A stretch of 64,000 bases of DNA from Sideroxydans lithotrophicus. GTDB taxonomy: Bacteria; Pseudomonadota; Gammaproteobacteria; Burkholderiales; Gallionellaceae. Positions 1 to 64,000 of this stretch are shown piece by piece. The position numbers were made by a program, and so were the translations under genes. How positions within the stretch are numbered: position 1 is the first letter of the stretch; the number at the start of each line of letters is the position of its first letter. The DNA lies in NCBI GenBank assembly GCA_020723185.1, contig DYJI01000007.1, positions 59,003 to 123,002 on the forward strand, written 5' to 3'. The notes beneath the pieces were generated by a model that ran no database searches, had not been told where the DNA came from, and was given only the letters and a program-made list of their open reading frames with translations.

Positions 1-1493
1 ACCCGGACGACCTGTTCGTGGACAAGGATGGCAACCCGGTGCGTCTGGACAAGGGCTTCTCATGGGAATATCCGCTGTCCGCACACGGCCTGATGCATAA
101 CGTGATCACCAATGCCTGGCGCGGCGATCCGTACAAGATCGACACGCTGCTGCTGTTCATGGCCAACATGGCATGGAACTCTTCCATGAACACCAGCGAA
201 GTGCGCAAGATGCTCACCGACAAGGATGAGAATGGCGAGTACAAGATCCCCAACATCGTGGTGTGTGATGCGTTCCATTCCGAGACCACGGCCTTCGCTG
301 ACCTGATCCTGCCGGATACGACCTACCTCGAACGCCACGACGTGATGTCCATGCTGGACCGTCCGATCTCCGAGTTCGATGGCCCGGTGGATTCGGTGCG
401 CATCCCGGTGATGCCGCGCACCGGCGAATGCCGTCCGTTCCAGGAAGTGCTGATCGAACTGGGGACACGTTTGAAGCTGCCTGCCTTCGTGACGGCGGAC
501 GGGGCACGCAAGTATCGCGATTACCCCGACTTCATCGTCAACTGGGAGACCGCGCCGGGTTCCGGCATCGGCTTCCTTTCCGGCTGGCGCGGCAAGGGCG
601 GCGAGAAGAGCATGAAGGGGGAGCCGAACCCGAACCAGTGGGAGATGTATGCCAAGAACGACTGCGTGCACCACGAGGTGCTGCCGCGTTCCTATCAGTT
701 CATGCGCAACTGGAACCAGGGTTATCTGGAGTGGTCGCAGCGCAACGGCATCACGCGCTATTCCGAGCCCATCCTCATCCACCTGTATTCCGAGGTGCTG
801 CAGAAATTCCGTCTCGCAGCCCAGGGCAAGAGCATCACGCGCCAGCCGCCCAAGCATCTGGCCAAACGCGTCGAGACCTATTTCGATCCGCTGCCGTTTT
901 ACTACGAGCCGCTGGAGACGCAGGCCAGTGACAAGCAGAAGTATCCGCTGTCCGCCGTGACGCAGCGTCCGATGGCGATGTATCACTCGTGGGATTCGCA
1001 GAACGCCTGGTTGCGCCAGATCCACGCGCACAACTATCTGTATGTGAACGCACAGACCGCGAAGAACGCCGGCATCGCCGATGGCGACTGGATCTGGTGC
1101 GAATCGCAATGGGGCAAGGTGCGCTGCATGGCGCGTTACAGCGAGTCGGTGGAGCCGGGCACGGTATGGACCTGGAACGCCATCGGCAAGGCCGCCGGTG
1201 CGTGGAACCTGACGCCCGACGCGAACGAATCGCAGCAGGGCTTCCTGCTCAATCACGTGATCTCGGAAGAGTTGCCGGCGCAAGCCGACGGCAAGCGCTT
1301 CTCCAACTCCGACCCGATCACCGGTCAGGCGGCGTGGTATGACGTGCGCGTGCGCATCTACAAGGCGGAAGATGGCGAGCCGCATCACACCTCACCGCAG
1401 TTCCCTCCCATGAAGGTCTATCCAGGAATGAAACAGCGTCCGAACTGGCTGGCTTACTTTTCCGGCCTCAAGAAGAAAGGCGGTGCGAAATGA
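1..1493 (+). CDS. soeA: Molybdopterin oxidoreductase catalytic subunit, SoeA-like sulfite:quinone oxidoreductase (5'-partial)
   Basis: Frame is open from nt 3. Has DMSO-reductase-family motifs (ADLILPDTTYLERHD; C-terminal TQRPMAMYHSWDSQNAWLRQI) and is followed by SoeB/SoeC-like genes. Confidence 0.85.
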   Translation, partial: PDDLFVDKDGNPVRLDKGFSWEYPLSAHGLMHNVITNAWRGDPYKIDTLLLFMANMAWNSSMNTSEVRKMLTDKDENGEYKIPNIVVCDAFHSETTAFADLILPDTTYLERHDVMSMLDRPISEFDGPVDSVRIPVMPRTGECRPFQEVLIELGTRLKLPAFVTADGARKYRDYPDFIVNWETAPGSGIGFLSGWRGKGGEKSMKGEPNPNQWEMYAKNDCVHHEVLPRSYQFMRNWNQGYLEWSQRNGITRYSEPILIHLYSEVLQKFRLAAQGKSITRQPPKHLAKRVETYFDPLPFYYEPLETQASDKQKYPLSAVTQRPMAMYHSWDSQNAWLRQIHAHNYLYVNAQTAKNAGIADGDWIWCESQWGKVRCMARYSESVEPGTVWTWNAIGKAAGAWNLTPDANESQQGFLLNHVISEELPAQADGKRFSNSDPITGQAAWYDVRVRIYKAEDGEPHHTSPQFPPMKVYPGMKQRPNWLAYFSGLKKKGGAK

Positions 1494-2221
1494 CCCAACT
1501 CGCTCTCGTCATCGATCTGAATGTCTGCGTGGGCTGCAGTGCCTGCGTGACCAGTTGCAAGGAATGGAACACCTCCGGCTCCGCGGGTCCACTGGTGGAT
1601 GAGCGTCCCTACGGCGAGAACCCGACCGGTACGTTCTTCAATCGCGTTCAGACTTACGAAATGGGCACGTTCCCGAACAGCGAGACCATGCACTTCCCGA
1701 AATCCTGTCTGCACTGCGAAGACCCGGCCTGCGTGCCAGTGTGCCCGACCGGCGCTTCCTACAAGCGCAAGGAAGACGGCATCGTGCTGGTGGACTACGA
1801 CAAGTGCATCGGCTGCAAGTACTGCTCGTGGGCATGTCCGTACGGTGTACGCGAGTTCGATGAGCAGCAGAAGGTGATGAAGAAGTGCACCCTGTGCGTG
1901 GACCGCATCTACGACATGAGCATGCCGGAAGCAGACCGCAAGCCTTCCTGCGTGAAGGCTTGCCCGACCAGTGCGCGTCTGTTCGGCGACATCCACGACC
2001 CGGAGTCGGCAGTGTCGGTGGCGATCCGCGAAGAGGGGGGCTATGCGCTGATGCCGGAGTGGGGCACACATCCTTCCAATCACTACCTGCCGCGCCGCAA
2101 GGTGAAGATGAAGATCCATGCGGATGAACTGGAGCGTGCGGACAATCCGCTCAAGCTCGACCATCAGCTGCCCATGCCGGACAAGGACGCGTCTACGATG
2201 GACGACGCGTCGGCCTGGTAA
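1490..2221 (+). CDS. soeB: 4Fe-4S ferredoxin subunit SoeB
   Basis: Four Cys clusters (CVGCSAC, CLHCEDPAC, CIGCKYCSWACP, CTLC...CVKACP); ATGA overlap with soeA. Confidence 0.85.
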   Translation: MTQLALVIDLNVCVGCSACVTSCKEWNTSGSAGPLVDERPYGENPTGTFFNRVQTYEMGTFPNSETMHFPKSCLHCEDPACVPVCPTGASYKRKEDGIVLVDYDKCIGCKYCSWACPYGVREFDEQQKVMKKCTLCVDRIYDMSMPEADRKPSCVKACPTSARLFGDIHDPESAVSVAIREEGGYALMPEWGTHPSNHYLPRRKVKMKIHADELERADNPLKLDHQLPMPDKDASTMDDASAW

Positions 2222-2241
2222 CCAGAACAAAGCGAGACATC

Positions 2242-3225
2242 ATGAAACCAGCATTCTCTGTGATCTTTTTGACGACCCTGATCGGGGCAGGGCAAGGCCT
2301 GTTCCTGGCCCTGTTCACGCATCAGTCCTATGCGCTGTTCGGTCTGCTGCCGATGCAGTCGGATGCGTTCTACGGCTATGGCAGCGCGCTTGCGCTGCTT
2401 CTGCTGTGCGCGGGCCTGTTTGCGGCTGTGTTCCACTTGGGCAAACCCAGCTACATGTTCACGCGCGCCTGGCGCGGCATATTGCAGTGGCGCACCTCCT
2501 GGATGTCGCGCGAACTGATCGCCTTGCCGGCGTTCATGGCCGGTGTGTTCGTGTTCGGCCTGATCCATCTGACCGGTTTCCGTCCGGTCATGGTGACATT
2601 GCCCAGCGGTTTGCCCATCGACCTGTCGGTGGTCGCGGGGGTGGTGGTGACGCTGCTGGCGTTCGCGCTGTTCATCTGCACCGCGATGATCTATGCCTGC
2701 CTGCGCTTCCTGCGCGAGTGGCACACCCCGCTGACGGTCATCAACTACACCCTGATGGGCGGTTCGTCCGGCTTCATCCTGGCGGCGTTCTATGCGGCTT
2801 CGGCAGCACCGGATCAGGCGGACTTCTTCGCCGGCTGGGCCATCATCATCACCGTGCTGGCCCTGATCGGTCGTGTGGCATCGCTGATCCGCAACGCGCG
2901 CCTGAAGCCGACCTCGACCATCCAGACCGCCATCGGTGTGAAGCATCCCAAGATCACGCAGCGCTCCATGGGCGCGATGGGCGGCACATTCAACACGCGC
3001 GAGTTCTTCCACGGCAAGAGCGATGCGTTCCTGCGCGCGATCAAACCGGCTTTCCTGTTGCTGGCTTTCGTGCTGCCGCTGCTGTTGCTGGTGCTCAGCC
3101 TGTCCACGCACGCTCTGCTGGGGTTGGCGTTTATACTGCAATACATCGGGTTGTTGGCCGAGCGCTGGTTCTTCTTCGCGCAGGCCAACCATCCGCAGAA
3201 TCTCTATTACCAGACCGTAGGCTGA
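2242..3225 (+). CDS. soeC: DmsC-like membrane anchor SoeC
   Basis: Polytopic; N-terminus MKPAFSVIFLTTLIGAGQG, FHLG and SWMSRE motifs, C-terminal ERWFFFAQANHPQNLYYQ. Confidence 0.85.
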   Translation: MKPAFSVIFLTTLIGAGQGLFLALFTHQSYALFGLLPMQSDAFYGYGSALALLLLCAGLFAAVFHLGKPSYMFTRAWRGILQWRTSWMSRELIALPAFMAGVFVFGLIHLTGFRPVMVTLPSGLPIDLSVVAGVVVTLLAFALFICTAMIYACLRFLREWHTPLTVINYTLMGGSSGFILAAFYAASAAPDQADFFAGWAIIITVLALIGRVASLIRNARLKPTSTIQTAIGVKHPKITQRSMGAMGGTFNTREFFHGKSDAFLRAIKPAFLLLAFVLPLLLLVLSLSTHALLGLAFILQYIGLLAERWFFFAQANHPQNLYYQTVG

Positions 3226-3235
3226 AGCGACCCTG

Positions 3236-5032
3236 ATGGCAACTCAAACTCGTACGCGCATCTGTAAAGACTGGTTGTGCAAGATGTTTCCGTTCATGCA
3301 ATGGAAGCATCTGGTAGACAAACAATCCACCCGTGCCGACCTGATCGCGGGCCTGACGGGCGCGATGATCGTGTTGCCGCAAGGCGTCGCGTTCGCCACC
3401 ATCGCCGGTATGCCGCCGGAATACGGTCTGTATGCCGCCATGGTGCCGGCGATCATCGCCGCCCTGTTCGGTTCGAGCTGGCATCTGGTATCCGGACCGA
3501 CCACCGCCATCTCGATCGCGGTGTTCGCGGCCATGAGCCCGCTGGCCGATCCGGGTTCGCCCGAGTTCATCCGCATGGTGCTGACGCTGACCTTCCTGGT
3601 CGGTCTGTTCCAGTTGATCCTCGGGCTGGCGCGCATGGGGGTGCTGGTCAACTTCATCTCGCATACGGTGGTGATCGGTTTCACGGCCGGGGCGGCGGTG
3701 CTGATCGCGGCCAGCCAAGTGAAACATTTCTTCGGTATCGCCATCGAGCGCGGCGCGCATTTCCATGTGGTGATCGAACAACTGGTCCTGCAGCTCGGCG
3801 ACGTCAATCTGTATGTGACGTTCATCGGGGTGGTGACACTGTTGTCGGGCATATTGACCAAGCGTTTCTGGCCCAAGATGCCTTACATGATCGTGGCCAT
3901 GGTGGTCGGCAGTGTGCTGGCATGGCTGGTCAACCTCGAGTTCGGCGTGGATGCCACCCAGATCAAGACGGTCGGGGCCCTGCCTTCGCACCTGCCCCCA
4001 CTCTCCCTGCCGGATTTCTCTTACGATACGATCCGGCAAGTGCTTTTCCCGGCGCTGGTGGTGACCATGCTGGCGCTGACCGAGGCGGTCTCCATCTCGC
4101 GTGCCATCGCGGTGAAATCGGAACAGCGTATCGACGGCAACCAGGAATTCATCGGTCAGGGTCTGTCCAACCTCTTCGGCAGCTTCTTCTCCAGCTATGC
4201 ATCGTGCGGTTCGTTCAACCGTAGCGGCGTGAACTACGCGGCCGGTGCACGCACGCCGCTGGCGACGGTGTACGCCTCGATCTTCCTGCTGCTGATCCTG
4301 TTGCTGGTCGCGCCGCTGGCCGCCTTTCTGCCGACGGCGGCGATGGCGGGCATCCTGTTCCTGGTGGCCTGGGGCTTGATCGACTTCCACCACATCTCCA
4401 GCATCATGAAGACCAGCAGGAGCGAGACCGTCATCCTGTGGGTGACGCTGGTGGGGACCTTGATCGACCTGGAGAAGGGCATCTTCTTCGGCATCCTGCT
4501 GTCTTTGGCGATCTACCTGTATCGCGTGTCGAAGCCCGGCATGCGGCCAGTCGTGCCGGCCAAGGAGGAGGGTGCCTACCACTTCGTGGGCGCCGAGGAC
4601 CATGCACAATGTCCGCAGCTCTCCATCATGCGCATCAACGGCGCATTGTTCTTCGGCGCGGTCGACAACGTACGCGACCGTTTGCACCAGATCGACGAGG
4701 AGAACCCGCAGCAGAAATCGGTGCTGCTGACGGTGCGCGGTCTGACCTTCGTGGACGTGGCCGGTGCCGAGATGCTGGCCCAGGAGGCGCGCCGCCGCAA
4801 GAAAATGGGCGGCAAGGTGTATTTCTATTCGTGCAAGGAAGCGACGAAGGATTTCCTGCGAAAATCCGGTGCGATGAAAGACATCGGTGAAGAGAACTTC
4901 TTCCCGGTGATGTCGAACTGGGTCAAGCCGATCTATGCGACGCTGGACCCAGAGGTCTGCCGCAATTGCAAGGCACGCATCTTCGCAGAGTGCCACATTG
5001 CATTACCAAACGGCGAAGCAAGGAAGAATTGA
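3236..5032 (+). CDS. sulP: SulP/SLC26 sulfate-type anion permease with STAS domain
   Basis: DLIAGLTGAMIVLPQGVAFA...GLY...SGPT signature, NQEFIGQG, STAS motif LFFGA...DVAGAEML. Confidence 0.9.
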   Translation: MATQTRTRICKDWLCKMFPFMQWKHLVDKQSTRADLIAGLTGAMIVLPQGVAFATIAGMPPEYGLYAAMVPAIIAALFGSSWHLVSGPTTAISIAVFAAMSPLADPGSPEFIRMVLTLTFLVGLFQLILGLARMGVLVNFISHTVVIGFTAGAAVLIAASQVKHFFGIAIERGAHFHVVIEQLVLQLGDVNLYVTFIGVVTLLSGILTKRFWPKMPYMIVAMVVGSVLAWLVNLEFGVDATQIKTVGALPSHLPPLSLPDFSYDTIRQVLFPALVVTMLALTEAVSISRAIAVKSEQRIDGNQEFIGQGLSNLFGSFFSSYASCGSFNRSGVNYAAGARTPLATVYASIFLLLILLLVAPLAAFLPTAAMAGILFLVAWGLIDFHHISSIMKTSRSETVILWVTLVGTLIDLEKGIFFGILLSLAIYLYRVSKPGMRPVVPAKEEGAYHFVGAEDHAQCPQLSIMRINGALFFGAVDNVRDRLHQIDEENPQQKSVLLTVRGLTFVDVAGAEMLAQEARRRKKMGGKVYFYSCKEATKDFLRKSGAMKDIGEENFFPVMSNWVKPIYATLDPEVCRNCKARIFAECHIALPNGEARKN

Positions 5033-5056
5033 CGGATCATTGATGCAGGAGGCCGG

Positions 5057-7000
5057 ATGAGCAGCGAAACCAGTCATACCCGAACCATCGTTGCTGCCTT
5101 CATCTTCCTCGCCATCGGCATTTCCGCCTTCCTGCTAGCGCCCAGTCGGGAGATCGCAGTTGTTCTGAATCTGCTGCTGCTGACGGTGTTCCTGTTCGCC
5201 TTCGAGGTGGTCGGCGTGGATGTGGCGGCGGTCACCATCATGGTGTTGCTGGGGTTGATCAGTCATTTCAGTCCATCGCTCGGTCTGGCACATCCCCTTG
5301 TGGCAGGGCGCGAACTGTTCCTCGGATTCTCCGGTAACGCGGTGATCTCCATCATCGCCGTGATGATAGTCGGCGCGGGGCTGGACAAGACCGGCCTGAT
5401 GAACAAGGTCGCCGGTTTCATCCTGCGCGTGGCGGGCAGGACCGAGGCGCGCATCATCCCGGCGGTCTCCAGCAGCGTGGGTTTCATATCCAGCTTCATG
5501 CAGAACGTCGGGGCGGCCGCGTTGTTCCTGCCGGTGGTCGGTCGCGTCTCGGCGCGCACCGGCCTGCCCATGTCGCGCCTGCTGATGCCTATGGGCTTCT
5601 GCGCCATCCTCGGCGGCACCATCACCATGGTCGGTTCCAGCCCCTTGATCTTGCTCAACGACCTGATCCTGGCGACCAACAAAGGCCTGGCCCCCGAACA
5701 GCAGATGCAGACCTGGTCGCTGTTCTCGGTCACGCCGGTAGGTCTGGCATTGCTTGCTTCCGGCATCGCCTACTTCGTGCTGGCCGGACGCTATGTGTTG
5801 CCTGGTGGCGACAAGGCGAACATGAGCGGCGGCACCAATGCCATGGATTACTTCCGCCAGCTCTACGGTCTGGATTATGCGATGTACGAGGTGGAGGTGC
5901 CGATGGGCAGCCCGCTGGTCGGCCGCGTCATCAACGACATCGAACAGCCGAACCGCCTGCGGGTGATCGCCATCATGCGCGGCAGCGATGATCTGCGCAT
6001 CGGCCCGGCGCGCGACATCGAGATCGTGTCCGGTAGCGTGCTGGGGATACTCGGTGCGCCGGAACGGTTGCGGGATTTCGCGGCGGCGAACGGGTTGCAG
6101 TTGCGCGAGGAACTGGAAACCTTTGTCGAGCAATTGTCGGCGGCCAAGTCTGGTATCGCCGAGCTGGTCATCCCGCCACGATCGGAGCTGATCGGCAAGA
6201 GTGCGCGCGACCTGTGGCTGCGCAAGAAATACGGGGTCTCGCTGATGGCCCTGCATCGCGGCGGCAAGACACTGCGCGAAGGGGAAGGGGTGCGCGACAT
6301 CCCGTTCCAGTCGGGCGATGCACTGGTGGTGCACACTTCATGGGAGACGCTGGCGCACCTGCAGAAGGACAGGAACTTCGTGATCATCACTACCGAGTTC
6401 CCGCGCGAGGAGCTGCGTCCGCACAAGGTGAAAGCGGCGTTGGGCAGTTTCCTGCTGGCATTGGTGCTGATCTTGTTCACCGATATCACCCTCTCCGTCG
6501 CGTTGATGACGGGTGCCATCGGCATGATCCTGTTGCGCGTGCTCAGTATCGATGAGGCGTATCGGGCGGTGAGCTGGAAATCAGTGTTCCTGCTGGCCAG
6601 CCTGATCCCGCTCGGCCTCGCGGTCGAGACCAGCGGCACGGCAAGATGGATCGCCGAGCAGACCTTGTCCGTTCTGGGCGACATGCCGATCTGGACGATC
6701 CAGCTGGCGATCGTCATTCTGGCTACGTTCTTCACGCTGGTGATGTCGAACGTGGGTGCCACGGTGCTGCTGGTGCCGCTGGCGGTGAACATCGCGATCG
6801 GTGCTGGTGCCGATCCGGCGGTGTTCGCGCTGACCGTGGCGCTGGCGACTTCCAATTCTTTCTTCCTGCCGACGCATCAGGTCAACGCGCTGCTGATGGG
6901 GCCGGGCGGTTACCGTGTGGTGGACTACATGCGCGCCGGCGGGGTGATGACGATACTGTTCATCGTCGTGCTGATGGTCATGTTGAATTTGATCTTCTGA
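5057..7000 (+). CDS. SLC13/CitT-family anion permease with two TrkA-C domains
   Basis: SSFMQNVGAA, GGTITMVGSSPLI and MSNVGA...PTHQVNALLMGPGGY motifs; central soluble TrkA-C-like region. Confidence 0.85.
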   Translation: MSSETSHTRTIVAAFIFLAIGISAFLLAPSREIAVVLNLLLLTVFLFAFEVVGVDVAAVTIMVLLGLISHFSPSLGLAHPLVAGRELFLGFSGNAVISIIAVMIVGAGLDKTGLMNKVAGFILRVAGRTEARIIPAVSSSVGFISSFMQNVGAAALFLPVVGRVSARTGLPMSRLLMPMGFCAILGGTITMVGSSPLILLNDLILATNKGLAPEQQMQTWSLFSVTPVGLALLASGIAYFVLAGRYVLPGGDKANMSGGTNAMDYFRQLYGLDYAMYEVEVPMGSPLVGRVINDIEQPNRLRVIAIMRGSDDLRIGPARDIEIVSGSVLGILGAPERLRDFAAANGLQLREELETFVEQLSAAKSGIAELVIPPRSELIGKSARDLWLRKKYGVSLMALHRGGKTLREGEGVRDIPFQSGDALVVHTSWETLAHLQKDRNFVIITTEFPREELRPHKVKAALGSFLLALVLILFTDITLSVALMTGAIGMILLRVLSIDEAYRAVSWKSVFLLASLIPLGLAVETSGTARWIAEQTLSVLGDMPIWTIQLAIVILATFFTLVMSNVGATVLLVPLAVNIAIGAGADPAVFALTVALATSNSFFLPTHQVNALLMGPGGYRVVDYMRAGGVMTILFIVVLMVMLNLIF

Positions 7001-7020
7001 ATTCGGACGATCAGGGAGGG

Positions 7021-7039
7021 ATAGCCCGAAAGGGTTATT
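7021..7039 (+). terminator. Possible hairpin terminator after the transporter genes
   Basis: ATAGCCC-GAAA-GGGTTAT stem-loop; U tract weak. Confidence 0.4.
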
Positions 7040-7132
7040 AATGGCGACACTTGCTGGTTATGGACGCGATTTGGGGGCTGGTATCAAATGGCCCTTCGAT
7101 CAGTAGTCCTTATTTTGTCAACAGGGGGCTGG

Positions 7133-7609
7133 ATGCATAGCTGTAAGGATGTGGATAGCGGACGTCGACAGGCACTCAAAACCGGCGGTGGTCTGGGCGT
7201 ACTGGGGCTGTTCGCCATGCTCGGTCTGTTGCCTCCCTCAGCATTCGCCGGGGCCGATCGCAAGGCGTTCGAGCACAAGACGCTGAACGAGGCGCTCGAT
7301 GCATTGGGTGGCCAGATCGCCGGAGAGAATCCACTCATCACGCTGACTGCGCCCGATGTCGCCGAGAACGGTGCGCTGGTGCCGGTGACCGTCGAGAGCA
7401 CTCTGGCCGATGTCGAGCAGATCTCCATCCTGGCCGACCGCAATCCCACCATGCTGATCGCGCACTACACCCTGCCCAAGGGCACCGATCCCTATCTCTC
7501 CACTCGCATCCGCATGGCCGAGACGTCGAATGTGATCGTGCTGGTCAAGGCGGGCGGGCGTTTCTATCGCGCATCCAAACAAGTCAAAGTCACGGCGGGG
7601 GGGTGCTGA
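7133..7609 (+). CDS. soxY: Sulfur carrier SoxY (Tat signal; C-terminus ends GGC)
   Basis: SGRRQALK Tat motif, APDVAENGALVPV, TRIRMAETSNV, KVTAGGC-stop. Start placed at ATG 7133 (GTG 7151 is an alternative). Confidence 0.85.
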   Translation: MHSCKDVDSGRRQALKTGGGLGVLGLFAMLGLLPPSAFAGADRKAFEHKTLNEALDALGGQIAGENPLITLTAPDVAENGALVPVTVESTLADVEQISILADRNPTMLIAHYTLPKGTDPYLSTRIRMAETSNVIVLVKAGGRFYRASKQVKVTAGGC

Positions 7610-7923
7610 TGTCTACACCTTCCAAAATGCGCGCATCGCTCAAGGACGGCGGTTACGTCGAAGTCAGGATGTTGATGTACCACGAAATGGAGAACGGCCG
7701 TCGCAAGGATGAAGCCGGCAATATCGTGCCAGCCTGGCATATCACTGAATTCAGGGTGCAACATCTGGGACGGACCGTGCTGGAAGGACAGTTCGGTACC
7801 TCCGTGTCGAAGAATCCGTATCTGGTCTTCCGCTTCCGGGGCGGGAACAAAGGGGACAAGCTGTCCCTTTGGTGGCAGGACAACCGGGGTGACAGTCGCG
7901 TGGATGACGCGGTCATCGATTGA
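7609..7923 (+). CDS. soxZ: Sulfur carrier SoxZ
   Basis: HEMENGRRKD, SVSKNPYLVFRFRG, WQDNRG motifs; TGATG overlap with the soxY stop. Confidence 0.88.
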   Translation: MSTPSKMRASLKDGGYVEVRMLMYHEMENGRRKDEAGNIVPAWHITEFRVQHLGRTVLEGQFGTSVSKNPYLVFRFRGGNKGDKLSLWWQDNRGDSRVDDAVID

Positions 7924-7994
7924 CCAGGGCAGGTGCCGCCGCCGGGCGGGGAATGCAGTGATTGTCGTTCAATTCAATTCAGGGAGGTTTGACT

Positions 7995-8303
7995 ATGATT
8001 TCGCTACGAATGCTATTGGTCGTCATCGGGCTGGGCTTGTGCTCCGTCGCGCAGGCGGCAGGGGTCGATAATCACGCGCGCAACATGGCGGCATCCTGTT
8101 CCGCCTGCCACGGAACGGATGGCTACAGCGAAGGTGGCATGCCCGTGATCGCGGGTATGGATAAAAAGCTGTTCGTTACCACAATGAAGGACTTCAAGTC
8201 CGGTGCGCGTCCGGCCACTGTCATGCACCAGCACGCCAAGGGTTATTCCGACGAGCAGATCGAGATGCTCGCGAAGTTCTTCGCCGCGCAGAAGCGCAAG
8301 TGA
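7995..8303 (+). CDS. fccA: Monoheme cytochrome c subunit of flavocytochrome c sulfide dehydrogenase
   Basis: Signal peptide, CSACH heme motif, TVMHQHAKGY; GGAGG RBS upstream; adjacent to fccB. Confidence 0.8.
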   Translation: MISLRMLLVVIGLGLCSVAQAAGVDNHARNMAASCSACHGTDGYSEGGMPVIAGMDKKLFVTTMKDFKSGARPATVMHQHAKGYSDEQIEMLAKFFAAQKRK

Positions 8304-8338
8304 TGCTGTGCCAACCAGACCGATAGAGGGAGAACAAT

Positions 8339-9616
8339 ATGTCATTCAGTCGTCGTGATTTTCTGAAGGCCGGTGTCGCCGGTATCGCAATCGGATCGTT
8401 CCCTGGACTGGCTTTTGCATCCAGCGAACTGGTCAAGAAGAAAGGCCAGCGTGTGGTGGTGGTGGGTGGCGGTTTCGGCGGTGCTACCGCTGCCAAGTAC
8501 ATCCGCAAATGGAGCAAGAACAAGATCGAGGTGGTGTTGGTCGAGCGTAATGCCAATTTCATCTCCTGCCCGATGAGCAACACCGTGCTCGGCGGCACCC
8601 GCAAGATCGAAGACCTGACCATGAGCTATGGTACGCTGCAGAAGAAGTACGGCGTGAAGCTGATCAAGGGCGAGGTCACTGCCATCGATCCGGAGAAGAA
8701 GAAAGTCATGCTGGCGGACGGCCATCTCAGCTATGACCGCCTGATCGTTTCGCCCGGTGTCGACTTCATGTTCGACAAGGTCGAGGGGCTGGATGCCAAG
8801 GTGGCGAGCGAGAGCATCCCGCACGCCTGGAAGGCCGGGGCGCAGACCGTCCTGTTGCGCAAGCAACTGGAACAGATGGCGGACGGCGGCGTGTTCGCCC
8901 TCGCCATCCCGAAAGGTCCCTATCGTTGCCCGCCGGGACCGTATGAGCGGGCCTGCCAGGTGGCGAGCTACCTGAAGGAGCACAAGCCCAAGTCCAAGGT
9001 GCTGGTGCTGGATGCCAATCCGGACATCGTCTCCAAGAAGGGGCTGTTCATGGCGGCGTGGAACGAGCTGTATCCGGGCATGGTGGAATACCGTCCGAAC
9101 TCCATGGTGCTGGGTGTCGATGTGGCGACCAAGACGGCCAAGACCGAATTCGATGATGTGAAGGCGGACGTGCTGAACGTCATTCCGCCGATGCGTTCGG
9201 GTGTGGTGGCGGACATGGCAGGGTTGGCCAATGTCGATGCGCGCTGGTGCGGGGTGGATTTTCTGAGCTATGAATCCAAGGTGCACCAGAACATCCACGT
9301 CATTGGTGATGCTGTGTCGGCCGCGTTGCCGAAGTCGGGACATATGGCGACCTCGCAGGCCAAGATCTGTGCGGCGGCGGTGATCGAGATGATGAGCGGC
9401 AAGCCGGTCGATCAAGCACCCGTCATCGCCAACACCTGCTACAGCATGGTCAGCGGCGAAGAGGCGATGCATGTGGCGAACGTGTACCACTTCAACGCCG
9501 AGAAGATGGCGATGGTGCCGGCGGAGGGCGGTGGGGTGTCGGCCACGCGCTCTGAAATGGAGGGCGCATTCGCCGGTTACTGGCTGAAGAACATCCTCAA
9601 CGACGTATTGCTCTGA
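8339..9616 (+). CDS. fccB: Flavocytochrome c sulfide dehydrogenase flavoprotein (FccB/SoxF)
   Basis: Tat signal SRRDFLK, VVVVGGGFGG FAD motif, CPMSN, CPPGPYERA, NTCYS. Confidence 0.9.
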   Translation: MSFSRRDFLKAGVAGIAIGSFPGLAFASSELVKKKGQRVVVVGGGFGGATAAKYIRKWSKNKIEVVLVERNANFISCPMSNTVLGGTRKIEDLTMSYGTLQKKYGVKLIKGEVTAIDPEKKKVMLADGHLSYDRLIVSPGVDFMFDKVEGLDAKVASESIPHAWKAGAQTVLLRKQLEQMADGGVFALAIPKGPYRCPPGPYERACQVASYLKEHKPKSKVLVLDANPDIVSKKGLFMAAWNELYPGMVEYRPNSMVLGVDVATKTAKTEFDDVKADVLNVIPPMRSGVVADMAGLANVDARWCGVDFLSYESKVHQNIHVIGDAVSAALPKSGHMATSQAKICAAAVIEMMSGKPVDQAPVIANTCYSMVSGEEAMHVANVYHFNAEKMAMVPAEGGGVSATRSEMEGAFAGYWLKNILNDVLL

Positions 9617-9625
9617 TGTTCCATT

Positions 9626-9675
9626 ACGCCCCCGCCGCGACGGCTTGCCGCGCGTGGCGGGGGCGTTTCTTTTTT
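9626..9675 (+). terminator. Rho-independent terminator after fccB
   Basis: ACGCCCCCGCCGCG...CGTGGCGGGGGCGT stem followed by TTCTTTTTT. Confidence 0.75.
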
Positions 9676-9735
9676 GCCTCGAGGGTGTGTCCCAATCATA
9701 ACTCCTACGGGTTACCTGTTTCACCCGTCGTGGCT

Positions 9736-9767
9736 ATGGACGTCCATGCAAGGTATATCCCTATAAT
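9736..9767 (+). promoter_or_regulatory. Candidate tusA-dsrE2 promoter: TATAAT -10 with a 12-bp palindrome at the -35 position
   Basis: ATGGACGTCCAT (9736-9747) is a perfect palindrome; TATAAT at 9762-9767. Confidence 0.5.
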
Positions 9768-9827
9768 GCAAGTCAGGTTTTGTGCGGCGACGCACTATTT
9801 TCGTAAACAACGAGTAGGAGAGAAACA

Positions 9828-10055
9828 ATGAATTTCGATAAAGAGCTGAACGCACGTGGCCTGTCCTGTCCTTTGCCTATCGTCAAGACCAAGAAGGCAC
9901 TGGTCGATATGACCTCCGGCCAGATCCTCAAGGTCATCTCGACCGACACCGGCTCCGTCAAAGACATGGCCGCGTTCGCCGAGCAGACCGGCAATGCGCT
10001 GGTAGCGCAGGAAGAAGTCGGCGGCGAATTCGTCTTCTACATGAAAAAGGGCTAA
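9828..10055 (+). CDS. tusA: Sulfurtransferase TusA
   Basis: 75 aa; LNARGLSCPLP motif. Confidence 0.9.
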   Translation: MNFDKELNARGLSCPLPIVKTKKALVDMTSGQILKVISTDTGSVKDMAAFAEQTGNALVAQEEVGGEFVFYMKKG

Positions 10056-10090
10056 GGCCCTTTTCCAACTCACTCACAGGGAGCACGCAC

Positions 10091-10558
10091 ATGGCAAAGA
10101 AAATGGCGATCATCGCTACCAAAGGCACGCTGGATATGGCCTATCCGCCGTTCATCCTCGGCTCGACCGCTGCCGCACTCGGTTATGACGTCCAGATATT
10201 CTTCACTTTCTACGGTCTGCAACTGCTGCGCAAGGATTTGTCCGACGTGAAGATCAGCCCGCTGGCGAACCCGGCCATGCCGATGCCGGTGCCGATGCCG
10301 GTGATGGTGCAGATGCTGCCGGGTATGGAAAGCATGGCGACCATGATGATGAAGCAGAAGCTGGCCAAGCATGGCGTCGCTTCTCTGGAAGAATTGCGCG
10401 ACCTGTGCCTGGAAGCCGATGTGAAGTTCGTCGCCTGCCAGATGACCGTGGACCTGTTCGAGTTCGACAAGAGCGAATTCATCGACAACGTCGAATACGG
10501 TGGCGCCGCGACGTTCATGAGTTTCGCCGGCGATACCGACATCTGTCTGTTCGTTTAA
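10091..10558 (+). CDS. dsrE2: DsrE2-type sulfur relay protein
   Basis: IIATKGTLDMAYPPFILGSTAAALG, FFTFYGL, ACQMTVDLF; follows tusA as in known rhd-tusA-dsrE2 clusters. Confidence 0.8.
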   Translation: MAKKMAIIATKGTLDMAYPPFILGSTAAALGYDVQIFFTFYGLQLLRKDLSDVKISPLANPAMPMPVPMPVMVQMLPGMESMATMMMKQKLAKHGVASLEELRDLCLEADVKFVACQMTVDLFEFDKSEFIDNVEYGGAATFMSFAGDTDICLFV

Positions 10559-10640
10559 GGGGATTGCAGTAGGAAACATAAGCTGTTGCTGTTTGTAGCA
10601 TTTGTCGCACTTGTGTACACATCAATCAGGGAGAGAACAA

Positions 10641-11879
10641 ATGAAATTCAGTAGATCGGCAGTCGCAGTATTGGTACTTGCAGCACTTTCGTCGCAACAA
10701 GCATTGGCAACCAACGGCGCAGCGATGATGGCCGTCGGTTCACAGAACACCGCGCTGGGCGGGACAGGCGTCGCCAACTTCACCGGTGCCGACAGCGCCT
10801 TCGCCAACCCGGCGATGCTGGCAAAATCCCAAGGCAATGAAGTCACCGGCGGTATCGTGCTGTTCAAGCCGGATGTCACCAACAACGGCATGGGTGGATC
10901 GGTTGCCAGCAGTTCTGCCAATACCAGCTACATCCCTGATGTCTCCTATTCGAATCGCATGAGCGACAGCCTGACCTTTGGCGTGGCGATGGCAGGTATC
11001 GCGGGTATGGGTGTGGATTACACAGGAGCGTCCGCATCAACACACATCAAGGCCAAAACAGAACTCAGCATCTTGCACATCGTTCCGACCATCGCCTATA
11101 ACCAGGCGAACTACGGTGTCGGTTTCTCGCCTGTGGTGCAGTATGGATCGCTGATGATCTCCTACAATAACTACAATCCATCCACACTTCAGGGCATGGA
11201 CAACAATCCATCCCATAAGGCTGACAGCAAGACCAGCATGGGTTATGCATTCGGTGGTTACTTCGATGTGAGTCCGGTGTTGACTTTGGCCGCGTCCTAC
11301 AGTTCCGAGATCAAAGCCAAGTATGGTACGCAGTTGTCTGTTGCTGGTCAGGGTTTTGGGCTGACAGGTGCTGCTGGCACGGCCATGGCGGCTTTTGGTG
11401 ATGATTTGAATCAACCTGCACAGATCAAGTTCGGTGCGGCATTCGCGATGAGTGATGCCGTCAAGTTGACGGCAGATTACAAGTCCATCCAGTATGGCAG
11501 TGCAGGGGGCTGGAAGGATTTCAACTGGAAGAACCAGACTGTTGTTTCTGTCGGTGCGAAGTACTCTACCGGTAGCTACTGGATCGGAGCGGGCTATAAC
11601 CACGCCGATAATCCTATCGCTGTCTTGGGCGACACCACATACCGCAATGCGGTGGTGGATTTCTTCAACAACATGATGTTCCCCGGTATCGTGAAAAGTT
11701 CCTACACTTTCGGTGGCGGCTACACGTTGTCAAAAGAGATGGATATCGAAGCTGCGGCCGTCATCACGCCCAAGGTCAACACTTCGGTGAATGTAACGAA
11801 GATCAATGCAATGCTGCCAGCGAACGCCACTTCGCATGCCCAGAGTTCCTACTCGGTCTCTCTGCGCTACAAGTTCTAA
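10641..11879 (+). CDS. FadL/TodX/OmpP1-family outer-membrane channel
   Basis: Signal peptide, ALGGTGVA...NPA hatch motif, C-terminal YKF; amphipathic beta-strand pattern. Confidence 0.8.
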   Translation: MKFSRSAVAVLVLAALSSQQALATNGAAMMAVGSQNTALGGTGVANFTGADSAFANPAMLAKSQGNEVTGGIVLFKPDVTNNGMGGSVASSSANTSYIPDVSYSNRMSDSLTFGVAMAGIAGMGVDYTGASASTHIKAKTELSILHIVPTIAYNQANYGVGFSPVVQYGSLMISYNNYNPSTLQGMDNNPSHKADSKTSMGYAFGGYFDVSPVLTLAASYSSEIKAKYGTQLSVAGQGFGLTGAAGTAMAAFGDDLNQPAQIKFGAAFAMSDAVKLTADYKSIQYGSAGGWKDFNWKNQTVVSVGAKYSTGSYWIGAGYNHADNPIAVLGDTTYRNAVVDFFNNMMFPGIVKSSYTFGGGYTLSKEMDIEAAAVITPKVNTSVNVTKINAMLPANATSHAQSSYSVSLRYKF

Positions 11880-11903
11880 CGGACTGGCAGTTTGTACCTA
11901 ACG

Positions 11904-11929
11904 ACGGCACCCTTCGGGGTGCCGTTTTT
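11904..11929 (+). terminator. Rho-independent terminator after the FadL-like gene
   Basis: ACGGCACCC-TTCG-GGGTGCCGT followed by TTTT. Confidence 0.85.
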
Positions 11930-11965
11930 ATTGCATCAGATTGCAAGAAAGTGATAGGGCGTATG

Positions 11966-11982
11966 TGCTAGAATGCGCGCCC
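11966..11982 (+). promoter_or_regulatory. typA promoter (extended -10 with GC-rich discriminator)
   Basis: TG-C-TAGAAT followed by GCGCGCCC, the same discriminator seen at rpsB. Confidence 0.55.
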
Positions 11983-12008
11983 TTTGAATTCCATTCAGGT
12001 AGTAGATC

Positions 12009-13838
12009 ATGTCCCGCGCGCTCCGCAATATCGCCATCATCGCCCACGTTGACCACGGCAAGACCACTCTCGTCGACCAGCTTCTGAAGCAGTCCGGCAC
12101 CTTCCGCGACAACCAGAAGGTGGATGAACGCGTGATGGACAGCAACGACCTTGAAAAAGAACGCGGCATCACCATCCTGGCCAAGAACACCGCCATCAAG
12201 TACGGCGAGTATCACATCAACATCGTCGACACACCGGGACACGCCGACTTCGGTGGTGAAGTAGAGCGCGTGCTGGGTATGGTGGACGGCGTGCTGCTGC
12301 TGGTGGATGCGGTGGAAGGCCCGATGCCGCAGACCCGTTTCGTGACAAAAAAAGCGCTTGCGCTCGGTTTGCGTCCTATCGTGGTGATCAACAAGGTGGA
12401 TCGTCCGGGTTCGCGTCCCGACTGGGTGCTGGATCAGACCTTCGATCTGTTCGACAAGCTGGGCGCGAATGATGAGCAACTGGATTTCCCCGTGATCTAC
12501 GCGTCCGGCCTGAATGGCTGGGCTTGCATGAACCTGAACGATGCGCCTTCCAAGGGCGGCTCGGCTTCCGACATGAAGGCTCTGTTCGAGCTCGTGCTCA
12601 AGCACGTGCCGACCCCTCCAGGCAATTCGGATGCGCCTTTGCAATTCCAGATCGCCGCGCTGGATTACTCGACCTTCACCGGCCGTCTGGGCGTCGGCAA
12701 AGTTTTGAACGGCCGCATCAAGCCCGGCCAGCAAGTGGTGGTGATGAACCATGAAGAGCAGGTCGGCTCCGGTCGCATCAATCAGGTGTTGGGATTCCAG
12801 GGTTTGGACCGCGTGCCGGTGGAGAGCGCCGAAGCGGGCGACATCATCATCATCTCCGGCCTGGAAGACATCGGCATCGGTGTCACCGTTTGTGACAAGG
12901 AGAATCCGGTCGGTCTGCCGGTGATGGGCGTGGACGAGCCGACGCTGACCATGGACTTCATGGTGAACAGCTCCCCGCTGGCCGGTACCGAAGGCAAGTT
13001 CGTGACCAGCCGCCAGATCCGCGACCGCCTGACCAAGGAATTGCTGACCAACGTGGCGCTGCGCGTGGAAGATACCGAGGACGCAGACGTGTTCCGCGTT
13101 TCCGGTCGTGGCGAGTTGCACCTGACCATCCTGCTGGAGAACATGCGCCGCGAAGGTTTCGAGATGGCCGTGGCCAAGCCGCGTGTGGTGTACAAGGAGA
13201 TCAACGGCGAGAAGTGTGAACCGTACGAGAATCTGACCATCGATCTGGAAGACGACCACCAGGGCGCTATCATGGAGGAGATCGGCCGCCGTCGCGGCGA
13301 GCTGACCAACATGGAGTCCGATGGTCATGGCCGTACCCGCCTGGAGTATCACATCCCGGCGCGCGGTCTGATCGGCTTCCAGTCCGACTTCATGACCATG
13401 ACACGCGGTTCCGGCCTGATGAGCCATGTGTTCGACGACTACGGCCCGGTCAAGGCCGATCTGCCGGGCCGCCACAACGGCGTGCTGATCTCGCAGGAAG
13501 ACGGTGAGGCCGTGGCCTATGCCTTGTGGAACCTGGAAGACCGCGGTCGTATGTTCGTGTCGCCCGGCGACAAGCTGTATGAAGGCATGGTCATCGGTAT
13601 CCATAGCCGCGACAACGACCTGGTGGTGAACCCGATCAAGGGCAAGAAGCTGACCAACGTGCGCGCCTCCGGTACTGATGAGGCGGTGCGTTTGACCACA
13701 CCGATCAAGATGACGCTGGAATCCGCCGTCGAGTTCATCGACGACGACGAGCTGGTGGAACTGACGCCCAAGTCGATCCGCATCCGCAAGCGCTACCTGA
13801 AGGAGCATGAACGCAAGCGTGCAGGCAAGGCCGACTGA
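12009..13838 (+). CDS. typA: Translational GTPase TypA/BipA
   Basis: [28 protein letters not shown]-terminal [12 protein letters not shown]. Confidence 0.97.
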
Positions 13839-13858
13839 CCGGTTTTTTGCATCAAGGC

Positions 13859-13880
13859 AAGGGGCGCGCAAGCGCCCTTT
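13859..13880 (+). terminator. Terminator-like hairpin after typA
   Basis: AAGGGGCGC-GCAA-GCGCCCTTT. Confidence 0.6.
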
Positions 13881-13919
13881 GTCATTTATACTTCGGCCAT
13901 TCATCCCGACTGGCCATAC

Positions 13920-15164
13920 ATGCTGGAAACCCTCTTCTTTGTTGCCGTGCTGCTGTTGCTTGTCGCGATGCTGGCGCTGCAACTCAGGCAACCTACTCGT
14001 ATCGCGCAGATGCTGGAACAGCAGCATCGCGCCATGCTCACCGACCTGGCTGACGGCCTGAACAAGCAGGGTGACCGCATGATCGCCGCGCAGGCTGCCG
14101 AGTCGGAGCGGCTGCGTGCCGCAGTGGGCGAAGAGTTGCGCGCCACGCGCGATGCCATCGGCGCGTTGCGTACCGAGATGCTGGCGCAGATGCTGGAGAA
14201 GATGGCGGAGCAGGGGCGCGCCGACCAGAAGCTGATCCAGGACTCCTTCAACAACGCCTCGCAACACCTGCGCACCAGTATCGAGACGCTGAGCAAGACC
14301 GTGGACGGCCGTCTGGAACAGATCGGCGGCAAGGTGAACGAGCGTCTGGACGAAGGCTTCAAGAAGACCAATGAGACCTTCGTCAGCGTGATGGCACGCC
14401 TGGCGACCATAGACGAGGCGCAGAAGAAGATCGATGGGCTCACCACCAACGTCGTCAGCCTGCAGGAGCTGCTGGGCGACAAGCGTTCGCGCGGCGCGTT
14501 CGGCGAGGTGCAGCTGGAAGGGTTGGTGCGCAACATCCTGCCGGTGCAGGCTTTCGAGATGCAGTACACACTGCCCAACGGTACGCGCGCCGACTGCGTG
14601 CTCAAACTGCCGGAACCGACCGGTATGGTGGCGGTGGATTCCAAGTTCCCGCTGGAGAACTATCGCCGCATGCTGGACGGTGAAACGGGTGCGGAGAGGC
14701 AGTTCAAGGCCGACCTGAAGAAACATGTCGACGACATCGGCGGCAAGTACATCATCCCCGACGTGACCTCGGACGGCGCGGTGATGTTCATCCCGGCCGA
14801 GGCGGTATTCGCCGAGATCCATGCGCATCATCCCGACCTGATCGAATACGCCATGCAAAGACGGGTGTGGGTGGTGTCTCCGACCACGCTGATGGCGGTG
14901 CTCAACACCGCGCGCGCGGTGATGAAGGACGTTGAGACGCGCAAGCAGGTGCACATCATCAAGGACGAGCTGGGCAAACTGGGCAAGGAGTTCGGCCGTT
15001 TCGACGAGCGTATGAAGAAACTGGCCGACCACATCCGCCAGGCGCACGAGGATGCGCAAAGCGTACGCACCACCAGCGAGAAGATCTCGAAACGCTTCAT
15101 CAGCATCGAGCAGGTCGATCTGGATCATGCACGGACTTTGCCCGGTCCCGCATCTGATGATTGA
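13920..15164 (+). CDS. rmuC: DNA recombination protein RmuC
   Basis: N-terminal TM and coiled coil; RGAFGEVQLE, VDSKFP, VMFIPAEAVF, SPTTL motifs. Confidence 0.92.
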   Translation: MLETLFFVAVLLLLVAMLALQLRQPTRIAQMLEQQHRAMLTDLADGLNKQGDRMIAAQAAESERLRAAVGEELRATRDAIGALRTEMLAQMLEKMAEQGRADQKLIQDSFNNASQHLRTSIETLSKTVDGRLEQIGGKVNERLDEGFKKTNETFVSVMARLATIDEAQKKIDGLTTNVVSLQELLGDKRSRGAFGEVQLEGLVRNILPVQAFEMQYTLPNGTRADCVLKLPEPTGMVAVDSKFPLENYRRMLDGETGAERQFKADLKKHVDDIGGKYIIPDVTSDGAVMFIPAEAVFAEIHAHHPDLIEYAMQRRVWVVSPTTLMAVLNTARAVMKDVETRKQVHIIKDELGKLGKEFGRFDERMKKLADHIRQAHEDAQSVRTTSEKISKRFISIEQVDLDHARTLPGPASDD

Positions 15165-15186
15165 AACCAAGCACTGGAGGGAATAG

Positions 15187-17298
15187 ATGATGGCCACGAC
15201 TCATACCTGGAGATTCTTCCGTGCAGGCGGTTTCGACCAGGTGCAGCTGGACAGCGGTGCCGACCTGTTGGCGCTGAAAGAACTGGACCAGAAACTGTGG
15301 GTGGCGTTGAGCTGTCCGGTGCATGGCATCGAGTTCGATGGCCGCACGCTGGAGATGATCGACACGGATGGAGACGGTCAGGTACGCGCCAACGAGGTGT
15401 TGGCGGCGATCGCCTGGGCAGGGACGCTGCTGAAAGACGCCGACCTGCTGACCAGGGGGGCGGACAGGCTGATGTTGGCGGATATCAACGACACCACGGC
15501 GGAGGGGCGGCAGGTGCTGGCATCTGCGCGCCTCATCCTGAGCGCGCTCGGCATGCAGGATGCCACCCATATCTCGCTGGCAGATCTGACGGACATCAAT
15601 AACTTCGTGGCCGGTCTGCAGTTCAACGGTGACGGTGTGGTCTGTGCCAAACAGGTCGACGATGCTGGTGTGCGTGCGACGGTTGAGGATATCGTCAAGA
15701 CTGCAGGCTCCTTAGCGGATGCGAGTGGCGAGCAAGGTATCGACCAGGCGATAAGCGACAGATTCTTCGCCGAAGCTGCGGCATATGCCGACTGGTATGC
15801 CCGCGGCGAGGCGGATGCGGGCATTTTGCCGTTGGGGGCGGGCAGCGATGCAGCAGCACAAGCTTTGCAGGCGGTGCGGGGCAAGGTCGATGATCATTTC
15901 GTCCGCTGCCAGTTGGCAGCATACGACGCGCGTGCGGCTGCACCACTGAGTCGCGCGGTAGAGGATTACCAGCACCTGGCGGCGCAGTGTCTGTCCGTAC
16001 AGAACGAGGAGGTGGAAGCTTTCCCGCTGGCGACCGTTGCAGCAGGCGAGCCGCTGGCCCTGCAGGCGGGCATCAATCCGGCGTGGCAGGACAGGATCGA
16101 CGCACTGAGCCAGCTCGTGTTGTTGCCGCTGTTGGGTGAACGAAAAAGTCTGTCAATAGGTGAGTGGCGGGCGCTGTGTGCCCGCTTCGATGCATTCTCC
16201 GACTGGCGGAAGTCGAACCCGGCCCCGCAACTGGACGGGCTGGGCATCGCCCGTGTGCGCGAGATATTGTCATCTGGGCAGCAGGAGCGGATCGATGCGC
16301 TGATCGCGCAAGACAAGGCGCTTGCCCCGGAGATCGAGGCGGTCCACTCGGTAGAGCGTCTGATCCGATATCAGCGAGACTTGTTCAAGCTGGTGAACAA
16401 TTTCGTGTCTTTCCGTGAGTTCTACTCCGGCAGGGGTAAGGCCGTATTCCAGGTCGGCACACTGTATCTGGACGGGCGCAGTTGCGAGCTGTGCGTCAAG
16501 GTGGAGGATGTGAATGCCCATGCGACGTTCGCCAACAGCAGCGGCGTGTGTCTGGTCTATTGCGCACTGGTGCGCAAAGGCGGCGGCGAGAAGATGAACA
16601 TCGCCGCCGCGTTCACGGCAGGCGATTCCGATTTCCTGGCAGTGGGTCGGCACGGGATATTCTATGACCGCAATGGAGACGACTGGAACGCTACCATCCT
16701 GCGCATCAATGACCACCCGATCAGCATCCGCCAGGCTTTCTGGTCGCCATACAAGAAACTTTCCAGGACCATCGCCGAGCAATTGCAGAAGTTCGCCGCC
16801 ACCAAGGCGGGCAAGGTGCAGGACGTGATGGGCAAGACGGTGGCCGGCTCGGTCGAGCCTGCCGCCAAGCCTGCGTTCGATGTCGCCAAGTTCGCCGGTA
16901 TCTTTGCCGCGATCGGGTTGGCCATCGGTGCCATCGGCGGCATCCTGGCATCCGTGGTAGGCGGCATCCTGAGCCTGAAATTCTGGCAGATACCGTTGGC
17001 CGTCCTTGGTCTGATGCTTGCGATCTCGCTGCCTTCGATGACCCTGGCCTGGCTCAAGCTGAAGAAGCGCAATCTCGGCCCCATCCTCGATGCCTGCGGC
17101 TGGGCGATCAACGCGCGCGCATTGATCAACATCCCGTTCGGCACTTCGCTCACCGGGCTGCCCAGGCTGCCGGAGGGCGCGCAGCGCGCGTTGTTCGATC
17201 CTTACGCCGAGCAGCGCCACGCATGGCCGTATCTGCTCGGCCTTTTCTTGCTGACTGCCATGCTGGCCTGGGCGTGGTACGCCGGATATTTTGAATGA
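15187..17298 (+). CDS. Conserved hypothetical 703-aa protein with an EF-hand-like loop and C-terminal TM helices
   Basis: Long ORF with host codon bias and GGAGG RBS; DTDGDGQVRANE 12-residue loop; hydrophobic segments near the C-terminus. Confidence 0.75.
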   Translation: MMATTHTWRFFRAGGFDQVQLDSGADLLALKELDQKLWVALSCPVHGIEFDGRTLEMIDTDGDGQVRANEVLAAIAWAGTLLKDADLLTRGADRLMLADINDTTAEGRQVLASARLILSALGMQDATHISLADLTDINNFVAGLQFNGDGVVCAKQVDDAGVRATVEDIVKTAGSLADASGEQGIDQAISDRFFAEAAAYADWYARGEADAGILPLGAGSDAAAQALQAVRGKVDDHFVRCQLAAYDARAAAPLSRAVEDYQHLAAQCLSVQNEEVEAFPLATVAAGEPLALQAGINPAWQDRIDALSQLVLLPLLGERKSLSIGEWRALCARFDAFSDWRKSNPAPQLDGLGIARVREILSSGQQERIDALIAQDKALAPEIEAVHSVERLIRYQRDLFKLVNNFVSFREFYSGRGKAVFQVGTLYLDGRSCELCVKVEDVNAHATFANSSGVCLVYCALVRKGGGEKMNIAAAFTAGDSDFLAVGRHGIFYDRNGDDWNATILRINDHPISIRQAFWSPYKKLSRTIAEQLQKFAATKAGKVQDVMGKTVAGSVEPAAKPAFDVAKFAGIFAAIGLAIGAIGGILASVVGGILSLKFWQIPLAVLGLMLAISLPSMTLAWLKLKKRNLGPILDACGWAINARALINIPFGTSLTGLPRLPEGAQRALFDPYAEQRHAWPYLLGLFLLTAMLAWAWYAGYFE

Positions 17299-17311
17299 AA
17301 GACCATCGCAA

Positions 17312-18916
17312 ATGAAGATCGCCATCGCGCAAATCAATTGCCTGCTGGGTGATCTGGCGGGCAATGCCGCCAAGATCGCCGACTACGCGGCGCGCGCACG
17401 GGAACAGGGAGCCGGCATCCTGCTCACGCCGGAGATGAGTCTGTGCGGCTATCCGCCGGAAGACCTGCTGCTGCGCGACGGTTTCTACCATGCCTGCCAG
17501 GAGGCGCTGCACAGTCTGGCGCAACAGTTGCAGGGCATCACGGTCGTGGTCGGGCATCCGCACCAGCATGGCGGAGAATGCTACAACGCGGCCTCGGTGC
17601 TGCGTGACGGCGAGATCGTCGCGACCTATCACAAACACGAGTTGCCGAACCACAGTGTGTTCGACGAAGTGCGATACTTCACGCCGGGTTCCCTGCCATG
17701 CGTGTTCGAACTGGAAGGGATCAACTTCGGTATCAATATCTGCGCGGACGTATGGGAACCGCATGCGGCACGGCGTGCCCGTGACGCTGGCGCGCAAGTA
17801 TTGCTGGTGCTGAATGCCTCGCCTTATCACATCGCCAAGGTCGATTCCCGCCACGATGTCGTGCGCGAGCGTATCGCCGCGACCGGCATGCCGGTCGTCT
17901 ACGCCAATCTGGTCGGCGGACAGGACGAGCTGGTGTTCGACGGCGCTTCGTTCGCGATGGACGGCGAGGGCAACATCACCCATCAATTGCCCGCGTTCGA
18001 AGAGCGGCTGGGGCTGGTGGCACTGCAGGATGGACGACCCGCTCCGGGTGAACAGGCCGAGGTGTTGCGCGAGGAAGCCAGCATCTACCGGGCGCTGTGT
18101 CTCGGCGTGCGCGACTACATCACCAAGAACCGTTTCCCAGGCGTGTTGCTGGGGCTATCCGGCGGTATCGATTCCGCGCTGACTCTGGCCGTGGCGGTGG
18201 ATGCGCTGGGGGCGGACAAGGTGCGTGCGGTGATGATGCCGTCACCCTACACGGCGCAGATCAGCATCGACGACTCGCGGGAGATGGTGGGATTGCTCGG
18301 CGTACAGTATGAAGAGCTGGACATCGTGCCGACCTTCGATGCCTTGCAGGATACATTGGCACCATTGTTCAAGGGCTTGCCGCCGGATACCACCGAAGAG
18401 AACCTGCAGGCCCGTATCCGTGGCGTGCTGTTGATGGCGTTGTCCAACAAGACCGGGTCGCTGGTGCTGACCACCGGCAACAAGTCGGAGATGACCGTGG
18501 GCTATGCGACCTTGTACGGCGACATGGCGGGTGGTTTCGCGGTGCTCAAGGATGTGAGCAAGACCTGGGTCTATCGTCTGTCCAACTGGCGCAACGAGCA
18601 GAGTCGCACCATCCCGGAACGCATCATCACCCGTCCGCCCAGCGCGGAGCTGAGGCCGGACCAGACCGATCAGGACAGCCTGCCGCCCTACGATGTGCTG
18701 GACGCCATCATGGCCAGCTATGTGGAGCGTAACGAGTCGATCGCGCAGATCGTGGCTCAGGGTTATGCCGAGGAGGATGTACGCCGTGTGGTGAAGCTGA
18801 TACGCATCGCGGAATACAAGCGACGCCAGGCACCGGTCGGCATCCGCATCACCGACCGCAGCTTCGGCAAGGATTGGCGCTATCCCATCACCGCGCGTTA
18901 TCAGGATGGTTTCTGA
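17312..18916 (+). CDS. nadE: Glutamine-dependent NAD+ synthetase
   Basis: Nitrilase domain (TPEMSLCGYPPEDL, ICADVW) plus LGLSGGIDSAL, NKSE, SAEL...DQD. Confidence 0.95.
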   Translation: MKIAIAQINCLLGDLAGNAAKIADYAARAREQGAGILLTPEMSLCGYPPEDLLLRDGFYHACQEALHSLAQQLQGITVVVGHPHQHGGECYNAASVLRDGEIVATYHKHELPNHSVFDEVRYFTPGSLPCVFELEGINFGINICADVWEPHAARRARDAGAQVLLVLNASPYHIAKVDSRHDVVRERIAATGMPVVYANLVGGQDELVFDGASFAMDGEGNITHQLPAFEERLGLVALQDGRPAPGEQAEVLREEASIYRALCLGVRDYITKNRFPGVLLGLSGGIDSALTLAVAVDALGADKVRAVMMPSPYTAQISIDDSREMVGLLGVQYEELDIVPTFDALQDTLAPLFKGLPPDTTEENLQARIRGVLLMALSNKTGSLVLTTGNKSEMTVGYATLYGDMAGGFAVLKDVSKTWVYRLSNWRNEQSRTIPERIITRPPSAELRPDQTDQDSLPPYDVLDAIMASYVERNESIAQIVAQGYAEEDVRRVVKLIRIAEYKRRQAPVGIRITDRSFGKDWRYPITARYQDGF

Positions 18917-19352
18917 GTCTGCGTAACGTGCTGGCGGCCAGCAGGTGAAAAGGCAGCAGCAGTGCCAACGCGATGCCTAGCCCCTGGTGCCACTGGCTGA
19001 TGGACTCTCGCCAGTCTTCATGCGGCGGGTAATACAGGCAAAGCCCGCTGATGGCCAGTAGCGCCAGTACTGCAGTCAGTAGTAGTCCGTTGCCGCGATT
19101 GCGATGCGCCCGCCAGTTCCCCTGCTGGTGCAGGTTGGACAATCTGCCGACCATCCACACCATCACATACGCAGCGATACCGTGCAGGACCAGCATGCGG
19201 TGCCGCAGCGTATGCAGCGGATCGGTGTAGTCCTGTTCATCCGCCTGCCAGCCCAGCACCATCCACGCCATACCGCTCGCGATCACGACCAGGCTGCATA
19301 TCAGCACCGTATTGCGCGCGAACGGACTCAAGCGTACGCCCCAACTGTTCAT
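18888..19352 (-). CDS. Small polytopic membrane protein with His residues in TM helices (cytochrome b-like)
   Basis: Four hydrophobic segments with LHG, WHQG and FHLL His residues; overlaps the end of the upstream FMN-binding gene. Confidence 0.6.
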   Translation of the reverse strand: MNSWGVRLSPFARNTVLICSLVVIASGMAWMVLGWQADEQDYTDPLHTLRHRMLVLHGIAAYVMVWMVGRLSNLHQQGNWRAHRNRGNGLLLTAVLALLAISGLCLYYPPHEDWRESISQWHQGLGIALALLLPFHLLAASTLRRLRNHPDNAR

Positions 19353-19864
19353 GGCTTTCCCTCCGTTATGGTCTGCTGGTGCAGCAGCAGGGCGAGTCGC
19401 GTCAGCTTCTGCAGCGCGCGGACGGACAAGGTGGCCCCGGAGATGCCGTCGATGTCGCGATCAAGTTGCGTGCCATCAGCCAGCCGGGCACCCGAGAATT
19501 GTGCAGTGAAAGCGGGACTCTTCACTTCCCAGCCGCGACTTTCGCGGTAGACCAGCACGCTTACCTTTTCGACCCTGTCATGGTCAATCACGACGCCGAC
19601 CGTGATCGGCCGTTCCTTGCCGATCTCGTCCAGCACCCAGGCGGTCCGGCTGCCGCTGCGCCAGTATTGCACCCGTACCTGCGGATAGTCGTGCCGCAGG
19701 ATGTCGCGCGCGCGGGTGCGCAGATCGCCGGTGAGCCAGATGTCTCGCGCTTCAGGAGCTTCCTGGAAGGTGGTGGCCAAGAAGGTCGAGACTTCCGCAG
19801 GGGGTTGATCGGCACCAGCGGGGAGCGCCAGACCGAGTAGGATGAGCAAACTGAGCCAGGCCAT
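19349..19864 (-). CDS. Secreted FMN-binding domain protein (flavinylation substrate)
   Basis: Signal peptide MAWLSLLILLGLALPAGA; YRESRGWEV and DGISGATLS ([ST]GA[ST] flavinylation motif). Confidence 0.8.
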   Translation of the reverse strand: MAWLSLLILLGLALPAGADQPPAEVSTFLATTFQEAPEARDIWLTGDLRTRARDILRHDYPQVRVQYWRSGSRTAWVLDEIGKERPITVGVVIDHDRVEKVSVLVYRESRGWEVKSPAFTAQFSGARLADGTQLDRDIDGISGATLSVRALQKLTRLALLLHQQTITEGKP

Positions 19865-19865
19865 A

Positions 19866-20975
19866 TCAGAACTGGTAACCCAGACCGAGGTTGAATCCGT
19901 CATACTCGCTCTGTCCGGCGGGGGCGCGTTGATGTTGATAGTCGATCTTCACCACAACATCGGGGTGTGGCCAGAAGTTCATACCAAGATCGGTCTGATG
20001 ATAACGGCTGTCGCCGACATCTCCTGCGCGGTTGTCCCAACGGCTGTGGCGTGCGAACAATCCCCAGCGCTCAGAAAGTCGCCATGAGGGTTCTGCGTAC
20101 CAGCCGTTCTGTCTGTCCGCACCTGCCGATGCGGGGCCGCTTCCCGCCAGTGCCCATCCCGCATACAGCAGGCGCAAACCGAACGAGCCGCGCGTGAGCA
20201 CCGCATGGGTCTCGTACAGGGTCGCCGCACCGGCTGTGGCATCAGCACCCTGAGTGATGTCCGATTGGCGATGCAGTGTGGCGGTCAGTTCCAGTCCGGG
20301 CATACCCGTCCATTTCAGACGGCCTGTATATGCGGCTTCGACAGCCGTGGCCTTGGACATGTTCTGGCGGCCGGCACGTACCGCGTAGTTCGCGGCGGCG
20401 GTCGTGGACAGGCCGCTGGTCAGTGCCGCTTCGAGGGTGATGCCGTTCTGGTAATGCTGGGACAGCATCACGCCGCCTTCGCTCCAGGTGGTGGGGATGA
20501 TGTTCGTCTCTACCGGATTGCGCTCCACACCATAGAAGGTCGGCGGTTCATGCGTCTCGCTGAGGATGCCGACCGGCATGAGCAGCATGCCTGCCTTGAG
20601 GCTCATCGCTTCATTCAGCGTGTATTCGATGTAAGCCTGTTCCAGTACCACGACCCCCGAACTTCCAGTATCGCTATGTTCAACTTCAAGTTCGGAGAAG
20701 AGTCGTGTCCGCTCGTCGAAATCATGCGATACGAACAGGACGAGACGGTGGATATCGATCTCGTCCTTGTCTCTGCCGTTCCGATCCTTGAGTTTGTTCA
20801 GGTGCAGTTCGCCGTAGCTGCCGAAGCGGGTCCGTTGATCGTCATGGTATTGAGTGCTGCTCAGCATGGCTTCCAGCCTTTCGATTCGCTGTTCCAGCAT
20901 TGCATCCGCAGCGGATGCGGTCAGCGGAATCATCATGACAAACTTGGCGATGTGTTGATGGATGGTGATGTTCAT
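19866..20975 (-). CDS. Outer-membrane porin (OprO/P-like beta-barrel), Fur-boxed
   Basis: SYGELH...IHRLVLFVSHDF...SELEVEH, HEPPTFYGVERN, C-terminal LGLGYQF. Confidence 0.75.
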   Translation of the reverse strand: MNITIHQHIAKFVMMIPLTASAADAMLEQRIERLEAMLSSTQYHDDQRTRFGSYGELHLNKLKDRNGRDKDEIDIHRLVLFVSHDFDERTRLFSELEVEHSDTGSSGVVVLEQAYIEYTLNEAMSLKAGMLLMPVGILSETHEPPTFYGVERNPVETNIIPTTWSEGGVMLSQHYQNGITLEAALTSGLSTTAAANYAVRAGRQNMSKATAVEAAYTGRLKWTGMPGLELTATLHRQSDITQGADATAGAATLYETHAVLTRGSFGLRLLYAGWALAGSGPASAGADRQNGWYAEPSWRLSERWGLFARHSRWDNRAGDVGDSRYHQTDLGMNFWPHPDVVVKIDYQHQRAPAGQSEYDGFNLGLGYQF

Positions 20976-21020
20976 GGAAACTCCTGTGTTGGTTAGTGAT
21001 CTGTTTTGCAGTATTCAAAC

Positions 21021-21057
21021 GATAATGATTCTCAATATAGATGATAATGATTATCAT
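21021..21057. promoter_or_regulatory. Two Fur boxes between the divergent porin operon and fur
   Basis: Perfect 7-1-7 TGATAAT-G-ATTATCA at 21042-21056; degenerate GATAATGATTCTCAA at 21021-21035. Confidence 0.85.
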
Positions 21058-21127
21058 GTGCAAGAGAAATTTGTTAGACTGTGCAAAAGCCGGATCGGAT
21101 TGTCCGGTTTGGAAAAAGGAGGGAGAT

Positions 21128-21553
21128 ATGGACAGCGAAGAGTTGCGCAATGCAGGCTTGAAGGTGACGACACCCCGTCTCAAGATATTGACCCTGCTGG
21201 AAAAATCCGCCGAGCGTCACATGACGGCCGACACCATCTACCGGCTGCTGGTGGAAGGCGGCGAAGTGATCGGACTGGCGACGGTATATCGGGCGCTGGC
21301 TCAATTCGAGGCGGCCGGCCTCATTACGCGTCATCACTTCGACAGCGGCCAGACGGTATACGAGCTGGAACGCGGTCCGCACCACGACCACATCGTTTGC
21401 ATCCGCTGCGGCCGGGTGGAGGAGTTCTATGACAAGGTGATCGAAGAACGCCAGCGCGAGATCGCTGCTTCACTCGGGTTCACGCTGAGCGATCATGCGT
21501 TGACGCTGTACGGCGAGTGCAACAGTCAGGACTGTCCGGGACGTCAGGGTTAA
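21128..21553 (+). CDS. fur: Ferric uptake regulator (Fur family)
   Basis: GLKVTTPR, GLATVYR, HHDHIVCIRCG...EF; ATG after GGGAG. Confidence 0.9.
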   Translation: MDSEELRNAGLKVTTPRLKILTLLEKSAERHMTADTIYRLLVEGGEVIGLATVYRALAQFEAAGLITRHHFDSGQTVYELERGPHHDHIVCIRCGRVEEFYDKVIEERQREIAASLGFTLSDHALTLYGECNSQDCPGRQG

Positions 21554-21612
21554 GGCGTATTCGTGCCGTGCCTGTTGGGCTATACTTCCGCAAGTCGTCA
21601 AACTACAGTTGA

Positions 21613-21972
<360 letters not shown>

Positions 21973-22005
21973 TCGTCCGGGCGGGGGCCTAGCGGACGTG
22001 ATCTG

Positions 22006-23706
22006 ATGTCCATGATCGCCAACTGGTGGTACGGCTTGAGCATGCGTCTCAAGCTATCCCTGCTGATCCAGGTGGGGCTGCTCATCGTCCTCGTTTTCAC
22101 CCAGCGCTGGCTGATGGCCAGCTTCGAAGCCAAGATCCTGCAGTCGGCACAAGTGCGTGCGGAGGAGGTGGCCGACGGCATCATCAACGGTATGAACATG
22201 CTGATGTTGACCGGGCAGATATCCGATCCCGCCAACCGGACGCTGTTCATCGACAAGATGAGCAAGTCTCGCGGCATACGCGAACTGCGCATCATCCGTT
22301 CCGAGCTGGTGGACCGACAGTTCGGCCCCGGACTGCCGGAGGAACGGGTGCGGGATGAGATCGACCAGCGAGTGTTGCAGACCGGAAAGCCGTATTTCGA
22401 GCGGCGAGATGCCGAGAAGCAGTCATTGCGCGCGGTCTTCCCCTTCATCGCCAGCCACAACTACAAGGGTACCGATTGCCTGGCCTGCCACCATGTGCCG
22501 GATGGTACGGTGAACGGCGCGGCGAGCATCGTGCTCGACCTTACCGAAGAATTCTCCTTGATTGACTCCATCAATGCCTGGCTGTGGATGGGGCAGTTGT
22601 TGTTGCAGCTGGTGCTGTTCTTCATGATTGATGTGCTGATCCGTTCTTTCACCGATCCGCTCAACAAATTGCAGCACGTCATGTCTGCCATTCAGGAGGA
22701 CGGAGACCTTTCACGGCGGGTCGACCTCAAGTCGCGCGACGAGATCGGCAGGATGGGCGATGCGTTCAATGCACTGGCAGACAGCCTGCAGGCGAGCGTG
22801 GAGCAGGTGAGGGCCGGGCAGGAGCAACTGCGTTTGGCGGCGGAAGTGTTCGTCAGCAGTGCGGAGGCCATCGTGATCACCGATGTGGACAACAACATCA
22901 TGCAAGTGAATCGGGCCTTCACCCAGATCACGGGATATTCTGCCGAAGAAGTGATCGGCAAGAATCCGCGCATCCTGAAGTCGGGCGAGCAGGGGCCGGA
23001 GTTCTACAAGGAGATGTGGGAGACCCTGCTTTCGACCGGCGCATGGCAAGGCGAGGTGATGGACCGACGCAAGAGCGGCGAGGTCTACCCGAAGTGGTTG
23101 TCGATCGCCGTGGTGCGGAACGAGCAGGGCGAGATCACCAATTACATCGCACTGTTCACGGACATCACTGAGCGCAGGGCATCCTTCGAGCGGATACAGC
23201 AGTTGGCGCATTTCGATGCCCTGACCGAGCTGCCCAACCGCACGTTGTTGAACCAGCACATCGAGCAATCCATACTGACCGCCAAACGCAACCGGAACAG
23301 GATGGCCTTGCTGTTCCTCGATCTTGATGGCTTCAAGGGTGTGAACGACACGATGGGCCACCATGCGGGAGATATGTTGCTGCGCGAAGTATCCGTTCGG
23401 CTGAAAGGCTGCGTCCGCGAGACGGATATGGTGTCACGACTGGGTGGGGATGAGTTCGTCGTCGTGATGTCCGCTATCAACAGATCAGAGGATGCCGCGA
23501 AGGTGGCACAAAAGATCATCGATTCTCTGGGCGAACCATTCCAGATCGAAGGGTATGCGGTGAACATCGGTACCAGCATAGGCATCAGCATCTACCCGGA
23601 CGATGCGGACGAAAGCGATGCCTTGAAGAAGTTCGCCGATGCTGCGATGTACGAGGTCAAGCAGGCGGGTAAGAACCATTACCGTTTTCACGGCCGCCTG
23701 TTTTAA
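22006..23706 (+). CDS. Diguanylate cyclase with periplasmic c-type heme motif, HAMP and PAS domains
   Basis: Two TM segments flank a CLACH motif; PAS (VNRAFTQITGY); RETD I-site and GGDEF. Confidence 0.88.
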   Translation: MSMIANWWYGLSMRLKLSLLIQVGLLIVLVFTQRWLMASFEAKILQSAQVRAEEVADGIINGMNMLMLTGQISDPANRTLFIDKMSKSRGIRELRIIRSELVDRQFGPGLPEERVRDEIDQRVLQTGKPYFERRDAEKQSLRAVFPFIASHNYKGTDCLACHHVPDGTVNGAASIVLDLTEEFSLIDSINAWLWMGQLLLQLVLFFMIDVLIRSFTDPLNKLQHVMSAIQEDGDLSRRVDLKSRDEIGRMGDAFNALADSLQASVEQVRAGQEQLRLAAEVFVSSAEAIVITDVDNNIMQVNRAFTQITGYSAEEVIGKNPRILKSGEQGPEFYKEMWETLLSTGAWQGEVMDRRKSGEVYPKWLSIAVVRNEQGEITNYIALFTDITERRASFERIQQLAHFDALTELPNRTLLNQHIEQSILTAKRNRNRMALLFLDLDGFKGVNDTMGHHAGDMLLREVSVRLKGCVRETDMVSRLGGDEFVVVMSAINRSEDAAKVAQKIIDSLGEPFQIEGYAVNIGTSIGISIYPDDADESDALKKFADAAMYEVKQAGKNHYRFHGRLF

Positions 23707-24213
23707 GCAACACCCTGGCTGCGCCGCTTCCGCCCGCATTCAGCGGCGCATCGCAAAAGGCCAGTACCTGCGGATGCTGGGCCAGCCAGTGTCTGGACAA
23801 GCGTTTCAACAAACCCTCCCCGTGCTCGCTGTGCCAGCCTTTGCCGTGGATCACGTGCACGCAGCGCACGCCCTGCCGCGTAGCCTGGTACAGGAACGCG
23901 GTCAGCAGCTTTCTCGCCTCATCGCTGTTTAAGCCATGCAGATCCAGTTCGTCCTGCACCGGCCACTCGCCGTGCCGCAGTTTGCGCAGGGTCATGCGGT
24001 TAAGTCCGTTGCCCAGGTATTCGGTGGGGGCGATATCGTCCGCACCATGATCGGAGAGCGTGTCGGCGACTTCTGTTTCGGTAAGGCGGCTTTGTGGGCG
24101 CGGTTTGCGGGGAGAGGGGGGGGAAGGTGGGCGACGGTCATTGGGCTTGAGCGGCGTCACGTCGTCCAGCAGTTGCCGGAACAAGTCTGCATCCTGTCCC
24201 GGCGTGTCTTTCA

Positions 24214-24214
<1 letters not shown>
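23657..24214 (-). CDS. Smr/MutS2 domain protein
   Basis: LDLHG, VIHGKG, GGSGA motifs; start overlaps the trxB stop (TGATG). Confidence 0.88.
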
Positions 24215-25212
<998 letters not shown>

Positions 25213-25253
25213 TTAACAGTAGGGGGGAGAGCTGTCGAGTAAAATGCTCGGCC

Positions 25254-26207
25254 ATGAGATTGATCAGCCTGTTTGTCCTGTTGTTGTCGAGCCTGCCCGC
25301 CTTTGCGGCCAATCTGCCCGGTATCCCCCAATTCATCGATGAGATGGTCGAGCGCCATCATTTCAAGCGAGCAGACCTGGAGCGCGTGTTCCGCCGCGCG
25401 GAGCGCCGTCCCGACGTGATCGAGGCGATCGAGAAACCGGCGACATTGAAGCCCTGGGCCGAGTATCGCGCCAATTTCGTCAACCCGCAGCGCATCAAGG
25501 ACGGACTCGGGTTCTGGAAGCGGCACGAGACCTACCTGCAACGCGCTCAACAGCAGTTCGGCGTGCCGGCCGAATACATCGTCGCCATCATCGGCGTGGA
25601 GACCATGTACGGCAAGCAGACCGGACGTTTTCGCACGCTGGATGCGCTGACCACACTGGCATTCGACTACCCGCGTCGTGCGCCGTATTTCCGGGCGGAG
25701 CTAGAACAGTATCTGCTGCTGTCGAGTGAACAGGATTTCAATCTGCTGGCCATCAATTCATCCTACGCCGGTGCCCTGGGCATCCCGCAGTTCATGCCCA
25801 GCAACTACCGCAAGTATGCGCTGGACTACAACGGCAACGGGCACATAGACATCCTGCATGAGCCGGCCGATGCCATCGGTAGCGTGGCGAACTACTTCAA
25901 GCACTACGGTTGGCGCAGCGGCGAGCCGGTCGCAAGCAGGGTCAATGTCGCCGAACCCGGGAAGCTGGGCGATCTGCTGGTGGCGAGGCCGGTCAAGGGG
26001 TGGACGACCGATGCGGGGGTGTCGTTCGGAGCCGGTGAGCAGGCGGGATTGCCCCCGGCCTGGCTGCTGGATCTGACGCTGGAGAACGGCAAGGAATACT
26101 GGCTGGTGTTCGAGAACTTCGACGTCATCATGCGTTACAACATCAGCAGCTACTACGCGATGTCGGTGCACCAACTGGCGCAGGCACTGCGCGCGGCGCG
26201 ACCCTAG
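25254..26207 (+). CDS. mltB: Lytic murein transglycosylase B
   Basis: IIGVETMYG, SSYAGALGIPQFMPSNY, YNISSYYAMSV. Confidence 0.92.
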   Translation: MRLISLFVLLLSSLPAFAANLPGIPQFIDEMVERHHFKRADLERVFRRAERRPDVIEAIEKPATLKPWAEYRANFVNPQRIKDGLGFWKRHETYLQRAQQQFGVPAEYIVAIIGVETMYGKQTGRFRTLDALTTLAFDYPRRAPYFRAELEQYLLLSSEQDFNLLAINSSYAGALGIPQFMPSNYRKYALDYNGNGHIDILHEPADAIGSVANYFKHYGWRSGEPVASRVNVAEPGKLGDLLVARPVKGWTTDAGVSFGAGEQAGLPPAWLLDLTLENGKEYWLVFENFDVIMRYNISSYYAMSVHQLAQALRAARP

Positions 26208-26208
26208 G

Positions 26209-26667
26209 TCAATAGATGCGTCGTGCGCCGTTGTAACGAGACTTCCAGTAGTCGACCTCCATGCTTTCCACCCGGATGCGGCTGCCGGTCTTGGGTGAAT
26301 GCACGAACTTCCTTTCTCCGACGTAGATGCCCACATGCGAGTAAGGTCGGCGCTGGGTGTCGAAGAACACCAGGTCGCCGGGACGCAAGTCGCTCTGACG
26401 CAAGGGGTCGCCGACCCGGCTGATCTCCCCGCTTGTGCGCGGCAGCGAGACATCCAGCACTTCCCGGTAGACGTGTCCGACATAACCGCTGCAATCGAAA
26501 CCGCTGCGCGCATCGTTGCCGCCATACTGGTATGGCGTCTCGGCCAGGCTCATGGCGTACATCACCAGATCGTTCATGCGCTCGTTGTGCGCGACATCCC
26601 GATGTGCCGGGGTCGAGCCGCAGGCGGTGAGCAGGATGGTCAGAAAGAGCAGGGAGAGTTTTTGCAT
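26209..26667 (-). CDS. NlpC/P60 lipoprotein peptidase
   Basis: LLTAC lipobox, GFDCSG, HVGIY...HSP. Confidence 0.9.
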   Translation of the reverse strand: MQKLSLLFLTILLTACGSTPAHRDVAHNERMNDLVMYAMSLAETPYQYGGNDARSGFDCSGYVGHVYREVLDVSLPRTSGEISRVGDPLRQSDLRPGDLVFFDTQRRPYSHVGIYVGERKFVHSPKTGSRIRVESMEVDYWKSRYNGARRIY

Positions 26668-26792
26668 GCGGGCCTCGTGTTCGTTCACCGGATTATAACG
26701 GCAAGCACGCGCAGTTGCGGGAGGTGCAAAACCCGGTCCCGCAGATCATGCTTCTCAAGTAGAATCGGGGCATCAATCAACTGGAGTATGAG

Positions 26793-27884
26793 ATGAGTTT
26801 TTCCGAAGCCGATGTACAGAATGCACTGAAGGGGCTGATCGATCCGAATACCAAAAAGGATTTCGTCAGCGGCAGATCCGTCAAGAACGTGAAGGTCAGT
26901 GGCAGCGATGTGGCTCTGGACATTCTGCTGGGGTATCCCGCGCAGAGTGTCCTGGGGGAGATCAAGGCGCAGGTCGAGACCCATCTGAAAGGAGCTTTGT
27001 CCGGTGCGGGCAAGGTCGAAGCCAATGTCAGCAGCAAGGTGGTGCCGCATGCGGTGCAGCGTGGTGTGAAACTGGTGGATGGGGTGAAGAACATCATCGC
27101 CGTGGCTTCCGGCAAAGGCGGCGTGGGCAAGAGCACCACCGCGGTCAACCTGGCGCTGGCGCTGGCGGCCGAGGGCGCGCGCGTCGGCATGCTGGATGCG
27201 GACATCTACGGCCCTTCGCAACCTACGATGCTGGGTCTTAGCGGGAACCCCGATTCCGAGGACGGCAAGACCATGAAGCCGCTCATCAACCACGGCCTGC
27301 AAGTGATGTCCATCGGCTTCCTCATCGATGCCGATACACCGATGATCTGGCGCGGCCCGATGGTGACGCAGGCGCTGGACCAGCTGTTGCACCAGACGAA
27401 GTGGGACAACCTCGATTATCTGGTGATCGACCTGCCGCCCGGCACCGGCGACATCCAGCTCACGCTGGCGCAGAAGGTGCCGGTCACCGGTGCGGTGATC
27501 GTCACCACGCCGCAGGACATCGCGCTGATGGACGCGCGCAAGGGACTCAAGATGTTCGAGAAGGTCGACGTCAAGATCATCGGCATCGTGGAGAACATGA
27601 GCACACATATCTGCTCGAAATGCGGCCACGAGGAGCATATCTTCGGTGCCGGTGGCGGCGAGAAGATGTGTGCCGATTACAACACCGAGTTCCTCGGCAG
27701 TCTGCCGCTGGACATCCGCATCCGCGAGCAGGCCGATTCCGGCACGCCGACCGTGGTCGCCGATCCGGATGGCAACATCGCCAGGGTGTACAGGCAGATC
27801 GCCCGCCGCGTGGCGGTGAAGATCGCCGACATGGCGCAGGACCATAGCGCCGCGTTCCCGAAGATCGTGGTGCAGAACACCTGA
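26793..27884 (+). CDS. apbC: Fe-S cluster carrier ATPase ApbC/Mrp
   Basis: [31 protein letters not shown]. Confidence 0.95.
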
Positions 27885-27891
27885 AGCTTCC

Positions 27892-28641
27892 ATGCGCATC
27901 CTGATCAGCAACGACGACGGCTATTTCGCGCCGGGTCTGGCCTGCCTGGCGCAGCACCTTTCCGCCATCGCCGAAGTGACTGTGGTCGCCCCCGAGCGAG
28001 ACCGCAGCGGGGCCAGCAATTCGCTCACCCTGAACCGGCCGCTCAACCTGCGCAAGGCGTCCAGCGGTTTCCATTATGTGGACGGTACGCCGACTGACTG
28101 CGTGCACCTCGCAGTGACCGGCATGCTGGATGTGCAACCGGACATCATCGTGTCCGGCATCAACGCCGGGGCGAACATGGGTGACGACACCATCTATTCC
28201 GGAACGGTGGCGGCTGCGACGGAGGGGTTCCTGCTGGGCATCCCTGCCATCGCCATTTCCATGGCGAAGCACGACCCCGCGCATTACGAGACGGCAGGCA
28301 GGGTCGCAGTCGAACTTGTGCAGCGTTTCATGCGCGAAAGCCGGCCGCATCCCTGGTTGCTCAATGTGAACGTGCCGGACATCCCTTACGAACAATTGCA
28401 AGGGACGGAAGTCACCCGTCTGGGCAAGCGTCACAAGGCCGAGCCGGTGGTCAAGGCCAGCAATCCGCACGGGCAACCCATCTATTGGGTCGGGCCTGCG
28501 GGCAAGGCGCAGGATGCGGGCGAGGGCACGGATTTCAACGCGATCAACCATGGCCGAGTCTCCATCACGCCGCTGCAGATCGATCTGACGCAATACAGCC
28601 AGCTCGATGCTGTGCGCGCCTGGATGGGGGCGCTTGCATGA
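27892..28641 (+). CDS. surE: 5'/3'-nucleotidase SurE
   Basis: [31 protein letters not shown]. Confidence 0.96.
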
Positions 28642-29294
28642 ATCTGCAGCATGCGGGCATCGGCATGACCTCGCCGCGCACGCGCGCGCGCATGATCGAG
28701 CGCTTGCGCACCCAGGGCATACGCGACGAGACCGTGCTGGCGGCGATGAACAGCGTGCCGCGTCACCTGTTCGTGGATGAGGCACTGGCGGGGCGCGCCT
28801 ACGACGATGTCTCGCTGCCGATCAACTATGGTCAGACCATCTCGCAACCCTACATCGTGGCGCGCATGACCGAGGTGTTGCGCAACGGCAAGCAACTGGG
28901 CAAGGTGCTGGAGGTCGGTACCGGCTGCGGCTACCAGGCGGCGGTGCTGGCGCAGGTGGCACAACAGGTCTACAGCGTGGAACGCATCCTGCCCTTGCAT
29001 GAACGCGCCAGAAAACTCCTGCGCGAATTGAAGATCAGGAATGTGGTCTTGCGTCACGCGGATGGTTCAAGCGGCTTGAGTGAAGGGGCGCCGTTCGACG
29101 GCATCATCATGGCTTGCGCCGCGCCGGCATTGTCCGAGGCGCTGAAATCCCAGCTGGCAGTGGGTGGTAGAATGGTGCTGCCGGTCGGTACACAGGAACA
29201 ATTCCTCTATCTGGTCGAGCGTACCGAGAGCGGTTTCAAGGAGACACGTCTGGAGGCGGTTAAGTTCGTACCGCTGCTGGCAGGGATGGCATGA
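28638..29294 (+). CDS. pcm: Protein-L-isoaspartate O-methyltransferase
   Basis: [25 protein letters not shown]. Confidence 0.95.
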
Positions 29295-30181
29295 CTGGCC
29301 TCATTTCGAAAACACGACATACGATTCCATTTCTTATCGTCTGGCTGGCGGCTGCGCTGCTGAGCGCCTGCGCGGGGCCGGCAGCCAGCGGCAAGCGCGC
29401 GCCTATCGTGGAATATGGGGCGGGTCCTGTCCCCTACGTCGCCGAGAAGGCCGCCGAGACCACTACGATGTATGTGGTACAGGCGGGTGACACCCTGTAC
29501 AGCATCGCCTTCCAGAACGGTTTGGACTATATGGAAGTGGCGCAGCAGAATGGTCTCAAGGATCCGACCTCCATACAGATCGGGCAGAAGCTGCGTTTGA
29601 TCGTGCCAGCCGAAGAAGTGGTTTCCGATCAGCCTGTGCAGACTGTGACGCGCATCCCGCGTGCGGGCGAGGTCAAGAACCAGCCCAAGGTGGGGCGTTT
29701 GCTCTATTCCGAGCAGGCATTGGCCAAAGCGCAACGCATGCAGGAAGATGAACCTTCCGCTTCGACTGTCGCGAGTACCACGCCCGCGCCGACTGTGGTG
29801 GAAGAGGGCGTTGAATGGGGGATGCCGACACGCGGCAAGGTCATCGCGGGTTATTCGAAAGGCTCCAATCGCAAGGGGGTGGACATCGCCGGTTCGAAAG
29901 GACAGCCGATCCTCGCCAGTGCATCAGGGAAGGTTGTGTACAGTGGTAGCGGCCTGCGCGGCTACGGCAAGTTGATCATCATCAAGCACAACGCCACTTA
30001 CCTCAGTGCCTATGCCCACAACGAGCGCCTGCTGGTGAAGGAAGGGCAGAGCGTGCGCAAGGGGCAGAAGATCGCCGAGATGGGCAGCACCGATGCGGAT
30101 CAGGTCAAGCTGCATTTCGAGATCCGGCGCATGGGCAAGCCGGTCGATCCTGCCAAGTATCTGCCGCTGATCAAGTCTTGA
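29291..30181 (+). CDS. nlpD: LysM/M23 lipoprotein NlpD
   Basis: LLSAC lipobox, LysM (VQAGDTLYSIA), M23 (KGVDIAG, YAHN, LHFEIR). Confidence 0.92.
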   Translation: MTGLISKTRHTIPFLIVWLAAALLSACAGPAASGKRAPIVEYGAGPVPYVAEKAAETTTMYVVQAGDTLYSIAFQNGLDYMEVAQQNGLKDPTSIQIGQKLRLIVPAEEVVSDQPVQTVTRIPRAGEVKNQPKVGRLLYSEQALAKAQRMQEDEPSASTVASTTPAPTVVEEGVEWGMPTRGKVIAGYSKGSNRKGVDIAGSKGQPILASASGKVVYSGSGLRGYGKLIIIKHNATYLSAYAHNERLLVKEGQSVRKGQKIAEMGSTDADQVKLHFEIRRMGKPVDPAKYLPLIKS

Positions 30182-31017
30182 GCGACAACTCATTAAACGT
30201 AAACGACCATGACCGGTCCAGTGCCGGTCTGCGCTATGTCTATCCTGTCGTATCGCGCCGCGCGGGCGGCGTTTCCATCGGCATCAATCTCAACACCGAT
30301 AACGCCTGCAACTGGCGCTGCATCTATTGCCAGGTGCCCGATCTGAAACTCGGAACGGCCCCGCCGGTCGATTTGGCATTGCTGGAACGGGAGTTGAGCG
30401 GTTTCCTGCAAGAACTGCAGCAGGGCGATTTCATGCAGCGTGTGCCACCCGGAATGCGGCGCATCAACGATATCGCACTCTCCGGCAATGGCGAACCTAC
30501 CAGTGCACGGGAGTTCGCCGAAGTCATCGAACTGATCGGCAGGTTGAAGCCGGCCGACATCAAGCTGGTGCTGATCACCAACGGTAGTTTGATGCAGCGC
30601 GACTCTGTGCAACAGGGGCTGCGCCGCATGGCGCAACTGGAAGGTGAGGTATGGTTCAAGCTGGATCGAGCCAGCGAGGAAGGCATGCAGCGCGTGAACG
30701 ACACCAGGGCCACGATGGATACCGTCCTCAGGAATCTGGCGACCGCCGCGAGCTGCTGCCCCAATACCTGGTTGCAGACCTGCTGGTTCGCGCTGGATGG
30801 TGAGGCTCCCGGCAAGCAGGATGAGGAGGACTATCTTGAACTCCTGGCTGCTTGCAAGGAGAAGGGCATCCGCCTGCAAGGGGTGCTGCTGTACGGTCTG
30901 GCGCGCCCGTCCTTGCAAGTCGAAGCGCCACGTCTTTCGGCCTTGTCCGCGGCACAGATGGAAGCGTTCGCTGCCCGTATCCGGGTGGCTGGCTACCCGG
31001 TCAAGTTGGCGATTTAA
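30178..31017 (+). CDS. Radical SAM protein of unknown function
   Basis: CNWRCIYC triad, ALSGNGEPT, LITNGS; TTGA overlap with nlpD. Confidence 0.85.
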   Translation: MSDNSLNVNDHDRSSAGLRYVYPVVSRRAGGVSIGINLNTDNACNWRCIYCQVPDLKLGTAPPVDLALLERELSGFLQELQQGDFMQRVPPGMRRINDIALSGNGEPTSAREFAEVIELIGRLKPADIKLVLITNGSLMQRDSVQQGLRRMAQLEGEVWFKLDRASEEGMQRVNDTRATMDTVLRNLATAASCCPNTWLQTCWFALDGEAPGKQDEEDYLELLAACKEKGIRLQGVLLYGLARPSLQVEAPRLSALSAAQMEAFAARIRVAGYPVKLAI

Positions 31018-32504
31018 TCGCCCTGTTCCTCCAGCGCGCGCGGTCGTGATATGCCGAATCCTTGGGCGTAGTCGATACCCAATTCCCCCAGCTTGGAGAT
31101 CAGTTCATCGCTTTCCACCAGTTCGGCCACGGTGCGCACGCCGATCTTTTTCGCGACGCGATCTATGGAGCTCACCTTGGCGAGATTGACCGGGTCACGT
31201 AGCAGGCCGAGGATGAGACTGCCGTCTATCTTGATGAAATCCACCTGAAAGCCGCGTATGCGGTCGAACGAGACGTTGTCGCGTCCGAATCCGCTCAAGG
31301 CGACCCGGCACCCGCAAGTTCTGACCTGTCGGATGAATTCGGCTGCATTCTCGCCGCGTTGAGCCAGTTCGGCATCGGTCACTTCAAAACACAGGCTGCC
31401 TGCTGCCGCGTCGTATTCCTGCAATATGCTTCTCAGGAACTCGGGGAATTCCGGGTCGCCCAGCGTGGCAGGGGCGAGATTGACGAAGAACATCGAGCCT
31501 TTGCGACTGTGGCCGGCCGACCATGCCAGCACATGCTGGATCACCCAGCGATCCAGATATGGCATCAGGCCGTGCCGTTCTGCCAGTGGGAAGAATGCCC
31601 CCGGCGGCAATAGTCCTTCTTCCTCTTCCTGCAGCCGGACAAGGATCTCGTAGTGTTCGGCCCTGCCGCTATCGAGCGGGAGCGGGGCGATCAACTGGCA
31701 GAAGAGTCGGAACTCGCCATGCTCGATGGCGGCGATGATGCGCTTGCCCGCGTCCTTTTGACCGGTGAGCTGTTCCGAAAAGACGTCGATGTATAGTTCC
31801 TGTCCCGCCAAGGCTTCGTTCGTTGTAGCGGGCTGCGCGCCGGGAGTGCTTTGCATCGGTAGCAGGTCGCTGCGGCCGGTGATGTCGTCCGCGAGGAAGT
31901 AGAAGCCGGTGACCTTGCCTGCCTCGTCGTATTGCGGGACATGGGTGATCGAGAGGTGATAGAGCGCGCCGCCCTGCATCGCCTGAGTGCGCTCGTAGTG
32001 GACTTCCTGGCCATCCAGTGACTGCCGCACCGCAGTGGCGATCTCCGTACTGACCTTGGGGCCGAGTATCTCGCGAATATGGTGTCCGTCCACTTGCTCG
32101 GGTCGCATGCCCAGCCAATCATGGAAAGCGCGATTATGGTAATGGCACAGACCTTTGGCATCGAACAGCGCGACCATGGTCGACAGGGATACGTCCATAA
32201 GTTGCAGGCGGGGGCGGTCGGTCGCGTTCTTTTGTTCGGCGTGCTTGCGCAGGAGCGTCTCCCGTTCCAGTTTGCTTTTCACGGCGGCCAGTTGTGCCGA
32301 GCGGCGCATCAGCAGCCATTCCGAGCGGGAGGCGCGCACGGCTTCTGCCAGGATGGCGGCGACCAGCACACCAGTCAGGAATGCTGTCCAGAGCAGGTTC
32401 GATTCGGTGAATGTGATGGCGAACACTAAAGCTGACGCAGTGGCGATCACGGCCAGTGCGGCAACATAGTTGCGTAAAGTACGGAGCAGTGTCCGTTTTT
32501 GCAT
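31014..32504 (-). CDS. Membrane-anchored PAS + degenerate EAL domain protein
   Basis: Two N-terminal TM segments, PAS, EILVRL, FIKIDGS, DYAQGF; DDFG is replaced by SGFG. Confidence 0.85.
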   Translation of the reverse strand: MQKRTLLRTLRNYVAALAVIATASALVFAITFTESNLLWTAFLTGVLVAAILAEAVRASRSEWLLMRRSAQLAAVKSKLERETLLRKHAEQKNATDRPRLQLMDVSLSTMVALFDAKGLCHYHNRAFHDWLGMRPEQVDGHHIREILGPKVSTEIATAVRQSLDGQEVHYERTQAMQGGALYHLSITHVPQYDEAGKVTGFYFLADDITGRSDLLPMQSTPGAQPATTNEALAGQELYIDVFSEQLTGQKDAGKRIIAAIEHGEFRLFCQLIAPLPLDSGRAEHYEILVRLQEEEEGLLPPGAFFPLAERHGLMPYLDRWVIQHVLAWSAGHSRKGSMFFVNLAPATLGDPEFPEFLRSILQEYDAAAGSLCFEVTDAELAQRGENAAEFIRQVRTCGCRVALSGFGRDNVSFDRIRGFQVDFIKIDGSLILGLLRDPVNLAKVSSIDRVAKKIGVRTVAELVESDELISKLGELGIDYAQGFGISRPRALEEQGD

Positions 32505-32623
32505 CGACCCCTCCCTGGTGCAGCCTCGATGTGCGCTTTGGTCCGATTATGGCACCAAGTCGCTACGGCCCGCACCCCTTCCGTTCCAGTCGATCGCGCG
32601 ATGCGCAGAAGGGCTGCAACAAC

Positions 32624-32660
32624 TTGAGTCGGCAGGGGAGTTCGGTTACAATGCGCGCCC
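32624..32660 (+). promoter_or_regulatory. rpsB sigma70 promoter
   Basis: TTGAGT-N17-TACAAT followed by GC-rich discriminator GCGCGCCC. Confidence 0.7.
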
Positions 32661-32760
32661 CGTTTATCCGGCAACCGCCGGTGGACGGTAATTCACACAC
32701 TCGTTCATGTTGGGGTGTCCTTACGGGATCAGGCTGGCGAGTGGAAGAACTTAACCCTTA
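32661..32760 (+). ncRNA. rpsB leader (t44 / S2 autoregulatory RNA)
   Basis: Conserved leader elements ACACAC, GGGGTG, GTGGA and TAACCC occur in order upstream of rpsB. Confidence 0.7.
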
Positions 32761-32775
32761 ACATTGGAGTAGATC

Positions 32776-33504
32776 ATGGCAGCAGTCACAATGCGTCAAA
32801 TGCTGGAAGCGGGTGTCCATTTCGGTCACCAGACACGTTTCTGGAATCCCAAGATGGCCCCTTATATCTTCGGTCATCGCAACAAGATCCATATCGTCAA
32901 CCTGGAAAAGACCGTCGTGATGTTCAACGACGCGCTGAAGGAAGTGCGCAAGATCGCATCGAAGAAGGGCAATGTCCTGTTCGTGGCGACCAAGCGCCAA
33001 GCGCGCGAGATCATCCGCGAGGAAGCGATGCGCGCCGGTTCACCTTTCGTTGACTACCGCTGGTTGGGCGGCATGCTCACCAATTTCAAGACCGTTCAGC
33101 TGTCGATCAAGCGCCTGAAGGAACTGGAAGCCATGATCGAGGACGGCAGCATCGACAAGGTCTCCAAGAAGGAAGGCCTGATGTTCCGCCGCGAACTGGA
33201 AAAGCTGGAGCGCAGCCTGGGCGGTATCAAGGACATGCAAGGCCTGCCTTCCGCGATCTTCGTGATCGACGTCGGCTACCAGAAGGGCACCGTCACCGAA
33301 GCGCAGAAGCTGGGCATCCCGGTCATCGGCGTGGTCGATACCAACCACAGCCCGGAGGGGGTGGACTTCGTGATTCCTGGTAACGACGATTCCAGCCAGG
33401 CGATCCGTCTGTACGCACGCGGCGTGGCCGATGCGATCTTGGAAGGTCGCGAGCAAGCGACCACCGATCTTGTCGAACAGATCGCGGAAAAAGAAGCTGC
33501 TTAA
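32776..33504 (+). CDS. rpsB: 30S ribosomal protein S2
   Basis: [32 protein letters not shown]. Confidence 0.98.
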
Positions 33505-33520
33505 GCGGCCTCTCCGTAAC

Positions 33521-33544
33521 AAGGGGGCGCAAGCCCCCTTTTTT
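33521..33544 (+). terminator. Terminator/attenuator between rpsB and tsf
   Basis: AAGGGGGC-GCAA-GCCCCCTT followed by TTTT. Confidence 0.8.
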
Positions 33545-33580
33545 GTAAGCTGAATTCTGTTGAAAAATTAGGAGTGTGAC

Positions 33581-34480
33581 ATGGCGGAAATCACCGCAAG
33601 CATGGTTAAGGATCTGCGCGAGGCGACCGGCCTCGGAATGATGGAGTGCAAGAAGGCGCTGGTGGAGACGAACGGCGATGCAAAAGCTGCTGAAGAGCTG
33701 CTGCGCATCAAGAGCGGTGCAAAGGCCAGCAAGGCTGCGTCCCGCGTGACAGCAGAAGGCGTCATCGGTTCCTATCTGTCTGCTGACGGCAAGATCGGTG
33801 CCGTGGCCGAAGTGAATTGTGAGACCGACTTCGTGGCCAAGAACGACGACTTCATGGCGTTCGCCAAGAACGTTGCCGAGACCGTGGCGAAGAACGACCC
33901 GTCCGACATCGATGCGTTGCTGGGCATGAAGCTGGCGAACGGCACGGGTACGGTGGAAGAAGACCGCAAGGCGCTGGTGATGAAGCTGGGTGAGAACCTG
34001 AGCGTGCGCCGTATCGAGCGTTATCAGACATCCACTGGCAGCCTGGCGACCTATCTGCACGGCAACAAGATCGGCGTGATGGTCAATTACGAGGGCGGCG
34101 ACGAGGCGCTGGGCAAGGATCTGGCGATGCATATCGCGGCTTCCAAGCCTAAGTCGGTGGATGCCTCCGGCGTGAATCCGGAAGACATCGAGACCGAGCG
34201 CCGTATCGCGATCGAGAAGGCCAAGGAATCCGGCAAGCCGGAAGCCATGCTGGAAAAGATCGCCGAAGGTACCGTGCAGAAGTTCCTCAAGGAAGTGACG
34301 CTGCTGGGCCAGGTGTTCGTCAAGGCTGAAGACGGCAAGCAGACCATCGAGCAACTGCTGAAGAGCAAGGGCGCCTCGGTCACCGCTTTCCAGATGTTCG
34401 TCGTCGGCGAGGGTATCGAGAAGAAGGTCGAGGACTACGCGGCTGAAGTCGCCGCCGCCGCCGCTGCAGCACAGAAGTAA
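33581..34480 (+). CDS. tsf: Elongation factor Ts
   Basis: [28 protein letters not shown]. Confidence 0.98.
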
Positions 34481-34493
34481 ACGAAAGGACGCC

Positions 34494-35213
34494 ATGACCG
34501 CACCCGCCTACAAACGCATCCTGCTCAAGCTCTCCGGCGAAGCCCTGATGGGCGATGACAGCTACGGTATCAACCGTGCCGTCATCGAGCGCATCGTGGC
34601 CGAGATCAAAGAGGTGGTGGAGCTGGGTGTGGAGGTGGCGATGGTGGTCGGCGGCGGCAACATCTTCCGTGGTGTCGCACCTGCCGCTGCGGGGATGGAC
34701 AGGGCGACCGCCGATTACATGGGCATGCTGGCTACCGTGATGAACTCGATGGCGTTGCAGGACGCGATGACGCGCGGCGGGTTGGAGTGCCGCGTGCAAT
34801 CGGCGCTGAGCCTGGAGCAGGTCGCCGAGCCGTTCATCCGCGGCAAGGCGCTGCGCTATCTGGAAGACGGCAAGGTGGTGATATTCGCTGCGGGTATCGG
34901 TAGCCCATTCTTCACTACCGATACGGCGGCCGCGCTGCGTGGCGTGGAAATGTCCGCCAATGTGGTGATCAAGGCTACCAAGGTCGACGGGATATATACC
35001 GACGATCCGAAGAAGAACCCTGATGCGATCCGCTATCAGAGCCTGAGCTTCGATGAGGCGATCAGCAAGAATCTCAAGGTGATGGATGCGACGGCGCTGA
35101 CCCTGTGTCGCGACCAGAAGCTGCCCATCATCGTATTCAGCATCTTCAAGCCGGGCGCGCTCAAGCGCGTGGTGTTCGGCGAAGGTGAGGGAACATTGGT
35201 AAGAGTGGATTAG
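34494..35213 (+). CDS. pyrH: UMP kinase
   Basis: [28 protein letters not shown]. Confidence 0.97.
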
Positions 35214-35222
35214 GAGCGCAAC

Positions 35223-35780
35223 ATGATCTCTGATATCAAGAAGAACGTAGAACAAAAGATGCAAAAGTCGCTGGAAGCGCTGAAGACCGACTTGAGCAAG
35301 ATCCGTACGGGCCGTGCGCACACCGGCATCCTGGATCATGTGATGGTGGAGTATTACGGCAGCCCCACCGCGATCAACATGGTGGCCAACATCACTTTGA
35401 CCGACGCGCGCACCATCGGTGTGCAACCTTACGAAAAGAACATGATCGGTCCGGTCGAAAAGGCGATCCGCGATTCCGATCTGGGGCTGAACCCGGCCAC
35501 CAACGGCGACCTGATCCGCGTGCCGATGCCGATGCTGACCGAAGAACGCCGCCGCGACCTGATCAAGGTGGTGAAGAGCGAAGGCGAGGACGCCAAGATC
35601 GCGGTACGCAACATCCGCCGCGAAGCCAACGAGCAACTCAAGAAACTGCTCAAGGACAAGGAAGTCGGCGAGGATGAGGAGCGCCGCGCGCAGGACGATG
35701 TACAGAAACTGACCGACCGCTACGTCGCCGAGATCGACAAGGCATTGCAAGCCAAAGAAGTGGATCTGATGGCAGTCTAA
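35223..35780 (+). CDS. frr: Ribosome recycling factor
   Basis: [22 protein letters not shown]. Confidence 0.97.
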
Positions 35781-35854
35781 TCAGGATTCGGGATGCAGGA
35801 TACGGCAACACCGGCTGCCTCGACTGAATCCCGCATCCTGTACCTGAATCCTGA
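35781..35854. repeat. Heptamer-based inverted repeat (REP-like hairpin) between frr and uppS
   Basis: Left arm CAGGATT-CGGGATG-CAGGATA; right arm AATCCCG-CATCCTG-TACCTG-AATCCTG. Confidence 0.6.
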
Positions 35855-35855
35855 A

Positions 35856-36617
35856 ATGGCCATCTTCAAAAGCTCAACCCGCACCATCCCCGAGACTGCC
35901 GCAGTCCCGCGCCATATCGCCATCATCATGGACGGCAACGGACGCTGGGCCAGAAAACGTTTGATGCCGCGCGTGATGGGGCATCAGCGCGGGGTGGAGA
36001 CGGTACGCGAAGTGGTCAAAGCCTGTCGCCAGAAGGGGGTGGAATACCTGACGCTGTTCGCATTCAGCAGTGAGAACTGGCGCCGGCCCGCCGATGAGGT
36101 CTCCTTCCTGATGCAGCTGTTCCTGAAGATGCTGGAACGCGAAGTCTCAAAACTGCACGAGAACAATATCCGTCTCAAGATCATCGGCGACCGTAGCCGT
36201 TTCGATGCGCCACTGGTGCAGCATATCGAAGAAGCGGAGAGGCTGACCGCCGCCAACTCCGGACTCACCCTCACCATCGCCGCCAACTATGGCGGTCGCT
36301 GGGACATCATGCAGGCCATGCATGCGCTGAGCCAGGCGCATCCCGAGCGCGCCACGGCGTTCGGGGAAGAGGAACTCACTCCCTATCTTTCCATGCATTA
36401 CGCACCGGAACCGGATCTGTTCATCCGTACCGGTGGCGAGCAGCGCATCAGCAATTTCCTGTTGTGGCAGCTGGCATATACCGAACTGTATTTCACCGAT
36501 ACGCTGTGGCCCGCTTTCGACCGCAAGGCATTGGAGGAAGCGATCCAGTCCTATCAAAAACGCGAGCGCCGATTCGGTCGCACCAGCGAACAACTCAAGG
36601 GAAGTGAAGATGCTTAG
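35856..36617 (+). CDS. uppS: Undecaprenyl diphosphate synthase
   Basis: [37 protein letters not shown]. Confidence 0.96.
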
Positions 36618-37440
36618 AGCGCGTGTTATCACTGCAGTCGTAATGCTGCTGCTGCTGCTGGCCGCGCTGTTCCTGTTGCCCGCGCTGGGCTGGTCCTTGC
36701 TGGTGATCGCCATGGTGATGCAGGGCACTTCGGAGTGGGCGCGTCTGTCCGGGCTGCAAGGCACGGCGGCCAAGATGTACTGGGGCGGTACGCTGCTGCT
36801 GATGCTGGGCCTGCTGTGGATGGATATGGGCCTCGCAGAAGGTGCGACCAACTATCCGCATCTGACTGCCTATCTGCTCTCCGCCGTGCTGTGGCTGATC
36901 GTGGTGCCGGCCTGGTTGATGAGCGGCGTGAAGGTGACGCACAAGGGGCTGATGATGCTGGTCGGCTGGGCGGTGCTGGTACCGACCGGGCTGGCCATGA
37001 TAGACCTGCGTGCTTGGGCACCCAGCCCGTGGATGCTGTTGTTCGTGATGGGCATCGTGTGGGTGGCGGACAGCGCAGCCTATTTCGCCGGGCGCAAGTA
37101 TGGCAAGACCAAGCTGGCACCCAGCATCAGTCCGGGCAAGACCTGGGAAGGCGTGGCCGGTGCGATCCTGGGCGTCTCCATCTATGTGGCACTGGTGTGG
37201 ACCTTCAGCGAGGAATTCTCACGCTTGCAGGTGCTGCCGGCGTTGATGCTCACCGCCTGGTGGTGGGTGGTATTGGCCGTGCTGGGCGACCTGTTCGAGT
37301 CGGCCATCAAGCGTCAGGCCGGCGTCAAGGATAGCGGGGCGTTGCTGCCCGGTCATGGCGGACTGCTGGATCGCATCGATGCGCTGACCTCCACTTTGCC
37401 GCTAGCCATGCTGGCGCTGCTCTTTCATGGGCTGAACTAG
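36610..37440 (+). CDS. cdsA: Phosphatidate cytidylyltransferase
   Basis: [26 protein letters not shown]...[11 protein letters not shown]. Confidence 0.95.
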
Positions 37441-38621
37441 TGCAGAACATCACCGTTCTCGGCTCCACGGGGAGTATAGGCAAGAGCACGCTGGACGTCG
37501 TTGCACGCCATCCGGACCGATACCGCATCATCGCGCTCACTGCGAACCGGCAGGACGAGTTGCTGTTCGAACAATGCCGCCAGTTCCGCCCGCACTTTGC
37601 CGTTCTTCTTGATGAGGCGGCGGCGGAGCGTCTGCGCAAGCGTATCGCCGCTACGGGGCTGGATGTAGAAGTGTCGTGCGGCAATGATGCGTTGGTAAAG
37701 GTCGCCACCTTGCCGGAGGTGGATGCCGTGATGGCCGCTATCGTTGGTGCGGCGGGGATGCGCCCAACCTTGGCGGCAGCGGAAGCCGGCAAGAAGGTGC
37801 TGCTGGCGAACAAGGAGACGCTGGTGCTGGCCGGTCACCTGTTCATGGATGCGGTGCGCCGCAGCGGTGCGGTGCTGTTGCCCATCGACAGCGAGCACAA
37901 CGCCATCTTCCAGTCCTTGCCGCACGATTACGCAGGGAACATGATGAGCAGCGGCGTCAGCAAGATATTACTCACGGCTTCCGGCGGCCCGTTCCGCAAC
38001 ACGCCTGCCCCGGAGTTGCAGAACGTCACGCCGGAGCAGGCCTGCGCCCATCCCAACTGGAGCATGGGGCGCAAGATATCGGTCGATTCCGCCAGCATGA
38101 TGAACAAGGGGCTGGAGGTGATCGAGGCGCACTGGCTGTTCAATGCCGCGGCCGACGATATCCAGGTGGTGGTGCACCCGCAGAGCGTGATCCATTCCAT
38201 GGTGCAATATGTCGACGGTTCGGTGATCGCGCAACTCGGCAATCCCGATATGCGCACGCCTATTGCCTATGCACTGGCCTGGCCGGAGCGCATTGTTTCC
38301 GGCGTCGCGCCGCTCGATCTGTTCGCCATCGCCAAACTGGATTTCGTCGCGCCCGACCTCGACCGTTTCCCCTGCCTCACGCTGGCGTATCAAGCCCTGC
38401 GTGCCGGCGGTACCGTGCCGGCGCTGCTCAATGCCGCGAACGAAGTGGCGGTGGATGCCTTCCTGAATCGCCGCATCGCATTCCTCGATATCCCGCGCCT
38501 GATCGCGTCCGTGATGGAGGCGGTGCCGCGTGCCGAGGTGCGCAGGTTGCAGGATGTGCTGGATGCCGATGCCGCAGCCCGCATCGCCGCGCAGGCGTGG
38601 GTGGGGCAAAACACAAAGTGA
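37440..38621 (+). CDS. dxr: 1-deoxy-D-xylulose 5-phosphate reductoisomerase
   Basis: [34 protein letters not shown]. Confidence 0.97.
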
Positions 38622-38697
38622 GATCCCGGCCGGCAATGAACCTCTGTTTGCCGATTCGGTCACTACGCATATCACTGACTGTTTCCGGGAAGGACAC

Positions 38698-40053
38698 ATG
38701 ATCACGCTACTTGCCTTCGTCGTCGCCATCGTCGTGCTGGTCGTGTTTCACGAATACGGCCATTATCTGGTGGCGCGCTGGTGTGATGTGAAGGTGCTGC
38801 GTTTCTCGGTCGGATTCGGCAATGTCATCTTTTCGCGCCGCATCGGCAAGGACGGCACCGAATGGGCGTTGTCCGCCATCCCGCTGGGTGGCTACGTGAA
38901 GATGCTTGACGAGCGCGAGGGCGAGGTCGCACCGAACGAATTGCGCCGCGCCTTCAACCGCAAACCGGTGTTGCAGCGCATGGCCATCGTGGCGGCGGGG
39001 CCGCTGGCCAATCTGCTGTTGGCCGTCGTCCTTTATTGGTTGCTGTTCATGGTTGGTGTGCCCGGAATCAAACCGGTACTGGGTGAGATCGCACCGGGTA
39101 CCCCGGCAGCCGTCGCCGCCTTGCAGACGCAGAGCACCATCGTCAGTATCAATGGACAAGCCACGCAGAGTTGGCAGGAAGTCCGCTGGACTTTGCTCGA
39201 CTTGATCCTGCAACAGCGTTCCGCCACGTTGCAACTGCGCGACCGAACAGACGCCATCGTGGAACGGGAACTGGATATGTCCGGTTTGACGGCAGCGGAT
39301 CTGGACGGCGACTTCATGCACAAGCTGGGGCTGTTACCCTATCAGCCGCCGGTATATCCGGTCATCGGCCAGTTGACGGAAGACGGCGCGGCGGCACAAG
39401 CTGGTATGAAGACCGGTGACCGCGTGTTGTCGGTGAATGGCGAGCCTGTGGCGTTGTGGGAAGACTGGGTCAAGGTGATCCGCGCACATCCCGAGCAGAG
39501 GTTGCAGCTCGAGATAGTGCGTGACGGTGCGCGCATCGGGCTGTCCATCGTTCCAGCGGCAGTGATGGAGGACGGCCAGCGCATCGGCCGCATCGGTGCG
39601 GGTGCACAGATCGACCAGCAGGCTTTTGACGCATTGCTTACCGATGTGCGGTATCCCCCGCTGCAGGCACTGTCTGAAGGGATGCGAAAGACCTGGGAGA
39701 CTGCGCTGATCAGCGTGAAGATGATGGGCAAGATGGTGCTGGGCGAAGTGTCGCTGAAGAACCTGTCCGGTCCCATCACCATCGCCGATTATGCCGGCCA
39801 GTCCGCACAGATGGGACTTGGGGCCTATGTGGGATTCCTCGCGCTGATCAGCATCAGTCTGGGAATATTGAATCTGCTGCCGATCCCGTTATTGGATGGC
39901 GGCCATTTGCTGTATTATTCGGTCGAATTTTTCAAGGGCAGTCCGGTCTCTGATGATCTGTGGGAAGCAGGACAGAAAGTCGGTATCGCACTCTTGGTGA
40001 CCATGATGGCTTTCGCGTTGTACAACGACGTGAGCCGCCTGATTTTGGGTTGA
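38698..40053 (+). CDS. rseP: Intramembrane metalloprotease RseP
   Basis: HEYGH, two PDZ domains, NLLPIPLLDGG. Confidence 0.95.
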   Translation: MITLLAFVVAIVVLVVFHEYGHYLVARWCDVKVLRFSVGFGNVIFSRRIGKDGTEWALSAIPLGGYVKMLDEREGEVAPNELRRAFNRKPVLQRMAIVAAGPLANLLLAVVLYWLLFMVGVPGIKPVLGEIAPGTPAAVAALQTQSTIVSINGQATQSWQEVRWTLLDLILQQRSATLQLRDRTDAIVERELDMSGLTAADLDGDFMHKLGLLPYQPPVYPVIGQLTEDGAAAQAGMKTGDRVLSVNGEPVALWEDWVKVIRAHPEQRLQLEIVRDGARIGLSIVPAAVMEDGQRIGRIGAGAQIDQQAFDALLTDVRYPPLQALSEGMRKTWETALISVKMMGKMVLGEVSLKNLSGPITIADYAGQSAQMGLGAYVGFLALISISLGILNLLPIPLLDGGHLLYYSVEFFKGSPVSDDLWEAGQKVGIALLVTMMAFALYNDVSRLILG

Positions 40054-40059
40054 TAAACA

Positions 40060-42342
40060 ATGGATTTGAGAAAACTAGCGGGCGTGATCGCGCTTGTATA
40101 CGGCGCATCTGCCTGGGCGGGGCAGTCTTTTGTGGTTAAAGACATCCGCATCGAAGGCATCCAGCGCACCGAAGCCGGCACCGTGTTCAGCTATCTGCCG
40201 GTCAAGGTCGGGGACACGCTGGACGACAGCCGTGCAACGGCGGCCCTGCATGCCTTGTTTTCCACCGGTTTCTTCAAGGATGTGGAACTGCTGGCCGAGC
40301 AGGATGTGCTGGTGGTGCGCGTGCAGGAGCGTCCCACCATCGCCAGCGTCGAGCTGGACGGCGTCAAGGACTTCCCCAAACCACAATTGCTGGAGAACCT
40401 GAAACTGGTCGGACTGGCCGAAGGGCGCATCTTCGACAAATCGGCCCTGGAGAAATCCGAGAACGAATTGAAGCGGCAGTACATCGCGCGTGGCAAGTAC
40501 GGGGTATCCGTCAAAACGACCGTGACGGATCTGGAACGCAACCGTGTCGCGGTCAGTATGATCGTGTCGGAGGGCAAGCCTTCCAAGATCCGCCAGATCA
40601 ACCTCATCGGCAACCAGCATTTCAGTGATGACGACCTGCTGGACGAGATGAAACTGACCACGCCGGGCTGGTTCACCTGGCTCAGCAGCAACGATCAATA
40701 CTCCAAGCCCAAACTGTCCGCCGACATCGAGACCCTGCGCAGTCTGTATCTGAACTCGGGTTATATGGACTTCTCCATCGACTCCACCAATGTAACGATC
40801 TCCGCCGACAAGAAGGATATCTACATCACGCTCAACCTGACTGAGGGCGAGCAGTACACGATCTCGGATATCAAGGTGGCAGGTTCGAGGAACGTGTTCA
40901 GCAACGAAGCGCTACGCGCCATGATCGATGTGCAGCCGGGCCAGGTGTTCTCGCGCGAAGCGCTGACCGCTGCCTCGGACAAGATCCGCGAGAATCTGGG
41001 CGAGGAAGGCTATGCCTTCGCCAACGTGAACATCGTGCCGGATATCGACAAGGAGAAGCACCAGGCCGCCTTCACCTTCGTGGTGGACCCCATGCAGCGC
41101 GCCTACGTGCGCAACATCAACGTCTCCGGCAACGACAAGACCAAGGACGAGGTCGTACGGCGCGAGTTCCGCCAGATGGAAGGCGGCTGGTTCGCCACAT
41201 CCAAGATCAAGAAATCCAAGCAGCGCATCGACCGCCTCGGTTTCTTCGAGAGCGTGAACATCGAGACGCATCAAGTGCCGGGCAGTACCGACCAGCTCGA
41301 TCTGGACCTGACGGTGACCGAGAAGTCGACCGGCAACTTCAATATCGGCATGGGATACAGCAACGGCGAGGGACTTACCTTCATGGGCGGCATCACCCAG
41401 TCCAACCTGTTCGGTACTGGCAACTATCTGTCCACCCAGATCAATACCAGCAAGGTCAACCAGGTGTATTCGGTCTCCTATACCAACCCGTATTACACGG
41501 ACGACGGTATCAGTCGCGGCTTCGACCTCTACAAGCGCCGCTCGGACGTCACCTCGACCACCATCAGCCAGTACACCTCCGAGACCTACGGTGGCGGCAT
41601 CCGTTATGCGGTGCCGATCAGCGATGAGGAGATGTTCCATTACGGACTGGCGCTGGAGAACACCACGATCGGCCTGACCAGCAGCAGCCCGCAGCGTTTC
41701 ATCGATTACATCGACACCTTCGGCAAGACCAACCAGAACGTGCTGGGCACCATAGGCTGGTCGCGCGATACGCGCGATAACGCCCTGTTCCCGAGTGAAG
41801 GGGCGACGCAGCGTGCCAACATCGAAGCCTCGCTGCCGGTATCCGGCCAGCGCTTCTACAAGGTCACCTACACCCAGCAGTGGTATCAGCCGCTGACGGA
41901 GAACCTGATCCTGCATCTGAACGGCGATCTGGGGCTGGCGGATGGTTACAGCGGCATGACGTTGCCGTTCTTCAAGAGCCTGTATGCGGGCGGATCGGGC
42001 AGCGTTCGCGGATACGACTACAACTCGCTGGGCCCGCGCGATGCCAGCGGCTATTCGCTGGGCGGCAACCGTCGCGTGGTGGGCAATGCCGAGATATTGT
42101 TCCCCATGCCGGGCATGGAGAAGAGCAAGTCTTTGCGCATGAGCCTGTTCCTTGACGGCGGCGCGGTCTACGGCGATGCTACGCAGACTGCGGCATCGGA
42201 GGGGATGCGTTATGCTGGCGGCCTGGGACTGACATGGTACTCGCCGGCCGGGCCGATCCAGATCAGCTGGGCCAAGGCATTGAATTCGCAACCGCAGGAC
42301 AAGCTGCAATTCTTCCAGTTCACCATGGGTGGCATGTTCTAG
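40060..42342 (+). CDS. bamA: Outer membrane assembly factor BamA
   Basis: POTRA repeats, VRGYD motif, C-terminal Phe. Confidence 0.95.
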   Translation: MDLRKLAGVIALVYGASAWAGQSFVVKDIRIEGIQRTEAGTVFSYLPVKVGDTLDDSRATAALHALFSTGFFKDVELLAEQDVLVVRVQERPTIASVELDGVKDFPKPQLLENLKLVGLAEGRIFDKSALEKSENELKRQYIARGKYGVSVKTTVTDLERNRVAVSMIVSEGKPSKIRQINLIGNQHFSDDDLLDEMKLTTPGWFTWLSSNDQYSKPKLSADIETLRSLYLNSGYMDFSIDSTNVTISADKKDIYITLNLTEGEQYTISDIKVAGSRNVFSNEALRAMIDVQPGQVFSREALTAASDKIRENLGEEGYAFANVNIVPDIDKEKHQAAFTFVVDPMQRAYVRNINVSGNDKTKDEVVRREFRQMEGGWFATSKIKKSKQRIDRLGFFESVNIETHQVPGSTDQLDLDLTVTEKSTGNFNIGMGYSNGEGLTFMGGITQSNLFGTGNYLSTQINTSKVNQVYSVSYTNPYYTDDGISRGFDLYKRRSDVTSTTISQYTSETYGGGIRYAVPISDEEMFHYGLALENTTIGLTSSSPQRFIDYIDTFGKTNQNVLGTIGWSRDTRDNALFPSEGATQRANIEASLPVSGQRFYKVTYTQQWYQPLTENLILHLNGDLGLADGYSGMTLPFFKSLYAGGSGSVRGYDYNSLGPRDASGYSLGGNRRVVGNAEILFPMPGMEKSKSLRMSLFLDGGAVYGDATQTAASEGMRYAGGLGLTWYSPAGPIQISWAKALNSQPQDKLQFFQFTMGGMF

Positions 42343-42387
42343 CGGCCGGTATCTTCGCGGGTCTGGTGTGTCAGACAAGGAGCAATC

Positions 42388-42903
42388 ATGAAGAGCATAT
42401 TCTTGGCATTGGTATTCGGTGCGGTCCTCGCATCCCAGGCGCAGGCTGCCGACTTCCGTATCGGCATCGTCGATACGGAGCGCATCCTGCGCGAATCGGC
42501 ACAGGCGCTCGCCGCCCAGAAGAAGATCGACAAGGAGTTCTCGGTGCGCGACCAGGAGATCAAGCAGCTGGCCGGCGAACTGAAGGATGCACAAGAGGAA
42601 CTGGACAAGGATCGCAGCAAACTGTCGGACTCCTCGCGCCGTATCAAGGAGCGCGAGATCGCCAACCTCAATCTGCAATTGCAGACCAGGCAGCGCGAGT
42701 TCCGCGAGGATCTGAGCCTGCGCCAGAACGAAGAGCTGGCACAGATCCTCGCCAAGGCAGACAAGGCGATCCGCGCCATCGCCGAGAGCGAACAGTACGA
42801 TGTCATCCTGCAGGAGGCGGTCTATCGCAACCCGCGTGTGGACATCACGGACAAGGTGCTCAAATACCTGGAAGGCGAACCGCTATCCGGGGCTGGCAAG
42901 TGA
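42388..42903 (+). CDS. skp: Periplasmic chaperone Skp/OmpH
   Basis: IGIVD...coiled coil...YDVIL...DITDKVL; canonical position after bamA. Confidence 0.92.
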   Translation: MKSIFLALVFGAVLASQAQAADFRIGIVDTERILRESAQALAAQKKIDKEFSVRDQEIKQLAGELKDAQEELDKDRSKLSDSSRRIKEREIANLNLQLQTRQREFREDLSLRQNEELAQILAKADKAIRAIAESEQYDVILQEAVYRNPRVDITDKVLKYLEGEPLSGAGK

Positions 42904-42924
42904 CTTCCAGTCGGGACTGAACGA

Positions 42925-43965
42925 ATGGATCGACCGATCTACAGTCTGGCCGACATCGCGGCCCGTTTCGGCGGGGAGGTGCTCGGTGACGCGCAAACCG
43001 CCGTGTCGCAGATCGCCACGCTGGAGAAGGCCGGGCCTGGGAATATCGCATTCCTCGCCAATGGCAAATACCGCAAGCAGCTGGAAGACAGCCATGCTTC
43101 CGCGGTGATACTCGGTGCCGCCGATGCCGACCTGACGCAGCGTCCGCGCATCGTCGCCGCAAATCCGTATTCCTATTTCGCCAGGCTGTCGGCCTTCCTC
43201 AATCCCCTGCGCGAGTATGCGCCCGGTATACATGCCAGCGCGGTGATCGAACCAGGCGCGCATGTCTCACCGGATGCGCACATTGGTGCCAACGTGTGGG
43301 TGGGCGAGGGGGCACGCATCGGTGCCCGTTGCGTGGTGATGGCCGGTTGCACCGTCGGCGAACAGGTGGCACTGGGGGAGCACGTGCGGCTGTATCCCAA
43401 TGCCAGCATCTATCACGGCTGCGTGCTGGGCGACCATGTCATCGTGCATTCCGGAGCCATCATAGGCGCGGACGGATTCGGCATCGCCATGGACGAAGGT
43501 CGCTGGCTGAAGATCCCGCAGATCGGCCGCGTCATCATCGGCGACCATGTCGAGATCGGTGCCAACACCACCATCGACCGTGGCGCGCTGGACGACACGG
43601 TGATCGAGGAGGGCGTGAAGCTGGACAACCAGATCCAGGTCGCGCACAACGTGCGCATCGGCGCGCATACCGCCATCGCTGGTTGCGTCGGTATCGCCGG
43701 AAGCGCGCGCATCGGGCGCTACTGCCGCATTGGCGGCGGGGCCATCATCCTCGGCCATCTGCAGGTCGCGGACGAGGTGGAGGTCTCTGCAGGTACGGTG
43801 ATCACCAAAAGCATAGACAAGGGCAGCTACACCGGCACCTACCCGTTCAGCGACAACCAGGCGTGGCGCCGCAACGCCGCGCAGCTGCGCCATCTGGACG
43901 AGATGGCGAAACGTATCCGACAACTTGAACACGACATAGCAACATTGAAGGGGAGAGAAGCATGA
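42925..43965 (+). CDS. lpxD: UDP-3-O-acyl-glucosamine N-acyltransferase
   Basis: Hexapeptide repeats, [27 protein letters not shown]. Confidence 0.96.
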
Positions 43966-44408
43966 GCATCACCATGGACATACATGAAGTACTGGAACAC
44001 CTGCCGCACCGTTACCCGTTCCTGTTGATCGACCGCGTGCTCGACGTGGTGCCCAACGAGCGCATCGTGGCACTCAAGAACGTGACCATGAACGAGCCGT
44101 TCTTCCCCGGTCACTACCCGCATCATCCGGTGATGCCCGGCGTGCTGATCATCGAGGCGATGGCGCAGGCTTCGGCCCTGCTGTCGTTCAAAAGCATGGG
44201 TACCAAGCCGGACGAGAATTCCGTGTACTACTTCGTGGGCATCGACAACGCGCGCTTCAAGCGTCCCGTCAGTCCCGGCGACCAGTTGATCTTCCGCATG
44301 GAGCTGACCATGAACCGTCGCGGCATGTTCAAGTTCAAGGGCACGGCCGAAGTGGACGGCCAGATCGCCGCAGAAGCGGAACTGATCTGCGCGATCAAGG
44401 AAAAATAA
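43962..44408 (+). CDS. fabZ: 3-hydroxyacyl-ACP dehydratase
   Basis: [16 protein letters not shown]...[12 protein letters not shown]. Confidence 0.97.
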
Positions 44409-45187
44409 TGAGCGAATTGCGCCACCCGACCGCGATCATCCATCCGGGCGCGAAACTGGCCGACGATGTCAGCGTCGGCCCTTATACCATCATCGGCGAG
44501 CATGTCGAGATCGGGGCGGGTACGACGGTCGGCCCGCATGTGGTGATCAACGGCCACACCACCATCGGCAAGAACAACCGCATCTTCCAGTTCTCCTCGC
44601 TGGGCGAGATCCCGCAGGACAAGAAGTACGCCAACGAACCGACGCGGCTGGAGATCGGCGACAACAACATGATCCGCGAATTCTGCACCTTCAACCTGGG
44701 CACCGCGCAGGACAAGGGCGTGACGCGCGTCGGCAACAACAACTGGATCATGGCCTATGTGCATCTGGCGCATGATTGTCAGGTCGGCAACAACACCATC
44801 TTCGCCAACAACGCGCAACTGGCCGGCCACGTGATCGTGGATGACTACGCCATCCTCGGCGGCTTTACCGTGGTGCACCAGTTCGTGCAGATCGGCGCGC
44901 ATGTCATCACCGGCATGGGCAGCATCCTCTTCCAGGACATCCCGACCTATGTCACCGTGTCCGGCAATCCGGCCGCGCCGCACGGCACCAATTCCGAAGG
45001 CCTGAAACGTCGCGGTTTCTCCAGTGCGGCGGTGATGGCGATCAAGCGCGCCTACAAGACGCTGTACAAATCCGGCATGACGCTGGAAGAAGCGAAGGCC
45101 GCCATCGCCGCGCAGGCAGCTGAGCATCCGGAGCTGCAAGCCATGCTCGAATTCCTCGGACGCACCCAGCGCGGCATCGTCCGTTGA
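44408..45187 (+). CDS. lpxA: UDP-N-acetylglucosamine acyltransferase
   Basis: Hexapeptide repeats, PQDKKY, HLAHDC, NSEGLKRRGF. Confidence 0.96.
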   Translation: MSELRHPTAIIHPGAKLADDVSVGPYTIIGEHVEIGAGTTVGPHVVINGHTTIGKNNRIFQFSSLGEIPQDKKYANEPTRLEIGDNNMIREFCTFNLGTAQDKGVTRVGNNNWIMAYVHLAHDCQVGNNTIFANNAQLAGHVIVDDYAILGGFTVVHQFVQIGAHVITGMGSILFQDIPTYVTVSGNPAAPHGTNSEGLKRRGFSSAAVMAIKRAYKTLYKSGMTLEEAKAAIAAQAAEHPELQAMLEFLGRTQRGIVR

Positions 45188-45189
45188 TC

Positions 45190-46353
45190 ATGACAATTCC
45201 GGTCAAGACTATCGCCATCGTGGCGGGCGAGGCGTCGGGCGACATGCTCGCCAGCATGCTGATGCAGGCCATCAGGCAGGCTTATCCCGAAGTGCGCTTC
45301 GTCGGCATCGGTGGTCCCAAGATGCAAGCGGTCGGCATGGAGATACTGTTCCCGCTGGAAAAGCTTGCAGTGCGCGGCTATGTGGAGGTATTGCGTCATT
45401 ACCGCGAGATCGTCGGCATCCGCGACCAGTTGCGCAAACGTTTCATCGCGCACAAGCCAGACCTGTTCATCGGTGTCGACGCACCCGATTTCAATCTCGA
45501 CCTCGAAGTGGCATTGAAGTCGCACGGCATCCCCACCGTGCACTATGTCAGTCCCTCCATCTGGGCCTGGCGCGGCGAACGCATCCACAAGATCAAGCAG
45601 GCTGTGTCCCATATGCTGTGCCTGTTCCCGTTCGAGGCACCGATGTATGAGAAGGCGGGTGTGCCGGCCACCTATGTCGGCCATCCGCTGGCAGACTTCC
45701 TGCCAGAGCAACCGAAGCGCACCGAGATGCGCGAGCAGATGCGCATCCTGCCCAGGACGGCTAAAGTGTTCGCGCTGCTACCCGGCAGTCGCCAGAGCGA
45801 GGTGCGCCAGCTCGCCGAGACTTATATAGAGACGGCCAGACTCATCTGGCAGCGATGTCCCGACGCCCAGTTCCTGGTGCCGCTGGCCACGCGCGAGACG
45901 CGGAACATCTTCGAGCAGGTGCGCTGGAAACTGAATGCGCAGGAATTGCCGATGACGCTGCTGTTCGGTCATGCGCACGATGCGATGATTGCCGCCGACG
46001 GCGTGCTGGTCGCATCCGGTACCGCCACACTGGAAGCCGCATTGCTCAAACGCCCCATGGTCATCACTTACAAGATGCCGGCGCTGTCCTGGTGGTTGCA
46101 CAAGCGCAAGATGTACCAGCGCTGGGTCGGTTTGCCGAACATCCTCGCCGGACGCTTCGTGGTGCCCGAGATATTGCAGGACGATGCGACGCCGCAGAAT
46201 CTGGCACAGGCGTTACTCAATCTGGTGAACAACAAGGCTGCGGTCGAAGAGCTGGAACAGACCTTCACCGCGATGCATCACAGCTTGCGCCAGAATACGG
46301 CGCAGAAAGCAGCGGCAGCCATCCTGCCGTTGCTGGTGAGAGATGCAGACTGA
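45190..46353 (+). CDS. lpxB: Lipid-A-disaccharide synthase
   Basis: [38 protein letters not shown]. Confidence 0.96.
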
Positions 46354-46939
46354 GCTGCTCATCTGCGGGGTGGACGAAGCGGGTCGCGGCCCGCTGGCCG
46401 GACCGGTGAGTGCGGCAGCGGTGATCCTCGATCCCAAGCGCCCCATCGCAGGACTGGCCGATTCCAAAAAACTATCCGAGAAGCAACGTGATCGACTCGC
46501 GCCCATCATCCGCGAGCAGGCATTGGCCTGGTGTGTCGCCTATGCCGAACCGGGCGAGATCGATGAGCACAACATCCTGCAAGCGACCCTGCTGGCGATG
46601 AAACGCGCCGTGTATGGCTTGTCCATCCGGCCGCAGCAGGTGCTGGTGGACGGCCTGTATTGCCCGGATACTGGCATTCCCAGCGAGGCCATCGTCAAGG
46701 GCGACAGCAAGGTGGCGGCGATCTCTGCTGCATCGATACTGGCGAAAACCGCACGCGACAAGATCATGCTGCAGATGCACGCGCGTTATCCGCAATATGG
46801 ATTCGACGCACACAAGGGTTATCCTACGGCAGTGCATCTGGCCGCCTTGCGTACCCACGGCGTGCTGGACATCCATCGACTATCATTCAAACCGGTGCGG
46901 GAAGCGATCGCACCCATTACACAGGAGCGAACATGCTGA
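46343..46939 (+). CDS. rnhB: Ribonuclease HII
   Basis: [31 protein letters not shown]. Confidence 0.96.
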
Positions 46940-47391
46940 CATTTCTGAAACTGCTGCATCTGTTGGGCGTCGTGGTCTGGGTGGGCGGCATGTTCTTCGC
47001 CTACATGGTGTTGCGTCCGGTCGCGGCCGATGTGCTGCAACCGCCTGAACGACTGCGGCTGTGGAACGGCGTGTTCGCCCGCTTCTTCAACTGGGTATGG
47101 CTCGCCATCGGCGCCATCCTGCTCAGCGGCCTGTATCTGATCTATCTGTACGGCGGCATGGGGAATGTGGGCCATTACGTGCATGTCATGCTGCTGCTCG
47201 GGCTGGTGATGGTCGGTATCTACGTCTATGTGTTCTTCGGCTGCTTCGTACCGTTCAGTCTGCATGTGGAGAAGGAACGCTGGAAGGAGGCGGGGGCCCT
47301 GCTGGGCAAGATACGCCAACTGGTCGCCATCAATCTTTCATTGGGATTACTGACCATGGCCGTCGCTACCATCGGCATCCTGTTCGGTTAA
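46933..47391 (+). CDS. CopD/DUF2269-like membrane protein
   Basis: [17 protein letters not shown]-terminal motif; four TM segments. Confidence 0.7.
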
Positions 47392-47401
47392 GGAGAAGGA
47401 T

Positions 47402-47644
47402 ATGCAAAAGCTCGTATTCATCCTGATCTGCGCAGTGATCGGCATGGCCATCGGCTACGGCATCTTCGGCAAGATCGCCGGTCATTACGTCAGTGTGAGC
47501 AGTCTGCTCTCGTTCGGCGGCAACGCCTTGCAGAACGCCTGGAACTCCGTGTCCGGTCTGGCCGAGATGCGCAACAAGATTTTGCTGTGCGGCGCGGGCG
47601 GTGCGGTGGTCGGTTTCCTGTTGTCGACGCGGCTGAAGAAATGA
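47402..47644 (+). CDS. Small hypothetical membrane protein
   Basis: AGGA RBS, two hydrophobic segments, host codon bias. Confidence 0.6.
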
Positions 47645-47675
47645 GCGGGCAGGGTGCAGCCTGTCCCCGCGACCC

Positions 47676-49700
<2,025 letters not shown>

Positions 49701-49708
49701 GTCGAACC

Positions 49709-49750
49709 ATGAAAGTTAGCGTCCTCTTTGTCTGCATGGGCAATATCTGA
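49709..49750 (+). pseudogene. 5' stub of a low-molecular-weight protein-tyrosine phosphatase gene, interrupted at attL
   Basis: Translates MKVSVLFVCMGNI-stop. This is the VLFVCxGNICRS P-loop with the second Cys codon read as TGA, and integrase lies 52 nt downstream. Confidence 0.85.
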
Positions 49751-49769
49751 AACGCCCGCAGGCAATGGA

Positions 49770-49802
49770 CTTGTAAAACTTTAGTAAAATCCTTGTAAAG
49801 TC
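49770..49802 (+). repeat. Three 11-bp-period direct repeats, candidate integrase arm-type sites
   Basis: CTTGTAAAACT / TTAGTAAAATC / CTTGTAAAGTC between the junction and the int stop. Confidence 0.6.
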
Positions 49803-50912
49803 TTACCCGACTTTTACCCACTCGTCACCACGCACGTCGCGGTAAATTGCGGTGGTGGCAGCATCTTTGTGGCCAGCGATTGCTTGGGCATAATCCCCGC
49901 CTTGGCTCTCGGTGTAGAGTCGGATCGACAGGCTGCGGATTTCGTGGAAAGAGGGCGGGGTTTTGCCGTTCTCCCCCTTGATGCCGGCTAGGTCTCGTGC
50001 ACGGGCGAAACCCTTGGAGATGGTATCCACCCATACCTGATCACCAGGCTTGGATAGCGACCTAGGACGGGTGTGGTGAACAAGCCAGCGGCTGACGATG
50101 TTATCTCGGCATGCTTTGACGGTGGACGACAAGGAGAAACCAGCTATGCAGGTGTCGAGAGGGATGCTGACCTTGTTTTTGGTCTTACCTTGAATGACGT
50201 AGAGCCGATCATCAATCCATGCGGTCGAGTCTTTTCCACGCCGGAATTCGAGGGCTGCGATATCCTCCCTGCGCTGAGAGGTGAGCAAGGCCAGCTCCAT
50301 GGCTCGCGATATCCATGCATCAAGCTTCAAAGCCTGTTCGTAGATAAGCATGAAGTCTGGCAGTGTTAGGCGAGATCGATTGACTACGACTGTGGGCGCT
50401 CGTGTTTTTGCTGCAAGATTGTCTTCAGCCCAGCCTTCCTCAACGGCATCTTTCCAAATGTCCACTGCAGCTGAACGCATTGCTAGAGCCATGCGGGGGC
50501 GATCTTCGTAGCTATCCAGCACCTCTACCAATTGTCGCACCTTGATTTCTGAAAGATGGGTACCGGCCCCCAATGCCTTCTCCCATGCGCGGCCAGTGCT
50601 AGCTTTGTTTTTCAGAGTGTTCGCGGCAAGCTTGCGCTTCTTCTCACACAATTCAAGATGGCGCGACAGTACGCGACCAAATGTTGGAGAGCTTGGTTTG
50701 TTCTCGACGATGGTAGATAGACGCGTTGTGGCAATACTTGCATAGATAGCGCTGTTCAGTGCCATCGTGTCTGCTATTGCCTGCTCTTTGTTGGATCCGA
50801 GACCATGGCGCTTTCCGGAGCGAGGATCGCGATAGGCGTAATACACCTTGCCAGAGGTTTTATCCTCGGTGCGGTATAGATTCATTGGCAAATTGTGACG
50901 ACGTGGCCTCAT
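49803..50912 (-). CDS. int: Lambda-type tyrosine integrase with N-terminal arm-binding domain
   Basis: N-terminal RPRRHNLPMNLY..YYAYRDPRSGK; catalytic R (SQRRED), K, HxxR (FHEIRSL), GH and Y (YRDVRG). Confidence 0.95.
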   Translation of the reverse strand: MRPRRHNLPMNLYRTEDKTSGKVYYAYRDPRSGKRHGLGSNKEQAIADTMALNSAIYASIATTRLSTIVENKPSSPTFGRVLSRHLELCEKKRKLAANTLKNKASTGRAWEKALGAGTHLSEIKVRQLVEVLDSYEDRPRMALAMRSAAVDIWKDAVEEGWAEDNLAAKTRAPTVVVNRSRLTLPDFMLIYEQALKLDAWISRAMELALLTSQRREDIAALEFRRGKDSTAWIDDRLYVIQGKTKNKVSIPLDTCIAGFSLSSTVKACRDNIVSRWLVHHTRPRSLSKPGDQVWVDTISKGFARARDLAGIKGENGKTPPSFHEIRSLSIRLYTESQGGDYAQAIAGHKDAATTAIYRDVRGDEWVKVG

Positions 50913-51127
50913 GCCGCGTGGAGTATTTGCAGTGCGCGTGGTGACATTTCCATATTAGTGCATTGTACAACCACTGGAGTGCGGACCGCATTCTCGTCCA
51001 CCATGTAGCAGGTACCAACTTTTTCGGCGCCTGCAATCTGTCCTGTGGCCGCCCACGAGCGCAATATTCTGATTGATGGAGAGGGGCTATAGTGGCGGCG
51101 CCCCCAGTCTTGAAGGGTGACTTTCAT
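50909..51127 (-). CDS. xis: Excisionase (lambda Xis-like)
   Basis: 72 aa; TLQDWGRRHYSPSPSIRILRSWAATGQI; GGAG RBS; ATGA coupling to int. Confidence 0.85.
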   Translation of the reverse strand: MKVTLQDWGRRHYSPSPSIRILRSWAATGQIAGAEKVGTCYMVDENAVRTPVVVQCTNMEMSPRALQILHAA

Positions 51128-51155
51128 GGCGTTTACTCCAGAATTAACGCCGATG

Positions 51156-51196
51156 AGTGTAGAGCACTAAACCCTTAAAGGTCAAGAAGACTAAAC
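51156..51196 (-). promoter_or_regulatory. xis-int promoter overlapped by two 16-bp operators
   Basis: Minus strand TTGACC-N18-TACACT; operators at 51157-51172 and 51181-51196 match those at 52256-52318. Confidence 0.8.
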
Positions 51197-51209
51197 CCGC
51201 AAGGCAAAA

Positions 51210-51497
51210 TTAAGTAGATTTTCCAGAATTTCTAGCGAGTCGATCGGCTTGTCGGTCCAGACTTCTGGACGTGGCGGCCAAGCTGGTGGCGGTTGCCCGG
51301 ATGAGTTCAAGCACGTCATCTGCTGTGTCGACAGGCTGCCAATCTTCCGGCTTTGTGTGGCCAGATACCACCAAAGGATCTTCCATCATGCGCGTGCGGA
51401 AATCCTCATATGCCACCTGAGCCAATCTCTTGGCGCGTCTGTTGATGCGCGCAATCTGGCTATTGGTGAGCTGTGGCTGAATGGGAGTGTTCGCCAT
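51210..51497 (-). CDS. Hypothetical 95-aa protein downstream of the antisense RNA (candidate antirepressor/effector)
   Basis: AGGA RBS and ATG 51497; no family recognised; position matches that of C4-controlled genes. Confidence 0.65.
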   Translation of the reverse strand: MANTPIQPQLTNSQIARINRRAKRLAQVAYEDFRTRMMEDPLVVSGHTKPEDWQPVDTADDVLELIRATATSLAATSRSLDRQADRLARNSGKST

Positions 51498-51549
51498 GAT
51501 GGCTATCCTGGGCCTGGTTGGTTTTCACCGTCACTGATTGGAATGAGGA

Positions 51550-51620
51550 GGGTGGCAATACGGGTTGACAGACCGGAACCAAGGAACCGGCAGAGCTTTC
51601 GCTCTCCCACACTGCCACCC
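51550..51620 (-). ncRNA. C4 (P1/P7) / CI (P4)-like antisense RNA
   Basis: Three-way junction: 15-bp closing stem GGGTGGCAGTGTGGG/CCCGTATTGCCACCC, AGAGC-GAAA-GCTCT hairpin, (G)CCGG-loop-CCGG(T) hairpin and single-stranded CTGTCAA. The loop and bulge are complementary to an upstream site. Confidence 0.82.
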
Positions 51621-51644
51621 AATAGGGGGCGTGTTTACGGACAT

Positions 51645-51668
51645 AAAAAAGCCGCGGTGCAGGCGGCT
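51645..51668 (-). terminator. Rho-independent terminator between the antisense target and the antisense RNA
   Basis: Minus strand AGCCGC-CTGCACC-GCGGCT followed by TTTTT. Confidence 0.75.
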
Positions 51669-51674
51669 GATCCG

Positions 51675-51693
51675 CTTGGTTCCGAGCTGTCAA
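51675..51693 (-). promoter_or_regulatory. Antisense target site (a1/b1- or seqA-like)
   Basis: TTGACAG-CTC-GGAACCAAG pairs with CTTGGTTCC-GGT-CTGTCAA of the RNA (18 of 19 positions, including one G-U). Confidence 0.8.
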
Positions 51694-51723
51694 ACTCGAC
51701 CGGCAATTTGTGCTGGCCCGCGC

Positions 51724-51752
51724 AGTATGCCTATCAGCGAATTTTGTGTCAA
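51724..51752 (-). promoter_or_regulatory. Near-consensus sigma70 promoter driving the antisense-RNA transcript
   Basis: TTGACA-N17-CATACT; no GTTTAG operator overlaps it. Confidence 0.8.
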
Positions 51753-51886
51753 AAGTGGAAAGGCTCTATCAGGCAACCAATTTGAGGGTAATTTTGGCGG
51801 TAACTCTGATTGCGGTTTTGCTTGCGAGGTAACTGTGTGCGAGCAGCACAGAGAATAGCTTCAGTTGAATTTGAAGCTGAATAACG

Positions 51887-52255
51887 TTATTGGGTCGCCT
51901 GCTTTCTTTGGGTTTGGGGAGCGCCACTATCTCCGTCTGGTTCAGCGAGCGGAGTAATGATTTTGACAGCATCTTTCCGACGGCTTTCGCTCATTGCCTC
52001 CATGATCTTCATTGCCTGGCGAATACTTGGATCAAGCTTCATAGGGCCATCTCCAAGCATCATCCAGCGAGCACTAAACCCAGTGGTTTCCTCGAGCTTG
52101 TATGCATAACGGGGGGCGAAAGACTTAATCAGCCCGGACTGGAGCTGATTCGCAACTGACTTGGACATCCCGCAAAGCTTGCCGAACTCGGTGTCCTCAT
52201 CGATTCCGAGCTCTTGTTTGACGATGGCAATGCGCTCGGGGATTGTTGTTTTCAT
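51887..52255 (-). CDS. CI-like XRE repressor without an S24 peptidase domain
   Basis: 122 aa; N-terminal HTH pattern and FSARWMMLGDG motif; divergent from the cro-like gene. Confidence 0.8.
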   Translation of the reverse strand: MKTTIPERIAIVKQELGIDEDTEFGKLCGMSKSVANQLQSGLIKSFAPRYAYKLEETTGFSARWMMLGDGPMKLDPSIRQAMKIMEAMSESRRKDAVKIITPLAEPDGDSGAPQTQRKQATQ

Positions 52256-52319
52256 GTTTAGACATTAAAACAATTCAAGTTTAGAAGGATTGACTGTCGC
52301 AGGTTTAGTGTTCTACACT
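52256..52319. promoter_or_regulatory. OR-like region with three 16-bp operators and divergent promoters
   Basis: GTTTAG-N4-TAAAAC (52256), GTTTAG-N4-ATTGAC (52279), GTTTAG-N4-CTACAC (52303); rightward promoter TTGACT-N18-TACACT. Confidence 0.8.
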
Positions 52320-52325
52320 GAAAAC

Positions 52326-52547
52326 ATGGACAGCGAGGAACTCAAAAAACATCGGGCACTAATCGAGCAGATAGGCACCGTGCCCCTCATGGTGATGTTC
52401 GACATCAGCAAGGGGGCGATATCTCAATGGCGCAGCAATGGCATCCCAAAGGCTCGCCTGATGTATCTGGAATTGAGTCATCCAGAATTGTTTTCTGACT
52501 CTCCAAAGTCCAAATCGTCAAAAAAGCCACGCAAGGAAACACTATGA
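52326..52547 (+). CDS. Cro-like HTH protein
   Basis: 73 aa; FDISKGAISQWRSNGIPKARLMYL is a typical Cro/transcriptional regulator pattern. Confidence 0.8.
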   Translation: MDSEELKKHRALIEQIGTVPLMVMFDISKGAISQWRSNGIPKARLMYLELSHPELFSDSPKSKSSKKPRKETL

Positions 52548-52783
52548 GTGGCAGCAATACCAGTTTGAACGCGCGCAAATCAGGTGACGGTTGTTTGCTC
52601 AGGTGTCTCCTTCACACGTTATCTGAGTCGCTGCGAGGGGTATGGGTGCCCCGGGCAGTAACACTGCTGCGCGTTCCCCTTTCTAGGTTCGCTCGGAATA
52701 CACAGAGCGAATCACAACCTCAAGACTACAACAAATCATCTCACTGGGTGCTGGTCGCCTCACCATCGAAGGATCATCGATGA
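52544..52783 (+). CDS. Hypothetical 79-aa protein at the cII-equivalent position
   Basis: ATGA overlaps with both cro and rep; no family recognised. Confidence 0.45.
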   Translation: MSGSNTSLNARKSGDGCLLRCLLHTLSESLRGVWVPRAVTLLRVPLSRFARNTQSESQPQDYNKSSHWVLVASPSKDHR

Positions 52784-53874
52784 GGCAAAGGACTATCAGT
52801 GACGACTTCTGGCGCGACTCACAAATATGGGGATTGAGCCAAGAGGATACTGCGACCCTGCTGTATCTACTCACCAGCCCATCCTCCAACATCATCGGCT
52901 GTTACCGCGTGGTGTGGCGGATAGCTGCCGCAGAGATGGGCTGGACCGCCGATCAAATGCTAGTTGTGGTCAAGCGCCTGCAGGAGAAAGACCTCATTGA
53001 ATACACAGATTCAGGCTGGGTCTGGGTGAAGATCTGGTGGCGGCATAACTCCACGGCCGTTGCCCTGAATCCCAAGTCGAAGCTCATCAAGCATGCGCGG
53101 AATCAGTTTGCCGACATCCCAAGAGATTGGCTGGACGCCTTCGGGAAGAGCCTGGAAGCGCTTGGGATCAACACGCGCGAAATCGGGTTTCCAAGCCCCA
53201 TCAAGGCGGCACCAGATGCCCCATCTAATACCCCATCTAATACCCCATCTAATACCCCTTCTGATGCCTCATCACATGCCTCATCAGATGCCTCATCAGA
53301 TGCCTCATCAGATGCCTCATCAGATGCCCCATCGGAAAACGTGAAAACCCATCAACAACGGGGTTTGGATGCCCCATCAGATGCGGCACCAGATGCCCCA
53401 GGGGATGGGGCCGGGGGTAACAGGTATCTGGTATCTGGTAACACCACCACCACAAGCTCCTCCTCCCAAGATGGCAAACCCGTGGTGGTGGTGCCAGATT
53501 TATTTTTTCCACCCCCAACCCCCCAACCCGAGCGTGACTCGATCCAGGCGGTATTGGTCAGCAGCGGTGTCGCCGAGGAATTCTGGCAGATGCTCGTTGA
53601 TGAGCTGTACGGCGCTCGCATGCATCGAGAAATCAGCAATCCGGTGGGCTACATCCGCGGGATGGCCGAACGGGCGATCAGCGGCACCTTTACCCCGGAA
53701 CGCGGCATCAATGTGGCGAAGAAGCGGGAAGAGGCTGCCGCTCAGGCACGGCAAGACGAGGCACAAAACAAGGCATTTCTGGACAGCCAACGCCCAGCAG
53801 ACGAAGTGCTGAGCCGCCTACCAGCTCGCACAAGCGCTTTCTTGGAAAAGATGACGGGAGGACATTCGAAATGA
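52780..53874 (+). CDS. Phage-type replication initiator-like protein
   Basis: N-terminal ISDDFWRD...LLYLLTSPSSNIIGCY...AAAEMG winged-helix pattern; central repeat tract; C-terminal ISNPVGYIRGM. Confidence 0.7.
   Translation: MRQRTISDDFWRDSQIWGLSQEDTATLLYLLTSPSSNIIGCYRVVWRIAAAEMGWTADQMLVVVKRLQEKDLIEYTDSGWVWVKIWWRHNSTAVALNPKSKLIKHARNQFADIPRDWLDAFGKSLEALGINTREIGFPSPIKAAPDAPSNTPSNTPSNTPSDASSHASSDASSDASSDASSDAPSENVKTHQQRGLDAPSDAAPDAPGDGAGGNRYLVSGNTTTTSSSSQDGKPVVVVPDLFFPPPTPQPERDSIQAVLVSSGVAEEFWQMLVDELYGARMHREISNPVGYIRGMAERAISGTFTPERGINVAKKREEAAAQARQDEAQNKAFLDSQRPADEVLSRLPARTSAFLEKMTGGHSK
53215..53400 (+). repeat. Intragenic 12-bp tandem repeats (iteron-like) plus a small inverted repeat
   Basis: Ten in-register units at 53215-53334 (AATACCCCATCT x2-3, GATGCCTCATCA x4-5), then AAACCC...GGGTTT, then further GATGCCCCATCA-like copies from 53368. 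Confidence 0.85.
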
Positions 53875-54179
53875 GCACCACCAATTCCTTGCAAAAGGAC
53901 ATCGTGACGCTGAATCGGCGATTCCTGTTGGTTGTCCAGCAGATGGCCAACGCAAAGCATCCTCTCTTGGCCCCCTGTGTTCCTGGCTGGCTGATGCAGA
54001 AAGTGCGCAACATGACGCTTGAGGAGATCGATGCACTTGCAGAAGACATGATCGCACCTTGCTTCCATCTGAATCTTCAGGAGGGGCACTTCGACCAGAT
54101 GAAAGAGATCCCTCAAGGATCTCGACGCAAGGCGTATTTGGCCAATGTGGTCGCCACTCACTCGGCTTCCCATGCTTAA
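53871..54179 (+). CDS. FlhD-like activator subunit (SetD/AcaD analogue)
   Basis: DIVTLNRRFLLVVQQMA...MTLEEIDALA...CFHL pattern; precedes the FlhC-like gene. Confidence 0.72.
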   Translation: MSTTNSLQKDIVTLNRRFLLVVQQMANAKHPLLAPCVPGWLMQKVRNMTLEEIDALAEDMIAPCFHLNLQEGHFDQMKEIPQGSRRKAYLANVVATHSASHA

Positions 54180-54675
54180 CGAGACCATTGCACAAACGCA
54201 GGCTTTTGCCACGACCCTGATCAGGGATGGCATGCGCATAGCGCTTGTGCACTCCATTACCGGAATTGCCCGGCACCATCTGCTGGATTTGCGCAAATCG
54301 ATACATGGGGACGATGCGCCGATGCAGGGGCGGATGCCGAACGACACCATGGCGTACATCAAGAGCGGCCAGTCCACAGTTGCGCTCGCGACGGTGGTTG
54401 CGGTGTACGTTGGGGCAGAGAAAAAACACAAGTCGCCGGTTGAAGCGTTTATGGACGCATGGGCGGTGGCAAAGTTGTTTGCAGATGGCGCGACTCCGCT
54501 GGACATCAATGCCGCTTGGTATGCGGTGCGCGATGTCAAAGCCGGCCTGATTACATGGGCCTACTGCAAAAACTGCAAGGCAGGGTATCTACTCGATACC
54601 AAGCAAACAAAAAAGACAGACATCTGTCCTTACTGCGGCGCTCAGAAACAAAAGCAGATCGAGGTGGCCCAGTGA
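54172..54675 (+). CDS. FlhC-like activator subunit (SetC/AcaC analogue)
   Basis: GMRIALVHSITG N-terminus, LDINAAWY, C-terminal Zn site CKNC...CPYC. Confidence 0.8.
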   Translation: MLNETIAQTQAFATTLIRDGMRIALVHSITGIARHHLLDLRKSIHGDDAPMQGRMPNDTMAYIKSGQSTVALATVVAVYVGAEKKHKSPVEAFMDAWAVAKLFADGATPLDINAAWYAVRDVKAGLITWAYCKNCKAGYLLDTKQTKKTDICPYCGAQKQKQIEVAQ

Positions 54676-55130
54676 GCGCGCTCAACTCTTTCAGACTGCT
54701 GGCCATAGCCATGTGCTTCTTCAGCGCTGGCGCATTCGCAGACGACCCAATGTGCTTCGAGAAGGCCTCCGAGCGTTATGGGGTGCCAGCAGAACTGCTA
54801 CGGGCAATCTCTCATGTGGAATCGCGTGGCAATCCTCACGCGAGAAACGAAAACAAGAACGGCTCAACCGACATCGGCCATATGCAGATCAATTCGTCCT
54901 GGCTGCCGACTCTCTCCAAGTATGGGATTTCCAAAGCTCAATTGATTGAGGCATGCACCAATACATTTGTTGGTGCATGGATCTTGGCCGACAACATTTT
55001 CCGCATGGGATATCGGTGGGAAGCCATCGGCGCATACAACGCAAGGAACCCAGCCAAGGCCGCCCGCTATGCAAGGAAGGTGGCTGCGGCATTGCATGCA
55101 CAAACCAGACAAACAGGGGCTCTGAAGTGA
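54672..55130 (+). CDS. Soluble lytic transglycosylase (LtgX-like)
   Basis: LLRAISHVESRG, DIGHMQINS, AIGAYN. Confidence 0.92.
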   Translation: MSALNSFRLLAIAMCFFSAGAFADDPMCFEKASERYGVPAELLRAISHVESRGNPHARNENKNGSTDIGHMQINSSWLPTLSKYGISKAQLIEACTNTFVGAWILADNIFRMGYRWEAIGAYNARNPAKAARYARKVAAALHAQTRQTGALK

Positions 55131-55780
55131 ACTGCCGGCACATATCAATTCCAATGCTCATTGTCGCGCTTTCGGGGTGCGCAAGTAGCCTCGAAACCAT
55201 TACCCCAGCTGAACCAGCACGCATTGGGTATCTGGATGGGAAGTTCAGGGTGTGTCGGGAGGACTGTCCAGTTCCCACACCCAAAGAGTTGGACGATTCA
55301 ACTCCAATGGAACACATGGTCGCCGAGATGGTTAAGAAGTCCATGAGCGCGCCCACCCCTCCAACTATCGATGCTCAGAAAGTGCAAGGCGTTTCGGAAA
55401 AGCGCACAGAGCCAACAACCGCAGCTCAGCAGTATGAGATTTATTTCGACTTTGGCATGAGTCGGCCCAACGCAGAGGGCGAAAACGAGCTCAGAAGATT
55501 CGAGGAGAGTATTCGAGGGTTGAATGACCTGAAGATCGAGCTTGTCGGCAGAACAGACGACATCGGAACAAGCAAATTCAATCGACGGCTTGCAAGAAAG
55601 CGAGCCTTAAACATTGCCGACTGGATCAAAGCGCACGGCATCAAGGCGCGGATCGCACTTTCCACCAAAGCCGAGTGTTGCCGCGCAGCGCCGTATGACA
55701 AGCGCGAGCCGACCTTCAAAGAAAAAAGAAGGGTAACGATCATTTCTCGGCAGATAGGGGAGGGGCAAATGAACAAGTGA
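55127..55780 (+). CDS. OmpA-domain lipoprotein (Yag-like)
   Basis: GTG start, LSGC lipobox, IYFDFG, GRTDDIG..FN..LARKRA, RRV. Confidence 0.85.
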   Translation: MNCRHISIPMLIVALSGCASSLETITPAEPARIGYLDGKFRVCREDCPVPTPKELDDSTPMEHMVAEMVKKSMSAPTPPTIDAQKVQGVSEKRTEPTTAAQQYEIYFDFGMSRPNAEGENELRRFEESIRGLNDLKIELVGRTDDIGTSKFNRRLARKRALNIADWIKAHGIKARIALSTKAECCRAAPYDKREPTFKEKRRVTIISRQIGEGQMNK

Positions 55781-55830
55781 AAACCGCTCCTGGCAATACC
55801 AAGTTTTCTAACCACACAAGGAATTACACG

Positions 55831-56121
55831 ATGAAATCGCAACAACTGAAAAAGCAACTTCTTCTGGCGCTGGCCATGCTCGTTCCGTTCTCCGCATTCG
55901 CGGGCACGACCGGCGCCGAGTTCCTGGCTCTCTACAACTGGATCTTGGGCATCGCAACAGGCTATGCCGCACGCGCAATCTCGATTGCGGCCATCGTGAT
56001 CGGTGCACTCATGTCCCTCGGCCGCGGTAGCCCGATGCCGATTCTGGCCGGTATCGGATTCGCAGTGTTCCTGGCATATCTACCGGGCGTTGTGAACGGC
56101 TTGCTGACCGCAACGATTTAA
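55831..56121 (+). CDS. traA: Conjugative pilin TraA
   Basis: Leader ending AFA-GTTGAEF followed by two hydrophobic helices; AAGGA RBS. Confidence 0.85.
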   Translation: MKSQQLKKQLLLALAMLVPFSAFAGTTGAEFLALYNWILGIATGYAARAISIAAIVIGALMSLGRGSPMPILAGIGFAVFLAYLPGVVNGLLTATI

Positions 56122-56125
56122 CTTT

Positions 56126-56159
56126 GCCCGACCGACCCGTTAGCCACGGGTCGGCGGGC
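56126..56159 (+). terminator. Strong hairpin after the pilin gene (no U tract)
   Basis: GCCCG-A-CCGACCCGT / ACGGGTCGG-CGGGC. Confidence 0.55.
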
Positions 56160-56185
56160 TGCATATATCTAAAAGGAGAATCACA

Positions 56186-56392
56186 ATGCTGTCGAACAAG
56201 GATTACATCAAGAACCTCATCATCGCGGCAACTTTCATTGCGCTCGGGATATTGCTTCCCGGATCGACGATAACCGATCAAGCCGCATTCACTGCAAACA
56301 TCACCGGCATTTCTATGGGCATCGGCATCGGCTGGCTCATCAAGACGGTCTTTGAGCAAAAGCCGGTGAAGCAGGAAAAGCAAGAAGCATAA
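56186..56392 (+). CDS. Small two-TM hypothetical protein
   Basis: AAGGAG RBS; two hydrophobic segments and a charged tail. Confidence 0.7.
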   Translation: MLSNKDYIKNLIIAATFIALGILLPGSTITDQAAFTANITGISMGIGIGWLIKTVFEQKPVKQEKQEA

Positions 56393-56405
56393 GGGGCTCG
56401 GCAAA

Positions 56406-56693
56406 ATGGAACCTGGTTACATTCCTCGAACACTTGACCATCAAGAGAAGTTCTTCTTCTGGGAAGCGGACCAATTCATTCTTGCCGTGCTGATTATCGG
56501 TCTTGGCGTGTCACTCGGAATGATGCTGTCCGGAATCATCGGCGGAGGGCTGGTGGCTTATGCCTACGGGCGGCTGAAGTCTGGAAAACATCCCAAATTC
56601 GCCGCCCATCTTATGTACTGGTGGCTGCCAAGCGCCATATCTACCAAGACCCAGATAACGCCACCATCTGATTGTCGTTATTACCTAGGCTAA
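56406..56693 (+). CDS. traL: F-type conjugal transfer protein TraL
   Basis: IPRTLD..EKFFFWEAD, HLMYWWLP, PPS..RYYLG. Confidence 0.9.
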   Translation: MEPGYIPRTLDHQEKFFFWEADQFILAVLIIGLGVSLGMMLSGIIGGGLVAYAYGRLKSGKHPKFAAHLMYWWLPSAISTKTQITPPSDCRYYLG

Positions 56694-56695
56694 CC

Positions 56696-57286
56696 ATGAC
56701 ACCTAATCACATCGCTTCGACGCATCAAAAGAAGGCCGCCGAGATTTCATTCCTGCGGCTGGTTGTGGGCGGGCTGCTCGTTTTGAGCATCGTGGAGGGA
56801 TTCCTGATCTCCAAAACACTCGGCATGGAAAAGATTGTCGTCACTCCACCTCACATCGAGAAGAGCTTCTGGGTGTCAGCTGAGGGTGTATCGAAGAGCT
56901 ATCTTGAGCAGATGGCTTACTGGTATGCAGGGCTGGCGCTGACCGCAACCAGATCGACCGGCGAATACCAGAAAAAACTATTCCTGCAATACGCAAGCCC
57001 GCAGAAAGCCGGTCAGCTTGCAACTGAAATGACGGCTCGGTTGGAGTTCATGGAAAAGAACTCAGCATCGACCATGTTCACTGTGCGCGCAGTTAAGGCG
57101 GATGAAAAGCTGATGCGGGTGGCGATTTACGGCGACCTTGAGACTTACGTGCAAGACAAGCGCATATCCATCAAGCCAGTCATTTATGTGATCGCCTTCC
57201 AGAATCTCAACGGAAGAATTTTTGTTACTGAGTTCAAGGAAACAAATGAAAAAGATATTTTTGGTATCGGCGCTACTCCTCAATAG
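56696..57286 (+). CDS. traE: F-type conjugal transfer protein TraE
   Basis: N-terminal TM, VVTPP..EKSFWVS...SKSYLEQMA. Confidence 0.9.
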   Translation: MTPNHIASTHQKKAAEISFLRLVVGGLLVLSIVEGFLISKTLGMEKIVVTPPHIEKSFWVSAEGVSKSYLEQMAYWYAGLALTATRSTGEYQKKLFLQYASPQKAGQLATEMTARLEFMEKNSASTMFTVRAVKADEKLMRVAIYGDLETYVQDKRISIKPVIYVIAFQNLNGRIFVTEFKETNEKDIFGIGATPQ

Positions 57287-57920
57287 CCTACAGGTTCAAG
57301 CGGCCCAAATGGTGTTCCAAGGGTCACCAACAGATGCTACGACCGCGCTGGTCTCTCGGCACGAGCCGAATCTGATCACGGTCGATGGGAAAAAGATTCG
57401 GCGCATCCACGGTGCGCAGGGATTGTTCACCATCACCCCGGAACCCGACACCGGCTCGGCCTGGCTCAAGCCAACGTCTGACAAGCCGATGATGAGTGCC
57501 TACATCACGGACGAAGATGGGCAGCACTACAAGTTGCTGCTGAAGGTCGAGGACATTCCGGCAGAAACGATCATCGTCAAAGGGCGAGGATTGAAGGGGC
57601 TGTCAACGTCTGCAAGCGGCAAAAATGAACCGAGAAACGACGATATCATCAATGCCACTGTCGCTCTGTTCAATGGCCACGGGGATCGAAAGAGCGAAGT
57701 CATCCCGCTTTGGAAAGGGACGAGATTTGAGCTCGTGAGAACCATAGATCTTCGCGGACTGCGCGGCGAGGCATATGTCCTGACCAATACATCCAACAAA
57801 CGAATCGTCATGGATGAGCGCGAATTCTACCGTGCTGGTATCCAGTCGGTGTCCCTTGAAAAGCCAACTCTGGAAGCTGGTCAATCCACTCGCGTCATCG
57901 TCATCAGCGAGGTTGAATGA
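57246..57920 (+). CDS. traK: F-type secretin-like TraK
   Basis: Signal peptide, VSRHEPNLITV; located between traE and traB. Confidence 0.85.
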   Translation: MKKIFLVSALLLNSLQVQAAQMVFQGSPTDATTALVSRHEPNLITVDGKKIRRIHGAQGLFTITPEPDTGSAWLKPTSDKPMMSAYITDEDGQHYKLLLKVEDIPAETIIVKGRGLKGLSTSASGKNEPRNDDIINATVALFNGHGDRKSEVIPLWKGTRFELVRTIDLRGLRGEAYVLTNTSNKRIVMDEREFYRAGIQSVSLEKPTLEAGQSTRVIVISEVE

Positions 57921-59131
57921 TGTCCATTTCCGCAAAACTGGCCAGCATGAGCCCCAAGAACCGCCAGTATCTGCTCTTGGGTGGGGGCGCAGCTGCGATA
58001 TTGGTTCTCTCGTTTATATCCGCATCCCTGATGGGCGACCCAACACCGCCTGCGGCGACAGCCTCCAACCAAGATGCTGAGCCAACGAATATCGCCACTC
58101 CGGGTGCTGCTGCCGATCCAAAGGATATTTGGATGGAGCAGTCATCAATGCAGATGCAGCAGATGAACGATGTCATCAAGGGGCTGAAGGAGCAGATGGC
58201 CAACATGGAGGCACCGAAACCAGCGGCAACGCCTGCTGAATCGCTGTTGCCGCCACTGCCCCCACTTGTGCCACCTCAACAAGTTCAGGCAACTGCTGTG
58301 CCTGAAATCGAACCGCTGCCACCAGTGCCGGCACCAGAACCTGGGATTGCATCCTTCGAGGTGAGCCAAGCCCCGACCGCGCCGAAAGCCGAAGAGGTCC
58401 AAGACACCAAGATGGGATATATCCCTGCGGGCACATTTGTTCGTGTCGCACTCTTGGGAGGCCTTGATGCACCCACTGGGGGGCAGGCGCAGAACAACCC
58501 CCACCCGATCCTGATGCGCGCACAAGATAACGCCTTCCTGCCCAACAGGTACCGGTTTGAGATCAAGGAATGCTTTCTGCTGGCGTCTGCCTATGGCGAC
58601 ATCAGTTCAGAAAGGGCCATTGCCCGGCTGGAGAACATTTCCTGCATCCGCAATGATGGGACGGCAGTGGATGTCAATGTGAAGGGCTATGTGGTTGGCG
58701 AAGACGGGAAGGCCGGAATGCGCGGCAGGCTCATCAGCAAACAGGGCCAAGTGCTGGCCAACGCACTCCTTGCCGGAATTGGCTCAGGCATCGGGCAAGC
58801 ATTCCAGGCAGGCACGACTACGCAATCGGTGAGTGCGCTTGGGTCTACCTCAACCGCCAACACTGGGCAGCAAATTCAGAACGGTGTTGGCGCTGGGGTG
58901 GGTAAGGCGCTGGACCGGCTAAGTCAATACTACATTGGTCTTGCAGAGAAGCTTTTCCCAATCATCGAGGTTGATGCAGGAAGAACCGTGGAGGTCGTAT
59001 TCACAAAAGGCTTCTCGTTGGAGACCAACCAACAGGAGCAGACCGGAACCTACAGTGATCTGTGGAAGCGCGCGAAATCTGTAATGGGCGACTCTGTGCC
59101 TTTAAATGATGCCAACCCGGTCAACCCATAA
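57917..59131 (+). CDS. traB: VirB10-like TraB
   Basis: N-terminal TM, Pro-rich linker, IPAGTFV..LLGGLDAP, GDISSERA, GKAGMRGRL. Confidence 0.92.
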   Translation: MMSISAKLASMSPKNRQYLLLGGGAAAILVLSFISASLMGDPTPPAATASNQDAEPTNIATPGAAADPKDIWMEQSSMQMQQMNDVIKGLKEQMANMEAPKPAATPAESLLPPLPPLVPPQQVQATAVPEIEPLPPVPAPEPGIASFEVSQAPTAPKAEEVQDTKMGYIPAGTFVRVALLGGLDAPTGGQAQNNPHPILMRAQDNAFLPNRYRFEIKECFLLASAYGDISSERAIARLENISCIRNDGTAVDVNVKGYVVGEDGKAGMRGRLISKQGQVLANALLAGIGSGIGQAFQAGTTTQSVSALGSTSTANTGQQIQNGVGAGVGKALDRLSQYYIGLAEKLFPIIEVDAGRTVEVVFTKGFSLETNQQEQTGTYSDLWKRAKSVMGDSVPLNDANPVNP

Positions 59132-59144
59132 CAAAGGAATTTTG

Positions 59145-59870
59145 ATGAAACTGAATGTGAAAATTATCGCTGCATTTCTGATGGCGCTTGTAACTACGGT
59201 TCATGCGGAGCAGGGCGACCTGTCTGCAATCGCCACCAAGCTGAGTGCGCTTTATCCGGCCACCCAGTTCAATGAGATTCGCCCATCGAAGTTTGATGGG
59301 CTGTATGAAGTCGTGATGGGGAAGAACATTGGCTACACAGACAGCGAGGGTCGATATTTCCTGTTTGGTCACGTATTTGACATGCAGACGCGACAGGACC
59401 TGACGCAGCAACGCATCGATGAGCTGAACAAGGTGAACTTCTCCGAGTTGCCCCTGAAGGATGCCATCAAAGAGGTGCGTGGCAATGGGCAACGCAAACT
59501 GGTTGTGTTCTCTGACCCGGACTGTCCTTTCTGCAAGAAGCTGGAGCGCGAGTTGCCCCAACTGGATAACGTCACGATCTACACATTCCCGCTACCACTC
59601 GAAGGATTGCATCCGGATGCGCCTCGAAAAGCAAAATCGATCTGGTGTTCAGGCAAGAGGCAGGCTGCCTGGCATGACTATTTGGTGAGCGACAAGCAGC
59701 CGACCGCGAACACGGACTGCGCCAACCCGATTGACCGAAACATTCAGCTGGGACAGAGGCTGGGCATCAACGGCACGCCGACCCTTGTGGCAGAAGATGG
59801 CCGTGTCATGCCTGGCGCAGCTTCTGCCGCTCAAATCGAAAACTGGTTGAACCAAAAAGGGAGTAACTGA
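59145..59870 (+). CDS. dsbC: DsbC-like thiol:disulfide isomerase
   Basis: FSDPDCPFC, GINGTPT. Confidence 0.92.
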   Translation: MKLNVKIIAAFLMALVTTVHAEQGDLSAIATKLSALYPATQFNEIRPSKFDGLYEVVMGKNIGYTDSEGRYFLFGHVFDMQTRQDLTQQRIDELNKVNFSELPLKDAIKEVRGNGQRKLVVFSDPDCPFCKKLERELPQLDNVTIYTFPLPLEGLHPDAPRKAKSIWCSGKRQAAWHDYLVSDKQPTANTDCANPIDRNIQLGQRLGINGTPTLVAEDGRVMPGAASAAQIENWLNQKGSN

Positions 59871-60373
59871 TGCGCAAATTCCTACCACTCGTCTGCTTGT
59901 TGATGGCCGGATGCGCCGGAATCGACAGCGATAGCCACTTCAAGTGCAAGGCACCGGAAGGAATCGGGTGCTCCTCGTTGTCCGGCACCTATGCCAATGC
60001 GATCGAAGATAACTTGCCCGGCTCTCCTGTCACGAAGTCAGCCACCTACGATAGCGGCGAAGAAAAGGAGCGCTCCATTACTGGAGTTGCCCCGAGCACC
60101 GGCATGCCAGTCTTGAGCGAACCTGTTGTGCTACGCATCTGGGTCGCCCCTTGGGAGGATAGCCGGAAGGTATTGCACGATCAGGCATATCTGTATGCGG
60201 TCGTCGATCCTGGACACTGGCAAATCGAGCACAACAAAAAACGCATATCTGAACAGTATCGCGTGCTTACTCCGGCGCAGCGGAAAGAGACCGCTCCCCA
60301 AGAGCCCAGACCTCGGCCCCAGTCATTTCAACCGAGCGGCGCCGAATCTCAACAGCCCAATGGTGTGAACTAA
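59870..60373 (+). CDS. traV: Lipoprotein TraV
   Basis: MAGC lipobox, FKC...C, VLRIWVAPWED. Confidence 0.9.
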   Translation: MRKFLPLVCLLMAGCAGIDSDSHFKCKAPEGIGCSSLSGTYANAIEDNLPGSPVTKSATYDSGEEKERSITGVAPSTGMPVLSEPVVLRIWVAPWEDSRKVLHDQAYLYAVVDPGHWQIEHNKKRISEQYRVLTPAQRKETAPQEPRPRPQSFQPSGAESQQPNGVN

Positions 60374-60374
60374 A

Positions 60375-62963
60375 GTGTCTTTCGTCAAAACACTCAAAGA
60401 GATCTTTCTTCACGAAAGATACGGCCGGCCGGATGCGATACCGTTGAATTTGATTCAGCAGTTCGCCTGTTTCCCGAAGCTTACTGGAATCCTTCCATAC
60501 TACGGCTGGCTGGAGAACGAGCGCATGTTCATTCTGGACCAAGGTGGTTTTGGCGAGAAAGAGCAGTTCTCCATTGGATTCTCCATCGAGATTGATCCTC
60601 AGACCGGCGCGACGGACGAGATGGAGAAGATCCTGACAGGACTCTTTGACTCCTGCATGCCTGACGCCGGCATTCAGATATCGCTCTACGCCTCGCCAGA
60701 CATTCGGCCAATGCTTGAGCGGCAGGCCGCTACGGTCAAAGTTGCAGAGCTGGCCGAGATAGCAAGCCGCCGCAGCAAGTTCTATATGGGTGGTACAGCA
60801 AAATCCCTTTTCAATAACCGCACCTACCTGTTGCGTAACTACAGGTGCGTGGTGTCCGTTGCCTTGCCTCTATCCCCATTCGAGCAGGGAGATATTGAAA
60901 GCGCAATCAGGGTGCGGGAGAGCATCCACGCAACCCTGCGATCCGCTTACCTCGGGGGATTTGACTGGACGCCCGACCACCTGCTTGAGTTCGTAGGTGA
61001 CTTCTTCGATCACGAGCGCGTGTTCGCGCCGGAGAAGCGAGGGGAGTTGGACGTTAGCTACAACCCTGAACGGATACTCCGAGAGCAACTGTCGAACCGG
61101 GAGATTGCATCTTGTTTGAGCGATGAGGGGATTCGTTTCAGCAAGAGCGGCAGCAATGAAACCGTCATGCAATTGTTCTCAGTCAAGAATTACCCAAAGT
61201 ATTGCCGGCTCAGCCACATGGGAAGCCTGATCGGTGACCAATACCAGGCGGCTCTGTCGATGCCATGCCCGTTCCTTATCACCATGGGGGCGATTGTTCA
61301 GGACCATGAGTCAGCCCGAACATATGCCCAGATCAAGTCTGCACGTGCCACGCAAAGCGCTTCGTCGTACATGGCGCACTTCCAGCCTGAGTTGCACGAC
61401 AAGAAGCGCGACTGGGGCGTGGTGGTCAATGCCTTCGATAACGGCAAGGGCACGGTACGGCTCTATCACCAATTGCTGTTGCTCACCACCAAAGAGGATG
61501 CCTCTCGTGCAGAGTATGCGGCTCGATCTGTTTGGAGGGCGCGAGGCTTCGATCTGGCGCGAGACTATTACTTGCAACACCAAGCGTTTGCCGCATCAAT
61601 GCCCATGACGCTAGGCAGGCCACTGCAAGCCGACCTGAAAGCGTTTGGAAGGGCTTATACCAAGACTCTCGACAATGCCGTGATGACTTCCCCGCTGATC
61701 GGCGAATGGAAGGGCACAAAGAATCCTCTGATCACCCTGTTTGGTCGACGCGGCCAGCCGATGGGGTTTGACCTCTTTGACAACACTGGCGGCAACTACA
61801 ACTTTGCCGTTGCCGCTTTGTCTGGCTCGGGTAAATCCGTGTTCGTGAACGAAATGGCCTACCGGTACCGCGCCGCCAATACCAAGGTGTGGATCATCGA
61901 CGTGGGTCGCTCATACAAGAATCTGTGTGAGCTGATGGACGGTGAGTTCATCGAGTTCGCCGATGAGCGTCAGAATTCGCTCTGCCTCAACCCATTCTCC
62001 ATGGTGCAGGACATCAACAACGACATGGAGATGTTGCTTCCCCTGCTCGCAGAAATGGCCAGCCCACGTGAACCACTGAACAACTACTGCTACTCGGCGC
62101 TGGCCAGTGCGATCAAGCAAGTGTGGGAAGTCAGCGGCTCAGAATCAACCATCACGAGCATCTACGACTTGCTCCGAACCGGAAAGCTAAACGAGGATTC
62201 CGAAAGGGAGCAGGAGCTCACAAAGATGGCAATCGCCCTTGAGCCATTCACCAAGTATGGCGCTTACGCCAGCTACTTTGAGGGGGAGGCCAATATCCAG
62301 TTCACAAAGGACTTCGTGGTTCTTGAGCTGGAAGAGTTGAAGAGCAAGAAAGACCTTCAGGCCGTGGTGATGCAAATCATCATGTACCGCATCACCCAGG
62401 AAATGTACCTCGACCGCTCGCGCCGAAAGATCGTGATCATCGACGAAGCATGGGATCTGATGGGTAGCGGTAGCAGCGGGCACTTTATTGAGGCTGGATA
62501 TCGACGTGCGCGGAAGTACGGCGGTGCATTCGGCACGATCACGCAGTCCATCGAGGACTACTACAAGTCCGAATCGACCAAGGCCGCTATCAACAATGCC
62601 GACTGGCTGTTCCTGCTACGCCAGAAGCCGGAGAACATCGACCGGCTGGGGAAGGAGGGCAAGCTCACGATTGATGAATGGATGAAGCGCCAACTGTCAT
62701 CAATCACCACAGACCACGGCAATTACTCTGAGATCTTCGTGCATAGCCCGATGGGCTCCGGAATCGGCCGACTCATACTCGATCCATATTCGATGATGCT
62801 GTTCTCGACGCATGCGGACGACTTCGAGCGGATCAAGACAATGCGACAGAAGCACGGCATGACCGCCAACCAGGCGATTGCAAAACTGCTGGGAGAGGAG
62901 AAGAAAAGGACTGTCCACCGTCGCAGGGCATCCGATCTTGCTGTTTATAACGAAACCAACTGA
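60375..62963 (+). CDS. traC: VirB4-like ATPase TraC
   Basis: Walker A ALSGSGKS, IIDVGRSY, IDEAWDL, RRARKYGG. Confidence 0.95.
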   Translation: MSFVKTLKEIFLHERYGRPDAIPLNLIQQFACFPKLTGILPYYGWLENERMFILDQGGFGEKEQFSIGFSIEIDPQTGATDEMEKILTGLFDSCMPDAGIQISLYASPDIRPMLERQAATVKVAELAEIASRRSKFYMGGTAKSLFNNRTYLLRNYRCVVSVALPLSPFEQGDIESAIRVRESIHATLRSAYLGGFDWTPDHLLEFVGDFFDHERVFAPEKRGELDVSYNPERILREQLSNREIASCLSDEGIRFSKSGSNETVMQLFSVKNYPKYCRLSHMGSLIGDQYQAALSMPCPFLITMGAIVQDHESARTYAQIKSARATQSASSYMAHFQPELHDKKRDWGVVVNAFDNGKGTVRLYHQLLLLTTKEDASRAEYAARSVWRARGFDLARDYYLQHQAFAASMPMTLGRPLQADLKAFGRAYTKTLDNAVMTSPLIGEWKGTKNPLITLFGRRGQPMGFDLFDNTGGNYNFAVAALSGSGKSVFVNEMAYRYRAANTKVWIIDVGRSYKNLCELMDGEFIEFADERQNSLCLNPFSMVQDINNDMEMLLPLLAEMASPREPLNNYCYSALASAIKQVWEVSGSESTITSIYDLLRTGKLNEDSEREQELTKMAIALEPFTKYGAYASYFEGEANIQFTKDFVVLELEELKSKKDLQAVVMQIIMYRITQEMYLDRSRRKIVIIDEAWDLMGSGSSGHFIEAGYRRARKYGGAFGTITQSIEDYYKSESTKAAINNADWLFLLRQKPENIDRLGKEGKLTIDEWMKRQLSSITTDHGNYSEIFVHSPMGSGIGRLILDPYSMMLFSTHADDFERIKTMRQKHGMTANQAIAKLLGEEKKRTVHRRRASDLAVYNETN

Positions 62964-62975
62964 ATGGAGCCTGCT

Positions 62976-63179
62976 ATGAGCACAAATAAATCAAACTTGA
63001 AGCGCAAGGTGGTGCAGAACATCGTCCAGCGGTGCAAGGCAGAAGGAAAGCGAGCTAAGGAGATCGCAGCTGAACTGAAGGTCGCGGGCTACAAGGTATT
63101 CGTCGCCTCCTTCTGTTTTTGCGAAGAGATTGCATTTTTCGACACGACGCACGGTCTGCAGATCCGTGTTGTCGCCTGA
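62976..63179 (+). CDS. Small hypothetical protein after traC
   Basis: GGAG RBS; fills the traC-trbI gap. Confidence 0.5.
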   Translation: MSTNKSNLKRKVVQNIVQRCKAEGKRAKEIAAELKVAGYKVFVASFCFCEEIAFFDTTHGLQIRVVA

Positions 63180-63191
63180 TAAGGAATAGAA

Positions 63192-63557
63192 ATGTCAGTG
63201 TTTGCACATATAACCACGGGAGCCATCGCCGCTTCGCTTGCAATCGCCTCGATCGCTGGATGGCTCCATTTCCATCCATCGGGCCCAGTCGCTAAGGTGG
63301 ACATCATTGGGATTGTCACTGCGCAGCAAAAAAGCTTGGCCGCAAAGCTCAAGCCCGGCATGGATGAAAAGGCGCAATCTGAACTGATCAATCAAGCCTC
63401 CCGCTTTGGGAAACAACTCGATTCGGCACTTGCACAGGTCGCTGACGAGTGCCGATGCACACTCCTTAACTCTGCAGCCGTTGTCAGGGATGCTCCATCG
63501 GGGGCATTGCGAGACTACACGCAGCGGGTTGCTGAACTAGCTCAGGACAATAAGTAA
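63192..63557 (+). CDS. trbI: F-type TrbI-like protein
   Basis: N-terminal TM, VAKVDI..., LLNSAAVV..AP...DYT pattern of F-plasmid TrbI. Confidence 0.65.
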   Translation: MSVFAHITTGAIAASLAIASIAGWLHFHPSGPVAKVDIIGIVTAQQKSLAAKLKPGMDEKAQSELINQASRFGKQLDSALAQVADECRCTLLNSAAVVRDAPSGALRDYTQRVAELAQDNK

Positions 63558-63559
63558 TC

Positions 63560-64000
63560 ATGAGTTTTGCACGATCCTTGATGTGCATCTTCCTTGCGGC
63601 AACATTGCCGGCGGCAGCGCATGCTGTCGAGGGAAGGGATTACCCTTCGAGCATCGGATACTCATCCGAATGGAAGTGCACTGGGCAAGGGAAGTTCAGC
63701 TGGTACTGCGACGAAGAACCGGAAGTGGATGCCAGTTCACCTCAAGCACCATCGAGGAAGGCTGAGACGCGCGAAGAAATCGCAGTCAGGGAGCTAAAGC
63801 AAATCCGAAAGGATCTTGATGCAAAGCGCGCCCTTGCGGTAGTGCATCCAACCCCGGAAAACATTAAAGCCTATATGGCTGCACAACAAGTCGAGATCGA
63901 GCGCGCAGCCTACTTTGCGGACGTGTGGCGCCGGGTGCTGTGGCAGAACGCCGAGCTGAATCTCGGGGTTAAAAACCCGATGAACAATTCAGCTATCAAG
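63560..64000 (+). CDS. traF: F-type TraF (3'-partial; absent from the ORF track)
   Basis: Manual translation: signal peptide, FSWYCDEE, PTPENIKAYMAAQ...AAYFADVWRRVLWQNAEL; open to the window end. Confidence 0.8.
   Translation, partial: MSFARSLMCIFLAATLPAAAHAVEGRDYPSSIGYSSEWKCTGQGKFSWYCDEEPEVDASSPQAPSRKAETREEIAVRELKQIRKDLDAKRALAVVHPTPENIKAYMAAQQVEIERAAYFADVWRRVLWQNAELNLGVKNPMNNSAIK

Follow-up and report, generated by a model that had tools for sequence, protein, structure and literature searches.

A predicted C4 RNA-antirepressor cassette in an F-type ICE adjoining uvrB of Sideroxydans lithotrophicus

What does an RNA of the type known from the immunity regions of phages P1 and P7 do in a conjugative element, and which gene does it control? 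The C4 RNA of P1 is matured from a primary transcript, and RNase P makes its 5' end. In P1 and P7, c4 stops synthesis of the antirepressor at the ribosome-binding site, and the two phages carry different specificity variants of c4 (PMC12197685). The CI RNA of the satellite phage P4 pairs with seqC and with seqA, of which IsrK is considered a homologue, and causes premature termination; in Gifsy-1, a processed RNA of about 80 nt is complementary to IsrK (PMC4825925). We analysed a 64-kb stretch of Sideroxydans lithotrophicus DNA (the window; contig DYJI01000007.1 of GCA_020723185.1, positions 59,003-123,002 of the forward strand), in which an earlier note, made from the letters alone, had described a complete C4/CI-type circuit. 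Every coordinate given there was borne out on the minus-strand sequence, as was the arrangement: promoter, complementary a1b1 leader and intrinsic terminator come first, the C4-family RNA next and a small ORF last, all within a conjugative element.

The C4 RNA and its leader

The RNA and its upstream region comprise the following features.

51752-51724, minus: promoter P_C4, TTGACA-17 nt-CATACT (consensus scan, 10 of 12 positions)
51717-51699, minus: leader hairpin 1, GCCAGC-ACAAATT-GCCGGT, equivalent to hairpin 1 in the c4-a1b1 and isrK models of Rfam
51698-51683, minus: leader hairpin 2, with a CGAG/CTCG stem and a loop that presents b1
51693-51687, minus: b1, TTGACAG, the perfect complement of b'
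51683-51675, minus: a1, GGAACCAAG, single-stranded and complementary to a'
51668-51645, minus: intrinsic terminator, AGCCGC-CTGCACC-GCGGCT and six T (terminator scan; stem 51668-51650, end of the T-run at 51645)
51627-51550, minus: C4 antisense RNA (Rfam RF01695), with its structured core at 51620-51550
51583-51575, minus: a', CTTGGTTCC, in the hairpin-2 loop of C4
51571-51565, minus: b', CTGTCAA, in the junction strand of C4

The Rfam covariance model confirmed the family that had been proposed. RF01695 matched over its full length (model positions 1-87) and scored 51.0 bits, the gathering threshold being 45 (E = 7.1e-7 when the whole window is searched), and this was the sole Rfam match within the 64 kb. 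The 71-nt core has an outer stem that encloses two hairpins, one of them capped by GAAA, with a minimum free energy of -38.7 kcal/mol (z = -4.6) that none of 200 shuffled sequences equalled. In an alignment of eight related sequences, 97.5% of the cells of the 25 pairs of the three-way junction were paired, compared with 43-50% for slid partners, and seven pairs showed compensatory changes on both sides, a result as good as which was obtained in 0 of 500 shuffles. The RNA is a member of the C4 family and has its three-way-junction fold. A distant blastn search of the 291-bp region gave no match among phages; its only plasmid match, 50 nt long and within the C4 core, was to two Arsenophonus plasmids, and it gave no annotated relative.

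The -35 and -10 elements of P_C4 were kept in five related loci (L002, L004, L005, L006 and L009). Neither a GTTTAG operator-like repeat nor a LexA box was seen near P_C4 by inspection, and judging from its sequence the promoter is probably constitutive. The leader scored below the Rfam gathering thresholds: the c4-a1b1 model (RF03163), which the earlier note had named as a check, reached 24.8 of the 46.7 bits required (E = 0.0011, 1.4 kb searched), and the isrK model (RF01394), the best non-C4 Rfam match of the leader, spanned 51717-51645 with 37.4 bits against a gathering score of 50 (E = 3.8e-6 in a local search), homologous loci scoring 27-42 bits. Covariation supported three leader helices, 88.8% paired compared with 20-43% for slid partners among 10 related leaders, and in the same 10 leaders three of the six pairs of hairpin 1 had changed on both sides. 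Since the two-hairpin architecture is shared and the helices co-vary, the leader is taken to function like the a1b1 motif despite the sub-threshold model score. The terminator was kept in all related loci; its stem begins only 6 nt after the end of a1, and it is predicted to close an IsrK-like leader RNA of about 75 nt. Inspection of the leader found no convincing antiterminator, only a 4-bp GCGG/CCGC pairing against the 6-bp G+C-rich terminator stem.

The leader is complementary to C4, and the complementarity co-varies. The leader and the C4 loop and junction form a 19-nt complement with one mismatch and one G·U pair, which an unbiased repeat finder also returned as a 19-nt inverted repeat (89% complementary). 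The energy of the duplex was -29.8 kcal/mol, compared with -15.0±3.3 kcal/mol for shuffles, none of which did as well in 1000 trials (RNAduplex). A target pattern with 16 specified bases did not occur elsewhere in the window at up to three mismatches. The leader and C4 recognition elements changed together in L012, L013 and L134: b1 and b' read TTGGAAG/CTTCCAA in L012 and TTGGCGT/ACGCCAA in L013, where a1 is GGAAAAGG, facing CCTTTTCC. Three specificity types were distinguished, that of the window, that of L012 and that of L013 and L134, with energies of about -30 kcal/mol for cognate pairs and -11 to -19 kcal/mol for cross pairs. In 38 of 69 C4 loci, counted among the matches listed, no leader paired better than the cognate one. 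In L011, leader and C4 are mismatched.

orf95 and the downstream target

The RNA is followed by a second candidate target and by a small gene.

51537-51525, minus: b2 hairpin, TCA-GTGACGG-TGA (b2 at 51534-51528)
51525-51517, minus: putative a2, AAAACCAAC, weak; AACCAA alone pairs with a' (6 bp)
51497-51210, minus: orf95, 95 aa, ATG at 51497; a predicted stand-alone C-terminal domain of modular antirepressors

No family match for orf95 was found in Pfam, PHROG or NCBIfam. The sole informative family search was an exhaustive profile search, which returned relatives 214-253 aa long whose N-terminal domains are of the AntA, Rha, Bro-N or KilA-N type. Profile comparison with antirepressor-type C-terminal domains gave E-values down to 4e-34, and orf95 was 60% identical over 80 aa to P0012 (E = 5e-34), which itself follows a canonical C4; on these comparisons orf95 is homologous to antirepressor C-terminal domains and has none of the N-terminal domains of the AntA, Rha, Bro-N and KilA-N proteins. 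An AF2 model of ORF95 was a helical hairpin (pLDDT 78), for which Foldseek gave 0 matches in the PDB and no BFVD match with an E-value under 2.5; a sequence profile searched against the PDB gave noise only. Homologues of orf95 are rare, and in all 10 for which upstream DNA was present, a C4 RNA and an isrK-like leader preceded the gene. The full-length antirepressors of L134 and L135 also follow C4 RNAs, and in L134 b2 is canonical and a2 is the Shine-Dalgarno sequence. The orf95-like domain occurs in L013 and L134 without the repressor family of the window upstream. The gene is under purifying selection (dN/dS of 0.12-0.43, with dS up to 1.6), and C4, the leader and the b2 hairpin were almost invariant across the same divergence. 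ORF95 is a putative minimal antirepressor that may act on the repressor of the element.

The RNA, the leader match and the homology of orf95 together lead us to regard the locus as a P1 immI-type cassette of C4 RNA and antirepressor. The likeness to P1/P7 C4 and P4 CI that the earlier note had drawn was correct, and the homology of orf95 strengthens it.

The downstream target is the weak part of the circuit in the window. The second site proposed before orf95, GTGACGG-tg-AAAACCAAC (51534-51517), is present as written, but its pairing energy is not above chance: -18.0 kcal/mol, equalled by 302 of 1000 shuffles and ranking 36th of 69 against non-cognate UTRs among the matches listed. Six of the seven b2/b' positions pair, one of them as G·U. 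A gap of 7 nt separates the end of a2 from the AGGA Shine-Dalgarno sequence (51509-51506) that follows it, so that the two do not overlap, and a2 is not kept in L004 or L006. The b2 hairpin is nevertheless homologous to the canonical hairpin TCA-TTTGACAG-TGA of L134, and a 15-nt block of the b2 region, TCAGTGACGGTGAAA, is identical in L006 despite a dS of 0.76. In L004 and L005, b2 is perfect and matched to b', and b2 and b' co-vary in L004, L005 and L013.

For comparison, at least 120 genome loci were fetched by pattern; 65 of them contained 68 C4 matches (67 complete and one 3' partial), and about a third of the pattern-scan matches were chance occurrences in unrelated phyla. Of 73 tabulated C4 loci (among the matches listed), 60 had a perfect b2, which in all but three of them came 1-8 nt after the RNA, and a2 lay on the Shine-Dalgarno sequence where this was read (L048, L077, L099 and L134). 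The first gene after C4 encoded an antirepressor of the Bro-N type in 7 of 47 loci, P22_AR_N in 3, Rha in 3, ORF6N in 2 and KilA-N in 1, again among the matches listed. Many of the second and third ORFs after C4 at other loci were spurious and of high GC. In L011 and L012, a different C4 has b' and a' mismatched to the retained b2 and a2, and control of orf95 by C4 is therefore not maintained everywhere. In the window element, C4 may repress orf95.

The host element

The surroundings of the cassette contain the following features.

47676-49700, plus: uvrB, the chromosomal neighbour of int
50912-49803, minus: lambda-type integrase gene int (Pfam Arm-DNA-bind_1 and Phage_integrase), abutting the 3' end of uvrB
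51127-50909, minus: xis (Pfam Exc)
51197-51156, minus: xis-int promoter, TTGACC-18 nt-TACACT, with GGTTTAG repeats
52255-51887, minus: gene for a cI-like repressor of 122 aa (PHROG transcriptional-repressor families)
52290-52319, plus: cro-like promoter, TTGACT-18 nt-TACACT, with GTTTAG repeats (region 52279-52547)
52326-52547, plus: cro-like gene (PHROG)
53871-54179: small ORF that precedes the FlhC-like gene, in the position of FlhD/SetD; no family match
54145-54675: gene for an FlhC-like activator, within the ICE

The int and xis genes lie at the uvrB junction with F-type tra genes next to them, and a relaxase and a coupling protein would lie beyond the window. The cassette has TraL, TraE, TraK, TraB, DsbC, TraV, TraC, SLT and the FlhC-like activator as neighbours, whereas no capsid or terminase genes were found in the window, and residence in a phage or prophage was not indicated. 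On gene content, the predicted C4 RNA-antirepressor cassette sits in an F-type ICE adjoining uvrB. The adjacency of int and uvrB recurred in L001, L004 and L005, where the chromosomal neighbours differed in each case, and the same ICE layout was found in L001, L002 and L136. Searches with tblastn and hmmsearch found no homologues of the ICE proteins of the window in the 120 pattern-fetched loci, among the matches listed. The sister ICE L136 has the same repressor and tra layout and lacks the whole cassette, so that the cassette is best regarded as an accessory input, not as the core establishment switch.

The xis-int and cro-like promoters are separate and are twins. A repeat finder returned 41 nt of homology between them, and the exact 18-mer GGTTTAGTGYTCTACACT was common to these two promoters only (0.01 expected by chance). 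The earlier note had allowed that xis-int might belong to the RNA circuit. Because xis-int has its own promoter, which shares the 18-mer and the GTTTAG repeats with the cro-like one, the RNA circuit is unlikely to be its main control, and dependence of xis-int on the C4 transcript was rejected as the main route.

Expression was followed in a subsurface metatranscriptome as assembled contigs, which did not cover the C4 RNA region. Among these contigs transcription of the locus was strongest at the cI-like repressor (depth of 12.7 for repressor and leader, and 2.5 for orf95). A single 158-nt contig of depth 5.4 represented int, and no transcript of xis or the cro-like gene was present among the assembled contigs. 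One contig stops at 51679, where adapter sequence follows. Coverage in X25 was flat and low and may come from DNA or from a variant element.

The window element carries an F-type traL-E-K-B-dsbC-V-C block and a divergent cro-like gene opposite the cI-like repressor, and we take the SXT/R391 and IncC modules (SetR, Cro-like, SetCD/AcaCD and traLEKB) to resemble this layout of cI-like, cro-like, FlhC-like and tra genes. The window element differs from them in its integration at uvrB and in its short repressor, which has no self-cleavage domain, as judged by the lack of a Pfam peptidase domain. No C4 RNA or antirepressor cassette was described for the SXT/R391 or IncC families in the searchable literature.

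Possible role of the cassette

We favour the reading, with a probability of roughly 0.55, that a bona fide C4 RNA lies in a P1 immI-like cassette that serves as an accessory module between the cI-like repressor and xis-int and gates ORF95. The probably constitutive promoter would produce a leader with hairpin 1, the loop-borne b1 and a1. The majority of transcripts would end at the intrinsic terminator as an IsrK-like RNA of about 75 nt, and read-through transcripts would contain the 71-nt C4 and the orf95 message, from which C4 is probably cut out as in P1, P4 and Gifsy-1. C4 would bind the leader via a' in the hairpin loop and b' in the junction strand, and would bind the b2 hairpin and a2 upstream of orf95 more weakly, so that synthesis of ORF95 would be kept low. 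ORF95, if made, would inactivate the short, non-cleavable cI-like repressor, and loss of the repressor would open the twin promoters (the cro-like/tra-activator arm and xis-int), leading to excision and transfer. Because the product of orf95 is antirepressor-like, control of induction (excision and transfer) is more likely than control of establishment. This physiological outcome is what we infer from the arrangement of the genes.

The cassette shares with P1/P7 immI (c4-icd-ant) the Rfam family RF01695, an RNA upstream of its putative target gene in one transcript, recognition by a short loop element (a') and a short junction element (b') with complementary copies upstream (a1b1) and, in weaker form, downstream (putative a2b2), a putatively regulated product related to antirepressors and specificity variants. 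It differs in that it resides in a conjugative element instead of a phage, that its gene encodes the C-terminal antirepressor domain only (95 aa), that an intrinsic terminator lies between a1b1 and the RNA, that a2 is off the ribosome-binding site and b2 is imperfect, and that no icd-like coupling ORF was identified. The order promoter, two-hairpin leader, Rho-independent terminator, leader-complementary RNA of about 80 nt and then regulated gene is also that of the IsrK/STnc1160 (orf45)/anrP region of Salmonella Gifsy-1, where the RNA is processed from read-through (PMC4825925), and pairing of leader and C4 in cis is predicted for the read-through RNA of the window as well. Gifsy-1 differs in its regulated product, the antiterminator-inducing AnrP, in translational coupling through orf45 and in a leader RNA that acts as an activator, whereas the isrK score of the window leader is below the gathering score. 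Satellite phage P4 processes a small RNA from the transcript that it controls and pairs it up- and downstream of itself, but its CI acts by premature termination on replication genes.

These parallels give rise to other readings of the same locus. As in Gifsy-1, where the short IsrK activates a translationally inactive read-through mRNA (PMC4825925), the terminated a1b1 leader could be a trans-acting regulator, with pairing of a1b1 to a'b' in cis locking the read-through message, a possibility that we consider doubtful; it is likewise a tentative idea that free leader RNA, or titration of C4 by the leader, opens this fold for translation of orf95 and makes the leader an activator or anti-C4 sponge. 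The leader does end in a true terminator and is isrK-like (37.4 bits, E = 3.8e-6), in the most stable fold predicted for the complete read-through transcript (-95.2 kcal/mol, z = -4.2) a1b1 is paired in cis with a'b', and the leader-C4 complementarity is the best-conserved interaction, kept even where b2/a2 mismatch (L012). However, the isrK score is under the gathering score, no counterpart is evident here of the short ORF that precedes the Gifsy-1 target gene and overlaps its C4-like region, and the b2 hairpin, which an IsrK-type mechanism does not need, is conserved and partly co-varying. Quite unlikely, in our view, is a control of termination as in P4, in which C4 on the nascent a1b1 would alter the adjacent terminator, regulate its own synthesis and set the read-through into orf95. 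The 6-nt distance between a1 and the terminator stem would suit it, as would the action of P4 CI on seqA and seqC and the premature termination that the IsrK authors raise for STnc1160 at the IsrK terminator (PMC4825925). It is weakened by the lack of a convincing antiterminator, the one option being the 4-bp GCGG/CCGC pairing, and by L011, whose leader mismatches its own C4. In P4, moreover, termination takes place downstream of the RNA gene, not upstream.

The earlier note had proposed a timer or immunity switch under which a naive recipient would see a burst of orf95, and perhaps of xis-int, followed by silencing, for establishment control or exclusion. The presence in close relatives of at least three a'/b' specificity types with matching leaders is a heteroimmunity-like pattern comparable to that of P1/P7 (PMC12197685), and the cassette promoter looks constitutive. 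Yet xis-int has its own operator-bearing promoter, the antirepressor-like domain of orf95 fits induction and not establishment, the sister ICE L136 does without the cassette, and no trans targets were found elsewhere in the window; we regard such a switch as very unlikely. That the cassette is a decaying relic, a captured phage C4-ant unit with the N-terminal domain of ant lost, its downstream target eroded and its RNA useless, would account for the degenerate b2/a2 of the window, the chimera of mismatched parts in L011, an antirepressor shorter than that of L134 and the dispensability of the cassette in L136, but it is highly improbable, as the purifying selection on orf95, the near invariance of C4, leader and b2 hairpin and the transcription of the locus in situ speak against it. 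A further, speculative reading, more unlikely than likely by a wide measure, is a heteroimmunity and induction switch in which the interchangeable C4/leader types, at least three in close relatives, set which resident ICE silences the minimal antirepressor encoded by another ICE, incoming or co-resident. It is similarly uncertain that recombination breakpoints fall exactly at the cassette joints and that RNA pairing governs the compatibility of ICEs in excision and transfer, as c4 does for P1 and P7.

The RNA family, the leader motif and the pairing and logic of RNA and antirepressor are already known, and no new class of mechanism is opened; novelty is confined to the element that hosts the cassette and to the shortened antirepressor gene. 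If the favoured reading, an accessory C4 cassette that gates ORF95, is true, an ICE would have taken over a phage immunity device of C4 RNA and antirepressor to control its own excision and transfer, with the antirepressor reduced to its C-terminal domain, and C4-type RNA control would reach beyond phages. It would also point to a compact, previously unannotated antirepressor domain common to AntA, Rha, Bro-N and KilA-N proteins, and would provide natural specificity variants with which RNA-based compatibility of ICEs may be tested.

The C4 RNA and its leader

The promoter, target, terminator, 71-nt RNA, second site and ORF start claimed in the earlier note were all confirmed in position on the minus strand.

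Parts of the C4 cassette in the window
51752-51724 (-): P_C4 promoter TTGACA-17-CATACT, the top promoter-like site of the scan (10/12 positions)
51693-51687 (-): b1, TTGACAG, in a hairpin loop closed by a CGAG/CTCG stem
51683-51675 (-): a1, GGAACCAAG
51668-51650 (-): stem of the intrinsic terminator (terminator scan), with a T6 run to 51645
51620-51550 (-): 71-nt RNA with a GAAA-capped hairpin
51583-51575 (-): a', CTTGGTTCC
51571-51565 (-): b', CTGTCAA
51534-51517 (-): second site, GTGACGG-tg-AAAACCAAC
51497 (-): ATG of orf95

The Rfam search for a C4 RNA was also positive: RF01695 matched 51627-51550 (-) over the full model length with 51 bits (gathering score 45), and was the sole Rfam family reaching threshold within the 64-kb window. 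The predicted fold energy of the RNA was -38.7 kcal/mol (z = -4.6), and none of the shuffled sequences was equally stable. The presence in the window of a C4-family RNA and of the a1b1 leader belonging to it is nearly certain.

Relatives of orf95 were rare (ten clusters among 5.8 billion proteins), and thirteen contigs encoding them were taken for comparison. The gene order 122-aa repressor, isrK-like leader, C4, orf95 was constant in all contigs covering the upstream DNA. Pairing in the three helices reached 97.5% over eight distinct C4 sequences, versus 43-50% with slid partners, and seven base pairs showed changes on both sides. The leader helices (hairpin 1, b1 hairpin, terminator) were 88.8% paired across ten sequences, versus 20-43% when slid.

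The strongest signal is the intermolecular complementarity between leader and C4 RNA. The predicted energy of the window recognition region with its own leader was -29.8 kcal/mol, against -15.0±3.3 for shuffles (0/1000 as good), and an unbiased repeat finder independently recovered a 19-nt inverted repeat between leader and RNA (I2). Among the relatives, three specificity types showed matched changes in the a and b elements.

Specificity types of leader and C4 RNA
Window type: b1 TTGACAG, b' CTGTCAA, a1 GGAACCAAG, a' CTTGGTTCC
L013 type: b1 TTGGCGT, b' ACGCCAA, a1 GGAAAAGG, a' CCTTTTCC
L012 type: b1 TTGGAAG, b' CTTCCAA

With the C4 RNA of comparison locus L013, the energy was -30.2 kcal/mol for the cognate leader and -11.1 for a leader of window type; the window-type C4 RNA gave -19.1 kcal/mol on the L013 leader. 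A covariance model made from the orf95-linked C4 RNAs was run on 120 loci that a loose DNA pattern had picked out in named genomes; the matches listed comprise at least 67 complete C4 genes plus one that is partial. A comparison of 69 C4 loci, comprising the window, L004, L005, L012, L013 and 64 of the pattern-fetched loci, ranked the cognate leader first among partners in 38 and within the top three in 51, again for the matches listed. The a' and b' sequences of the listed matches in L014-L133 (Pseudomonas, Xanthomonas, Burkholderiales, methanotrophs and other genomes) were highly diverse, with b2 matched to them, and the a' loop consensus in these loci, UUCCUU, reads as a putative anti-Shine-Dalgarno sequence. 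About 100-200 nt upstream of the L013 and L134 leaders, repeated CTGTAGATGC / GTAGATGCTCTAC motifs replace the window-type promoter, which suggests that the cassette promoter there may be under another repressor; a parallel is the control of P51b by C1 in P1.

The downstream site and the origin of orf95

In the wider family, the layout 3' of C4 was stereotyped among the matches listed: a b2 hairpin, a spacer hairpin and a2. A perfect 7/7 complement of b' in a small hairpin loop was found in 60 of the 73 tabulated C4 loci (matches listed), 1-8 nt past the RNA in 57 of these and at 11-14 nt in the remaining three, including L004 and L005. The a2 element is the Shine-Dalgarno sequence itself, e.g. 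AACCAAGGAG facing a' UUCCUUGGUU. In contrast, the a2 of the window is uncoupled from the ribosome-binding site: it consists only of AACCAA and stops 7 nt before AGGA. The window subfamily has no spacer hairpin, and its b2 hairpin, TCA-GTGACGG-TGA, lies 11 nt from the RNA with 6/7 positions paired and one G·U. The 'weaker second site' of the earlier note is thus present, and 'weaker' is apt because b2 is imperfect, a2 is short, the pairing energy is at shuffle level (302/1000 equally good) and the conservation evidence is mixed. Against non-cognate UTRs, the site ranked 36th of 69 among the matches listed.

Residual function is favored by a 15-nt block, TCAGTGACGGTGAAA, that is unchanged in L006 despite an orf95 synonymous divergence of 0.76, by perfect b2 elements matched to b' in L004 (TTGACAG/CTGTCAA) and L005 (TTGACGG/CCGTCAA), and by b2 TTGGCGG facing b' ACGCCAA in L013. 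Counted against it are L011 and L012, where a foreign C4 RNA is mismatched with the retained b2/a2; in L011 it is mismatched with its own leader as well.

Curated family libraries gave no match for orf95, and no structural neighbors were found for its AF2 model (a helical hairpin, pLDDT 78). An exhaustive profile search returned about forty relatives, most of them 214-253 aa long, in which the orf95-like segment forms the C-terminal ~85 residues. Nine of the ten relatives scanned carried an AntA, Rha, Bro-N or KilA-N N-terminal domain (P0018 had no Pfam match); such domain combinations are the classic modular make-up of antirepressors and regulators in phages. Identity to orf95 was 60% over 80 residues for the AntA-type protein P0012 (E = 5e-34) and 45% for a Bro-N protein. 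Both full-length relatives that could be placed on contigs were preceded by a C4 RNA (2/2). That of L134 belongs to the window subfamily (86 bits with the covariance model built here), its leader is canonical, and the RNA is followed by a b2 hairpin (TCA-TTTGACAG-TGA), then a spacer hairpin, then an a2, GAAAAGGAG, that lies on the Shine-Dalgarno sequence; the b2 hairpin of the window is visibly homologous to the L134 one. L013 is an intermediate in which the N-terminal extension is partly kept. In other genomes, the first gene after C4 encoded a Bro-N, P22_AR_N, Rha, ORF6N or KilA-N domain in 16 of 47 cases among the matches listed. Other first genes among the matches listed in L014-L133 included those for DUF6124, DUF3077 and SymE-toxin proteins.

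With dN/dS of 0.12-0.43, orf95 is a real, constrained gene. Because it matches the C-terminal domain of antirepressors and the pairing of C4 with antirepressors recurs, the cassette reads as a P1 immI-like 'C4 RNA + antirepressor' unit whose antirepressor lacks the N-terminal domain. The deletion of that domain would have removed the canonical arrangement of a2 on the Shine-Dalgarno sequence as well.

The host element and exchange of cassette parts

The cassette is located in a conjugative element, as had been claimed, with F-type tra genes, xis and an integrase adjoining uvrB. The host is an F-type ICE whose relaxase and coupling protein lie outside the window.

Genes flanking the cassette
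51887-52255 (-): 122-aa cI-like repressor, 5' neighbor of the cassette
50909-51127 (-): xis, beyond the cassette
49803-50912 (-): lambda-type integrase, ~100 nt from the uvrB stop codon
47676-49700: uvrB

The divergent arm starts with a cro-like gene, a DnaD-like / island-replication-like protein, a small ORF and an FlhC-like activator gene, followed by SLT, OmpA-like and traL-E-K-B-dsbC-traV-traC. The G+C content was 54.1% in the element versus 60.4% in the chromosome. The integrase abuts uvrB in the window and in three further chromosomal contexts (L001, L004, L005); this recurrence in four backgrounds points to site-specific integration of the element at the 3' end of uvrB. Beside the close cassette relatives L006-L008 lie a P4-type integrase and AlpA, and in L011 and L012 an integrase lies beside a tRNA (L009 and L010 carry its homologue on contigs that stop before any tRNA). 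Since the integrase type after orf95 varies among close relatives, the integration module has been swapped.

The FlhC-like gene (54145-54675, +; Pfam FlhC, E = 1.2e-11) is located downstream of the replication-like gene and ahead of the SLT/tra block, and its start is overlapped by a 102-aa ORF without family match in the FlhD position (region 53871-54675, +); we take the pair to resemble SetCD/AcaCD, the activators found in SXT/R391 ICEs and IncC plasmids. The DnaD-like gene (52780-53874, +) encodes PSNT/ASSD tandem repeats around 53220-53330. A metatranscriptome/metagenome contig (X25) omits 55 nt at 53220-53276, a hint that repeat length is polymorphic among strains.

A sister ICE (L136, JGI 3300045994) has the same tra order and a repressor with 69% identity, and there (8373-8622) an HTH_17 xis-like gene comes immediately after the repressor gene, with the whole C4-orf95 cassette absent. 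Because this element keeps the same layout, the cassette is an accessory insertion. Phages L137 and L138 carry the same repressor family without C4. L001 equals the window in repressor, cro-like gene, leader, C4, xis and int, and has the UTR and orf95 of L002 type; in L011, a foreign C4 RNA sits between a leader and a UTR of window type and fits neither. Recombination breakpoints lie at the cassette joints (L001 versus window; L011 versus L012).

Expression and a proposed regulatory model

The locus was found in groundwater, subsurface, hot-spring and mine metagenomes. In a subsurface metatranscriptome (run X16), a contig from 52319 to 51679 (depth 12.7) covered the repressor gene, P_C4 and leader, and terminated inside a1 with Illumina adapter sequence attached. 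Another, from 51535 to 51313 (depth 2.5), begins just 3' of the C4 RNA and extends into orf95. On int there was a single 158-nt contig (49993-50150, depth 5.4), and none was seen on xis or the cro-like gene in the subsurface metatranscriptome. These are assembled contigs only, from which ends and abundance are unreliable and which leave the C4 RNA itself uncovered; the pattern is what an integrated, repressed element would show if its cassette promoter were active and processing took place around C4, and the single contigs hint at RNA ends flanking the C4 region.

Searches of Pfam and PHROG found no self-cleavage domain in the 122-aa repressor. Repressors without such a domain typically need an antirepressor for induction. 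The xis-int genes have their own promoter (TTGACC-18-TACACT, 51185-51156), and its region (51156-51197, -) shares 41 nt of homology, flanking GTTTAG repeats and an exact 18-mer, GGTTTAGTGYTCTACACT (0.01 expected by chance), with the promoter region of the cro-like gene (52279-52319, +; promoter at 52290-52319). The shared stretch probably represents common operators, and both promoters are presumably held by the same 122-aa repressor.

The best-supported model joins C4, leader, orf95 and repressor in one chain, to which we give a probability of roughly 0.55. The leader would be transcribed from a constitutive promoter, and the majority of transcripts would end at the terminator as an IsrK-like RNA. 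Read-through would produce C4, which is then processed, and orf95 mRNA; by pairing to the leader and, less strongly, to b2/a2, C4 would keep the minimal antirepressor low. Escaping ORF95 would inactivate the cI-like repressor and open P_cro and P_xis. By analogy with IsrK in Gifsy-1 (PMC4825925), the leader RNA may instead be a trans-acting activator or sponge, which is supported by the fold predicted for read-through RNA, where a1b1 pairs in cis with a'b', and by the primacy of the leader-C4 match. Alternatively, C4 may modulate the adjacent terminator in the manner of P4, the circuit may be the RNA timer or exclusion system of the earlier note, or the cassette may be a relic. These alternatives are not mutually exclusive.

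The C4 family and the c4-a1b1 motif have been described (Weinberg et al. 2010, PMC2864571), with C4 RNAs occasionally near the STAXI motif, a companion of ssb, topoisomerase, antirestriction and integrase genes. Also described are the P1/P7 antirepressor under c4 control (PMC12197685), the relationship of IsrK, STnc1160 and P4 seqA-CI (PMC4825925) and a tandem isrK-C4 in Xylella (PMC12189769). The literature searched gave no report connecting C4 RNA with integrative conjugative elements. New here are the ICE as host of a C4 cassette, an antirepressor in truncated form and the domain that it defines, an a2 detached from the ribosome-binding site, and the modular swapping of cassette parts, all of which are relevant to the fields of ICE regulation and phage-derived sRNAs.

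Follow-up and report, generated by a model that had tools for sequence, protein, structure and literature searches.

A putatively C4 RNA-gated cassette encoding a candidate antirepressor in the switch region of an ICE

Introduction

How is an ICE induced when its repressor is a short protein without a peptidase domain, and what part does a small, putatively RNA-gated gene beside that repressor play? These questions are raised by a locus in the 64-kb stretch of DNA analysed here (the window), which carries an ICE whose switch is of the lambdoid cI/cro kind and whose T4SS is F-like. A small cassette, in which a 95-aa ORF (orf95) follows a C4-type antisense RNA, is inserted between the repressor gene and the repressor-controlled xis-int promoter. 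The few known routes of ICE induction work through SOS-dependent SetR cleavage, through the ImmA protease, or in response to quorum or substrate signals. RNA-gated antirepressors are already known from P1/P7, P4 and Gifsy-1, as are ICEs with lambdoid switches, in the form of SXT. New here are the combination of an RNA-gated Ant-type cassette with a lambdoid-switch ICE, the behaviour of this cassette as a portable unit among sister ICEs, and what appears from sequence comparison to be a new C-terminal Ant domain family that also occurs as a bare 95-aa protein. If the reading that we develop below is true, an RNA-gated antirepressor cassette in an ICE would extend the immunity logic of P1 and P4 to conjugative elements.

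Results

A short repressor with two operators

The Cro-like gene diverges from the repressor gene; downstream of it come a phage-type replication initiator, an FlhDC-like pair and the F-like T4SS. The features of the switch region and of the genes to its left are as follows.

52327-52547, plus strand: Cro-like gene, which heads the rightward replication / flhDC-like / T4SS operon
52290-52319, plus strand: rightward cro/transfer promoter (Pcro), TTGACT-18-TACACT, with an identical 18-mer operator at 52302-52319
51887-52255, minus strand: repressor, 122 aa, XRE/CI-type HTH and two C-terminal helices, no S24 peptidase domain
51857-51878, minus strand: hairpin immediately 3' of the repressor gene, kept also in sister ICEs without the cassette
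51724-51752, minus strand: cassette promoter, sigma-70-like, TTGACA-17-CATACT, conserved in two ICE relatives (L001 and L002), no copy of the 18-mer operator
51645-51717, minus strand: leader RNA of the isrK / c4-a1b1 type, about 73 nt, ending at an intrinsic terminator
51693-51687, minus strand: decoy site a1, UUGACAG, in the leader RNA
51682-51675, minus strand: decoy site b1, GAACCAAG, in the leader RNA
51668-51650 plus U run, minus strand: intrinsic terminator of the leader RNA
51550-51627, minus strand: C4-type antisense RNA, Rfam RF01695
51586-51577, minus strand: b' loop of C4, UUCCUUGGUU
51571-51565, minus strand: a' segment of C4, CUGUCAA, single-stranded
51534-51528, minus strand: putative a2 target site in the orf95 leader, position -37 to -30
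51515-51505, minus strand: putative b2 target site in the orf95 leader, position -18 to -8, covering the Shine-Dalgarno sequence
51509-51506, minus strand: Shine-Dalgarno sequence AGGA of orf95
51210-51497, minus strand: orf95, 95 aa, predicted helical hairpin with the conserved loop DPLVxxGHTxPEDWxP
51156-51185, minus strand: xis-int promoter (Pxis), TTGACC-18-TACACT, with the 18-mer operator GGTTTAGTGCTCTACACT at 51173-51156
50909-51127, minus strand: excisionase (xis), from Pfam and PHROGs
49803-50912, minus strand: integrase (int), lambda-type tyrosine, from Pfam

The likely start of the Cro-like gene is the ATG at 52327; the listed ORF opens at a TTG at 52290. An ORF that overlaps C4 (51460-51693) was set aside as non-coding, its frame differing in relatives.

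Pfam returned a weak HTH_3 match alone for the repressor and no Peptidase_S24 match, and PHROGs labels the protein a transcriptional repressor. The Ala-Gly and Ser-Lys elements of RecA-cleavable repressors are absent from its sequence. The initial annotation had described a CI-like repressor of 122 aa without a Ser-Lys peptidase region, and this description is borne out by the coordinates of the gene, by the missing S24 match and by the homologues (n = 26), every one of which is 80-136 aa long. The AF2 model comprises a five-helix XRE HTH (residues 5-67), two further helices (residues 76-100) and a disordered tail. Its nearest folds in the PDB are generic XRE repressors, matched at the level of the HTH only and weakly (E = 0.003-0.1). 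Repressors that are antagonised by small proteins occur among these weak neighbours, namely SinR/SinI, the Rep protein of SPC32H, an arbitrium-phage repressor and 186 CI.

The 18-mer operator GGTTTAGTGYTCTACACT is present in exactly two copies in the 64 kb, against 0.01 expected, and the two sit on the -10 elements of Pcro and Pxis. It is absent from the cassette promoter, and transcription of C4 and orf95 therefore appears to be independent of the repressor.

No visible SOS or protease route

Three S24 proteins are encoded in the genome, all of them outside the ICE, on other contigs. The PF01726 LexA domain is absent from the host genome (99.98% complete); the LexA-like candidate of the host is a 199-aa S24 protein with AGAACGTTCGTTCT in its own promoter, and the host SOS box derived in this analysis is AGAACG-WW-CGTTCT. 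The 14-mer box of the 199-aa protein was found twice before umuD-umuC and once more elsewhere in the genome, and the window contains no copy of the host box at two or fewer mismatches. A site of the E. coli type (CTGT-N8-ACAG) with one mismatch lies at 52318-52333, at the start of Pcro. We rejected it as a LexA box because such one-mismatch sites occur in the window at chance frequency (20 observed versus 20.3 expected) and the box of the host LexA-like protein is a different one. The whole genome also lacks an ImmA-like M78 metalloprotease (PF06114).

Because the S24 domain, the host SOS box and an ImmA-type protease are all missing, no SOS or ImmA-type induction route is visible, and we infer from these missing signals that induction is SOS-independent. 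The control region had previously been described as free of LexA boxes, which holds for the host's own box, absent from the window, as well as for the E. coli-type sequence, present at chance level. The accompanying proposal of SOS-independent induction agrees with the lack of S24, SOS box and ImmA, and stands as an argument from absent signals.

A C4 RNA with conserved target positions

The C4 RNA (Rfam RF01695, clan CL00128) scores 51 bits against a gathering score of 45 (E = 5e-8) and is present as a single copy in the genome, and the leader RNA upstream scores 37 bits with the isrK model, under its gathering score of 50. Site a1 is a perfect complement of a', and b1 is a perfect complement of the b' loop CUUGGUUC. 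The arrangement by which C4 RNAs are recognised, upstream a1/b1 complements of a'/b' and then a terminator, was thus found in full.

Downstream pairing was compared across nine loci, namely the window, P1, whose sites are marked in its record, two relatives that are ICEs and five of phage type. Energies were taken from duplexes of the a' and b' segments; RNAduplex on the whole inner C4 opened the hairpin and was uninformative. In the window the a2 and b2 duplexes, with dG of -7.1 and -9.3 kcal/mol, respectively, are imperfectly paired, no better than shuffled leaders (p about 0.2-0.3) and weaker than in the phage relatives. Both sites hold the same positions as in P1 and the five phage-type relatives. 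In 8 of the 9 loci the pairing of the b' loop falls between -20 and -4 relative to the start codon (in the window at -18 to -8, over AGGA), and loop and target sequences vary together between loci, with compensating differences. Homology and position give good support to the predicted antisense control of orf95, which may be leakier than in phages.

The 3' end of C4 lies 52 nt before the start of orf95. The argument from this position is tempered by 27 other C4 loci that were surveyed, in most of which the first ORF, mostly beginning 45-58 nt past C4, is a small orphan of 60-120 aa. It is of Ant type in only four or five of the 27, and the orf95-like domain was found in none.

orf95 as a free-standing Ant-type C-terminal domain

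The initial annotation placed orf95 in no recognisable family, and we likewise found no match to it in Pfam, PHROGs or NCBIfam. A word-based search recovered 10 relatives, nine of them full-length (95-101 aa, 65-97% identity), and 31 residues are invariant among these nine, including the loop motif. The dN/dS ratio of orf95 is 0.32-0.41, compared with 0.09-0.10 for the repressor, 0.06-0.08 for xis and 0.03-0.05 for int. orf95 is a real gene under purifying selection that is looser than on the neighbouring genes. It evolves 3-4 times faster than the repressor, a difference that neither requires nor excludes an interaction. The AF2 model (pLDDT 78) is a helical hairpin, with helices at residues 12-39 and 60-93 and the conserved loop, and contains no membrane segment.

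A profile of the orf95 family, searched against 1.84 billion representatives, gave 41 matches, of which two (P0011, 3387 aa, and P0036) were set aside as spurious matches to repeat proteins. Most matching proteins are about 200-250 aa long, typically near 220 aa, and carry the orf95-like region at the C-terminus. An N-terminal domain was identified in 19 of 20 scanned relatives: Rha (Phage_pRha) in six, Bro-N in five, AntA in four, KilA-N in three and ORF6N in one. The shared C-terminal domain extends across about 80 residues (profile E 1e-34 to 1e-4), and its PExWxP motif includes an invariant W53 and a P55 shared by at least 90% of sequences. orf95 corresponds to this C-terminal domain alone plus about 10 residues, with no AntA, Rha, Bro-N, KilA-N or ORF6N domain at its N-terminus.

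Upstream DNA was available for five of the loci that encode the longer proteins (L007, L008, L010, L011 and L012). In all five, C4 ends 47-51 nt before the Ant-type start codon, and in four an isrK or c4-a1b1 leader precedes C4. A distant family member (L015) has no C4 nearby. This analysis indicates that the C-terminal domain probably stays with the C4 RNA as the N-terminal domains are exchanged, and that orf95, judged by its sequence, represents in free-standing form an uncatalogued domain from the C-terminus of C4-gated Ant-type proteins. With their varied N-termini the longer relatives show the domain-shuffled architecture of phage antirepressor/Bro/KilA proteins, which Iyer, Koonin and Aravind reportedly described in 2002. 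The family thus offers a natural dissection of Ant-type proteins, the C-domain constant with C4, five N-domains swapped and, here, the C-domain alone; the survival of the bare C-domain points to it as the part that does the work.

We regard the domain as undescribed because it occurs neither in Pfam nor in 50,697 sequenced phages or 72,556 plasmids. Searches with tblastn gave no match for orf95 in the 50,697 phage records, and none for the domain of a phage-type member in the phage records or the 72,556 plasmid records. A scan of IMG/VR with a sub-alignment of the family found no relatives, and the domain is carried by 2 of 401 genomes of the class. A fold search with the orf95 model gave no PDB match and BFVD noise only. 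The domain profile matched only designed coiled coils among PDB sequences, which we discarded, and hhalign detected no similarity between this profile and P1 Ant1, P1 Icd or P4 epsilon.

An accessory cassette that moves among sister ICEs

We examined the genomic context of related ICEs. Three relatives that adjoin uvrB (L001, L002 and L003) keep the whole arrangement. In a fourth (L004), located next to a tRNA and dnaB, C4 and an orf95 of 95% identity accompany an unrelated HTH_17 excisionase and a different integrase. L003 and L004 come from the same MAG, which therefore holds two ICE copies with different integration modules. In two further elements (L019 and L020) the repressor is 64% identical by alignment A4 and 69% identical by local BLASTP, and the cro / replication / flhDC-like / T4SS order is kept; they have no C4, and the repressor hairpin leads directly into the xis promoter. 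In L054, whose repressor is 80% identical, the same GGTTTAGTG...ACACT operator lies at the xis promoter and the cassette is absent.

From comparison with these cassette-free sister ICEs, the cassette spans roughly 51769-51205 on the minus strand, about 560 bp, and comprises the promoter, the a1/b1 leader with its terminator, C4, the a2/b2 leader and orf95. It is accessory, being present in some sister ICEs and absent from others, and is unnecessary for the basic switch. Since it is missing from some sister ICEs and occurs in 95%-identical form beside an unrelated xis-int pair, it appears to travel with the regulatory region and not with the recombinase. The existence of sister ICEs without it also means that it cannot be the sole induction route of this ICE family.

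Discussion

A tentative model for induction

We tentatively propose that orf95, as a minimal one-domain protein of the antirepressor type, neutralises the 122-aa repressor of its own ICE, a reading that may well be right and that draws on sequence comparison. orf95 is a likely candidate for an inducer of transfer and excision. The initial annotation had put orf95 forward as a candidate antirepressor; this proposal gains from the homology of the C-domain to C4-gated Ant-type proteins and is partly supported, by homology and context. Precedents in favour of it, in which C4/CI-type RNAs gate antirepressors, are P1 c4-icd-ant, P4 CI RNA/epsilon and Gifsy-1 IsrK-anrP.

In the proposed mechanism, C4 would be produced continuously from a promoter without a repressor operator, and its b' loop would pair across the Shine-Dalgarno sequence and leave orf95 untranslated. 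Translation would follow where C4 is missing, for example in a fresh or naive recipient cell, or where the short terminated a1/b1 leader RNA titrates C4, as Gifsy-1 IsrK does. orf95 would then bind the 122-aa repressor, and may engage its two C-terminal helices, as SinI does with SinR. Neutralisation of the repressor would free the two identical operators at Pcro and Pxis and turn on the transfer genes and excision, to which read-through from orf95 into xis-int may contribute.

Several observations weigh against this antirepressor reading. The domain has no detectable similarity to characterised antirepressors (P1 Ant1, P4 epsilon, PDB), and the shared C-domain could be an oligomerisation module. 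Bro-N, KilA-N and Rha proteins are not all antirepressors, some being toxic. Sister ICEs work without the cassette, and the a2/b2 pairing in the window is weak.

Comparison with known systems

A close parallel in layout is the immI region of P1/P7 (c4 RNA - icd - ant1/ant2). Its C4 belongs to the same Rfam family and is processed from its own operon transcript, with a1/b1 decoys upstream and a2/b2 targets downstream; b2 sits on the first ORF's ribosome-binding site. The product under C4 control antagonises C1, a repressor without a RecA-cleavable domain, which resembles the role proposed for orf95. In P22 and P1, immI is an extra immunity region, much as the cassette here is accessory. The two systems differ in that the cassette has neither icd nor an ANT (PF03374)/KilA-C domain, but one ORF of 95 aa. 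orf95 is unrelated in sequence to Icd and to Ant1, and the C-terminus of P1 Ant1 is itself an ANT/KilA-C domain. The operator of the main repressor that marks the c4 promoter in P1-type immI operons (Oc4/Op51) is missing from the cassette promoter, and the element that houses the cassette is not a phage-plasmid but an ICE that has a lambdoid switch and an F-like T4SS.

In satellite P4, seqA and the CI RNA are matched by the same two Rfam models (the isrK-type leader and the C4-type RNA), and a small single-domain protein of 95 aa, epsilon, is encoded downstream of the RNA and targets a short non-cleavable repressor. P4 epsilon binds the P2 C repressor, and in the P4 record it is annotated as helper derepression protein. 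Unlike orf95, to which it has no similarity, epsilon belongs to PF25738, lies about 245 nt past the RNA and acts on the repressor of the helper phage, not on P4's own immunity.

In the isrK-orf45-anrP operon of Salmonella Gifsy-1, one promoter gives rise to a short terminated leader RNA and a read-through mRNA, and IsrK, the short RNA, acts in trans to activate translation of AnrP, the antirepressor encoded downstream (PMC4825925). The leader of the cassette resembles this one, with a sub-gathering match to the isrK model (37 versus 50 bits) and an equally placed terminator; AnrP and orf95 are different proteins.

At the level of the repressor, SinR/SinI of B. subtilis and Rep-Ant of phage SPC32H offer a likeness: both involve a repressor of about 110-120 aa with an XRE HTH and, C-terminal to it, a short helical part for oligomerisation, and in both a small helical protein neutralises the repressor. 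The orf95 model, however, has no fold match to either SinI or SPC32H Ant.

Among ICEs, the SXT/R391 group (SetR/CroS, SetCD) also uses a lambdoid repressor/cro switch to drive FlhDC-like activators and transfer genes. SetR of SXT/R391 is RecA-cleavable and SOS-induced, whereas in this ICE, whose repressor has no S24 domain, that place is taken by an RNA-gated Ant-type cassette. The ICEBs1 ImmR/ImmA system differs in relying on a protease of the ImmA-like M78 type, none of which is encoded in this genome.

Alternative explanations

orf95 might instead be a functional Ant-derived effector with a target other than its own repressor. It could act in trans on the repressors of sister ICEs or of prophages in the same cell, C4 serving as the self-immunity RNA to this anti-immunity weapon, or on a different regulator, for instance the FlhDC-like activators. 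Such a role fits an accessory cassette that is mobile among ICEs with a common repressor type, the presence in one MAG of two ICE copies with different integration modules, and the conservation of the repressor C-terminus in ICEs with and without the cassette. In P1/P7, moreover, immI determines heteroimmunity. We nevertheless consider this explanation unlikely, as no target can be named from sequence and the simplest one is the neighbouring repressor, whose operators govern the flanking promoters.

An Icd/Kil-like inhibitor of growth or division, whose toxic function C4 would mask (with expression at entry or induction, or a role as an addiction or exclusion module), seems doubtful. orf95 does hold the icd position as the first ORF past C4, small orphan ORFs of 60-120 aa follow most of the 27 surveyed C4 RNAs, and some KilA-N and Rha proteins are toxic. 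Against this, hhalign gave a probability below 1% for P1 Icd and phmmer no match, the orf95 model has no membrane segment, and the relatives of the domain are fused to Ant-type N-termini and do not precede a separate ant gene. The initial annotation had named this function as its alternative, which gains nothing from our analysis because hhalign finds no similarity to P1 Icd.

It is improbable that orf95 is what is left of a truncated, decaying ant gene, or that it is a leader cistron that would matter through its translation alone, by preventing Rho-dependent polarity on xis-int. Such an origin would suit the loss of the N-terminal domain of the full-length relatives, a dN/dS above that of the neighbouring genes and the lack of a detected terminator between orf95 and xis. 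However, the frame is intact at 95-101 aa in nine variants down to 65% identity, the 31 invariant residues include the loop motif, a dN/dS of 0.32-0.41 denotes purifying selection, and xis has its own operator-controlled promoter 82 nt downstream.

SOS-dependent induction, whether RecA stimulates repressor cleavage or LexA controls the switch, is scarcely credible: the one-mismatch E. coli-type box at the start of Pcro (52318-52333) is of a kind found at chance frequency, the different box of the host LexA-like protein is absent here, and the repressor has neither an S24 domain nor the Ala-Gly/Ser-Lys elements.

Returning to orf95 as a repressor-neutralising protein, a wider and more speculative form of this reading, which we think rather unlikely, is that the orf95-like domain is the actual repressor-neutralising module of an uncatalogued C4-gated Ant class in which the exchangeable Bro-N, KilA-N, AntA and Rha heads are dispensable. 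In this ICE lineage the bare domain with its RNA lock would then be a portable anti-immunity cassette that could switch on its own ICE and also sister ICEs with the shared repressor but without the cassette, and resident C4 would protect against incoming copies. If true, this would amount to an RNA-addressed ICE-versus-ICE induction system.

Distribution of the C4-orf95 cassette

The C4-orf95 cassette occurs again at L004:1-1920, in the same MAG as L003, one of the ICE relatives next to uvrB that carry the whole cassette arrangement; the protein encoded by this second copy is 95% identical. The L004 cassette adjoins an unrelated HTH_17 excisionase and integrase, with a tRNA gene and dnaB nearby. 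Both contigs end just upstream of C4, as would be expected if they represent two ICE copies with a common interior.

The cassette is missing from the sister ICEs at L019:5372-5650 and L054:1568-1870, the repressors of which are 64-80% identical. The operator is common to L054 and the window ICE, and a long perfect hairpin occupies the place in L054 where the cassette would stand. The L019 operator is a different palindrome, ACTTTATAAAGT, present at the cro and xis promoters alike.

C4 RNAs in other genomes and in phage P4

A survey of the class recovered C4 RNAs (loci L023-L052) in 27 of 401 genomes, some of which hold 6-10 copies. At most of these loci, 45-58 nt separate the C4 RNA from the start of the first downstream ORF. 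The product of this ORF is usually a small orphan, 60-120 aa long, in one instance DUF6124; AntA, Bro-N or Rha proteins take this position at only four or five loci. In phage P4 (L053, 8420-8705), the Rfam models isrK and C4 hit the seqA leader and the CI RNA, respectively. The CI RNA falls within a 137-aa 'cI gene product' that is still annotated in the P4 record.

The repressor-cro region

Within positions 52302-52330 of the window, the -10 element of the rightward promoter has its last base at 52319 and the Cro-like gene its first ATG at 52327, a spacing from which we infer that the cro mRNA is probably leaderless. No promoter of its own was found for the repressor gene. The repressor family also has a 136-aa member in lambdoid-phage-like surroundings at L021:461-5814, with a P22_Cro-type gene divergent from it and with RecT, then a YqaJ-type exonuclease, encoded on its strand.

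Host SOS sites

The canonical LexA DNA-binding domain (PF01726) was not found in the host genome. The host encodes a 199-aa S24 protein, the promoter of which bears AGAACGTTCGTTCT. The Cheo-box-like 14-mer of this promoter recurs in two further copies before umuD-umuC and one more elsewhere in the genome.

Cheo-box-like 14-mer sites in host contigs (loci L016, L017)
C12:62372, 14-mer site
C2:276899 and 276924, 14-mer sites
C7:68002, 14-mer site

The absence of PF01726, together with the 14-mer copies at the S24-protein promoter, before umuD-umuC and at the one further site, suggests that this betaproteobacterial host lineage has a small SOS regulon of a non-E. coli type.

Follow-up and report, generated by a model that had tools for sequence, protein, structure and literature searches.

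What purpose do ten tandem 12-bp units serve in the middle of a gene for a protein related to phage replication factors? The question is raised by rep (52780-53874, + strand), an ORF of 364 aa in the 64-kb stretch of Sideroxydans lithotrophicus DNA analyzed here (the window). A preliminary description took the protein for a phage-type initiator and the repeats for a possible theta origin in an ICE. Such elements were long held to be non-replicating and, where ICE replication has been demonstrated, it is mostly relaxase-driven from oriT. In the source annotations rep is listed as a hypothetical protein.

Host Element and Operon Context

The left end of the element is formed by a tyrosine integrase gene (49803-50912, - strand) adjoining uvrB and an excisionase (Xis) gene beside it (50909-51127, - strand), with a drop in GC from 0.60 to 0.53 at about 49.8 kb. 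F-type transfer genes (TraL, E, K, B, V, C, F, H and G) are found in the element, counting the window and the 10 kb beyond it. Judged by this gene content, the element is an ICE with F-type mating-pair formation integrated beside uvrB, in agreement with the preliminary description.

A cI-like repressor gene (51887-52255, - strand), assigned by matches to the transcriptional repressors PHROG 4/8/2328 and by synteny, is divergent from the rep operon. The first gene of this rightward operon encodes a cro-like small DNA-binding protein (52290-52547, + strand; PHROG 8008, weak P22_Cro), and the sole promoter-like site in the scan, sigma-70-like, is located at this gene (52290-52319). Between it and rep lies a conserved structured element of four helices (52567-52676, + strand), with 97% of cells paired, six pairs with compensatory changes and a covariation of 0.226 vs. 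0.156 in shuffles, which is probably a leader RNA of the rep-flhDC operon. An iteron-like GGGGTAT occurs in a conserved hairpin of this leader.

Within the operon, which is under switch control, no large gene precedes rep. Directly behind rep, and overlapping it, comes an FlhD-like gene (53871-54179, + strand), labeled by position only, and then an FlhC-like gene (54145-54675, + strand; Pfam FlhC match, E 1.2e-11). Homologous loci on chromosomal contigs of up to 892 kb keep the order int-xis...repressor/(cro)-rep-flhDC-T4SS, and rep-flhD-flhC-SLT-OmpA-pilin-TraL-TraE is retained in the full-length homologues whose contigs extend that far. Beside rep there is no helicase-loader or helicase gene, the FlhD-like gene coming next. 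Within the 14 kb of the element that the window covers, and in the 10 kb past the window end, neither a partition nor a relaxase gene is present; the genes for the relaxase and the coupling protein lie outside the sequence covered. Apart from Tra genes, those 10 kb hold only a MazE/PIN pair and a Type ISP restriction enzyme. Helicase, primase and partition genes are equally absent beside rep in the distant clade L011, where the only neighbors are int, a DUF4224 Xis-like gene, Bro-N, DUF7673 and an HTH repressor. At blastn sensitivity, the DNA of 51800-54700 had no match among plasmids.

Architecture and Relatives of Rep

The AF2 model contains a confident winged-helix domain (residues 4-140), a linker predicted to be disordered (residues 143-238, pLDDT <50) and a helical C-terminal domain that starts at about residue 245, with confident helices at 249-336. 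The corresponding coding regions are 52780-53199 (+ strand, aa 1-140) for the N-terminal domain, putatively origin-binding, and 53512-53871 (+ strand, aa 245-364) for the C-terminal domain. The iteron array spells residues 146-212, and thus falls inside the predicted linker. Members of the family were found in Gallionellaceae and other Betaproteobacteria; their alignment has 65 invariant columns, mostly in the N-terminal domain, and amino-acid identity reaches its minimum in the linker.

Residues 3-93 match PHROG 1701 ("DnaD-like helicase loader") at E 6.5e-16, and the N-domain also matches PHROG 6251 ("replisome organizer") at E 6.6e-9. In phages, tblastn retrieved genes annotated as DnaD-domain, replication or replisome-organizer at 25-37% identity, and a BFVD fold search returned replisome organizers together with a weak "GpO N-terminal" viral entry (E 0.02). 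These matches support the N-domain as a relative of phage-type initiators and replisome organizers, as proposed in the preliminary description, with a putative role in replication. The C-terminal domain recurrently resembles two families of replication proteins at scores far under their cut-offs: RP-C_C, from RepC of repABC plasmids (Pfam; 17.2 bits over residues 282-310, cut-off 32.6), with sub-threshold matches in 20 of 29 members, and STY4528_fam, whose members are pathogenicity-island replication proteins (NCBIfam NF040582; 27.4 bits over profile positions 174-322 only, cut-off 130 bits), with comparably weak matches in 27 of 29 homologues. Apart from this RP-C_C hit, Pfam gave no match, Phage_rep_O included; Pfam and NCBIfam detected neither a DnaD, DnaB_2 or phage C-terminal domain nor a Rep_3 or RepA family match; every match to a curated replication family falls under its cut-off. 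A profile search against PDB sequences produced nothing meaningful (best E 1.4), and Foldseek against PDB found generic winged-helix regulators only (E >= 0.1).

Repeats and Flanking Signals Inside rep

The left iteron array consists of ten in-frame 12-bp units at 53215-53334 (+ strand) with the core 11-mer (G/C/A)AT(G/A)CC(C/T)C(A/T)TC, which has the dyad GATG-N3-CATC. These are the ten units of the preliminary description, and Tandem Repeats Finder agrees with period-12 arrays at 53219-53273 and 53263-53333. The in-frame reading gives three sub-types rather than the two first described: DAPS, encoded once by GATGCCCCATCT and once by GATGCCCCATCG; NTPS, encoded three times by AATACCCC(A/T)TCT; and DASS/HASS, encoded five times by (G/C)ATGCCTCATCA. 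An A-rich spacer follows (53335-53367, + strand), with the 6-bp inverted repeat AAACCC (53345-53350)/GGGTTT (53361-53366) already seen in that description. This inverted repeat is retained in related clades, and in L041 both arms are changed, to AAACAC/GTGTTT. The right iteron group (53368-53414, + strand) comprises an exact GATGCCCCATC (53368-53378), two degenerate direct copies, GATGCGGCACC at 53380 and GATGCCCCAGG at 53392, and one degenerate, partial inverted copy, GATGGGGCC at 53404. Further copies had been reported to about 53400; they do extend, to about 53414, but only a single one is exact. Allowing up to one mismatch, GATGCCYCATC has 10 matches in the 64-kb window, eight of them within 164 bp, compared to a chance expectation of about 4.8 across the whole window. 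The clustering of the 11-mer in rep is far beyond chance.

Downstream of the array, a 7-bp tandem, GGTATCT GGTATCT GGTAAC (53423-53442, + strand), encodes a conserved "RYLVSGN" and is retained in homologues with Rep about 49-90% identical. It is followed by an inverted repeat of (ACC)n/(GTG)n type, ATCTGGTAACACCACCAC/GTGGTGGTGGTGCCAGAT (53433-53499, + strand), with 18-nt arms and a 31-nt loop, which encodes TTTT and VVVV. Folded as single-stranded DNA, it yields -16.7 kcal/mol (z -4.3). Its arms are invariant among homologues while the loop ranges from 21 to 177 nt; covariation is uninformative here because the arms never vary. A reading of this repeat as an RNA hairpin only was not adopted. 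Next comes a 14-bp T-rich block, GATTTATTTTTTCC (53497-53510, + strand), which encodes DLFFP and is a candidate unwinding element.

Codon usage in these blocks is far from background. In the VVV block of the homologues, 98% of Val codons are GTG (23% background). Counted across 15 diverged homologues, the DLIF block uses TTA/TTG for 100% of Leu (31% background), ATT/ATA for 100% of Ile (48%) and GAT for 94% of Asp (54%). The inverted repeat and the T-rich block are both kept by extreme codon bias. No DnaA box (up to one mismatch) was found in 51-55 kb, and the surroundings of rep lack any extended A+T-rich stretch; the T-rich block measures only 14 bp. A promoter/terminator scan placed no site within the array, with counts at chance level, and Rfam over 51-55 kb gave nothing real in the array, an isrG match of 14.5 bits being noise.

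Conservation of the Iteron Motif at the DNA Level

It had been suggested that DNA identity between units is higher than the peptide requires. This is true in the window, where taken alone it is a weak argument because recent slippage would explain such identity trivially; a stronger form holds in homologues. Our comparison covered 36 distinct homologous genes, taken from genomes and metagenomes of Gallionellaceae and Sideroxydans. The pattern [GC]AT[GA]C[CG]N[CT]AT[CT] is present in all 36, in 1-11 copies at nt ~384-624, compared to 0-0.27 copies per kb elsewhere in the homologous loci (both strands). The 11-mer occupies frames 0, 1 and 2 (L003, L007, L008, L012), lies on either strand (L043, L008, L006, L051) and is spaced at 11 or 12 bp, and a peptide repeat is therefore no explanation for it.

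Synonymous codon identity in diverged pairs points the same way, at 0.663 in the linker vs. 0.406 in the folded domains, with none of 5000 permutations as extreme. The preliminary description had listed a disordered linker with synonymous divergence among homologues as one of the observations that would speak against its inference; we find the linker to be the region of higher synonymous identity. Repeat number does vary as it had supposed, with 4, 7, 8, 8 and 11 pattern matches per gene in the close relatives L035, L034, L036, the window and L041, respectively. The array is thus conserved at the DNA level, with dyad symmetry and repeat-number variation.

The iterons fall into two types, GATGCCCCATC and GATACCCTATC, distinguished by the symmetric positions 4 and 8, and few forms are mixed. 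Iteron type follows a segment of Rep at about residues 92-104, which reads VALNPxSKLIxHA or GAFSP--KLLxNA. This co-variation is suggestive rather than statistical proof because the switch probably happened once or twice in evolution. Distant homologues that have the N-domain alone in common contain GATAGGGTATC pairs at nt ~384/395, encoding "DRVSIGY". The motif is confined to the homologues' own rep gene even where C-termini differ and only the N-domain is common.

A Candidate Origin Inside Its Initiator Gene

Since the repeats are conserved as DNA and not as peptide, an origin of the element's own, in the style of lambda, is the most likely explanation. We consider it probable, with appreciable doubt, that 53215-53510 is the vegetative origin (oriV) of the element, located within its own initiator gene in the manner of lambda O or SPP1 gp38. 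Several observations count against this reading: there is no DnaA box and no long A+T-rich stretch, no helicase or loader gene beside rep, and no clear depth excess of the element in metagenome assemblies; matches to curated replication families all stay under their cut-offs; and in SXT/R391, the best-studied ICE family with this regulatory layout, the demonstrated replication depends on TraI and oriT. The best reading of the disordered linker peptide (DAPS/NTPS/DASS...TTTT...VVVV...DLFF) would then be that it is largely read-through translation of DNA signals.

From these features we infer a model in which Rep binds the 11-mer, unwinds DNA, recruits a helicase and so starts replication. Lifting of the cI-like repressor would allow rightward transcription through the cro-like gene, the leader, rep and flhDC; if these are transcribed as a unit, as we propose, Rep would be made alongside the master activator of excision and transfer. 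Dimers of the N-terminal winged helix would bind the dyad-symmetric 11-mers GATG-N3-CATC, which are spaced by one helical turn (11-12 bp) and form two groups, a large one on the left and a small one on the right. Stress exerted by the resulting nucleoprotein complex on neighboring DNA could open the (ACC)n/(GTG)n inverted repeat and the T-rich block GATTTATTTTTTCC. The C-terminal helical domain might then recruit the host helicase or its loader, leading to theta replication of the excised circle.

Ori-lambda lies where the O gene encodes a flexible linker that joins the N-terminal origin-binding and the C-terminal recruiting domains. It has four 19-bp iterons with internal dyad symmetry, bound by dimers, is flanked on one side by A+T-rich DNA and an inverted repeat, and belongs to a phage with a cI/cro-type switch. 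The layout of rep is similar: iterons in the predicted linker, dyads, an inverted repeat on one side, with the T-rich block as a candidate unwinding element, and a cI/cro-type switch. The differences are also clear. Without a Phage_rep_O match, Rep has no sequence membership in that family; there are 1-11 copies of 11-12-bp units instead of four 19-bp iterons, and the T-rich block has just 14 bp. A P-like loader gene lies downstream in lambda, whereas FlhD-like and FlhC-like genes do here, and the host is conjugative and not a phage. The repABC plasmids likewise have their origin inside repC. The RepC/STY4528 similarity of the Rep C-domain is weak but recurrent (RP-C_C 20/29, STY4528_fam 27/29), at scores far under the cut-offs (17 vs. 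32.6 and 27 vs. 130 bits), and the N-domains are unrelated by these searches. Our best reading is that rep with its intragenic array is a further member of an established class, the replicons with an origin inside the initiator gene.

In SPP1, oriL is located within gene 38, with direct repeats as well as an AT-rich unwinding element, and is bound by gp38 (G38P; PMC6316719). The N-terminal domain of gp38 and PHROG 1701/6251 is homologous to that of Rep (E 6.5e-16), but genes for a loader (gp39) and a helicase (gp40) follow in SPP1, and none is visible beside rep. The Rep C-terminal domain also differs from those of DnaD-like phage organizers in not being DnaD-like, its weak resemblance being to RepC/STY4528 C-termini.

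Among integrated elements, the integrative mobilizable island SGI1 carries a theta replicon, rep with an iteron oriV adjoining xis, which is turned on along with excision by the FlhDC-type activator AcaCD/SgaCD; its 17-bp iterons, four in number, and its DnaA box lie downstream of the initiator gene (PMC7433901). The SGI1 initiator is placed in the Rep_3 superfamily by a review (PMC5704250), and the SGI1 study (PMC7433901) ascribes a RepA_C domain to it. Here too, a replicon near int/xis in an integrated element would be combined with an FlhDC-type activator. In SGI1, however, the iterons are outside the gene, while in our element they are intragenic, the initiator is replisome-organizer-like, there is no DnaA box, and the element has its own F-type transfer genes. 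The TnGBS1 and TnGBS2 ICEs have dedicated, relaxase-independent theta replication, and replisome-organizer genes have been annotated in IMEs of streptococci and clostridia (PMC5704250); all of these are from Firmicutes and have other mating-pair-formation types, in contrast to the F type here. The contrast with rolling-circle ICE replication drawn in the preliminary description is less sharp than implied because theta replication of TnGBS1/2 and SGI1 is already documented. For F-type ICEs in particular, an ICE survey reported no theta-replication proteins (PMC5587801).

A parallel in gene order is the setR-croS-...-setDC region of SXT/R391, with a repressor, a cro-like gene, an N-domain homologue, a lytic transglycosylase, FlhD/FlhC-type activators and F-type transfer genes in the same order. 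The homologue in R997 was detected by hhalign at a probability of 96% (E 4.9e-9). It has 289 aa, its C-terminal half is different from that of Rep, and no central tandem iterons were found in it. The SXT/R391 homologue (WP_024015941.1) is without known function. The demonstrated replication of SXT/R391 is TraI/oriT-dependent and rolling-circle (PMC4489591).

Other Explanations for the Array

The array might alternatively be a set of operator or titration sites at which Rep or another DNA-binding protein of the element throttles read-through into flhDC or autoregulates, so that transfer activation would be timed or dosage-controlled and no replication would start. We regard this as unlikely, although several observations fit it: rep and the flhD-like gene right behind it overlap and share an operon, SXT/R391 has its homologue in the same regulatory operon with TraI/oriT-dependent replication, the iteron-like GGGGTAT recurs 5' of rep in the leader hairpin, and there is no DnaA box, loader gene or depth excess. 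Against it, the phage homologues of the N-domain are replication proteins, as are the sole similarities of the C-domain, and a roadblock requires neither a conserved inverted repeat nor a T-rich block fixed by codon bias. Iteron arrays commonly double as origins and as autoregulatory or handcuffing sites, and regulation may therefore be an added role of the array and not an alternative to the origin.

Two further explanations are less likely still. About ten tandem 11-12-bp repeats at helical-turn spacing resemble parC-type centromeres of type II partition systems. SXT/R391 ICEs carry such a system, srpMRC (PMC4489591), and the array could be a centromere-like partition site, or a site for an oriT accessory protein, whose binder is encoded elsewhere and for which the linker is merely a tolerant host. 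This is improbable: partition and relaxase genes are missing from the visible 14 kb and the 10 kb beyond, the motif never leaves the rep gene even in N-domain-only relatives with other C-termini, and its type follows residues of Rep itself. More improbable still is a disordered linker of low complexity that grows and shrinks through replication slippage and has no function at the DNA level. AF2 disorder over residues 143-238, unit numbers that differ between near-identical elements and assemblies that break within the array would all be accounted for, but not a motif in three frames and two orientations, an 11-bp spacing that ruins any peptide repeat, a synonymous identity that in the linker exceeds that of the folded domains, or the extreme codon bias of the VVV and DLIF blocks. 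A reading as peptide repeat only was rejected, contradicted by frame and strand independence, synonymous identity and codon bias.

Implications of a Candidate Intragenic Origin

The candidate origin is testable, with initiator and origin together on a single 1.1-kb fragment. It would also be a clean natural case of overlapping codes, in which the protein "conservation" of the linker is the shadow of putative DNA binding sites, and it matters wherever motifs in a linker, or differences in repeat number, are interpreted as features of the protein.

A broader and rather doubtful proposal is that Rep represents an unrecognized theta-replicon lineage in F-type, SXT-like ICEs. If this were true, the "peptide motifs" (DAPS repeats, DRVSIGY, TTTT, VVVV, DLIF) would be by-products of DNA signals, and the paired switch from GATGCCCCATC to GATACCCTATC and in Rep 92-104 would define specificity or incompatibility groups. 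The N-domain homologue after croS in SXT/R391 would be a relic or an unnoticed member of the same initiator lineage, and the SXT/R391 family would have a second, relaxase-independent replication route.

Element Depth and Contig Breaks in Metagenomes

In four metagenome runs from uninduced communities, for which only assembler depths were used, no amplified element was seen, contig depth being about that of the chromosome. The element/chromosome ratio of assembler contig depths was ~1.1 in X2 and <=1 in X5. The metagenome contigs all break at 53299-53305, inside the array. The array thus breaks short-read assemblies, and genes of the Rep family will therefore often be cut off at contig ends.

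Results

The rep gene (52780-53874, plus strand) encodes the 364-aa protein Rep, and its middle part contains period-12 arrays at 53219-53273 and 53263-53333 (Tandem Repeats Finder). Read in frame, 53215-53334 consists of ten 12-bp units: one GATGCCCCATCT, three AATACCCC(A/T)TCT, five (G/C)ATGCCTCATCA and one GATGCCCCATCG. An A-rich spacer with the 6-bp inverted repeat AAACCC/GGGTTT follows at 53335-53367, then an exact extra copy GATGCCCCATC at 53368 and degenerate 11-mer copies to about 53414, confirming the array noted in the preliminary description. The core of the 11-mer is palindromic (GATG-N3-CATC). With at most one mismatch, GATGCCYCATC has 10 matches window-wide, 8 of them within 164 bp, against about 4.8 expected in the whole 64 kb. 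Two further features, absent from the preliminary description, lie downstream of the array: an inverted repeat with 18-nt arms (ATCTGGTAACACCACCAC / GTGGTGGTGGTGCCAGAT, 53433-53450 and 53482-53499; -16.7 kcal/mol, z -4.3 when folded as single-stranded DNA) and a T-rich block, GATTTATTTTTTCC, at 53497-53510.

The homologue set comprised 82 related proteins and, across genomes and metagenomes, 94 loci, most of them of Gallionellaceae, Sideroxydans and other Betaproteobacteria, from which 36 distinct full-length rep homologue genes were extracted. Every one of these genes has 1-11 copies of [GC]AT[GA]C[CG]N[CT]AT[CT] at nt ~384-624; outside homologous genes (remaining 1.5-63 kb per source, both strands) the motif occurs at 0-0.27 copies/kb. 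Repeat number, suspected earlier to be variable, does vary among close relatives, with 4 pattern matches in locus L035, 7 in L034, 8 in L036, 8 in the window and 11 in L041; the difference between L034 and L035 is exactly three GATGCCCCATCG units. In other clades the 11-mer is found in reading frames 0, 1 and 2 (L003, L007, L008, L012), on the opposite strand (L043, L008, L006, L051) and also at 11-bp spacing. Because it changes frame, strand and spacing among clades, a peptide repeat cannot explain the array; the changes can fit a DNA site repeated one helical turn apart. Distant relatives sharing the N-domain alone keep paired GATAGGGTATC sites at nt 384/395, and their "conserved peptide" DRVSIGY reads as the mere translation of these sites.

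Among diverged pairs, synonymous codon identity was 0.663 in the linker (the disordered middle of Rep coded by the repeats) vs 0.406 in the two folded domains (0/5000 column permutations), and amino-acid identity has its minimum in the linker. GTG makes up 98% of Val codons in the VVV block, compared with 23% in the rest of these genes. The DLIF block uses TTA/TTG for every Leu (31% outside the block), ATT/ATA for every Ile (48% outside) and GAT for 94% of Asp (54% outside). The homologues therefore conserve more than a disordered linker with synonymous divergence, because motif position, freedom of frame and strand, synonymous conservation and codon bias all mark the nucleotide sequence.

There are two site types, GATGCCCCATC and GATACCCTATC. 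What distinguishes them is positions 4 and 8, which mirror each other across the palindrome, and mixed forms are a small minority. Site type tracks Rep residues ~92-104, VALNPxSKLIxHA occurring with G..C and GAFSP--KLLxNA with A..T; loci L003 and L023 are intermediate in this pairing. The pattern resembles a dimeric DNA-binding protein co-evolving with its site, and is taken as suggestive because the switch probably represents just one or two historical events.

An AlphaFold2 model built from a 29-sequence alignment gave a confident N-domain of winged-helix topology (residues 4-140), a segment with pLDDT <50 (143-238) that is the part coded by the repeats, and, starting near residue 245, a helical C-domain (confident helices 249-336). 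The N-domain matches PHROG 1701 "DnaD-like helicase loader" (E 6.5e-16) and PHROG 6251 "replisome organizer". Its tblastn matches are phage genes whose annotations name a DnaD-domain, replication or replisome-organizer protein, and its Foldseek matches include replisome organizers of viruses and a single "lambda GpO N-terminal" entry; a PDB search gave generic winged-helix regulators only. In a library of 1.8 billion proteins, N-domain cluster representatives numbered 1425 at E <=1e-3 and 84 at E <=1e-10. For the C-domain, sub-threshold matches recur to RepC C-terminal, in 20/29 members, and to STY4528, a family of "pathogenicity island replication protein", in 27/29. No curated family was matched above cut-off by Rep, which is called hypothetical in the sources.

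The assignment to an ICE was borne out by the gene context. GC content drops from ~0.60 to ~0.53 at 49.8 kb, just after the end of uvrB (49700), beyond which the minus strand carries genes for a tyrosine integrase and an excisionase. Next in order are a cI-like repressor (minus), a cro-like gene (plus), a conserved structured leader, rep, FlhD-like and FlhC-like activator genes, and then lytic transglycosylase (SLT), OmpA-like, pilin, TraL, E, K, B, DsbC, TraV and TraC genes, with TraF, TraH and TraG past the window end. The gene content is that of an ICE whose transfer genes are F-type. Full-length homologues with contigs long enough retain the order rep-flhD-flhC-SLT-OmpA-pilin-TraL-TraE, on chromosomal contigs up to 892 kb; a distant clade has int, a Xis-like gene, other genes and an HTH repressor, then rep. 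From this order, rep is predicted to be expressed from the lysogeny-type switch of the element, jointly with its master activator.

Between the cro-like gene and rep, a block of ~110 nt (52567-52676, plus strand) is conserved above the flanking genes. It forms four helices with 97% of cells paired and 6 pairs with compensatory changes; covariation is 0.226 vs 0.156 in shuffles (0/500), and slid controls gave <=0.10. The block is probably the leader RNA of the rep-flhDC operon, because G-U pairs put the structure on the plus (sense) strand. It had no Rfam match, and its hairpin GAGGGGTATGGGTGCCCC includes an iteron-like GGGGTAT. A 79-aa reading frame, "orf79" (52544-52783, plus), with ATGA overlaps to both neighbours and tblastn matches in homologous loci, coincides with the block and is unusual in composition; the conservation it seems to show may be nucleotide-level, not coding. 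The leftward operon has two minus-strand RNA matches upstream of its orf95, xis and int genes: C4 antisense RNA (RF01695; 51550-51627) at 51 bits, which exceeds the gathering score of 45, and an isrK-like RNA (51645-51717) at 37 bits, which falls short of the gathering score of 50. The two are predicted to be a P1/P7-type antisense immunity RNA pair.

Discussion

The most economical reading of the array region, held with moderate confidence, is a replication origin embedded in its own initiator gene. N-domain dimers would bind the dyad-symmetric iterons, the adjacent inverted repeat and T-rich block would open, and the C-domain would recruit a host helicase or loader. The interpretation first proposed, an origin inside the phage-type initiator of an ICE, is thus supported as far as sequence analysis reaches. 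Some observations call for caution: no DnaA box was found at 51-55 kb with one mismatch allowed, nor any loader or helicase gene near rep, the T-rich block that is the candidate for unwinding is short, and the contig depth of the element in four metagenomes corresponds to about chromosomal copy number. The main alternative is that the 11-mer sites serve regulation, by autoregulation or as a roadblock before flhDC, and not initiation. Regulatory and initiation roles usually coexist in iteron replicons.

The layout proposed for the rep locus, an origin embedded in the initiator gene, is the plan of lambda O/ori-lambda. The same plan is found in SPP1, whose oriL has its direct repeats inside gene 38, encoding gp38 (PMC6316719). 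Integrated mobile elements with theta replication have been described before: in SGI1, rep and an iteron oriV adjoin xis under an FlhDC-type activator (PMC7433901), TnGBS1/2 rely on dedicated theta replicons, and replisome-organizer genes are present in several IMEs (PMC5704250). A survey reported no theta replication proteins in F-type ICEs (PMC5587801). SXT/R391 is a further reason for caution about the origin reading, since the replication demonstrated there depends on TraI and oriT (PMC4489591). New here are an unannotated protein family, the F-type ICE setting and how very clearly the linker "motifs" can be seen to be DNA signals.

SXT/R391 elements share the module order of the window and have an N-domain homologue just after croS. 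In R997 (NZ_KY433363.1), a 289-aa hypothetical protein is encoded at 1386-2255, directly after setR/croS, and its N-domain is homologous to that of Rep (hhalign probability 96%, E 4.9e-9). DUF6475, SLT, FlhD and FlhC genes follow downstream. The gene has no central tandem array, just three AGCAATCAYC copies, 26-27 bp apart, near its 3' end.

In locus L032 (Ga0172380_10020924), int and xis abut rep, which runs into the SLT region, and the protein ends in "...FPKLN"; cI/cro and the flhDC genes are missing, and the locus looks as if it derived from the element by deletion. In L096, the sequence running past the window's right end, 16326-19665 after TraG holds cargo or defence genes, which encode a MazE/PIN toxin-antitoxin pair, a Sel1-repeat protein and a ~1600-aa Type ISP restriction-modification enzyme.

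A 7-bp tandem (53423-53442) lies ahead of the (ACC)n arm, with GGTATCT twice in the window; at the same relative place in the L007-L017 clade of homologous loci it is ATATTCA twice, inside an AT-rich stretch. This arrangement, shared despite the very different sequence, may point to the true site of unwinding. The rep array breaks short-read assemblies: assembler contigs of 4/4 metagenome runs examined end or start at 53299-53305, inside identical DASS units. The genome contig of homologous locus L028 stops inside its rep gene, at residue 52.
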